Assembly: GCA_002269645.1 (NCBI GenBank) | Contig: NIVC01000433.1 | Coordinates: 136,873-200,872, forward strand | Length of the DNA stretch: 64,000 bases | Reading direction: 5' to 3' | Origin: Macrostomum lignano | Lineage: Eukaryota | Shown: piece after piece, positions 1 through 64,000 of the stretch | How the letters are laid out: each line of letters begins with the position of its first letter | Numbering within the stretch: position 1 is the first letter of the stretch | Made by a program: the position numbers and the translations under genes | Notes under the pieces: generated by a model | Databases searched by the model: none | Seen by the model: only the letters and a program-made list of their open reading frames with translations | What the model was told of the DNA's origin: nothing

Positions 1-1718
1 TTGGATAATTTTTCACCAAAATCACTAGCTGTCATCCTACCTTTGAACAATATTAGTCAGTTGTTTAGGTAAGTCAGACCTTCCTGAGATTCCTTCAGTC
101 TTCAACTGGGTTCATTTCCGTTTGGAAATCAGCCCTGATCTTAGCCAGCAAATTCTGAAATATTCGCTCAACTGAGCCAAAATGAATGAAAGAACAGTAT
201 TAATTTCCTTCTTTACCATAACTGGGAACCGATTTAGAAATAATTAATTAGACGTACAAGCAAAAGTACAATTGCATAACTTGTTTAAATATGAAATAAC
301 GTTTACGAAGCTTTCAAAGAATAATAGGTAATACGCCAAAAAAAGAACTTGTTCTCTGAATCTTAATTAGAGTACTAATGATATCAAGATGACGACTGAA
401 TGCTTGGGAGACCTGCTGAGGATGTTCAACAGTCGAGGCTTGATCAGCGAAACTCCAGAAATTTGCAACAGGGTGTCCATAGTCACCTGGCGCCACCTGT
501 TGAAGGTCCAGAAGCTCCGCCTAAGTGAAGGCCAGTTTGTTCGCCTGTGGCCCATCTAGTAGTATAGTATTCCCTACTATTCTTAATATTAGGCTATGCA
601 CGTCTACTGTATTCAGTAACGGACAATGACCAAGCCAGTCTGTTTTGACTTCCGACTGCGTTATTTTCTGACTGATTATAGTTTTCTATACATGTTCAGT
701 GTCGATTAATAGCAAAGCTGAGCATTAATCGTTTTTACTCGAGACAACAAACTTCTGAGCAACCCAGTGAAAGAATTTTTAGTTTTCATGCAGCCAATCA
801 AGAGATATTGACTTTTGAGTTTTGGCCTCCAGCCAATTTTACACGATTTTACACGAGTGTAGCGTCAATTTCTACTCTAGTTGTCCATAGCGTTGCTCCG
901 CTCCAGCGCATCAAAAAAATTGTCAGGGGGGGGGGATTTCTTCCTTTCTAACGGTTAAGGCGCTTGAACACGGAAGTCCAGAATGTGATTTAGTGCTAGA
1001 GCAACCCCCCAGCGCACAGGTGAGCATGCATTATTAAGATTATTATATAGGCTTGTTTAAACAAATCCTAGAGTTAGATAAAGCTATCTGCAGTGTAACA
1101 TATAGCCGGAGTTCGATAAAGGCTGATTTCAATACTCGTAACTGGTAAACACTCATGGCGTAACCCAATACCGAAAACCGAGCATGTAGTGGTTATTAAA
1201 CCAGCCGGGCAGAGGTCTCTCAGAGACCTTCAGGCTATGAGTTGACGGATGCTGGGGAAAAAGAGGCTGCACGAGATGATGGAGATTTAATAAGCCACCA
1301 ACATCTGATGCAGCGTGGCTAATGCGTTATCTGAGCTCATTTTTGGTCGCCTATAATTAGCTGCGAGCATACATTCCATCTCTGCAGGGTATTGAGATTA
1401 GCTTCATTAATAAACAGGATTAGTCGTTATGCAGCACGCAAGCAGGATAACCTCCTTGTGTGACCTCCATCAGATCCACTGCTATTCGTTTGGACAAGCA
1501 TTCACTCCCCCCGAATTGATCTTCTTCAGAGTCTCAGCTCAGTTATTGACTTACCTGTGTGACAAAGATTACTGCGTGTATCTGTGTGGAATCTTGAGAC
1601 TAAAGAAGATGGAGAGGGAGAGGGAGGGATAGCTAGTGGGAGAAGGAGAGAGGGAGGGCACCCCAATCTCAGATGCTGACGCGGTGAAAGGACTGATAAA
1701 AGTCAATTTAGTTAATGT

Positions 1719-1756
1719 TGCCGATATTTCGAGTTAGGCTACTCTTCATCAGGGCA
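1719..1756 (-). ncRNA. Minimal type I hammerhead ribozyme (Penelope-like element type)
   Basis: The minus strand reads UGCC-CUGAUGA-A-GAGU-AGCCUA-ACUC-GAAA-UAUC-GGCA. Stem I is UGCC/GGCA, the core is CUGAUGA and GAAA, stem II is GAGU/ACUC, stem III is a palindromic AUAU, and the cleavage triplet is AUC (C at 1723). Confidence 0.75.
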
Positions 1757-1949
1757 CTATGCGATTAAAATTTATTTGGCGTGAATTGCCGTCAATATTT
1801 AAAGGCCATAACGACAGGGACGATCGATAAAGGGAGATTGAGAGTGCCCAAGCGCATAAAACAGTACACATGGCCAGTACAATAGAGACTCCAAGAATGC
1901 AGAGTGGGTGGCTAGATCCTGTGCAAGCGAGCCGGCTAAACGACCTTAA

Positions 1950-3135
1950 AGAGAGGGAGGGAGAAGCAAGGAGAGCGAGAAGCTGATGGAGAAGGAGGGG
2001 GAGAAGGAGAGGGAAAGGGAGAGAGGGAGAGGTGAGAGGAGAGAGGGAGAGGAGAGAGGGAGAGGAGAGAGGTGAGAGGAGAGAGGGAGAGGAGAGAGGA
2101 GAGAGGGAGAGGAGAGAGGTGAGAGGAGAGAGGGAGAGGAGAGAGGGAGAGGAGAGAGGAGAGAGGAGAGAGGGAGAGGAGAGAGGAGAGAGGAGAGAGG
2201 TGAGAGGAGAGAGGAGAGAGGAGAGAGGTGAGAGGAGAGAGGTGAGAGGAGAGAGGGAGAGGTGAGAGGAGAGAGGTGAGAGGAGAGAGGTGAGAGGAGA
2301 GAGGAGAGAGGAGAGAGGTGAGAGGAGAGAGGTGAGAGGAGAGAGGTGAGAGGAGAGAGGTGAGAGGAGAGAGGAGAGAGGAGAGAGGTGAGAGGAGAGA
2401 GGTGAGAGGTGAGAGGAGAGAGGTGAGAGGAGAGAGGTGAGAGGAGAGAGGAGAGAGGAGAGAGGTGAGAGGAGAGAGGTGAGAGGTGAGAGGTGAGAGG
2501 AGAGAGGTGAGAGGAGAGAGGTGAGAGGAGAGAGGTGAGAGGAGAGAGGTGAGAGGAGAGAGGTGAGAGGAGAGAGGTGAGAGGTGAGAGGAGAGAGGTG
2601 AGAGGAGAGAGGTGAGAGGAGAGAGGTGAGAGGAGAGAGGTGAGAGGAGAGAGGTGAGAGGAGAGAGGTGAGAGGAGAGAGGTGAGAGGTGAGAGGTGAG
2701 AGGAGAGAGGTGAGAGGAGAGAGGTGAGAGGAGAGAGGTGAGAGGAGAGAGGTGAGAGGAGAGAGGTGAGAGGAGAGAGGGAGAGGTGAGAGGAGAGAGG
2801 GAGAGGTGAGAGGAGAGAGGGAGAGGTGAGAGGAGAGAGGGAGAGGTGAGAGGTGAGAGGAGAGAGGTGAGAGGAGAGAGGTGAGAGGAGAGAGGAGAGA
2901 GGAGAGAGGTGAGAGGAGAGAGGTGAGAGGTGAGAGGAGAGAGGTGAGAGGAGAGAGGTGAGAGGAGAGAGGAGAGAGGAGAGAGGTGAGAGGTGAGAGG
3001 AGAGAGGTGAGAGGAGAGAGGTGAGAGGAGAGAGGTGAGAGGAGAGAGGGAGAGGTGAGAGGAGAGAGGGAGAGGTGAGAGGAGAGAGGGAGAGGTGAGA
3101 GGAGAGAGGGAGAGGTGAGAGGAGAGAGGGAGAAT
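1950..3135. repeat. GA-rich microsatellite (GAGAG/GAGGT units)
   Basis: About 1.2 kb of gagaggtgagaggaga-type units. It explains the low-complexity ORFs 1936..3180 and 2032..2265. Confidence 0.97.
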
Positions 3136-5015
3136 CTGAAATGGCACAGCTGAAAAAGCGAGAGAGGCGAGACTGTTCAATCGGTCAGCACGATCTGTCA
3201 GTCCACCAGGTACATCGCGGCAGCATCAGGAACGGGTCGGATCTCCGCCGAGAGAAGATCGAGAGATGAGCCACTCAAGATTGCCTGGCAACAAGCACGT
3301 GCCCGAACTCGCGGCTCAGTACGAAAGATGTTTTAACTCGTCGCGATTGGCCGCGAGTAGCCAACAGCTCTGCACCAAACGATCGACAACAAAATTATGA
3401 AAAAACATGTTTTTCTGCTGGTTTGAATCTCATTTTTTAGCTTCGATCCTTCTATAGGCTGGGATTGACTCTCCCCTCGTACTTGAAGACGTGGCTAAGA
3501 TTTTCGGAGTGCCTTCCCAACAAGCTATTTTTGCCTTGGATGCAAAATTGACTGCCAAGCCCTGCCTCAGCCTGCTGGCTAGAAAAACTTTGATTAATTT
3601 CGCTTCATCTGTGTGCGTAGCCAACAGCAGAATAAAGTGCAACTCCGTATATCCAGGCCTTTCAAATCAATTTAGATGTTAGTTTTGAGGTGTGATAAGA
3701 ATTATATTTGCAGTCTCCCATACTAACTGGTTCGAGTCCGTTTGGCGACGTAAGAGAACGATCTTAGAGTGCGAGTATCTGATCAATTATTGCTCAATAC
3801 TGTACTCGGTAAATATTGTGTCTTCCTCTTCCACTCAAATAATCATGGTTAGTCTCTATGAGCGTATGTCGTGATTGATTTCAGGAAAAAAACGGCTTGA
3901 CCGATTTTATTGAGACTTGCACAGTTCGATCAGAATTTTTCTGTGACGGTACAATGGTACATGTGTCCTGGCTTAGAAATTGCTCAATGCTTAAAGGGAT
4001 TAGTATAGGAAAAACATGCTTTTTGTAAAGCAGAATCTTAGATTTTGAAAATGTATTGTGATCATTGTAGAGAGAAAAACTGACTGACTGAATGATGGCT
4101 TCAAGACAAAGATTCAAAACTATGATCAGGATTCTGGAAAATGAAAATTCTAGGAGATGAAGACTCCAGGAGACAGTTGTTCTTAGAAATTGAGATTAAA
4201 TAATAAATTAAAATTCTAAAAATAGGGATTCTGGTACTTAAATAATTACAAAATACAGATTCCAGAAATGAGAGGGCGTATATGTAGCAGTGATTCTACA
4301 AAGAAAAAATCTACACAGACCCTACATGCACCGATTTCTTAGAGTCACCTTGGGCATCAGAAAAACCGCTGGTTCCGAGAATCAACAAATAAAGAGGGTG
4401 GCGAAGCGTACAGGACTGTAAAAAACTCAAGTTTAATGCTAATAAATTCTCTGTAAACCTACCTCAAAATGGAACACATCCACAGAAGTGAATGCACATT
4501 GATGTCCGAAAGTTCTAATTCCAATTAATTCTAATTGCAAGTTCGGACAGATCGTGATTGAGAAATAATTAACAAATACGTCAAGCCCCCACTTCATCAG
4601 CGGTTAATAAGTTCCACGCTCAAACGATTCGTGCTAATTGAGTTCAAATGAGGACACCTCGTCCACAAAGTCGCATTTTCAAAGAAAAAAGGGGACTCCA
4701 AAGAGCCGGTTCTTAAGTTCTTCTCCGCCAGGATGTTATTAAAACAAAATCCTTATTTGGCAACTGTCGAGCTCAGTCGAACGTGCGTGCGTCTTATTAG
4801 AAAACTATCGACCAAACAACCCGCGACACACAGACAGTCAGGAATGTGTAGATAACTTAAATGTTAAATTTGAAAAGGCGCGAAGGTTAGTTTTGTTATA
4901 ACTGCGCGATGCCGTTCTCAAACTAAACCCAATCGACGCATCGAAAATGCAGTTGCTCATGTAGCAGAATTTCTCAAGTACATTTTGCTCTTTTTGTTTG
5001 AAAAATAGACAGCTC

Positions 5016-8000
5016 CTAAGAGCGCAGAGTGTCCAGAAGAGCTGAGCAGTTTGGTAGTTCGCCGTCAACTTTTTCCCGGTACGCTTGCAGGATCCCGGAT
5101 GCCAGCCGGAATGCAGGCAGTTCGCCAACCTGAGCTGCGCTGGAACAGTTGAACACCTCGTTGAGCTGCCACTGACGCCACAGATCCTCAGCAGATTCCG
5201 AGTTGGTGGCCGAATGTTCGTCAACAAACTTCCAGACTGCCTGCTTGTGTGCTGACACTGCCGCCTCGTTTGGTAGCGCAGAGTCTACCGACTCCCACGG
5301 CAGATGCTTCGGTGACATCAAGCTGCAGGCGATGTACACTAGACTCTCCAAATCAGCGTAGGGAGCTTCCAGTTTGACGTTCGGAGAAAATCGAACAGCA
5401 CCGTAGACCAGACTGCGCTCTCGTTCACCCCGATAGATCAGGCAGTTTCGGGTGAGCGGCTCTGCCGAAGCAAAGTCGGCCAAAAGCATCTCGTCGGATC
5501 CGAGCAGTTCGAAACTCGACGGTTGAAGGCAGCCGTGCGACCAGCCGGAGTTGTGCAGCTGGCCGACTTTGTTCAGCATGTCGCGGCACAGTCTCACTGC
5601 TGCTGGCGAGTCCAGGCACTTGACCGATGCTCGGTTGCCGTCTGTACAATGGTTGTTTGACAAGGATTGGGAATGGTAAAGCAGCGATGGAGTGTCAGAG
5701 ATGACAGCTACGGAGTGTCAAGGAAACACAGCGATGGAGTGTCAGGGAAACACAGCGATGGAGTGTCAGAGAAACACAGCGATGGAGTGTCAGGGATGAC
5801 AGCTACAGAGTGTCAGAGAAACACAGCGATGGAGTGTCAAGGAAACACAGCGATGGAGTGTCAAGGAAACACAGCGATGGAGTGTCAGGGAAACACAGCG
5901 ATGGAGTGTCAAGGAAACACAGCGATGGAGTGTCAGGGAAACACAGCAATGGAGTGTCAAGGAACCACAGCGATGGAACATAAGGGAAACACAGCGATGG
6001 AGTGTCAAGGAAACACAGCGATGGAGTGTCAAGGAAACACAGCGATGGAGTGTCAGAGAAACACAGCGATGGAGTGTCAGGGAAACACAGCGATGGAGTG
6101 TCAAGGAACCACAGCGATGGAGCATAAGGGAAACACAGCGATGGAGTGTCAGGGAAACACAGCGATGGAGTGTCAAGGAACCACAGCGATGGAGCATAAG
6201 GGAAACACAGCGATGGAGTGTCAAGGAAACACAGCGATGGAGTGTCAAGGAAACACAGCGATGGAGTGTCAGGGAAACACAGCGATGGAGTGTCAAGGAA
6301 ACACAGCGATGGAGTGTCAGGGATGACAGCTACGGAGTGTCAGAGAAACACAGCGATGGAGTGTCAAGGAAACACAGCGATGGAGTGTCAGAGAAACACA
6401 GCGATGGAGTGTCAGGGAAACACAGCAATGGAGTGTCAAGGAAACAACGATGGAGTGTCAAGGAAACACAGCGATGGAGTGTCAAGGAAACACAGCGATG
6501 GAGTGTCAGGGAAACACAGCGATGGAGTGTCAAGGAAACACAGCGATGGAGTGTCAAGGAAACACAGCGATGGAGTGTCAGGGAAACACAGCGATGGAGT
6601 GTCAGGGAAACACAGCGATGGAGTGTCAAGGAAACACAGCGATGGAGTGTCAGGGAAACACAGCGATTAAGTGTCAGGGAAACACAGCGATGGAGTGTCT
6701 GGGAAACACAGCGATGGAGTGTCAGAGAAACACAGCGATGGAGTGTCAGGGATGACAGCTACGGAGTGTCAGAGAAACACAGCGATGGAGTGTCAGAGAA
6801 ACACAGCGATGGAGTGTCAGAGAAACACAGCGATGGAGTGTCAGGGAAACACAGCAATGGAGTGTCAAGGAAACAACGATGGAGTGTCAAGGAAACACAG
6901 CGATGGAGTGTCAAGGAAACACAGCGATGGAGTGTCAGGGAAACACAGCGATGGAGTGTCAAGGAAACACAGCGATGGAGTGTCAGGGATGACAGCTACG
7001 GAGTGTCAGAGAAACACAGCGATGGAGTGTCAGGGAACCACAGCGATGGAGCATAAGGGAAACACAGCAATGGAGTGTCAAGGAACCACAGCGATGGAGC
7101 ATAAGGGAAACACAGCGATGGAGTGTCAAGGAAACACAGCGATGGAGTGTCAAGGAAACACAGCGATGGAGTGTCAAGGAAACACAGCGATGGAGTGTCA
7201 AGGAAACACAGCGATGGAACATAAGGGAAACACAGCTACGGAGTGTCAAGGAAACACAGCGATGGAGTGTCAGGGAAACACAGCAATGGAGTGTCAGGGA
7301 TAAGAGCTATGGACCATCAGGGAAACACTCGGTGGAGTGTCAGGAAAGGCAGCTTAGAGGGCACAGCCATAGCAAGCCAAACTCACTAATGACTCTCTGC
7401 AGCGAATCTTCAACATACTGACAGAGCAGAAAGTGCTGCCTATGCAACACCAATTGCCTATCATCATTCTTGTTCTCGGAAACCACTCGCCAACAGTCGT
7501 TGCCAAGGCAGCCAAATAGGTAGGGTCGGGGAAACGCCGAAGGATCTTGGACGGCTCTGAGAATGGCCCATTCGCGAAGCAGTTGCAGCGGCTCGGCCGG
7601 GTGAGCGCGGGCGTGCACTTTTAGCAGCACCTGTTGGCCGCAGCGCAGGGTTCTGGGGTCCAGGCACTGCAGCATCTGGTTGGGTTGGAACGAGGAAAGA
7701 AAAGATTGAGAAATCAACGTTGGAAGAAGTTGGAACTTGCATTGTTACTGTAAGTAGTGAGCTTGAACTGTAGCATTTTCGGTCTGAACAATGTCGGATG
7801 TCGAATGATGTTCCTAGTTATTCAGGTGTATTACTGTTAACAGCCCTGATTTTGTGCTCTAAGTACCTCTATTGGTGTGTTGTTGAAGCATCAAATGATG
7901 TGCTGTTGATGTATCTAATAGTGTGTTGTTGCTGTATCTAATAGTGTATTGTTGAAGCGTCTAATGGTGCGTTGCATCATATGATCTTATGTTTTTCGTG

Positions 8001-8462
8001 TTGCCTGCTGAGACTGAGAGTCTTCAGTATTTCAAAAAGTCCCTGAAAAAACTCCTGGAGAAAGTTTAGTCTCAAAGGCTACTCAGACATATTTTCTACC
8101 TGCTCCTTATTCGTTGGAATTCTAATGGCGGGCTCCGCAACCTGTTTGAACCGTTGCAGATATTGCAACTCCTGGTAGTGCACATTGCGCCGAACCGTAG
8201 CTACACAAGTGATAACACCGTCGCGGCTATCCAGGACATTGTCAAGACGCAACAGGAAGCTCAAAGCTGGATCGTCAGCGAGAGCTGCGGTCACTTTCTC
8301 TTTCAGCTCGGCTAAATAGTTGGCCGACTTGGCGGAGTTACCAGAAGGGAACAGCGGCGATGCCTGCAGTGGATTTGGAGCCTCCTGGCGCATTGGTGGC
8401 GGCAAACCGGTTGCATCGATGTCGAAATAGCGCTGCAACTCCGGTTCCAGCCAGAATGACAT
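5016..8462 (-). CDS. CK1/TTBK/VRK-like protein kinase-fold protein, predicted pseudokinase (3 exons, ~425 aa)
   Basis: Exons 8462-8100, 7675-7387 and 5641-5016 have GT-AG boundaries, matching phases (0, 1) and total 1278 nt. Motifs: VLLKV, LLRE (alphaC), LHNSGWSHGCLQPSS (HRDxKPxN position), LLADFASA (DFG position), and DLESLVY...LPWE, a CK1-family signature. Confidence 0.75.
5683..7335. repeat. 24-bp minisatellite filling intron 2 of the pseudokinase gene
   Basis: Unit ggaaacacagcgatggagtgtcaa, about 65-70 copies, inside intron 5642-7386. Confidence 0.97.
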
Positions 8463-8989
8463 GCTTGCGATTGCTTGCTGTTTGCTGGCTAAATAGCAAA
8501 TCGTTAATTTTGATGTGTTCCTACACTTGCAATAACAGCACTCACTATTAACGCTTCTGTGTGCTTTTTTTAACTTCTGACTACCATATGCTGTCTATGG
8601 GTTTCTGTTGCGACAACTTCTTTTTTGACGACACAAAAAACAGAGAAGGAAGGAAGGCAACTGACTACTATCCAATTCTGTGAAGCAAGACATATGAATA
8701 CCTTAACGGCTACAAAACCACATGTAGTTAAGCCAACGAGTTGATTTACGCTCGTAAGTGAAGTTAGCAAAGACATCACTGGCTATCAAACTGACAAGGC
8801 ACGTTCTTATGTCTTAATTCAGCGTAGCCAACTCTAGCGAACTGGAAAGTACATTATACATGGGTAGCTTTAAAAATTCAGAAATAATGTACCACAATGC
8901 GATAGCATGTACATGTAAACTTCACTGTGCCTTGGGGAGGACCACCGGGCCACGCTTTATAGTCGATGATAGAGATAAAATTGAGCTTC

Positions 8990-10046
8990 TCATAGCGTCT
9001 TCATCACAGTTTTGATCACAGTTTTGAGCACAAAGATCAGGCACTCAAAATTCTTCATCGAGTAGGATAAAACAAGTGCGCTACGAGATCCAGATGCATT
9101 AAGATAGTAATAGAGACCTTGTGTGATAATATTGGGATATTCTCTGTAGACTCCGCTGGCGTCAATGAATGAGCACTCGCTGTACCACCAGCCAGCGGAC
9201 CGTCCTTATGTGTGGAGCTGCCTCCGCTCCAGTTGTCATTGTCAGAGTCTGGAGTGCTGAACTGCCAGTTGTTCGGCGAGAAGTTCGAAGTAGTCATCTG
9301 TCCGACACTCGATCTAGTTGAGTCTAGCGGTCTCATCGAGCACCTGTACTTGTCGCTCGCTGGGCCAACAGAGAACGGAGCATTCTCAGCCCAGTACCAG
9401 GTGCCGCTCCAGTCGCTGAACTCCCAGCGGACTCTCCACACTCCAGTGGCGGTGAGCTGGTGGAGCTGCTCCAGTCCCATCCAGTAGTTGAGACTCTCGC
9501 CCTGACCGAATCCGCTCGCGTACTCCGCCCAGCTGCGATTGAAGTTGACGGAGCCGTCGAGTCTGTGCTGGAAGGTCGTCCAGCACTTCACCGGTTTTCT
9601 CATCTGCAATGGGCGATGCGGTGCTACGCTCGTACATTTTGTGCACGCATATTGATGCGGTGCTGCATTTCGTGCACGCATATTGATGCGGTGCTGCATT
9701 TCGTGCACGCATATTGATGCGATTCTGCAAAGTGCAGAAGCCGCAAAGCAAAGCTCATCTCACTCACCCACAGCTGAGGCAGGCTGAAGTCGCTGGCGTG
9801 CCGGCACTTCCAGCCGGCGTCCATCGCTCCCCAATCGCAGGCCAGCAGTGAGCAGGAGCCCGAGGATGCGTCGAAGCAGACGGCTTCCGCGTTACCAGCA
9901 GAAGTCACGCAGTGAATGTCGTTGACCGCCAGCTTCACCGCCAGCACCCAGTACTCGGCCAGGTGGCCTCGCTGGAGACTCCAGCAGGACTTCTCGGCCG
10001 TGGCAGCCGCTGCCATGACAGCGCAGATGATGAGCAGAGAATGCAT
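8990..10046 (-). CDS. Secreted fibrinogen-related domain (FReD) protein with a small Cys-containing N-terminal domain; 1-nt frameshift near 9204
   Basis: Signal peptide MHSLLIICAVMAAAATA. Exon 10046-9768, intron 9767-9604 (GTGAGT...TTGCAG, phase 0), exon 9603-8990. FReD motifs WTTFQHRLDGSVNFNRSWAEYASGFG, YWMGLEQLHQLT and FSTPDSDND are followed, in a shifted frame, by AGWWYSEC...SMK. Adding one base gives 297 aa. Confidence 0.8.
9641..9721. repeat. 31-bp tandem repeat (~2.6 copies) in the FReD intron
   Basis: gcacgcatattgatgcggtgctgcatttcgt starts at 9643, 9674 and 9705. Confidence 0.9.
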
Positions 10047-11720
10047 CGTGTCGGTAGCAGTTGGCTTGTATTCCGCAGTTTTGAGTCCGTGTGTTGGCTT
10101 TTTGGAGGCTTCGCGGCCATTATTATAACTTAAGTTTTGTGTATGTACGCGCTCGTACATCTGGTTGGCAACCACGAGTGCGCATGCGGATGGAGCGATG
10201 AAAATTGAGGTGTCAATTCCCCTGTTCAGATGCAAAAACAATGAGAAAGAATTGTACTCCCTGCTCAGTTTACAGTAACAAAAAAGCTGGGGGGTAGACT
10301 ATTGGTGAGGCTTATTGTCATGGTCTCAGTGTGACTGTGGAGCAAAAGGAGGGAAAAGCTACTGATCAAGTTCGCATGGAACTCCGCAGACTCCGCAGAA
10401 GTCTATGGAGAAGAGCATGTCCACCAACCGTTATGAAAGTCCTAAGGCTACTTAGCCTCATACATGTATAAGGTAGTTAAATGATTTGTAGGAATAAGAT
10501 GTTTAGCTCTGGCTATTGTCCAAATATTACACTGATTATCGCACTTCGTCCATGACCTAATCGTACATGTACACAAGCCACATGAAGCATGCTACTCAGT
10601 CACACGAACTCATGATACTCATCCACTGTTGTGACCTGTCTATACGTAAAAGCGGGATCTGGGACATAGCCTTCCGGGATAAAAGTTAAGGTTATCGCTT
10701 TTCGCATTTCCTACAAGCCAATTAACAGAGCAGCTTTCGAATTCTACATGTACATGCGGACAAGCACTGGTTGCGCCGTTCGCATAGCCGGACCTGACAG
10801 AAAAATTGCCACCGTGATCGATAATACGTTTCCATTCCAAGACATTTCGATTGCGTTTTAAACAAAGTGACCGATCGATTTTAAACCCCAAAAATGTTGT
10901 CTAATACAATGCACATGCATCCGGCAAAATAATTTGCATAATTTGAGGGCGGAAGTCCTCAATTTTGATTTCATAGCGACCAATGGAACTATATCTGACC
11001 CACGTGATCCTCTCCCAGTTAACTTTGTTTTGATTCCTCCCATGGACCAACCCAAGCGGAAAAGCCATGAGTGCCCTGGCTAAGATAAAAAAGGTTAAAA
11101 AACTGTGGAATCTTTCCCTTCGTATCTATCTAACTTTTGGCTTGTTGTCGTTCAGCCGTTTGCAGGAGTTCTGTATTCAGCAGTAGACTTGTAAGTACGT
11201 ACATTTACGTAGTTGCCTATGTATCTATGCATCTATGTATCTATAAATCTATGTACCGATGTACCTACGAGCGTATGCATCTATGCATCTGTGTAACTAT
11301 GTATCTATGTACCGACGTAACCTATGTAATCTATGTATGTACACTTTATCTACCTAGCTTTTATCCCATTCTATCCCATCTATGTTTAATATCATGCAGG
11401 CGGTCAGTCCAATTCAAAGGCTATCAATGGCGGGGATTCTAGCGGAGGCCATCGCATCGAGTTCAGCTCACGGCATCAGCCGAGCGGCCGCCACCAGCTA
11501 CAAAACAGTCCGCGTGATGTGGATTCTGCTGTTCTTCATCTGCCTGGGAATGTTTCTCAATAGTGGCATCAGTCTGGTGCTCAAACTCAGGGAGAACAAC
11601 CTGACAGAGGAGTACCACCTGGATCAGGTGCCGTTTGTGCTCCCGGACCTGTACTTCTGCTCCAGCAACCCCTTCTCTGGCCGTTTTCCGTTCACGCTGA
11701 CAAAATCAGAGGCCGACTTT

Positions 11721-13923
11721 TGATGTAACCACGCTCTGGTCGCGGGATACGGCAGGGGAAATTTTTCAAAAGTACCTCCGATCTCCGTGCACCTCCTGAG
11801 CAGAGCCGTCGAGACTGGGCCAGGTCTTTGACCAGGCCTGCTGACTCCCGCTCTGCTGCACCCCCTTGATGCCTCGGCTCCGTCTCCCGCGCAGCCACAC
11901 ATGCCTTTCCGGAGCCCCTACCTCTCTGTACCTCACCCGTTCCTCTATTTCCTATGCGCTCTACCCTATTCATTATGCACTTTTCCCGCTTCCCATCTTT
12001 TTGTCTCTTTTTGCACTGTTTTCCTGCGCTGTCCCTCCCTCTTTTGGTATCTACTGACAGTACTTTGTGCGCTCACCGTCACCCCATTCCTACTAAAACT
12101 CCCAAACGGTGACGCAAGTCCTGTGACCCCTCTTTCCCCTCGATGACTCATCGATGACTCACCACCCCCTCTTGCGCAATCTTTCTCATGCCATTGTTCT
12201 CCTCCCCAGATTTCTCATGCGACACCCACACCACCTCCGCTTCTATTGTTCTCGTTTTTGATTCTTTTGTTCTCCTCTTCGCACCCAATTATCACATTTT
12301 CCCAGATTTTCTCTTTCTTTTGTTCTCGTTTTCGCACCCAATTAGCACCTTTTCTCCAATGTTTACTTTTCTATTGTTTTTGATTCTCCCCAATTATCCA
12401 CGATTTCCATTTCCTTTGTTCTCGACCCCAGCCCCATTGTTCTCAATGTTTGCTTGCGCAACACTTTCTCGACCTCCCGCTGCGCCAATTATTCCCCCAC
12501 CCCACCCGGATTGCGCAATTTTCCCATTTCTCATGTTGCTATGCTGTTCTCATGCTTGTCATCATGACTCATTCTGACGTCATTCTGCCGGCATCCAATC
12601 AGAGAGAGGGAGTCATGGAAACGGCCTTGGAGCGGCGGCTGGGAAGGCTATATAAGGAAGCGGTTTTCGGCCTGAGAATCCTCAGAAGGCTTTTGTCTTG
12701 TCCCTATTGTGGACTTGCCGTCAGACCTCGATCTGACCCGTTCGTCTATAGGACGAACCTCTGCCGGTCCGCGGTCTGTTACCGCCAAGTTATCTTCAGC
12801 TCCCCAAACGAGTTCATTTGCCGGCCCGCGATCTGTTACCGCCAATCATCTTCAGCATCGCCTGAACTACATCAGCGCCTCGTCGCTTCAGCGCATCGCC
12901 GCTTCACTGCCTGCCCGACTGCAGCCAACGGCCGCCCACGGTCACTCCGTCGCTCTCTCTCTCTGTGCAGCCGCCGGTAAGTTCCTGTTACTAATTGTGC
13001 TCTAATTGCCTTTGCTTATCCGGGGTTCGCCTATTTTCCATTGCTTGATTAGAGAGCAGAGCCAATTGTGATACCGTATCTTTTGCTGTATTTATTTAAT
13101 AGTGAAGCCGCCTAATTGCCTGATTATTTCGCCTAAGGGCCTAATTATTAACTATTACTAACCTCCTCATTACTCACTCGTTCACCATCATTTCACTCAT
13201 GGCTTGCTAAGCCTTTCCCCCGGGGTGGCAAAGCATAAGGAAGTTTGGGTAAGCTAATGGCCTCTCCCTGTGCAAAGCCCGCCTGTGTGTGCGTGCTGCG
13301 GGTCTGCGTGTGCGGGCAGTAGAGGGATTAGCGAGTCTTGGCACAGCATGGCAGTAGGAAGGTTGCAACCCCATGCTGACGCGTCCCTTCGCCCTGAGAA
13401 ATCTAAACTATAGACAGTACATGTTCGCCTCACACTACTCTTAGTAATCAAAGCCGCAAGTCAGCCTCGCTCACAGCCACAAAGGATCCCCTGCTGAGAA
13501 ATCCTCCAGATTGAGCCCAGAGTTCCCGATCATGCCCCAAGCAAAGACCCTGTACTCGGCTGCATGTGTCTCCCCTGTTAGCCTAAATCCCCTGGTAACC
13601 AATCCAGACGGGGCTCTATAGCCTCGAGAGGTCTGGTAGTAAGATCCAGGTGCGCCAGGTCACATAGAGTGGTGGCAGCCACTCGGTCATGCTCTGACTG
13701 AGTGACCAACTATTGCACCTTGGCTACAGGTGGGGTCCATGTGGGTCCTTGGCCCTCTGGTCACGAAAGCGCTACCGAAGCTATCAATCATGTGGGCGGG
13801 ACAGTCTGGTGCTGGAGGTCCGTCAGGTCATTGCCCGATCATAGGCAGCCTACGGTCATTGCCCCCTCTGGTCATGCGTTCGTCTCTCAACGGAGCGGAC
13901 GGGCGACAAGGGCGGCTACATCA
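11721..13923 (+). mobile_element. 2203-bp insertion, probable solo LTR (Ty3/Gypsy-like)
   Basis: Termini TGATGTAACC...GGCTACATCA form an inverted repeat. It is flanked by a 4-bp target-site duplication CTTT (11717-11720 and 13924-13927). It has an internal CCAAT and TATA box and no convincing coding ORF. Removing it restores the host reading frame. Confidence 0.85.
12565..12656 (+). promoter_or_regulatory. Pol II promoter cluster inside the inserted element
   Basis: TGACTCA (12565-12571), TGACGTCA (12575-12582), CCAAT (12595-12599) and TATATAAG (12649-12656) occur in canonical order and spacing. Confidence 0.6.
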
Positions 13924-16900
13924 CTTTCTAGATGCTGAAGTGCAGCGGCTTATCGATGTAGTTGACAGGATTTATGGCTACAAATCAAAACCCATATTTG
14001 CATCTGTGCGGGCATTTCTCTTTACATACGGCGTGCAGGCGGCATTCCCTCATCATCTGCTGAAAAAGTACCTTCTGGTGAGAAAGGAGCAAGCGATTTT
14101 GGGAGCCACAGTTGGCGAAGGCACTCGCATTGAAAAAGTTGAAGTGAAGACAGTCGACAGCCCCGAGAATTTGATATGCTTCCAGCCGGTTCTGAGTGAC
14201 CAGCACAAACAGATGTTGGTCAATTCCAGTGACGTACTGGAGATCCACTTAATGACGGATCCATATTTCCCGGATTTTAATTATTCTGGCTACTCAATGC
14301 GGCCAATTTCTGACGAGCAGAACAAATCTTATTCCTTCCTGGACTGGCACCCAAGCAAGGTAATTAGCCAGTTAAAAGCTTCCGGTTTCTCCATGCTAAT
14401 CGTTCTTCCAGGCGCGTATTCGTCGCTAAAGTACGAAAATAATTTCCTCATGGCTCCCGGGAACGAGTACACAGCTGAGCATGCTAGAGAACTCCTGCAG
14501 TGAGGATCTTTACAACACACACTGCCACAGCGACCGATCGCCCGTGGTCTTCGCCAACTCACTGACTCGAAGGCAGGCAGAATTCACCTACAGCACCGCC
14601 GCCTACCTCTACGAGCAAATTAACAGCATTTTGATTGACAGGCTTGCAGCTGCCACGCCAATGTGCCGCACCCGTTGCCATGGCGATACCGTGACGCTCC
14701 CTGGCTTTAAAAAGTTTGCTGAAAGCGAAGATTTGCAAGAAATCGCCATGCAGAACGCGACGGACTATTGCAAAAGCAGGATACCCTGCTCATATCCGGA
14801 GTACAGCGCCAGCTTCTCATTCAGCAAGTGTCCCGGGCTCGGCAGCTCAACCGCAAAATTCTTTGCAAATTACGAAAATCGTCACTGGATACGTCACTGG
14901 ATTCACCAAAGTTAGCAAGGAGATGGCGCCTGCGCTTCACCAGCTGATTGCAGTTGCAAAGCAGATCGATAGCGGCATTCACTCCGCTCATCTAGAGGGC
15001 ATCTTTCGAAACTACGTAGCGGACTCCATGCTCAATGTCAAGATATTCATAGCGTCGATCAAGTCGCCTCAGATCATGCTCACCTGGGCCTACACGTTCA
15101 CAGATTTCCTGGCTGACACGGGCGGCCTGCTGGGCCTGTACATCGGCTGCAGTGTGCTCACCCTGTGCGAGCTGCTTTCAAGAGCTCCTCCACCACAGCG
15201 CGCTAGTCTTGCTCAAGTGAAAATCCGACGCTAGACGCTCAGGTGCAGCCGAGGAGCCTGAAGATGAAGCTGCTAAAATGAAGGTCATTACGGTCCCTGA
15301 AAGTAGCAGCCAAACTGCCTGATCTCAGAGACTTTGTATGGAAAAGATGTGATAAATACTTTCTAAGCACTGCAGGAAGTTCACACCCAAACTCATCTGT
15401 TTAACCAAAGTGTTTAAAAGCTTGCTCCTTTCAGCGAGATTTATTATGTCAGTAAGAACTAATCTTATAGAAATGCTGGTAATTAGTGTGAAAATTAAAC
15501 CTTTTTAATAAGTTTCTGCGAAAAAAAACTCTAGCTGTTAAATGCTTGATTTAGCATGTTTCGACGTAGTTTCCTGTCTATTATCGAGCATAGTTGTAGT
15601 ATTATCGAGAAAGCGGCTTTTACACCAGTATATGTCAGATAGTAGTATAACTATGTCACTCGAAATTAAAGTTATAAATAAGCACAGCGTCTACTCTTTT
15701 CTAGTAGTTTTTTGCGCAGTGTCACATAAATTTAATTTGGCAGCTAAAATTCTTCCACACTTGTACACGTACTTTTTGTTTCATGCTTACCCATGGAAAT
15801 TATTTAAGTTTTCTAAAATAGATTAGTGCAGCAATATCGTCACAGATTGTCAGCCCCTATAGAAGCTAACAGATAAGAACAATAGCACCGCAGCTCTCAT
15901 CTTGAGCGAGCCATTCTTCTTCTCAGACAAACTGCCCGTCCAAGCGCATAATCCAGCAGCGGTGGCAGATCTTGTGCGAGATGCAGGAACCTGATGGAGT
16001 CGCCCTCGGCAGCCAGCAACAGGTTTGGTGCTCTCGGCGTAGTGCTGCAGTTGGCGAACCAGATTTCCTTGCGACTTGGCCTGATCGTCCTCTGCGCATG
16101 CGTTTAGTACGCTCTCGGCTTTTGACTCGAAATCGCTGCGGGAATCGGGGGGGGGGATGGTAGTCAGCTTGTTGATTGTCGTCAAGGGGCTTTCTGCACT
16201 GTAGAAAAGCCACTAGGTGCTGGCGCCCCCTGCTTCTACGAGTCTACGGGCATTGCGGCGCTGCTCCTTCGTGTTACAAGGAATTACATGTATTGTACTT
16301 CTACCGGCGGTCTTGTGCCAAGTGCACTGGAGGACATGGCGCGACACAGAACGCTGGCTTCTGCAGCATTTCGGTTCGGTACGTCTGTATGAGAACTGTC
16401 AGTGTCCCGCACTTTCATACCGACTGAGGGGTACATTTATTGGTTTAATTATTCCAAGCTGCTGATCGAGTCAGTCCTGAGTCTTTTTACAACGTTCAAA
16501 GGTGACCCTGACCAACCATGCAGAATTGCTATGCATGCTGGACTGCAATATGCTGCCTTCTGCGTGTCACTACTGACTCGCTTCCTCTTCTAACATCACC
16601 TACGAGGAGCTGTATCGCCGGGCCCAGCTCCACCTAAAATCTGCCCACTGCGCGCGCACCCGTTACTGTCAATCTGTTTCTGGCTAAAGCCGAAATCTCT
16701 GATTTTCCTTGGATATTATTTTTACACAATTAGCGTTTTTAGAGCGTATTTTAGTGTTTTTGAACTTAATGTCCAACCGGCAGCCTATCATAAAAAACGG
16801 GTGCTGGTCTGTTAACTAAAACAATCTTAGAAGTAAGTCAAAACTTATTTCCTTTGAGAAGTTGAACATGCTTACATTTTTCTTTAAATAGCAGTACGCT

Positions 16901-18250
16901 CAAAAATGTTTGTTAAAATAACTTGATTTACAACACATGCTTGCAAGTTGTTCTAGTCCGAATATTTTGTGTTTTAAACGAACTTAACGTTGACTGGCTT
17001 CAAGTCCCCGTTGTTGTCACAACCAGCGCAGACAGCACTTGGCGTATGTGCCACTGCCAGTGGTGGCGGCGTGTGGCGTCTCGCATGTCTTGGATTCAGA
17101 CCAGACTCTATTTAATGTTCATACTCATATTATATATTGTCTTTTTGTATGCTTCCAAATTTGATCTATAGGCTACTACAGTACAGTACAGCTACTACAG
17201 CTGTATAGACATTTTAAAAAGGCCTTATATAGTGCTATACAATGTAGGCAATCTACAATGAATAAACAATTGTCATTTGTCAATGTATGCATAAATTGAT
17301 AATATTTTTGTCTTTTTCACATTTGAATCAAAGCCCATTTTTCATAGATTAAAATAGAGAAAACTTGTGTTTTGTATCTATATAGGCTAAAAAAGGCCTA
17401 TAGGCCTAATTGTAATTAAATTCAAAATATATTCAAAACATGGTGTATAATTATGCTAGAAAACTGCTAGAAATTTTTGTTTGAGGGGCCTATTGCATTT
17501 GTAATAGATAGCCTGATAGGCCTAGGGCTAGGGCCCTAGGGCCTAGGCTACTAAAATAGACATTTAAATTTTCATGTCTTGTCTTCTAAATTATCAACTA
17601 TTTTTTAATCTCAAAACTAAAAATTAATATCAAGATAGTCAAGTCAAGATATATAAATTTCTGAAGTAGGCATATTCATTATAAACAATTAGTCTCCTAA
17701 GATATTCAAACAAATACTATAATATATATTATATACAGCAATTTTAATAACTTACATTATATGTGCATAACTACAAAGTTGCCAACTGTCTTCCATAGCT
17801 ACCAAAAATATTGTTGACTATTATGCAATATAATCATATTTCAATCAAAATATGATAACTACTTAATTTTTAAAAAAGCAATTAATTTACTTTCTAAGCC
17901 AACAATGCAAACCAATGTATTCATATCTTTAAAGATTCCCATTATCTGCCTTTATTCACATATTCAAGTGTAGACTTTAATATTTTTTAAAATTATTTTC
18001 TCTTTATTCAATAGCTAGCCTCCTATCTTACAACTGACTAATATACCTTAGCCCTTGGCCCCAATTATTTCTTTCCTAATGCCCAATGAATATTGAGGCC
18101 TTATTTTTACATTTCTTCATTCTCATATAAAGACATCCAAGAGGCAGTTTTCAGTATAGGTATAAATACTTAGTACCCAAAATTTCTAAAGTTGCATCTT
18201 AAGAATAATTTTTCAACTCCCCTAAGATACAAAATGAAAAGATCCTATGA

Positions 18251-24274
<6,024 letters not shown>

Positions 24275-24834
24275 ATTAATGTTTTATTCATACTCATGTT
24301 TTAAACTTATTTTTTTCATATTTTATTAGCTCCGCAGTCAAACTAATTTTGTTGATATTCATTTTGTTTTAAAATCATAAAAACAACATGAAACGCATTT
24401 AAGATAATTTGTTATTATCATATTTATACGTACGAATATAAGTTTCTAATTGCATTAGGTTAGCAATAATTGCCAAATTAATATTAATAATTTCATTATG
24501 CACATTTGTTCTGTCTAATTAACTGTTCCAGTCGCATTTCTGTCGGGCTCGAACTGAAGAACACAAAGGTGCAATTTCAAGTTTTACAAATTTAACTGTT
24601 TGCTTACTTATTTTCTATAAGTTTATAACTATATTAATGCAAGTAAGTGGTATTTGTTATAGTTAGTTCGCCTGCTGAGGTATAAATATACGTACCGGTG
24701 TACTTTTCAATCGTTTGTACTGTTGTAAATGCAGGCGGTGCTTGTAGTTTCCATTTTTGCTTTAAATTTAAAATTATACTAGGTTGTACTGCACAGTCAA
24801 CGAATCCTCATTGACTTTGAGGTTCTATGAAACT

Positions 24835-25680
24835 CCGAAATCCCCAAAGCTACAAAATCTCCAAAAAGCTAAGAAATCCCCAAAAAGCTACAAAAATCCC
24901 CAAAAAGCTAAGAAATCCCCAAAAAGCTACATAAATCCCCAAAAAGCTAAGAAATCCCCAAAAAGCTACAAAAATCCAAAAAGCTACAAAATCCCCAAAA
25001 AGCTACAAATTTCCCAAAAAGTTACGAATTCCCCAGAAAGCTACAAATTTCCCAAAAAGCTACAAAATCCCCAAAAAGCTACAAATTTCCCAAAAAGTTA
25101 CGAATTCCCCAAAAAGCTACAAATTTCCCAAAAAGCTACAAAATCCCCAGAGCTACAAAATCCCCAAAAAGCTACGAAATCCCCAAAGCTACAAATTTCC
25201 CAAAAAGCTACAAATTCCCCAAAAAGCTACAAATTCCCCAAAAAGCTACAAAATCCCCAAAAGCTACAAATTTCCCAAAAAAGCTACAAATTCCCCAAAA
25301 AGCTACAAATTCCCCAAAAAGCTACAAAATCCCCAAAAGCTACAAATTTCCCAAAAAGCTACAAATTTCCTAAAAAGCTACGAAATTCCCAAAAAGCTAC
25401 GAATTTCCAAAAAGCTACAAATTTCCTAAAAAGCTACAAAATTCCCAAAAAGCTACGAAATCCCCAAAAAGCTACAAATTTCCCAAAAAGCTACAAATTT
25501 CCCAAAAAGCTACAAAATCCCCAAAAAGCTACAAATTTCCCAAAAAAGCTACAAATTTCCTAAAAAGCTACGAAATCCCCAAAAAGCTACGAAATCCCCA
25601 AAAAGCTACGAAATCCCCAAAAAGCTACAAATCCCCAGAGCTGCAAATTCGCCAAATCGACGAAATCCCCCGAAAGTATA
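24835..25680. repeat. ~19-20-bp A/C-rich minisatellite between the convergent MELK and coiled-coil genes
   Basis: Unit ccccaaaaagctacaaatt. Explains ORF 24784..25563. Confidence 0.95.
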
Positions 25681-25869
25681 AGATGAAAATTCCACGACTA
25701 ACAAAGCCAATAAATTTCCAAATCTCATAGACTCAGGAATCGCTCCTAAAAAAGAATTCGAAAGCCAAGCCTGACTGCATTGTCAACTGACTGTGTCGGA
25801 AACGGAAAGCCGAAAGCAACTGAAAATCTTGTCTGCAAATGTCTGCTGTATTTAATTTTCCACTGACTT

Positions 25870-28800
25870 CTATTCGTCGTCGAACGCCTTCTGCACCAGC
25901 TCGCTGATGGTGGTCATGGTGAGGTGGCCGAAGGTCCTGGCCACTTTGCCGGAGTCGCAGTCGCCGCCAACCACGTGCACCAGACGGACTCGAAGCGTGA
26001 CTGGCACCATGGGGTCCTCCTCCAGGATGTTGCTGCGCATCTGGCTGGTCAGGTCGATCCTGCCGGTGAACACGTCCAGCCGCGTGGCTCCGCCCTTGCC
26101 TTGGCTTGTCAGTTTCACCTCGACGTAGACGGACTCGCCAAGTTTATCCTGAATATCCGAGAGGCTGCGCAGAATTTCGGTGTGCACCGGCTCGCAGGTC
26201 AGCTGGATCAGCGCCTTCTGCCTGCCGCTCGGATCGTTGGACGATTTGGCTTCGAACTGCAGGCTCTTGAGCGTGAATGCAACGTTGGCGTAGATTCTCA
26301 GACTGGGCACTGTGAACAGCAGTTCTCTTAGCGACTTTGCCGACGGGCCCATCGAGATGCGGCCGGTTAGTCCGAATCCGGCTCGCCGGCTGAGACTTCG
26401 GCAAGAGGAGTTTTCTAGCTGGATATCCGCGGGGTCAGCAGCTACTTCGCTGGCTTCATCGCTCATGGCATTCTGGTAGCAAGTCGCTTGAGTTAACTCG
26501 GCTATCCATGGCTCACTTATATAGCTACCCAATGTAATTGTCTTGACATCTGCATATACCAGCCACTGCTAATGCCACAGACAATTCTGCAAATCTGATC
26601 GACCAAGTTGTTGCAGCAGCATCCTTGTCCATCTTTATTGCCATAAAACAAAATATCGGTTTTTCTATGACGCCAAATTCCGCGTTTAAAAAGCGCCTAA
26701 TATGAGTTTTAAAATGGCGCCAAATTCTGCGTTTAAAAAGCGCCTAATATCAAGTTAAAAATAGCGCCAAATTCCGCGTTCCACTTTTGATAAAAGCGCC
26801 TAATATCAAGTTTAAAATGGTGGCAAATTTTGATTCCAAAAATCGCCAAATAATAAATCGAAAGTGGCGCCAAAATCCTTGTTTAAAAAGCGCCAAATAT
26901 TAAGTCTAAAAAGGCGCCGAATTCCGTGTTAAAAAAGCGCCTAATATCAAGTTTGAAATAGCGCTAAATTTTTAGTCCATAAAGCGCAAATAATATGTCG
27001 AAAGTGGCGCCGAATTCCTTGTTTTAAAAGCGCCAAATATTAAGTCTAAAATAGCGCCAAACTCCGTGTTAAAAAAGCGCGAATTCTGAGTTAAAAACGG
27101 CGCCAAATTCTGATCATATATTTTCAGTTGTTGGTCACATCAACTAGATACGCCATACCCAGTGACAAAACGCAAAGTGCAGAATTAAACAAAACGGCTT
27201 TCTCCTCATGAAATAAAAAAATGTTTTCTTGGAATACAAGAGTACGCGGCGCACTTTTACTATATACTAACACAATGCCAAGTCTGTAATGAACTATAAT
27301 ATTACTATAATACTAAATGTATTCCACTGGAAATAAATTATTGCGTTATAATTACCGACACTGAAAGTCAAGCGTCAAGATGGCCGGCAAGTAGTCAACA
27401 GAAATAGTAGGTTTTGTGGAGGCAGTTCCGTCATAAGACTGATTGAATGGAATACCCATCTTCAGGGAGAATTGCAGATTAAGCCGACTGAAGGTTCAGG
27501 GGTATTTCGAGTTTGATCCGACTGAAGGTTCTGGGCCAGGGGTATTTCGATTTTAGCCTGTTAAAGGTTCAGGGGTATTTTGAGTTTCTGAAGGCTACTG
27601 AAGTCTCAGGGGTAATCTTGGTAGTTAGGATACCCCTACAAAAGGCTCATCGATCATCATGAAGGAGAAGTGTCAGATCACACGCTGCCTATCTCGAAGT
27701 CTATTAGCAATTCTGCTAACCAGACTCTCTTGAGCTCCTCTGTCATCGGTGACGCCGCTGCCACCGCCACAGCCGCCTCTGTTGCCGCCGTCCTCATTTT
27801 GCTGCTGATTGAGTCGCCCGGCGATGTCGGCTAAAGCGGCGTCGAATTTCTTAGCATCGACCAGCTGATCGGCGGAAATGTCCAGTCGTTGTTTCAGCAC
27901 GTCTAGCAGAGCAGCTTGATTCTCTTGACGCTGCCGCGTGGTCTGGAAGTCTGCTTGGAGGGCTTCAATGCGAGACAGTGCCGCGGAGCAGACGTCCTTG
28001 ATGGCGATGCTGGTGGCCGAGTGCTGTTGTTGACCACGTGGTGAGTTCGACCTGCGGCTGATTAACGTGTTATATTTCAACTTTCACATATTTAGTGACT
28101 AACAGGTGATTCTATTAGGTGTCTAACAGGTGATACTATTAGGTGTCTAACAGGTGATTCTATTAGGTGTCTAACAGGTGATTCTATTAGGTGACTAACA
28201 GGTGATTCTATTAGGTGTCTAACAGGTGATTCTATTAGGTGACTAACAGGTGATTCTATTAGGTGTCTAACAGGTGATACTATTAGGTGTCTAACAGGTG
28301 ATTCTATTAGGTGTCTAACAGTTGATACTATTAGGTGACTAACAGGGGATTCTATTAGGTGTCTAACAGGTGATTCTATTAGGTGACTAACAGGTGATTC
28401 TATTAGGTGTCTAACAGGTGATACTATTAGGTGTCTAACAGGTGATACTATTAGGTGTCTAACAGGTGATTCTATTAGGTGTCTAACAGGTGATACTATT
28501 AGGTGACTAACAGGGGATTCTATTAGGTGTCTAACAGGTGATTCTATTAGGTGTCTAACAGGTAGGTGTCTAACAGGGGATTCCGAACAAGCTGACTGCA
28601 ACACAGCGGACACCCAAGACAGGTGCTCAGCGTACCTGCCAGCCGTATCAGCCGTCTGCCCTGGTGTCTTCAACAAGCCCAAGCTCTTGGCTAAGCGATC
28701 CACCGAATCTCCGTATTGCTGCTCCTGCTCCTGCTCTTGCTGTTGCTTTTGCTGTTGCTGCTGCTTTTGCTGTTGCTTCTGCTGTTGCTGGAGCCCAAGA

Positions 28801-29781
28801 CCGGCGGTAGCGGTTGGCCACCTGGGTCCCGGGACTCGTCGTTGAGCCTGACGAAATTCACGAGTCATTCGCTCCCGTTCTCTGGCCTGCCTGTCCAGCT
28901 CGGCCTGAATTTATTTACAATTTAAAAAACAACGCATCGATCAGCTACTGACGAGTAACAATAAAAGAGAATGAATACTATTTTTGCGATGCACAGTGAA
29001 AATTAAAAATTTAGCAATAATTTTTCTTCTAAATTAACTATAACGAGATTTGAAAAGTAAAGGCCTCAAAGCTCAATCTATCTAGAAAAAACGCGACCTT
29101 TGTTAATACTAATTAACCCAATGACGACTTACACTGTAAGTAGAAGGACGGGAAACCTCGTTTCTTAGAAAAAAATTGAAGGCAGGCTTTTTTGTAAAAA
29201 TACACTACGGAGATAGGAAGTTTTCATTTTTTCAGCACAAAAATTGCTATTGCTTTTGATAGGAGCCAGATCCAGTGTTTATCTTTTGATATGCTGTGCC
29301 TTTCTTATTGATCTATCGATATTTATAAAACTTTTCGTTCAAAGAGTTAGGATTCTATGTTAATTTTTTATTCTACGTACATTTGCACGTATCTAAAAAC
29401 CATTGAAATGGCACGGCTTTAAACGAAAAGCTTTATAAAATATCGATAGATCAATAAGAAAGACACAACATATCAAAAGATGAACACTGGATCTGCCCCC
29501 TTATCAAAAGCAATAACAATTTTTGTGCTGAAAAGATTTGAAAACTTCCTATCTCCGTAGTGTATGTTTTCGGAAAAGCCTGCGTTCAAACACTTTCTAA
29601 GAAACGAGATTTTCCCTTCCACTTAAGTCGTCCTTGAATTTACCCTGACCAATAAAAATTATCGGCCTAAATTTATTTTCTCACCTTGTGCTGCTGCTCA
29701 CTTCGACTCAGTTGCAATTTTAGCCGGCGAATTTCTGCTTCCAGCTGATTGGCGTTCTGCACCAGGGACGATGGGATTGGT

Positions 29782-29814
<33 letters not shown>

Positions 29815-32800
29815 CAGAAGGCGCTCGACCGCCTTCGGCAGGAGAGGCTGCGCTGATGCGAGTCCCGTAGCGACTGTCGAGCGACGGCCCCGTCTGTCGT
29901 GGTTGCCAGCGCCGTGAGTGTCAGCTCTGCGGGGCAGGCCGGGATGCCTCATTGCGGAGGGCAGCGCGCCTTTGGGGGTGTCAGCGCCATTTCATTTGAT
30001 TGTGGCCGCCACCATTTCATAATTGATTGTGGCCGCCATTTCATTTGATTGTGGCAGCCATTGTGGGGAGGTGGGCTGTGGGGTGGTGGTGCTGTGGGGA
30101 GGTGGGGGCTGTGTGGAGATGGGCTGTAGGGTGGTGGTGCTGTGGGGAGGTGGGGCTGTGTGGAGATGGGCTGTGGGGTGGTGGTGCTGTAGGGAGGTTG
30201 GGCTGTGGGGAGGAGGGGGCTGTGGGGAGGTAGGGCTGTGGGGAGGTGGGGGCTGTGGGGAGGAGGGGGCTGTGGGGAGGTGGGGGCTGTGGGGAGGTAG
30301 GGCTGTGGGGAGGTGAGGGCTGTGGGGAGGAGGGGGCTGTGGGGAGGTGGGGGCTGTGTGGAGGAGGGGCTGTGGGGAGTTAAGATAACTTATGCGAGCA
30401 GGCCAGAAAGCCAGGTGGTCCCCCAATCGGCACCCCTCACCACTGCTGACCATCGATGTCGTTCGAGCCCCGATTGTGCCGATTATACTCGTTGCCATGG
30501 AGACCGCTGTCGACCTCTGTCACCGACTTAGGCCGCTGCTGCTGCTGCTGCTGCTGCTCCACAATAGCAGCTGCAGACGCCCTCAGAGCTTGCAGCTCAA
30601 TATTCTGCTTGTCCGCTTCTAAAAGACGCTGAGTCGCCGCTTCAACGAATTGTGGCCAACGAGTGGCAAAGTAAAGAGACAGCTGTTGCTGCGGCTGCTG
30701 AACTGGGCGAACCGGCTGAGCAGCGCTGCGTTGGAGAGATTGGGACCCACAGATGCTTTTTGAAATCTCTCCTGTGTTCTTGTAATCTGTTCTGTGATTT
30801 TGTAATCTGTTCTGTGTTCTTTTAATCTGTTCTGCGTTCTTGTAATCTGTTCTGCGTTCTTGTAATCTGCTTTGTGTTATTGTAATCTGTTCTGCGTTCT
30901 TGTAATCTGCTTTGTGTTATTGTAATCTGCTCTGTGCTTTTTGTAATCTTCTCTGTAGACACGAGATGCTGACTGTAATCTATAGACACGAGATGCTGTA
31001 ATCTATAGACACGAGATGCTGTAATCTATAGACATGAGATAGTGACTGTAATCTATAGACACGAGATGCTGTAATCTATAGACATGAGATGCTGCAATCT
31101 ATAGACATGAGATAGTGACTGTAATCTATAGACACGAGATGCTGTAATCTATAGACACGAGATGCTGTAATCTATAGACATGAGATGCTGCAATCTATAG
31201 ACATGAGATAGTGACTGTAATCTATAGACACGAGATACTGTAATCTATAGACACGAGATGCTGTAATCTATAGACACGAGATGCTGTAATCTATAGACAC
31301 GAGATACTGTAATCTATAGACACGAGATGCTGTAATCTATAGACACGAGATGCTATAATCTATAGACACGAGATAGTGACTGTAATCTATAGACACGAGA
31401 TACTGTAATCTATAGACACGAGATGCTGTAATCTATAGACACGAGATAGTGACTGTAATCTATAGACACGAGATGCTGTAATCTATAGACACGAGATACT
31501 GTAATCTATAGACACGAGATGCTGTAATCTATAGACACGAGATGCTGTAATCTATAGACACGAGATACTGTAATCTATAGACACGAGATGCTGTAATCTA
31601 TAGACACGAGATAGTGACTGTAATCTATAGACACGAGATGCTGTAATCTATAGACATGAGATGCTGCAATCTATAGACACGAGATGCTGTAATCTATAGA
31701 CACGAGATGCTGTAATCTATAGACACGAGATGCTGTAATCTATAGACACGAGATAGTGACTGTAATCTATAGACACGAGATACTGTAATCTATAGACACG
31801 AGATGCTGTAATCTATAGACACGAGGTACTGTAATCTATAGACACGAGATAGTGACTGTAATCTATAGACACGAGATGCTGTAATCTATAGACACGAGAT
31901 ACTGTAATCTATAGACACGAGATGCTGTAATCTATAGACATGAGATAGTGACTGTAATCTATAGACACGAGATAGTGACTGTAGTCTATAGACACGAGAT
32001 GCTGTAATCTATAGACACGAGATACTGTAATCTATAGACACGAGATACTGTAATCTATAGACACGAGGTACATGTACTGTAATCTATAGACACGAGATGC
32101 TGTAATCTATAGACACGAGATGCTGCAATCTATAGACATGAGATAGTGACTGTAATCTATAGACACGAGATACTGTAATCTATAGACACGAGATACTGTA
32201 ATCTATAGACACGAGATACTGTAATCTATAGACACGAGATACTGTAATCTATAGACACGAGATGCTGTAATCTATAGACACGAGATACTGTAATCTATAG
32301 ACACGAGATGCTGTAATCTATAGACACGAGATGCTGTAATCTATAGACACGAGATGCTGTAATCTATAGACACGAGATACTGTAATCTATAGACACGAGA
32401 TGCTGTAAGCTATAGACACGAGATACTGTAATCTATAGACACGAGATACTGTAATCTATAGACACGAGATGCTGTAATCTATAGACACGAGATACTGTAA
32501 TCTATAGACACGAGATGCTGTAATCTGTAGACACGAGATACTGTAATCTATAGACACGAGATGCTGTAATCTATAGACACGAGATGCTGTAATCTATAGA
32601 CACGAGATGCTGTAATCTATAGACACGAGATGCTGTAATCTATAGACACGAGATACTGTAATCTGTAGACACGAGATGCTGTAATCTATAGACACGAGAT
32701 ACTGTAATCTGTAGACACGAGATGCTGTAATCTATAGACACGAGATGCTGTAATCTATAGACACGAGATACTGTAATCTGTAGACACGAGATTCTGTAAT

Positions 32801-34343
32801 CTATAGACACGAGATGCTGTAATCTATAGACACGAGATGCTGTAATCTATAGACACGAGATGCTGTAATCTATAGACACGAGAAACTGCAATCATCCAAT
32901 TTGAGCAGCTCACCCCTGGACGCGCCCCTCACTGAGACAGTCGGTGGTCTCAATCATGGTCTCAGTGTCGGACCTGACGGTCTCCAGCATCGCCTCGAAG
33001 GCTGCCAGCAGGGAGCCGTCGCCATCCAGCTTTGCCGCTGTCAGCTCGGCTGCCAGCTTGGCGTTGGTGGCGGCGCTCATCAGCTGCAGCTGGCGGAGGC
33101 CCCTGCCGCTGCCCGACTGCGTGCTCGATGAGAACAGATTTATGATCTTGCTCTTCTTCTTCTTTTGGGCCGACTGGCTGAAGTTTTAAAAAATCACCGT
33201 TTGTTCTTGCGGCTGATTGATTGCTGATCAATCTCTAGAAATCTCACCCCGTGAGAACACGAGAACCTCTAGAAATCTCACCCCGTGAGAACACGAGAAC
33301 CTCTAGAAATCTCACCCCGTGAGAACCCGAGAACCTCTAGAAATCTCACCCCGTGAGAACCCGAGAACCTCTAGAAATCTCACCCCGTGAGAACCCGAGA
33401 ATCTTTAGAAATCTCACCCCGTGAGAACCCAAGAACCTCTAGAAATCTCACCCCGTGAGAACCCGAGAATCTTTAGAAATCTCACCCCGTGAGAACCCGA
33501 GAACCTCTAGAAATCTCACCCCGTGAGAACCCGAGAACCTCTAGAAATCTCACCCCGTGAGAACCCGAGAACCTTTAGAAATCTCACCCCGTGAGAACAC
33601 GAGAATCTCTAGAAATCTCACCCCGTGAGAACCCGAGAACCTCTAGAAATCTCACCCCGTGAGAACCCGAGAACCTCTAGAAATCTCACCCCGTGAGAAC
33701 CCGAGAACCTTTAGAAATCTCACCCCGTGAGAACACGAGAACCTCTAGAAATCTCACCCCGTGAGAACCCGAGAACCTTTAGAAATCTCACCCCGTGAGA
33801 ACCCGAGAACCTCTAAAAATCTCACCCCGTGAGAACCCGAGAATCTCTAGAAATCTCACCCTTTGAGAACCCGAGAACCTTTAGAAATCTCACCCCGTGA
33901 GAACCCGAGAACCTTTAGAAATCTCACCCCATGAGAACCCGAGAACCTCTAGAAATCTCACCCCATGAGAACCCGAGAATCTCTAGAAATCTCACCTTAT
34001 GAGAACTTGAGATTCTCCAGAAATCTCACCCTTTGAGAAACTGAGAATCTATAAAACTCCCAACCTACCCGGCTCGCTCAGCCTCCAGCAGCTCAGCTGC
34101 CTCATCCTGAAACTCCTTCGCTTTGACCAGCGTGAGCACAGCCGAACAGTTCTGCATCAGGGCGCACAGACTCACAAAGTCTTTGTTGCCTTTCTTAGTT
34201 AAAATGGCAGGATAGCCCATCCTGATGAAGTCTTTGTTCACGCTGCGAGAGATCCAGTTGAACACCTCCTGGGTCATGTTGTTGGCCTTGTCTTGATCGG
34301 CCGCGTCATTATTGGCGGTGACTTCTGACAGCTGCGACTTCAT
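25870..34343 (-). CDS. Uncharacterised Gln-rich coiled-coil protein with a beta-rich, possibly C2-like C-terminal domain (7-exon model, ~748 aa)
   Basis: A frame-consistent GT-AG model: 34343-34069, 33177-32933, 30618-30451, 29926-29685, 28904-28636, 28051-27684 and 26549-25870 (2247 nt). It contains heptad-like segments (LEAEIRRLKLQLSRSEQQHKAELDRQARERERMTREF) and poly-Q tracts. Three donors are weak and alternatives exist. The last exon could be a separate gene. Confidence 0.6.
26660..27110. repeat. Degenerate ~44-bp AT-rich tandem repeat
   Basis: Recurrent aaaaagcgcctaatat...aaatggcgccaaattc units. Confidence 0.8.
28095..28580. repeat. 24-bp intronic minisatellite
   Basis: Unit ctaacaggtgattctattaggtgt. 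Produces the spurious ESPVRHLI peptide repeat. Confidence 0.95.
29113..29642. mobile_element. Fold-back MITE-like element with ~215-bp imperfect inverted arms
   Basis: 29122-29340 is the reverse complement of about 29420-29632 (for example cactacggagataggaagttttc / gaaaacttcctatctccgtagtg). The left end reads TTAA-CCC (piggyBac-like); the right end is degenerate. Confidence 0.75.
30040..30380. repeat. G-rich minisatellite (gggctgtggggaggt), G-quadruplex-prone
   Basis: Dense runs of 3-5 G in ~15-18-bp units, in an intron. Confidence 0.9.
30780..32885. repeat. 23-bp minisatellite (~80 copies, with 26-bp variants), preceded by a related 20-bp array
   Basis: Unit gagatgctgtaatctatagacac at 30955-32885. 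Unit tgtaatctgttctgcgttct at 30780-30950 shares the tgtaatct core. Confidence 0.97.
33235..34050. repeat. 34-bp intronic minisatellite with internal palindromes
   Basis: Unit ctctagaaatctcaccccgtgagaacccgagaac, containing TCTAGA and CTCAC-CCC-GTGAG. Confidence 0.97.
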
Positions 34344-34599
34344 GACCGACTGATTCGAACTCGGTGGCTTTCTAAACTCTAAATCCGTTGATAAAATATT
34401 TGCCGAGTTTTAATGCCTATTGCTTATGGCTTAAGTTCCTTATTTTATTGTACAAACAGAAAACTCGTCAAACGGCCTTGCAAATCTTTTTGGACCATAG
34501 ACTATAATATGAGGCTGCGGCCATGTGTCAATAGGGTACTGATTTGAAGCTTTTGTAACGTTTTATCTGATTTACCAAAATATACTAGCATACAGCCGC

Positions 34600-34905
34600 T
34601 AAATCCACACCCCTACTCCTCTGCACCCACCCCTCCTCCTCTGGACCCATCCCTCCTCTTCTGCACCCACCCCTCTTCCTCTACACCCACCCGTCCTCCT
34701 CTGCACCCACCCCTCCTCTACACCCACTCCTCCTCCTATGCACTCACCCCTCTGCACCAGACACCCACCCCTCCTTCTCTGTATTCACCCCTCCTCTGCA
34801 CCCACCCCTCCTCTGTATCCACCTCTCCTTCCTTGCACCCACCCTCCTCCTCTGCACCCACCCTCCTCCTCTGCACCCACCCCTCCTCCTCTGCCCCTAC
34901 ACAAT
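34600..34905. repeat. ~20-bp C-rich minisatellite
   Basis: Unit cacccacccctcctcctctg. Confidence 0.9.
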
Positions 34906-35136
34906 AATTCCTACTGTTAAAGTACACAATCAAAGTTAAGCTTACTTCCGATTGCGTAGAGAACTTAAAACGCTAAACTGCATAAAGCAAAGAAGATCGA
35001 GTTTCACATGTAATTCTTGTTTAAAAAATCAGTTATGCAAGTTTTAAACAATGAATGCACACCTACTCAAAAAGATATGTTGTTGAAAAAGTTACAAGTC
35101 ACTAGGTTAAAACAAAGACTGTTTCCACACAGTCCT

Positions 35137-46276
<11,140 letters not shown>

Positions 46277-46739
46277 CGGCAGCTTCCAGTGCCAAATTGT
46301 CTGCATGGGTGTGAGATAACTGCTCTAACTGATAGCTAGCTAATCTGTATAGTAATGTAGCAATAATTCAATTCATTTTCTCTGGCACTGTATATACATT
46401 CATAGTTGATATATTGATTTAGATATAACAGCTCCGCATGGCTACACAGGAGCACGCCAAACGATTTTGTGTGTGTGTGTGTGTGCAAGTTATAGAGCTA
46501 TAGAGGGCCAATGTAGCTTTCCTGTATCGTGACCGCTCTGGCTCGTGTAGGTTGCAGATATTAGGGAAACACAAACACCGCCTATCTGCAGTGCTGTGCA
46601 GCGCTGGGGGCAAGAGAACGGGCAAGTCCTGCCCAATGAAATCTGTCCCTCTCTCTCTCTCTCTGTGGGGGGGCGATGCAAATCGTGCCGAAAAGTGAGT
46701 GAAAATATGAAGGCCGGAAAAGAGATGAGACCTCTTGTC

Positions 46740-47450
46740 AGCTTGAGATAAGCGGTTGAGAGAACAGAGATAAGGAACCCGGTAGAGAGATAAGCAGTTG
46801 AGAGAAGAGAGATAAGGAACCCAGTAGAGAGGATAAGGAACCCAGTAGAGAGATAAGCAGTTGAGAGAAGAGAGATAAGGAATCAAGTAGAGAGGATAAG
46901 CAGTTGAGAGAAGAGAGATAAGGAACCCAGTAGAGAGATAAGCAGTTGAGAGAAGAGAGATAAGGAACCCAGTAGAGAGATAAGCGGTTGAGAGAAGAGA
47001 GATAAGGAACCCAGTAGAGAGATAAGCAGTTGAGAGAAGAGAGATAAGGAACCCAGTAGAGAGATAAGCGGTTGAGAGAAGAGAGATAAGGAACCCAGTA
47101 GAGAGATAAGCAGTTGAGAGAAGAGAGATAAGGAACCCAGTAGAGAGGATAAGGAACCCAGTAGAGAGATAAGCAGTTGAGAGAAGAGAGATAAGGAACC
47201 CAGTAGAGAGGATAAGGAACCCAGTAGAGAGATAAGCAGTTGAGAGAAGAGAGATAAGGAACCCAGTAGAGAGGATAAGGAACCCAGTAGAGAGATAAGC
47301 AGTTGAGAGAAGAGAGATAAGGAATCAAGTAGAGAGGATAAGGAACCCAGTAGAGAGATAAGCGGTTGAGAGAACAGAGATAAGGAACCCAGTAGAGAGA
47401 TAAGCGGTTGAGAGAACAGAGATAAGGAACCCAGAAGTAAGAGAAAAGAG
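46740..47450. repeat. ~42-bp purine-rich minisatellite with AGATAAG motifs, upstream of the ceramidase start
   Basis: Unit gagataaggaacccagtagagagataagcagttgagagaaga. Explains ORF 46738..47469. Confidence 0.95.
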
Positions 47451-47669
47451 AAGAATTGAAGGACATCAAGTCATTGAGTTATAAAAGCTGGCTAACATGC
47501 AGATACAAACAGTTTGCAAGTTCACACAACTAACTAAGTCAGGCATTCGAGCACTGGCAGATTAATTTGGTACAATACATTTCTACAATAATGATACAAG
47601 GAATAAAGCTGCATGGGGCCTGCATAAGAATAGAGGGCAGCAGGAAAAGAAAACACGAACACCACCGAA

Positions 47670-47755
47670 TCCTGATTGATGTGATGAGGTAATGTATGTT
47701 GGTTTAGACCAAAGGACTCCATGTAGTTCATAAACTTGTTATCATGCTTCATCTA
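47670..47755 (-). mobile_element. Possible decayed non-LTR retrotransposon APE-endonuclease fragment
   Basis: NKFMNYMESFGLNQHTLPH resembles the F..l.sfgL.Qhv..pTH segment of L2/CR1/Jockey-type endonucleases. The GDFN and LD motifs are not found. Confidence 0.25.
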
Positions 47756-47874
47756 CGTCATCCAACATCGACGGTGCTTCTTTACTGGATACGCTACTGA
47801 GATAGGTAGTAGTATAGTGACGTGGTGGCTTGGCCACTAATGACAATTGATCACAATAAAAAGTATATGACTTT

Positions 47875-48545
47875 GCCACTCATAATAATTAGTCACAGTC
47901 AAAAAGTTTATGGCTTCAACACTCGTGATAATTAGTCACAGTCAAATAGTCTATGGCTTCAACACTCGTGACAATAGGTCACAGTCAAATAGTCTATGGC
48001 TTTTCCACTCGTGATAATTAGTCACAGTCAAATAGTCTATGGCTTTTCCACTCGTGATAATTAGTCACAGTCAAATAGTCTATGACTTTTCCACTCGTGA
48101 TAATTAGTCACAGTCAAATAGTCTATGGCTTCAACACTCGTGACAATTAGTCATAGTCAAATAGTCTATGGCTTTTCCACTCGTGATAATTAGTCACAGT
48201 CAAATAGTCTATGGCTTCAACACTCGTGATAATTAGTCACAGTCAAATAGTCTATGGCTTTTCCACTCGTGATAATTAGTCACAGTCAAATAGTCTATGG
48301 CTTTTCCACTCGTGACAACTAGTCACAGTCAAATAGTCTATGGCTTTTCCACTCGTGATAATTAGTCACAGTCAAATAGTCTATGGCTTCAACACTCGTG
48401 ATAATCAGTCACAGTCAAATAGTCTATGGCTTTTCCACTCGTGATAATTATTCACAGTCAAATGGTATATGGCTTCAACACTCGTGATAATTAGTCACAG
48501 TCAAATAGTCTATGGCTTCAACACTCCTGACAAATAATCACAGCT
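47875..48545. repeat. 43-bp minisatellite (~15 copies)
   Basis: Unit ctcgtgataattagtcacagtcaaatagtctatggcttttcca. Near-identical units with no spacers. Confidence 0.97.
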
Positions 48546-49132
48546 AATCAAATATCTTTCGCACTTTTAGGAGCGTAGTTCCTATCTCACTATCTCACGA
48601 CTTTGTTGCGCGTCCTCGATAGCAGCAGGAAACCCATTAGGAAAACTGTTGGGTAAGAAGAAATGACAGTTACTTCTTCTGAGTACGCCTCGTATGTTCG
48701 AACAGACCGCAATTTTATTACAGAAGTAAGTCATACAGCCCAGCTTTCAGCATCTTGAAGTCTGCTCTGTCCTGGGGCGCACACGTAGGGTGTAAAGAAC
48801 ACTGACCTCCTAACCTTCTTCCATTCTTCTACTTTTGTGCCATCTAAGAGAGGTTTGAGCAGAAAGCCTATTTATACCCCAGGACAATGGAGGAGCTATA
48901 GTCAATATACTAGCAATCTACGCCCCCCGTTGGGGAGCCAAAGAAATGCAATACACGTTTTTTTAATAAGCTACATGTATCCTTGAAATCTTAAAAAATC
49001 TCCTGTCAAACCTTGTAAGCCTTGACATGTCAGTAATTCCCCCCCACAAGCTTTAACATATCAACTTCCCCCCTTGACATCTCAGCAATGCCCCCAATAA
49101 GCCTTGGAAATCTAAAAATATCTGTCAACCTT

Positions 49133-49172
49133 CTAACCCTAACCCTAACCCTAACCCTAACCCTAACCCTAA
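49133..49172. repeat. Interstitial telomeric repeat (CCCTAA)6
   Basis: Six perfect CCCTAA units at 49137-49172. Confidence 0.9.
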
Positions 49173-49899
49173 AGCATTGAAATTTCAGTAATTCTCTCTA
49201 AGAGTCATTATAGCACTACTACAGCATTATAGCGATTCCCTGCAAGCCTCGACATCGTAGGGATTCCCAAATGAATCTCTTAACTTCGACATGAAGCTTC
49301 TTGTAAGCCTTGACATGTCAGCGATGGCCCCCATTAACCTTGAAATCTAAAAAATCCCCTGTTAACCTTGAAACCCGATAAAATATAACCCTCAACCCAA
49401 ACCTGACCTAAACCTAACTTTAACCCAACCTAAAGCCTTGAAATCTCAGCAATTCTTCTCCCCTAAGCCTTGACATTTTAGTGATTCCTTCTTTAAGAAT
49501 CACAGCACTATAACGATTTCCACCAAGCTTTGACATCGTAGCAATTCCCAAATGAATCTTTTAACTTCGACATGACTTTTCTTTTATGTATACATAGTGC
49601 TACTTTTATTTTTTACATGACTCTTCTTCTATCAGCGCCCCCGTGGCGAGCCAACAAAGAATGCAATAAAAAATTGAGTAAAGTACATGAACTTTGAAGT
49701 AGCTTCTGACTTTTGCTTTGACATCTCAGAAAACCCCCCCCCCTCCGTAATCTCAGTTATTCTCTGATCAGTTATTCTCTGAGAGCCTTTACGTCTCAGT
49801 TTTTCTCCCCAGCACAGCATTATAGCTGCATTTAATTTTTACATGACACCCTTCATGTCTGACATGACGCTTCTTTTATTCTACCGTGATGCTTCTTAA

Positions 49900-51365
49900 T
49901 TTTTTAAATGACACTTTCATTAGTTTTTAAATGAGGCTTCTATGATTTTTTACATGACGCTTCTATGATTGTTTACATGACGCTTCTATGATTTTTACAT
50001 GACGCTTCTACGATTTTTTACATGACGCTTCTACGATTTTTTACATGACGCTTCTATGATTTTTTACATGACGCTTCTATGATTTTTTAAATTACGCTTC
50101 TATGATTTTTACATGACGCTTCTATGATTTTTTACATGACGCTTCTATGATTGTTTACATGACGCTTCTATGATTGTTTACATGACGCTTCTATGATTGT
50201 TTACATGACGCTTCTATGATTTTTTACATGAGGCTTCTATGATTTTTTACATGACGCTTCCATGATTTTTTACATGACGCTTCTATGATTGTTTACATGA
50301 CGTTTGTATGATTGTTTACATGACGCTTCTATGATTTTTTTAAATAACGCTTCTATGATTTTTTTAAATAACGCTTCTATGATTTTCAAATGACGCTTCT
50401 ATGATTTTTTACATGACGCTTCTATGATTGTTTACATGACGCTTCTATGATTGTTTACATGACGCTTCTATGATTGTTTACATGACGCTTCTATGATTGT
50501 TTACATGACGCTTCTATGATTGTTTACATGACGCTTCTATGATTTTAAAAAAAAAACGCTTCTATGATTTTTAAATGACGCTTGTACGATTTTTTACATG
50601 AGGCTTCTATGATTTTTTACATGACGCTTCTATGATTGTTTACATGGCGCTTCTATGATTTTTAAAAAAAACGCTTTTATGATTGTTTACATGACGCTTC
50701 TATGATTGTTTACATGACGCTTCTATGATTGTTTACATGACGCTTCTACGATTTTTTACATGACGCTTCTACGATTTTTTACATGACGCTTCTATGATTT
50801 TTTACATGACGCTTCTATGATTTTTTACATGACGCTTCTATGATTGTTTACATGACGCTTCTATGATTGTTTACATGACGCTTCTATGATTGTTTACATG
50901 ACGCTTCTATGATTTTTTACATGAGGCTTCTATGATTTTTTACATGACGCTTCTATGATTGTTTACATGGCGCTTCTATGATTTTTTGAAAAAACGCTTC
51001 TATGATTGTTTACATGACGCTTCTATGATTGTTTACATGACGCTTCTATGATTTTTATATGACGCTTCTATGATTTTTATATGACGCTTCTATGATTGTT
51101 TACATGACGCTTCTATGATATTTTATATGCCCCTTTATTATTTTTATATGACGCTTTTATGATTTTTTAAATGACGCTTCTATGATTTTTTACATGACGC
51201 TTCCATGATTGTTTACATGACGCTTCTATGATTGTTTATATGACGCTTCTATGATTTTTTACATGACGCTTCTATGATTTTTTACATGACGCTTCTATGA
51301 TTTTTTACATGACGCTTCTATGATTTTTTACATGACGCTTCTATGATTTTTACATGACGCTTCTT
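49900..51365. repeat. 23-24-bp minisatellite (~60 copies)
   Basis: Unit ttacatgacgcttctatgatt(g/t)t. Confidence 0.97.
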
Positions 51366-53809
51366 TTTAAAAAGTCTTTTAGTTTTCCTGACGATGAAAA
51401 GCTTTAATTAAAAAAATTAAATTAAATACTCTATGAAAATTCGAACCATCGTCTCTGCATTTAGCAGTTCAGTTTGTTCACCTCTAGGCTAGCTCTCATA
51501 GTTTTGATAACATCAAATTTTGCACTTATATAATTCAACACTTGAAAATCCAAGCATAGAGTAAATCACACGAAGCAGTTATGACATAATCAGTTTCTCA
51601 GTCAGTCAGTATCAGTTAACAATATGGTTACGCAATTTAAATCAAGTCTGGTGCTACGCTTCCACTCTGCATTTTCAATTCAAGTCAGAGTTACAATTCA
51701 GTTATGATGCAATCTATTTCAGAATCAGAACCAACCAGTCAGTTTTTTCTCTAGCATTCTTACAATGCATTTCAAGTCGAAAAGTTTGCTTGACCTTTGC
51801 AAAAAAGCATGTTTTTCGAATATTTAATGCCTTTAGCATCGAGCAATTTCTTAGCCAAGATACATGTACTGTCACGGAAAAATTTCTGATCGAATGGTGC
51901 AAGTTTGAACAAAATAGGATGAGCCATTTTTGCTAAAATCGATTGCGCACAAACAAGATTTTCATTTTTAGTATATAGGACTAGCCATTTAGCCCCCCTC
52001 TGGGGAGCCTTGAAAATGACACCAATTGGTTTTTATTTTGGCACAACAGCAACCTTACTATAATTATCCAAAATGTTGATTTCCATTAATCAAAAATTAC
52101 CTTTTCTGACGTTTGAAAAAATAAGTTGCCATGAATCAGAACTTTCATTAGCCAAAAAGTTTCCTTCATCAGCCCAAAACCCTTTCTAAATCAGCAAATA
52201 GTGCTTATCCGTTCAAGCACAAACTCTTAGTGAATATCGTCACTGGCCGGGGCATACTCTGATCCGCAGCAGGAGCTCAAAATGCAAATCCCTGACGGCC
52301 TTAGACCCTCTCTGTTTATTAGCCTAAATCAAAGAATCAAACATTTAATAAATGCGCTGGTATTTCCTATTAGCAGAAATCAGCATCACTTGTGTGTACT
52401 TTTTCATTATCTGAATTACATGAGCTACTTGAGCCGTACTACCTGACTATCTGACAATCGCCCAATAACCTAGTAACCCCCCCCCCAAAATTCAGCCATC
52501 GTCCATGAGCCTTGACATATCAGCAATTCCCAGTAAGCCTTGGCATATCAGCAATTCCCAGTAAGCCTTGGCATATCAGCAATTCCCCCAGTAAGCCTTG
52601 AGATCTCAGCAATTGCCCCAGTAAGCCTTGACATCTTACCAATTCCCCCAGTAAGCCTTGACATATCAGCAATTCCCCCAGTAAGCCTTGAAATCTCAGC
52701 TTTCCCCCAGTAAGCATTGAAATCCTAGCAATTCCCAGTAAGACTTGACATCTCAGCATTTCCCCAGTAAGCCTTGACATATCAGCAAAATTCCCATAGT
52801 AAGCCTTGAGATCTCAGAAATTCCCCCCATAAGCTCTGAGATCTCAGCAATTGCCCCCGGTAAGCCTTGACATCTCAGCAGTTATCCCATTAAGCCTCGA
52901 CATCACAGCAATTAAACTCGAGCCTTGACATCACGCAATTCTTCCAGCGCAATAAGCCTTGACATACCAACAACCCAACTCCCTTTTCCCAAGAATTCAG
53001 CAATACCCTTATAAGCCTTGATAACTCAGCGATTTCTTTATGAGCTTTGTCAACAGAGTGATTCCACAATGAACTTTGATTATATCTAAGCAAGTCTTTA
53101 ATTAATGGTCACCCTAACCCATAAGTGAGTCTTGGCGTGTTGGCAATTTCCACCATAAGCCTTGAGCCTCAGCATTAAAGTAACTTCCTCATAAATAAGC
53201 TTTGTAATCTGAATTTCACCGAAAGCCTTGACCTGTCAGCAATTCCCCGTAGTAGAGCCAAAGCATTTAAGTTTTCCCCCCAAGAGCATTTAATCTTAGC
53301 AACTCCTCGATGGATCATTAATGATTGTCACGACGATCGCTCTATAATTGAACCAAAACCATAACCCTTGTAGTAGAATTTCAGCAATTCCCCAATGAGC
53401 TTTGGAAATGTTAGCAATTTCCCCATTAGCCTGAAAATTGAGTGACCAACCTTTTGATATCTTGGCACTTGCATTTCAACAATTAATTTCAGCAATTTCA
53501 CAAATGAAACTTGAAATCAAAGCAATTCTCCCCAGAATGACATAATTATAGCAATTCCCCTGAGCCTTGAGATCTTATAAATTCTACCGTGAGTCTTGAT
53601 ATCACAGCAATTTCCCATACCAGCATTATGCTCGTAGCAATAGTCTTAGCAGTCTTAACAGTCTAAGCAATTCTCGATGAAACTTTTACGTTCGACAGGG
53701 CGCTTCATTTATGATTGATATGATGATTCTTGTTCGCTTTTTCTTGCGTTGCGTTTTCTTCTCTTTAAAAGTTTTTAGTAAAAAAATTACAATATTTTAC
53801 CATAGCTTT

Positions 53810-54755
53810 CTGCAGTTTTTGCAATGGTTCACCAGCATTTCAGCAATGGTTCACCAGCATTTCAGCAATTCTTCACCAGCATTTCAGCAATGCTTTACCA
53901 GCATTTCAACAATGGTTCACCAGCAGTTTAGCAATGCTTCACCAGCAGTTTGCATTAGCTATTGTTCACCAGCATTTCAGCAATGGTTCACCAGCAGTTT
54001 AGCAATGGTTCAACAGCATTCAGCAATGGTTCACCAGCAGTTTAGCAATGGTTCACCAGCAGTTTAGCAATGGTTCACCAGCAGTTTAGCAATGGTTCAA
54101 CAGCAGTTTAGCAATGGTTCACCAGCAGTTTAGCAATGGTTCAACAGCATTCAGCAATGGTTCACCAGCAGTTTAGCAATGGTTCACCAGCAGTTTAGCA
54201 ATGGTTCACCAGCAGTTTAGCAATGGTTCAACAGCATTCAGCAATGGTTCACCAGCAGTTTAGCAATGGTTCACCAGCATTTTAGCAATGGTTCACCAGC
54301 AGTTTAGCAATGGTTCACCAGCAGTTTAGCAATGGTTCACCAGCAGTTTAGCAATGGTTCACCAGCAGTTTAGCAATGGTTCAACAGCATTCAGCAATGG
54401 TTCACCAGCAGTTTAGCAATGGTTCACCAGCATTTCAGCAATGGTTCACCAGCAGTTTAGCAATGGTTCAACAGCATTCAGCAATGGTTCACCAGCAGTT
54501 TAGCAATGGTTCACCAGCAGTTTAGCAATGGTTCACCAGCAGTTTAGCAATGGTTCAACAGCATTCAGCAATGGTTCACCAGCAGTTTAGCAATGGTTCA
54601 CCAGCAGTTTAGCAATGGTTCACCAGCAGTTTAGCAATGGTTCACCAGCAGTTTAGCAATGGTTCACCAGCAGTTTAGCAATGGTTCACCAGCAGTTTAA
54701 CAATGGTTCACCAGCAGTTTAACAATGCTTCATCGGCAGTTTAGCTGTGGTTCAC
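53810..54755. repeat. 22-bp minisatellite (~42 copies)
   Basis: Unit agcaatggttcaccagcagttt. Confidence 0.97.
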
Positions 54756-54758
54756 CAC

Positions 54759-54895
54759 TGACCTGTGACAATCATTATCGTCACAGGTCACAAAGATAAA
54801 TTCTTTGCTCCAATGCAGACTCGAACTGCCAACCTTCAGGACTTCTATGCCTGTTACTGCCTGCCTACTGCGGTTATTGAGCCTATTGACAGATG
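54759..54895 (-). mobile_element. tRNA-derived SINE-like head, family A (further copies near 55785-55830 and 61226-61365)
   Basis: Minus-strand A-box-like TAGGCTCAATAA (54885-54874) and B-box GTTCGAGTC (54826-54818), followed by an 11-bp perfect hairpin (54759-54790). Confidence 0.55.
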
Positions 54896-56629
54896 GTCGA
54901 AATAAATCATATGCTATTTAAGAAGATTAGCAGATTAGCTGTTTGAAGTTAACCCTCAGAAATTGGCAGTTATCACCACAACAACCTGAAATGATCCCTT
55001 CATCTAATCCCGCCAAACAGACTGCAGTTATCTCTTAGCAGCCTTCATTTATTCACTTTGCAGTCTATACAACTTTTATCAACATTTATAACCTCAGCAT
55101 TAAAATTTGGGCTAGAATTGTCCCTCAGCAAGCAAAAATAATTCACTCAGCAGACCGCAGTAATTCCTCCAACATTTTGCAATTAATCCTCAAAAGCTAT
55201 TATCCACTCAAAACTCTGTAGATAGTTATTATCCTCAGAAGTCTGCCCCCCCCCCCAATCAGACCGCAGTTATCCACTCAGCAGTTTACAGCTTGTCCCC
55301 TCTGCAGACTGAAATGATCCTTTCGACAATCTGCAGTGATCCCCTCAGCAGTTCTCCTCAGTGTCCTCAGCAAACTTGCCCAGAATTGAACGGCTCACTA
55401 ATCAATTTTCTATACATACGAGTATATCGGCATCGGAATCTTCTGCAGTTTAGCAATGATGGCTCACCAGCACTGTTTTGCACAATCAGTGAGCAGATGG
55501 CCACTAATCTCCATGCTTCTCAATAATTGAAACCATTTGAAATGTTTGCAACTTGCAGTTGAAATTCGATTTGCAATCTTCTTACATATTTATTACTTTA
55601 TTATACGCGTCAGATTAGCACTGCTCTCCCCGATTAGCGCTGCTCACCCAGATTAGCAATAGCCTTTGCAAATTAGCACTTAAAAACAGATTAGCACTGC
55701 TCTAGAAGCTTAACGTAGCCCCAGCGAAAGTATGTATAAATTTAAATGTTAAAAAATTGCATGAATCTGCATGCATGGGAGACATTCGCTGCTTCAATGC
55801 AGACTCGAACTGCCGACCTTCTACCAAAAGCCTTATACGAGCGTACTATTCAAGAAGTTTAGTAACTTCAGCAGTTTGAAGTTAACCCCCCCCCCCCTTC
55901 AGAAATCGGCAGTTATCCCCACAACCTGAAATTAGCTATTCCTTCTAATCCCGCAAACAGACTACAGTCATACTCTTAGCAGCCTGCAGTTATCCACTTT
56001 GCCGTCTACAACTTTCATTAACATCAGCAAACTACAATACTTCACTCAGCAGTCCGCAGTTATCCACTCAACAACTTGCACTTAATTCTTCACAGTTTTT
56101 ATCCACTTTAAACTCTGTAGATAGTTACCCCCTCAACAGTTTGCTGCTATGCACTCATAAGTGTGGAGGAACTACCTCAGCAGTTTGTTCCATTTTTCCC
56201 TTTGCAGTCTGCATGAATGATCCCTTTGACAATCTGCAGTTCCCCTCAGCATCTTCTGTTCTCTTTTCCAATAATCTTCCAATCTTCCAATAATCTAAAA
56301 ATGTGCTCAGCATTTTACGGCTCACTAAACAATTTTCAGTACATATCGGCATTCTTAAAAAGCTCAAAATTTAGCAATACCTTAAAAAGCAATTTTAATA
56401 GCATGGTCTGCAGTTTAATAGCAATTCCATACTTTCATGGTGCGAGGCAGTACTCGTTGATGGGATCAGTAATACAAGAAGCAGTTTTTTTAAATCAAAT
56501 TTGATAAGTGGCTTGTGCCAAGTAGCAAAAATTATTTGCTAATTAATAAAAAGTGTTGCAATTAAAATTAATAAAAATATGTTATATTTAGTCGAGTCAC
56601 AAGCTACAAATGAATGAATTTACTTATTT

Positions 56630-56720
56630 TAATTATCCACCGGGGAGGCGGACTCGAACCTTGGACCTTACGCCTAGCCTAAACCTAGTCCTAGTGTCTC
56701 GGCACTGCAGACATATATGC
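56630..56720 (-). mobile_element. tRNA-derived SINE-like head, family B (paralogous copy at 62260-62355)
   Basis: B-box GGTTCGAGTC (56660-56651 and 62286-62277) followed by CGCCTCCCCGG. The second copy has an A-box-like TAGCCGCAGTG. Cloverleaf pairing is broken. Confidence 0.55.
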
Positions 56721-59700
56721 TTCGGCACTGCAGTCAAATACATAGCAGTGATAGGCTGCATGCTCAGTGTGCACAGTTTTGGTGCTGGCAGAGCCATTGC
56801 ACAGTTAAGTAAATCTCTCAATTTCAATACTTTTAAAATGCACTGGCTGATTTCTCTCTCCCTCCAGAGTGCCTGCGCACACTGCCTCCTGCTGAAAAGC
56901 TCAGAGTCAGTTTATAGCGAGACTATGCAGTACGCAGTTGTGGCGCAATCATTTAGCATTGGAATTCAGCCAGTCAAGAATTCAACGCTGCTTGGCCTTC
57001 CATTAAAAGCATTTAGATAAACTTGTTTTTCGAATATTTAATACCTTTAGCATTGAAGCAGATTAAAGAAATTTTAGCTGTCCTCTTTCCAGATAATTAC
57101 AAAACTTTTGGCGAAAACGCGATCAAAATTGGTCAAGAATTGCAGTCTGTAGAGCGTTACGAAAAACAGATCTTTGACGCTTAAAGAGCTCGCTGCTAGC
57201 CTCCAGAATAATTATATTTTTGACCCCTGGTATGGTTGCGCAATTTAAATAGAGTAATTATCTAGGCAGTGGGGCCCATGAGTTTTCTGATCAGTTCGCT
57301 CTGGCGCAATCATTAAAATTGGCTGTGAAGTTTTTCGCTGATAAAATTTTGCATTGAAAAAGCCCATTTAAAACAGTTTTTCGAATATTTAATCCCTTTA
57401 GCATTGAAGCAGATTAAAGAAATTTTAACCATACAATCCCAGGCTGATTACAAATCTTTTGGCGAAAACGCGATGAAAATCGGTGAAGAATTGCTCTCTC
57501 TAGAGCGTTATGGACAAGCAAGCAAGCAAGCAAGCAAGCATACAAATATTAGAGATTTAGTATATTTAGATTTTGACGAAAACGCGATCAAAATCGGTGA
57601 AGAATTGCTCACTCTAGAGCGTTATGGACATTCATTCAAACATACAAACCTTAGAGATTTAGTATATTTAGATAGAAGAAGACTAGCTAATTAGAGCTGG
57701 CTGCCAGCATCCAGAATAATTTTTTTATTGCCCCCCTTTAAGTTGGGGCCAGTGAGTTTTCTTATCAGTTGGCTCTGGCGCAATCAATTAAAATTGGCAG
57801 TGAAGTTTCTCGCTGATAGAATTTTGCATTGAAAAAGGCTATTTAAAACAGTTTTCGAATATTTAATCCCTTTAGCATTGAAGCAGATACAAGAAATTTT
57901 AACCATACAATCCCAGGCTGATTAGAAATCTTTTGGCGAAAACGCGATCAAAATCGGTCGAGAATTGCGATCTCTAGAGCGTTATGGACAAGCATACAAA
58001 CCTTAGAGATTTAGTATATTTAGATAGATAGATTATGGACATTCATTCAAACATACAAACCTTAGAGATTTAGTATATTTAGATTAGAAGAAGCCATTTA
58101 GCCCCCCGCTGGGGAGCCCTAAAATGACACCAATTGGTTTTTATTTTGACACAAGAGTAACCTTACTATAATTATCCAAAATGTTGATTTCCATTAATAA
58201 AATATTACCTTTTCTCATTTTGGCAAAAATAAATTGCCATGAATCAGAACTTTCATCAGCCAAAAAAGTTTCCTTCATCAGCCCAAAACCCTTTCTCAAT
58301 CAGCAAATAGTGCTGATCCTTTCAAGCACAAACTCTTAGTGCATATCGTCGCTGGCCGGGGCATACTCTGATCCGCAGCAAATATGCAAATCACTGACGG
58401 CCTTAGACCCTCTCTTTTAATTAGCCTAAATCAAAGAATGAAACCTTTAATAAATGCGCTGGTATTTCCTATTAGCAGAAATCAGCATCACTTGTGTGTA
58501 CTATTTCAATATCTGAACTACATGAGCTACTTCAGCCGTACTACCTGACTATCTGACAATCGCCCAACAACCTAACACCCCTAACAATTCAGCCATCATC
58601 CTGCATGAGCCTTGTCATCTTAGCAATTCCCCCCAGTAAGCCTTGTCATCTTAACAATTCCCCCCAGTAAGCCTTGAAATCTCAGCAATTCCCCAAGTAA
58701 GCCTTGACAAGAATTGCTAAGAATTGCTAAGAATACTTAGCTAACAATTGCTAATACTTGCTAAGAATTGCTGAGAAGCCTCGAGATCTCAGCAATTCCC
58801 CCAGTAAGCATTGACATCTCAGCGATTCTCCCAGTAAGCCTTGAAATCTTAGCAATTCCCCCAGAAAGAATTCACATCTTAGCAATTGCCGCAGTAAGCC
58901 TTGAAATCGCTGCAATCCCCCCAGTAAGCCTTAACATCTCAGCAATTCCCCCAATAAGCCTTGACATCTGAGGAATTCCCCCAGTAAGCCTTGAAATCTA
59001 AGCATTTCCCCAGTAAGCCTTGAAATCCCAGCATTCCCCCAGAAAGCCTTCACATTTTAGCAATTCCCAGTAAGACTTGACATCTTAGCAATTCCCAGTA
59101 AGACTTGACATCTCAGCAGTTCCCCCATTAAGCATCGACATCGCAGCAATTAAACTCGAGCCTTGACATCTACGCAGTTCTCTCAGCTGAGTAAGCCTTG
59201 ACATCCCAACAACCCAACTCCGCTCCCCCAAGAATTCAGCAATCCCCTTATGAGCCTTGATATCTCTGCAATTTCTTCATAAGCCTTGTCAACTCAGTGA
59301 TTCCATTCATGAGCTTTGATATCTTAGCAACTCCCATCTTAGCAAGTCTTTAGTTGATGGTTAACAGAGTGGTTATTCTATGATTGAACCAAAACTGACC
59401 CTAAGCCCCTAACCCTAACCCATAAGTGAGTCTTGGCATGTTAGCAATCTCCCCCGTGAGCCTTGAGCCTGAGCATTTAAGTAACTTCCTCATAAGCTTT
59501 GAAATCTAAATTTCACCGAAAGCCTTGAACTGTCAGCAATTCCCTAAGAGCCAAAGCATATAACTAATTCGCCCCTTTAATCTTTGAAATTCCTTGATGA
59601 ATCATTTATGATTGACACGACGATCGCTCTATAATTAAACTCAAACCCTAACCCTTAACCTGCAGCCGAGTCACAGCATTTCAGCAACTCCCCCTCTCAG

Positions 59701-62700
59701 CCCAAGAATTTCAGCAATTCCCCAATGAGCTTTTGAAATCTTAGCAATTTTCCCATGAGCATGAAACTTTAGCGACTAACCTTTTGATATCTTGGCACTT
59801 TCACATGAGTCTTATGGTTGAAAACTAACCCTGCCAAGTCACAGCATTTCAGCAATTCCCACCGTAAACCACAGCATTTCAACAAATACCCAATGAACCT
59901 TGACATTTCGTGAATTTCAGCCATTCGCTTTAGGAGCCTTTGAAATCTCAGTCATTCCCCCGTGAACCTTAGCATCTCAGCAATACCCAAAAGTCACAGC
60001 CTACAGCATTACAGGGATCCCCCGTGAGCTTTGAAATCTCAGCTATTCCCCAATGAGCCTTGATATCTCAGCAACTCCTATTTGAGCCACAAAATTTCGG
60101 CATTATGAGCAGGTGCTGCAATCACAACAATCCCCCTGAGCATTGAGCCACATTATAATTCGGATATCCCCCACGAGCCTTTACAACTTAGCAATTCCCC
60201 AATGAGTATTTAATGTTAGACAGGCCTATTCATTTATATGGTTTACGTCTTACTCTTACCCTAACAATGTCGGCAATTCCCTCAAGAGCCACAGCATTCC
60301 AGAAATTATTTCCATGAGCCTTGACAGCAAATAATTTTAATGAGCCTTGATACCTCAGAAATTTCTCAAATGGAATTTGAAATCAAAGCAATTCTGCCCA
60401 GAATCACATCAGTATAGAAATTTCCCTCTGAGACTTGACAAGACATCTCAGAATTTCTCTCATGGGCCTTGATCTGGCCCATGGCCCAGTAAGCCTTGAA
60501 ATCTCAATAATTCCCCAGTAAGCCTTGACATCTCAGAAATTCCCTCATTAAGATCGACATCGCAGCAATTGAACTTAAGCTTTGAAATCAAAGCAATTCT
60601 CCCCAGAATCACATCATTATAGCAATTACCGCTGAGCCTTGAGATCTTAGAAATTCTCCCATGAGTCTTGATATCACAGAAATTTTCCATACCAGCCTTG
60701 ACATCTTAGCAATTCACATTGAGTATTTTATTCTCGACAGACCGCTTCTTTTATGGTTGACATGATGATTCTTTTGTCGCTTTTTCTTGTGTTGAGTTTT
60801 CTTCTGTTTAAAGTAGCATTTATTAAAAACTTACAGTGGTTTACCATCACTTTAGCAATGGTTTACCATCACTTTAGCGATGGTTCACCAGCAATTTAGC
60901 AATGGTTCACCAGCAGTTTAGCAATGGTTCACCGGCACTGTTCCGCAAAATCTGGGAGCAGATGGCTACTGATCTCCATATGCTTCTCAATAATCGAAAC
61001 CATTTGAAATGTTTGCAACTTGCAGTTTAAAATTGATTTGCAATTCTCTTGCATATTTATTAATTCATTGTACGTCAGATTAGCACTGCTCACCCAGATT
61101 AGACCCTTTGCAAATTAGCACTTACAGCAGATTAGCACTGCTCTAGAAGACTAACGCAGCCCCAGCAAAAGTATCTTTAAATTTAAGTGTTTACCATCTC
61201 CATGAATCTGCATAGGATGCAATCATTATTGTCACAGGTCACAAAGATAAATTCGCTGCTTCAATGCAGGCTCGAACTGCTGACATCAAAGCATTCTGTT
61301 TGCTTCTGCTTGATACTGCCTGCCTACTGCGGCTATTGTGCCTATTGACATGTGGTCGAAATAATCTAGTTTAGCAACTTTAGCCGTTTGAAGTTAACCC
61401 CCGGAAATCGGCATTTATCCCCACAACAACCTGAAATTATCCCTTCATCTAATCCCGCAAAAAGACTGCAGTTATTTCTTAGCAGCCGGCATTTATCATC
61501 CACTTTGCATTTTAAAACTTTTATTAAAATTAAGAATGCATACCCTCAGCGGCATAGAATTGTCCCCTTAGCCAAAAATATTTCACTTAGCAGCCGCAGA
61601 AATCCCCTAAACAACTTGTACTTAATCTTCCACAGTAAATATCCACTCAAAACTCAATAGTTAGTTATAAGCCTCAGAAGTCTGCCATTATCCTCTAATT
61701 AGTCCGCAGTTTTCCCTCTCAGCAGTCTGCAGCTATACGCTCATACGTCTGGAGGAACTACCTCAGCAGTTTGCAGTTGTTTCCCCTTTGCAATCTGCAA
61801 TGATCCCTTCGACAGTCTGCAGTTCCCCTCAGCAGTCTGCAGTCATTTCATTTTCAGTCTACAACTGTACCATTAACGATTTTCATTCATTCTCTCAGCA
61901 GCCTGCAGTTCTCCTCTCGGCCGGCTCCTCAGTCTCCTCTGCAAACTGCAATTTGCTCAGAATTGTACGGCTCACTAATCAATTTTCGATACATATCGGC
62001 AGTCTTGAAAAGCTCAGCATTTAGCAGCATTGTCTGCAGTTTAGTAATTTCGTACTTTTATGGAGCTAGACAATACCCATTGATGGGATCAGTTATACTC
62101 GAAGCAGTTTTTACAAATCAAATTTGATTAGTGGCTTGTGCCGAGTAGCAAAAAATGAATTGCTAATTAATAAAAAAATGTTTCAATTGAAATTAAATAA
62201 AAAATGTTTCAATTAGTCCAGGCACAAGCTATAAATTATTGAATTATTTGAATTTTTATTATCCGCCGGGGAGGCAGACTCGAACCTTGGACCTTACGTC
62301 TAGCCTAAACCTAGACCTAGTGCCTACACTGCGGCTACACTGCGGCTACTCCGCCTATTGATGGGAGGACAACAAAATCAGCCATATATGCTTCAGAACT
62401 GCAGTTAAAATACATAGCAGTGATAGGCTGCTCAGTGTGTAGGCGTGCAGGCGGAGCCAATGCACAGTTGATTGAGTGAAATCTAGCAATTTTCTATGGA
62501 GTCCGCCAGTCAGAGCCAGGGTCAGAATGTACACACGCAGCCACTGAGCATTTTTTCTCCTTGCACACTGCAACCAGTATTGAAGCTTACACAGTGGAGA
62601 GAGAAAAGTTATGGCGCAATCATAATTGGAATTGGAATTCAGCCAGTCCAGTCAAGAATTCAACCTAGTTTGCCCTACCATTAAAAGCATTGGGAAAACT

Positions 62701-64000
62701 CGTTTTTCGAATATTTAATACCTTTAGCATTAAAGCCAATTAAAGAAATTTTAACTGTCTTCTTTCCAGATAATTACAAATCTTTTCGTAAAAACGCGAT
62801 TAAAATTGGTCAATTGGTTCTATCTCTAGAACGTTATGCAAATACTAACACAAATTCTCTTCGAGTGAAAGTCACACGAAGCAGCTATGACATAATCAAA
62901 TACTCCGGCAGTCAGCATCAGTCTCAATTAAAGTTAGCAATATGGTTACGCAATTGCTGTCTTTCAACTTGGCACAGTGTTTTCAACTTGTTGTGATGTA
63001 ATCTTTATCAGAATAAGAATTCAGCCAGTCAGTTTTTTCTCTAGCATTTTTACAGCGCATTTCAAGTCGAAAGAGCTGCTTGACCTTTGCAGAAAACATG
63101 TTTTTCGAATATCTAATCCCTTTAGCATTGAAGCAGATACAAGAAATTTTAACCATACAATCCCAGGCTGATTAGAAATCTTTTGGCGAAAACGCGATCA
63201 AAATCGGTGAAGAATTGCGATCTCTAGAGCGTTATGGACAAGCATACAAACCTTAGAGATTTAGTATATTTAGACTAGCTAACTAATTAGAGCTGGCTGC
63301 CAGCAGCCAGAATAATTTTTTATTGCCCCCCTTTAAGTGGGGCCCAGTGAGTTTTCTTATCAGTTCGCTCTGGCGCAATCAATTAAAATTGGCAGTGAAG
63401 TTTCTCGCTGATAAAATTTGCATTGAAAAAGGCCATTTAAAACAGTTTTTCGAATATTTAATCCCTTTAGCATTAAAGCAGTTACAAGAAATTTTAACTG
63501 TCTTCTTTCCAGACAATTTTGAATCTTTTGGTGAAAACGCGATCAAAATCGGTGAAGAATTGCAGTCTCTAGAGCGTTATGGACATTCAAGCATACAAAC
63601 AAACAAACAAATATTAGAGATTTAGTATATTTAGAAGATAGAAGATAGAAGAAGAAGATAGATAGATAGAAGATAGAAGAAGATTATGGACATTCATTCA
63701 TTCAAGCATACAAACCTTAGAGATTTAGTATATTTAGACTAGTTTGAAAAAAATCGGTTCAGGCATTCAGGCTGTAGACTGGAATACCGGTCAAACCTTA
63801 GAGATTTAGTATATTGTGATTTCGCTAGTCACTGAATGAGAAGAATAACAACAGCAAGACATTAACAACTGGCAGATGCTGAGTAACTCAAGGCCCAACT
63901 CATCTTACGGCAGCTAACTACTCTGGTTTTATCAATATTTCCAAATCGGCATATCGCAAGTCAATGAGGGCGCGCGCGCGGTAAGAATTGAATTGCAGAT

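Follow-up and report, generated by a model that had tools for sequence, protein, structure and literature searches.

A minimal Penelope-type hammerhead motif in a probable 5'-truncated Penelope-like element fragment of Macrostomum lignano

In the 64-kb stretch of Macrostomum lignano DNA that we analyzed (the window), we found that the minus strand at 1719-1756 carries a motif whose identity as a ribozyme is well supported by its sequence; on this reading it is a genuine minimal hammerhead of the kind known from Penelope-like elements (PLEs), but ordinary of its kind. The best explanation for its presence here, and one that we consider very probable, is that the window contains a dead-on-arrival, 5'-truncated PLE fragment that inserted into a CT-rich microsatellite.

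Read from 1756 to 1719, the 38 bases of the motif are UGCC-CUGAUGA-A-GAGU-AGCCUA-ACUC-GAAA-UAU-C/GGCA, with the predicted cleavage site at the slash, and they contain the full hammerhead core (C3-A9, G12-A14, A15.1-U16.1 and C17; Table 1). The original prediction had stated that every catalytic core nucleotide is present on the minus strand, that stem I (UGCC/GGCA) and stem II (GAGU/ACUC) pair perfectly and that stem III is an AUAU palindrome, and our reading of the sequence agrees on each of these points. The new 5' end that it placed at 1722 is also the one expected if C17 is at 1723. It missed the unpaired A1745 between the core and stem II.

Table 1. Features in and around the hammerhead motif, in window positions
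Feature	Position	Strand	Basis or remark
Minimal type I hammerhead ribozyme motif (PLE type), putative	1719..1756	minus	sequence, descriptor, covariance model R1
Stem I, 4 Watson-Crick bp	UGCC 1756-1753 / GGCA 1722-1719	minus	
Hammerhead core C3-A9, CUGAUGA	1752-1746	minus	
Unpaired A between A9 and G10.1	1745	minus	
Stem II, 4 Watson-Crick bp	GAGU 1744-1741 / ACUC 1734-1731	minus	
Loop 2, AGCCUA	1740-1735	minus	
GAAA box	1730-1727	minus	G12-A14 = 1730-1728; A15.1 = 1727
Palindrome A15.1-U15.2-A16.2-U16.1 = AUAU	1727-1724	minus	helix III remnant
C17	1723	minus	predicted cleavage between C1723 and G1722
Probable 5'-truncated PLE copy, last ~300 nt of 3'UTR/pseudo-LTR	1653..1950	minus	TTTAAGGTCG to GATTGGGGTGCCCTCC
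Degenerate CT-rich tail after element 3' end	1602..1652	minus	clean (CT)n in sister copies
(GGAGAGA)n minisatellite, 167 copies, 87% match	1988..3133	.	Tandem Repeats Finder

We wrote our own descriptor of a minimal hammerhead, which asks for CUGANGA, a bulge that may be absent, four or more pairs in stem II, GAAA, a palindromic remnant of helix III, UH and four pairs in stem I. Searched on both strands, the window has a single match, 1719-1756, and we found 0 matches in 300 dinucleotide-preserving shuffles of the window. A covariance-model search, which had been proposed along with the original prediction as a check, likewise finds the motif: our model R1, built from 11 family variants, has one match in the window, at 53.2 bits (E 1e-13). 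In contrast to these searches, Rfam gave 0 matches in the whole window at the gathering score, and at E ≤ 10 its matches in the 501-base stretch 1500-2000 were without any hammerhead family. When run over the 764-Mb genome, the Rfam model RF00163 (Hammerhead_1) detected none of the family copies described below. Its three genome matches (20.6 bits; L001-L003) have no GAAA box and look like chance. The motif also has no intramolecular helix III, as the A15.1-U16.1 pair would enclose two nucleotides (UA) only and form no hairpin. Both the missing Rfam match and the missing intramolecular helix III are expected of the PLE minimal variant class. Four hallmarks have been described for PLE minimal hammerheads: consensus families that covary, an unpaired nucleotide between A9 and G10.1, a G10.1-C11.1 pair and a palindrome at 15.2-16.2 (PMC4209133). 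The window motif has all four (a covarying family, A1745, G1744-C1731 and the U1726-A1725 palindrome), which upholds its original classification as a minimal Penelope-type, type I hammerhead with a palindromic stem III.

The genome that we searched is a 764-Mb eukaryotic assembly of 5,269 contigs, in which the window is C433:136873-200872. A blast of 1600-1950 against this genome, which had also been suggested beforehand as a way to look for related copies, found them: one copy is 100% identical and at least 40 dispersed relatives are 72-77% identical. When we counted cores genome-wide with an IUPAC pattern specific to the family, CTGANGAAN{8,26}GAAATATCGGC, there were 244 occurrences as compared to 0 for the reversed control. 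The early impression of only one copy thus holds within the window, where R1 has its single match, but not in the genome, where there are at least 244 intact cores. In the alignment of copies, the repeat spans TTTAAGGTCG (window 1950) to ...GCCCTCC (window 1653); past this end nearly every aligned copy turns into (CT)n, and most sister copies reach further upstream than the window copy does. These counts bear on the simplest alternative, that the motif resembles the hammerhead consensus by chance, to which we assign next to no probability. A motif this short is, by our estimate, expected a few times in a 764-Mb genome, and the lack of an Rfam hammerhead match would suit a chance origin; however, chance is rejected by the empty window shuffles, by the genome count against its reversed control and by the covariation of the stems around an invariant core, and it also fails to fit the placement of family hammerheads in PLE ends.

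To describe how the repeat is conserved, we calculated the majority fraction of each column in the alignment of units. The most conserved columns are the hammerhead core boxes: the fraction reaches 1.00 in GAAAUAUC and 0.94 in CUGANGA together with the additional A. Stem II and its loop are the least conserved part of the unit (0.72 as compared to 0.88-0.90 in the flanks), yet stem II is still paired, as GAGU/ACUC in the window and as GAAAUU/AAUUUC, GAAUAU/AUAUUC, GAAUACU/AGUAUUC and GAAUU/AAUUC in other copies; the 244 cores of the genome likewise contain a wide variety of stem II sequences whose two strands pair. Over the fetched loci, R1 gave 60 matches, 33 of them distinct. Standard pairs occupy 92.9% of the pair cells in the 33 distinct variants; when the partner column is slid by 1-3 columns as a control, 12-45% of cells are paired. 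Double (compensatory) changes are present in four of the nine pairs, in stems I and II. Covariation was measured in an alignment (A2) that was fitted to the R1 model and whose sequences have a common ancestry; the score is 0.293 as compared to 0.113 ± 0.018 after shuffling, and 0 of 500 shuffles reach 0.293; the slid-partner control and an independent MAFFT alignment agree with this result. The G10.1-C11.1 pair is G-C in 26 and G-U in 2 of the 33 distinct variants, an A is present at the position equivalent to 1745 in the sampled variants with an intact core, and C3, G5, A6, G8, A9, G12, A13, A14 and C17 are near-invariant across the 33. This pattern, in which the core is fixed while the stems covary, fits a structured catalytic RNA.

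We found full-length parent elements elsewhere in the genome, at L032 (contig C20) and L033 (contig C224), where two same-strand hammerheads ~5 kb apart flank two open reading frames, ORF1 and ORF2. In both loci the order is the 3' part of a 5'-truncated ORF2, a 3'UTR with a hammerhead, a short (CT)n, ORF1 (~750 aa), ORF2 (~764 aa), a second 3'UTR with a hammerhead and a long (CT)n. This arrangement is the partial-tandem, pseudo-LTR layout that has been described for PLEs (PMC4209133, PMC8557442), in which the minimal hammerheads are located in the pseudo-LTRs (PMC4209133). Hammerheads in the repeated ends of an element with RT and GIY-YIG are thus found in L032 and L033, and not in the window. 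The suspicion that the window motif is a PLE remnant is supported in that the same repeat is the 3' end of these full-length elements, while the accompanying statement that no parent element is visible is correct for the window and incorrect for the genome.

ORF2 contains a DKG motif (ADKG), RT motifs including YIDD, and a CX5CxxC linker (CNPARLCKCC). Its C-terminus has a GIY...YVGET...R...H...H core (AVY..C..C..YVGET..R..H..H) with two embedded cysteines (CCHH). All of these motif residues are invariant in an alignment of 18 proteins (A3; 17 homologues at 35-40% identity). The Pfam match of ORF2 to RVT_1 is below the cut-off (18-20 bits) and that to GIY-YIG is weak and sub-threshold (E 0.045); the homologues are annotated PF00078 and many carry PF01541. 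Over 46% of its length, ORF2 is 100% identical to a UniRef protein from Macrostomum lignano. An RT with a C-terminal GIY-YIG that has CCHH defines canonical EN+ PLEs (PMC8557442), and the Neptune and Nematis clades are reported to have a CX2-5CxxC linker (Arkhipova 2006; Craig et al. 2021, PMC8557442). By its motifs, the parent ORF2 is PLE-like, with an RT followed by a C-terminal GIY-YIG with CCHH. In a PDB sequence search, neither the ORF2 family profile nor the ORF1 C-terminus gave a meaningful match.

The upstream ORF1 (~740-750 aa; L032:4800-7061 and L033:4869-7085, both on the minus strand) has a long Ala/Ser-rich repeat and a C-terminal stretch that includes …VIVWAGNNDL…. Pfam found nothing on ORF1 at E ≤ 0.01, and the C-terminal 159 aa have a sub-threshold match to GDSL_2 (GDSL-like lipase, E 0.0014). 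ORFs for a GDSL esterase have been described from several retroelements, among them the Terminons of rotifers (PMC5408684). The parent resembles canonical EN+ PLEs in its RT, its GIY-YIG with CCHH, its CX5CxxC linker and its DKG; the family further resembles them in having a pseudo-LTR, a 3'-end hammerhead, 5'-truncated copies and a microsatellite association. Published descriptions give canonical EN+ PLEs one ORF, whereas in the parent ORF1 (~750 aa) is a distinct frame that precedes ORF2; the microsatellite of the family is (CT)n, in contrast to the (TA)n or (CA)n reported for other PLE clades. In a divergent sister lineage (L029:1608-1659 and L030:1687-1738), in which ORF2 is ~42% identical, the hammerhead core is disrupted: GUGACCGGA replaces CUGANGAAG and the GAAAUAUCGGCA half is intact. 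The motif in these two loci is either a decayed or a variant ribozyme.

To place the window copy in relation to the full-length elements, we compared the window with the element body by blastn. Homology is present at 1951..1612 only, and this stretch matches both hammerhead-bearing ends of L032. The fragment (1950..1653) is 298 nt long, starts ~215 nt past the stop codon of ORF2 in the reference copy and has its hammerhead ~70 nt from its 3' end; on the upstream side of the hammerhead, ~190 nt are homologous to the parent 3'UTR, in the same order as in the RT-encoding copies. A tblastn of the parent ORF1 and ORF2 against the 64-kb window found no PLE coding sequence, in agreement with the earlier remark that no RT or GIY-YIG ORF lies nearby, and a search for a partner hammerhead in cis over ~100 kb (40 kb to the left and 62 kb to the opposite side) gave none. 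The 5' starts of sister copies vary: they lie around ORF2 residues 337, 393, 445, 521, 529, 645, 671, 684 and 717, at positions inside the 3'UTR, or just a few bases ahead of the hammerhead, while the 3' end is common to all. Varied 5' starts with a common 3' end are the signature of 5' truncation in target-primed reverse transcription. Since there is no PLE ORF in the window and no partner within ~100 kb, the window copy is most likely an inert fossil, and its intact ribozyme most likely reflects selection on the master element before insertion, not local function.

In most copies the C+T fraction downstream of the element is 0.8-1.0; the 3' junctions are CT-rich in nearly all family copies and the 5' junctions in about half of them. 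These junctions suggest insertion into (CT)n-type microsatellites; PLEs of other clades are known to favor microsatellites made of different repeats (PMC8557442). In the window, the (GGAGAGA)n array adjoins the truncated 5' end of the fragment and is (TCTCTCC)n on the hammerhead strand, and similar CT/GA-rich arrays are found beside most family copies, on one or both sides. The window array is probably either the microsatellite target of the element or the tail of an earlier insertion.

Other long minisatellites are present in the window at 5661-7303, 24772-25563, 28092-28500 and 46419-47478. The minisatellites give rise to spurious repeat-encoded frames (for example GNTAMECQ, KSPKSYKNPQKA, SPVRHLIE and LSTGFLIS repeats) in several reading frames. 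The window also contains pieces of host genes, which are split and of animal type: a fibrinogen C-terminal domain at 9058-9759 on the minus strand (E 5e-26), the C-terminal part of an amiloride-sensitive sodium channel at 14695-15231 on the plus strand (E 5e-12), and a protein kinase domain in two exons at 19174-20364 on the plus strand (Pkinase E 8e-24 and 1e-20). Low-complexity sequence fills the intron that splits the kinase domain.

The 100% identical copy found by blast is on contig C177, where the flanking sequence to either side follows that of the window in order, at 98-99.7% identity. Because the flanks are collinear, this copy represents a duplicated or allelic locus and not a second transposition. 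The duplicated region pairs window 1-5409 with C177:286000-291594 (L045) and covers the flanks, the PLE fragment (100%) and the minisatellite. Either a haplotig or a recent duplication, segmental or of the whole genome, would account for it. One could ask whether a locus that is kept in two duplicated regions, with a fully intact ribozyme in a copy diverged from all sampled relatives, has been domesticated by the host to process a host transcript. We find this hard to credit, as the motif is unable to fold alone and a search of ~100 kb gave no partner for it, microsatellite DNA surrounds it, and the duplicated locus is uniformly similar with no sign of special constraint on the motif.

Besides the duplicated locus, we found no relative of the window copy that is more than 77% identical, and hence no master element of its own. 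Relatives with the window type of stem II (L042-L044) are 82-86% identical over ~100-120 nt, and no ORF2 was found in them. Two of these window-like hammerhead copies (L043:1079-1125 and L044:1034-1080, minus strand) have G10.1 changed to A; their family homology breaks off ~5 nt past the cleavage site, where CT-rich repeat follows at once, as though the cut of the ribozyme lay close to the end of the element. At four other loci, short units of (CT)n, a hammerhead of the family and a ~110-nt tail are repeated head to tail. In L037:1370-1732 their period is 176 nt, and in L035:1072-1560, L036:1396-1869 and L038:1178-1498 the hammerheads are 134-294 nt apart. These units are extremely 5'-truncated copies in a retrozyme layout and could yield small circular RNAs.

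The short tandems of hammerhead, tail and (CT)n raise a further alternative, that the window copy is an independent, short, non-autonomous hammerhead-bearing (retrozyme-like) unit, as the original prediction had offered beside a PLE remnant. A 2026 preprint makes the case that the pseudo-LTRs of PLEs gave rise to the retrozymes of animals (10.64898/2026.07.22.740005), and the window-type stem II is found only in short copies without ORF2, which would both suit such a unit. However, retrozymes are tandem repeats of ~150-450 bp that each contain a type I hammerhead, whereas the window copy is single. Its ~190 nt of upstream homology is collinear with the 3'UTR of RT-encoding copies, and the sisters form a continuum of 5' truncation points, which is expected from abortive reverse transcription; for these two reasons a plain 5'-truncated copy is favored, and we consider an independent unit quite unlikely.

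The way in which the hammerhead would act can be outlined from the full-length members of the family, where the ~300-nt segment is the 3'UTR. Since PLEs insert as partial tandems, the segment is repeated ahead of the ORFs as the pseudo-LTR, so that each transcript contains two hammerheads ~5 kb apart. A lone motif is unable to close helix III because of the two-nucleotide loop described above; two motifs, however, could pair AUAU with AUAU to form a 4-bp intermolecular helix III in a "double hammerhead". The enzyme half of copy one (the 5' strand of stem I, CUGANGA, stem II and GAAA) would then act on U16.1-C17-stem I 3' of the other copy and cut after C17, and the outcome would be a unit-length RNA trimmed from the tandem transcript. 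We infer both self-cleavage and this dimer mechanism from the motif, and it is a reasonable inference that the window motif would need a partner in trans.

We computed folding energies for the monomer and for the dimer. The nested double hammerhead has a favorable computed energy of –13.4 kcal/mol for the window sequence and of –8.6 to –18.4 kcal/mol for family variants; by cofolding, it is not the nearest-neighbor minimum-free-energy dimer. In the monomer, the minimum-energy folds of three family variants have stems I and II as drawn. For the window monomer, the minimum (–9.7 kcal/mol) contains four additional pairs that form a helix through the core; the plain hammerhead is at –8.9 kcal/mol. 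Helix III of the double hammerhead is all A/U, 4 bp long and weak. As the double hammerhead is allowed but is not the minimum-energy structure, folding energies do not decide the mechanism. In previous experiments, PLE minimal hammerheads cleaved weakly, and only when joined as dimers or trimers or when given an engineered helix III (PMC4209133).

An alternative to cleavage is that the PLE motif is conserved as an RNA structure with a different role, for example as a 3'UTR recognition element for the RT/EN or as a "parasitic" hammerhead that the element merely tolerates. We regard this as unlikely, although it is the alternative to which we give the most weight. Metazoan PLE minimal hammerheads have low activity in vitro (PMC4209133), PLE clades without hammerheads proliferate well (PMC8557442), and in an Anolis PLE the hammerhead is active while catalytic mutants left insertion in vitro unaffected and RNA-seq gave no ends at the cleavage site (PMC11167929). 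In our data, all DNA copies run ~70 nt plus (CT)n past the cleavage site, so the copied templates were either uncleaved there or cleaved and then religated. In contrast, nucleotides that are needed only for catalysis are near-invariant across diverged subfamilies, which is hard to explain by a simple protein-binding hairpin.

We compared the window motif with the metazoan PLE minimal hammerheads of Cervera & De la Pena 2014, which include those of the Cercyon PLEs of the flatworm Schistosoma mansoni (PMC4209133). Like these, it is type I, has a 4-bp helix I and lacks a real helix III, and in both cases most copies are solitary motifs in truncated elements. For S. mansoni, however, a helix II of 7-8 bp is reported (PMC4209133), whereas it is 4 bp in the window and 4-7 bp in the family. 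Dimeric hammerheads are also known from newt and salamander satellite 2 transcripts and from avocado sunblotch viroid (Forster et al. 1988, as summarized in PMC4209133 and PMC7229834). According to those summaries, they share with the window motif a helix III that is too short in the monomer and a palindromic helix III/loop 3 through which two motifs would pair and cleave each other; they are summarized as having a 1-2-bp helix III with a loop, canonical loop-loop tertiary contacts and short tandem repeats, whereas helix III here is AUAU and the nearest partner is ~5 kb away in the full element. Metazoan non-LTR retrozymes have type I hammerheads and are related to PLE pseudo-LTRs (PMC7229834; 10.64898/2026.07.22.740005). 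The likeness is that short tandem hammerhead units of the same PLE family exist elsewhere in this genome (L035-L038); the difference is that retrozyme hammerheads are canonical type I with loop-loop contacts, whereas the window hammerhead is of the minimal PLE type. Our literature search found no paper on PLEs or hammerheads in Macrostomum.

A far-reaching reading, which we offer as a long shot, is that the solitary cores (at least 244, all with the AUAU palindrome) are not inert: within host transcripts they could be cleaved after pairing in trans with plentiful PLE or retrozyme-like RNAs that have this motif as well, and there would be a transposon-driven, genome-wide layer of RNA processing. 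More modestly, the parent may represent a PLE lineage of free-living flatworms, as yet undescribed, that has two ORFs, is associated with (CT)n and spawns retrozyme-like tandems. Taken alone, the finding in the window matters little, as thousands of minimal hammerheads are known from truncated PLEs of animals, another flatworm included. Its value lies mostly in annotation: a covariance-supported hammerhead family with full-length two-ORF parents is present in a flatworm that is a laboratory model, and since RF00163 is blind to at least 244 PLE-type hammerheads here, standard annotation would miss the whole class. The Macrostomum lignano family could make the in vivo role of PLE hammerheads, which has long been unsettled, experimentally approachable.
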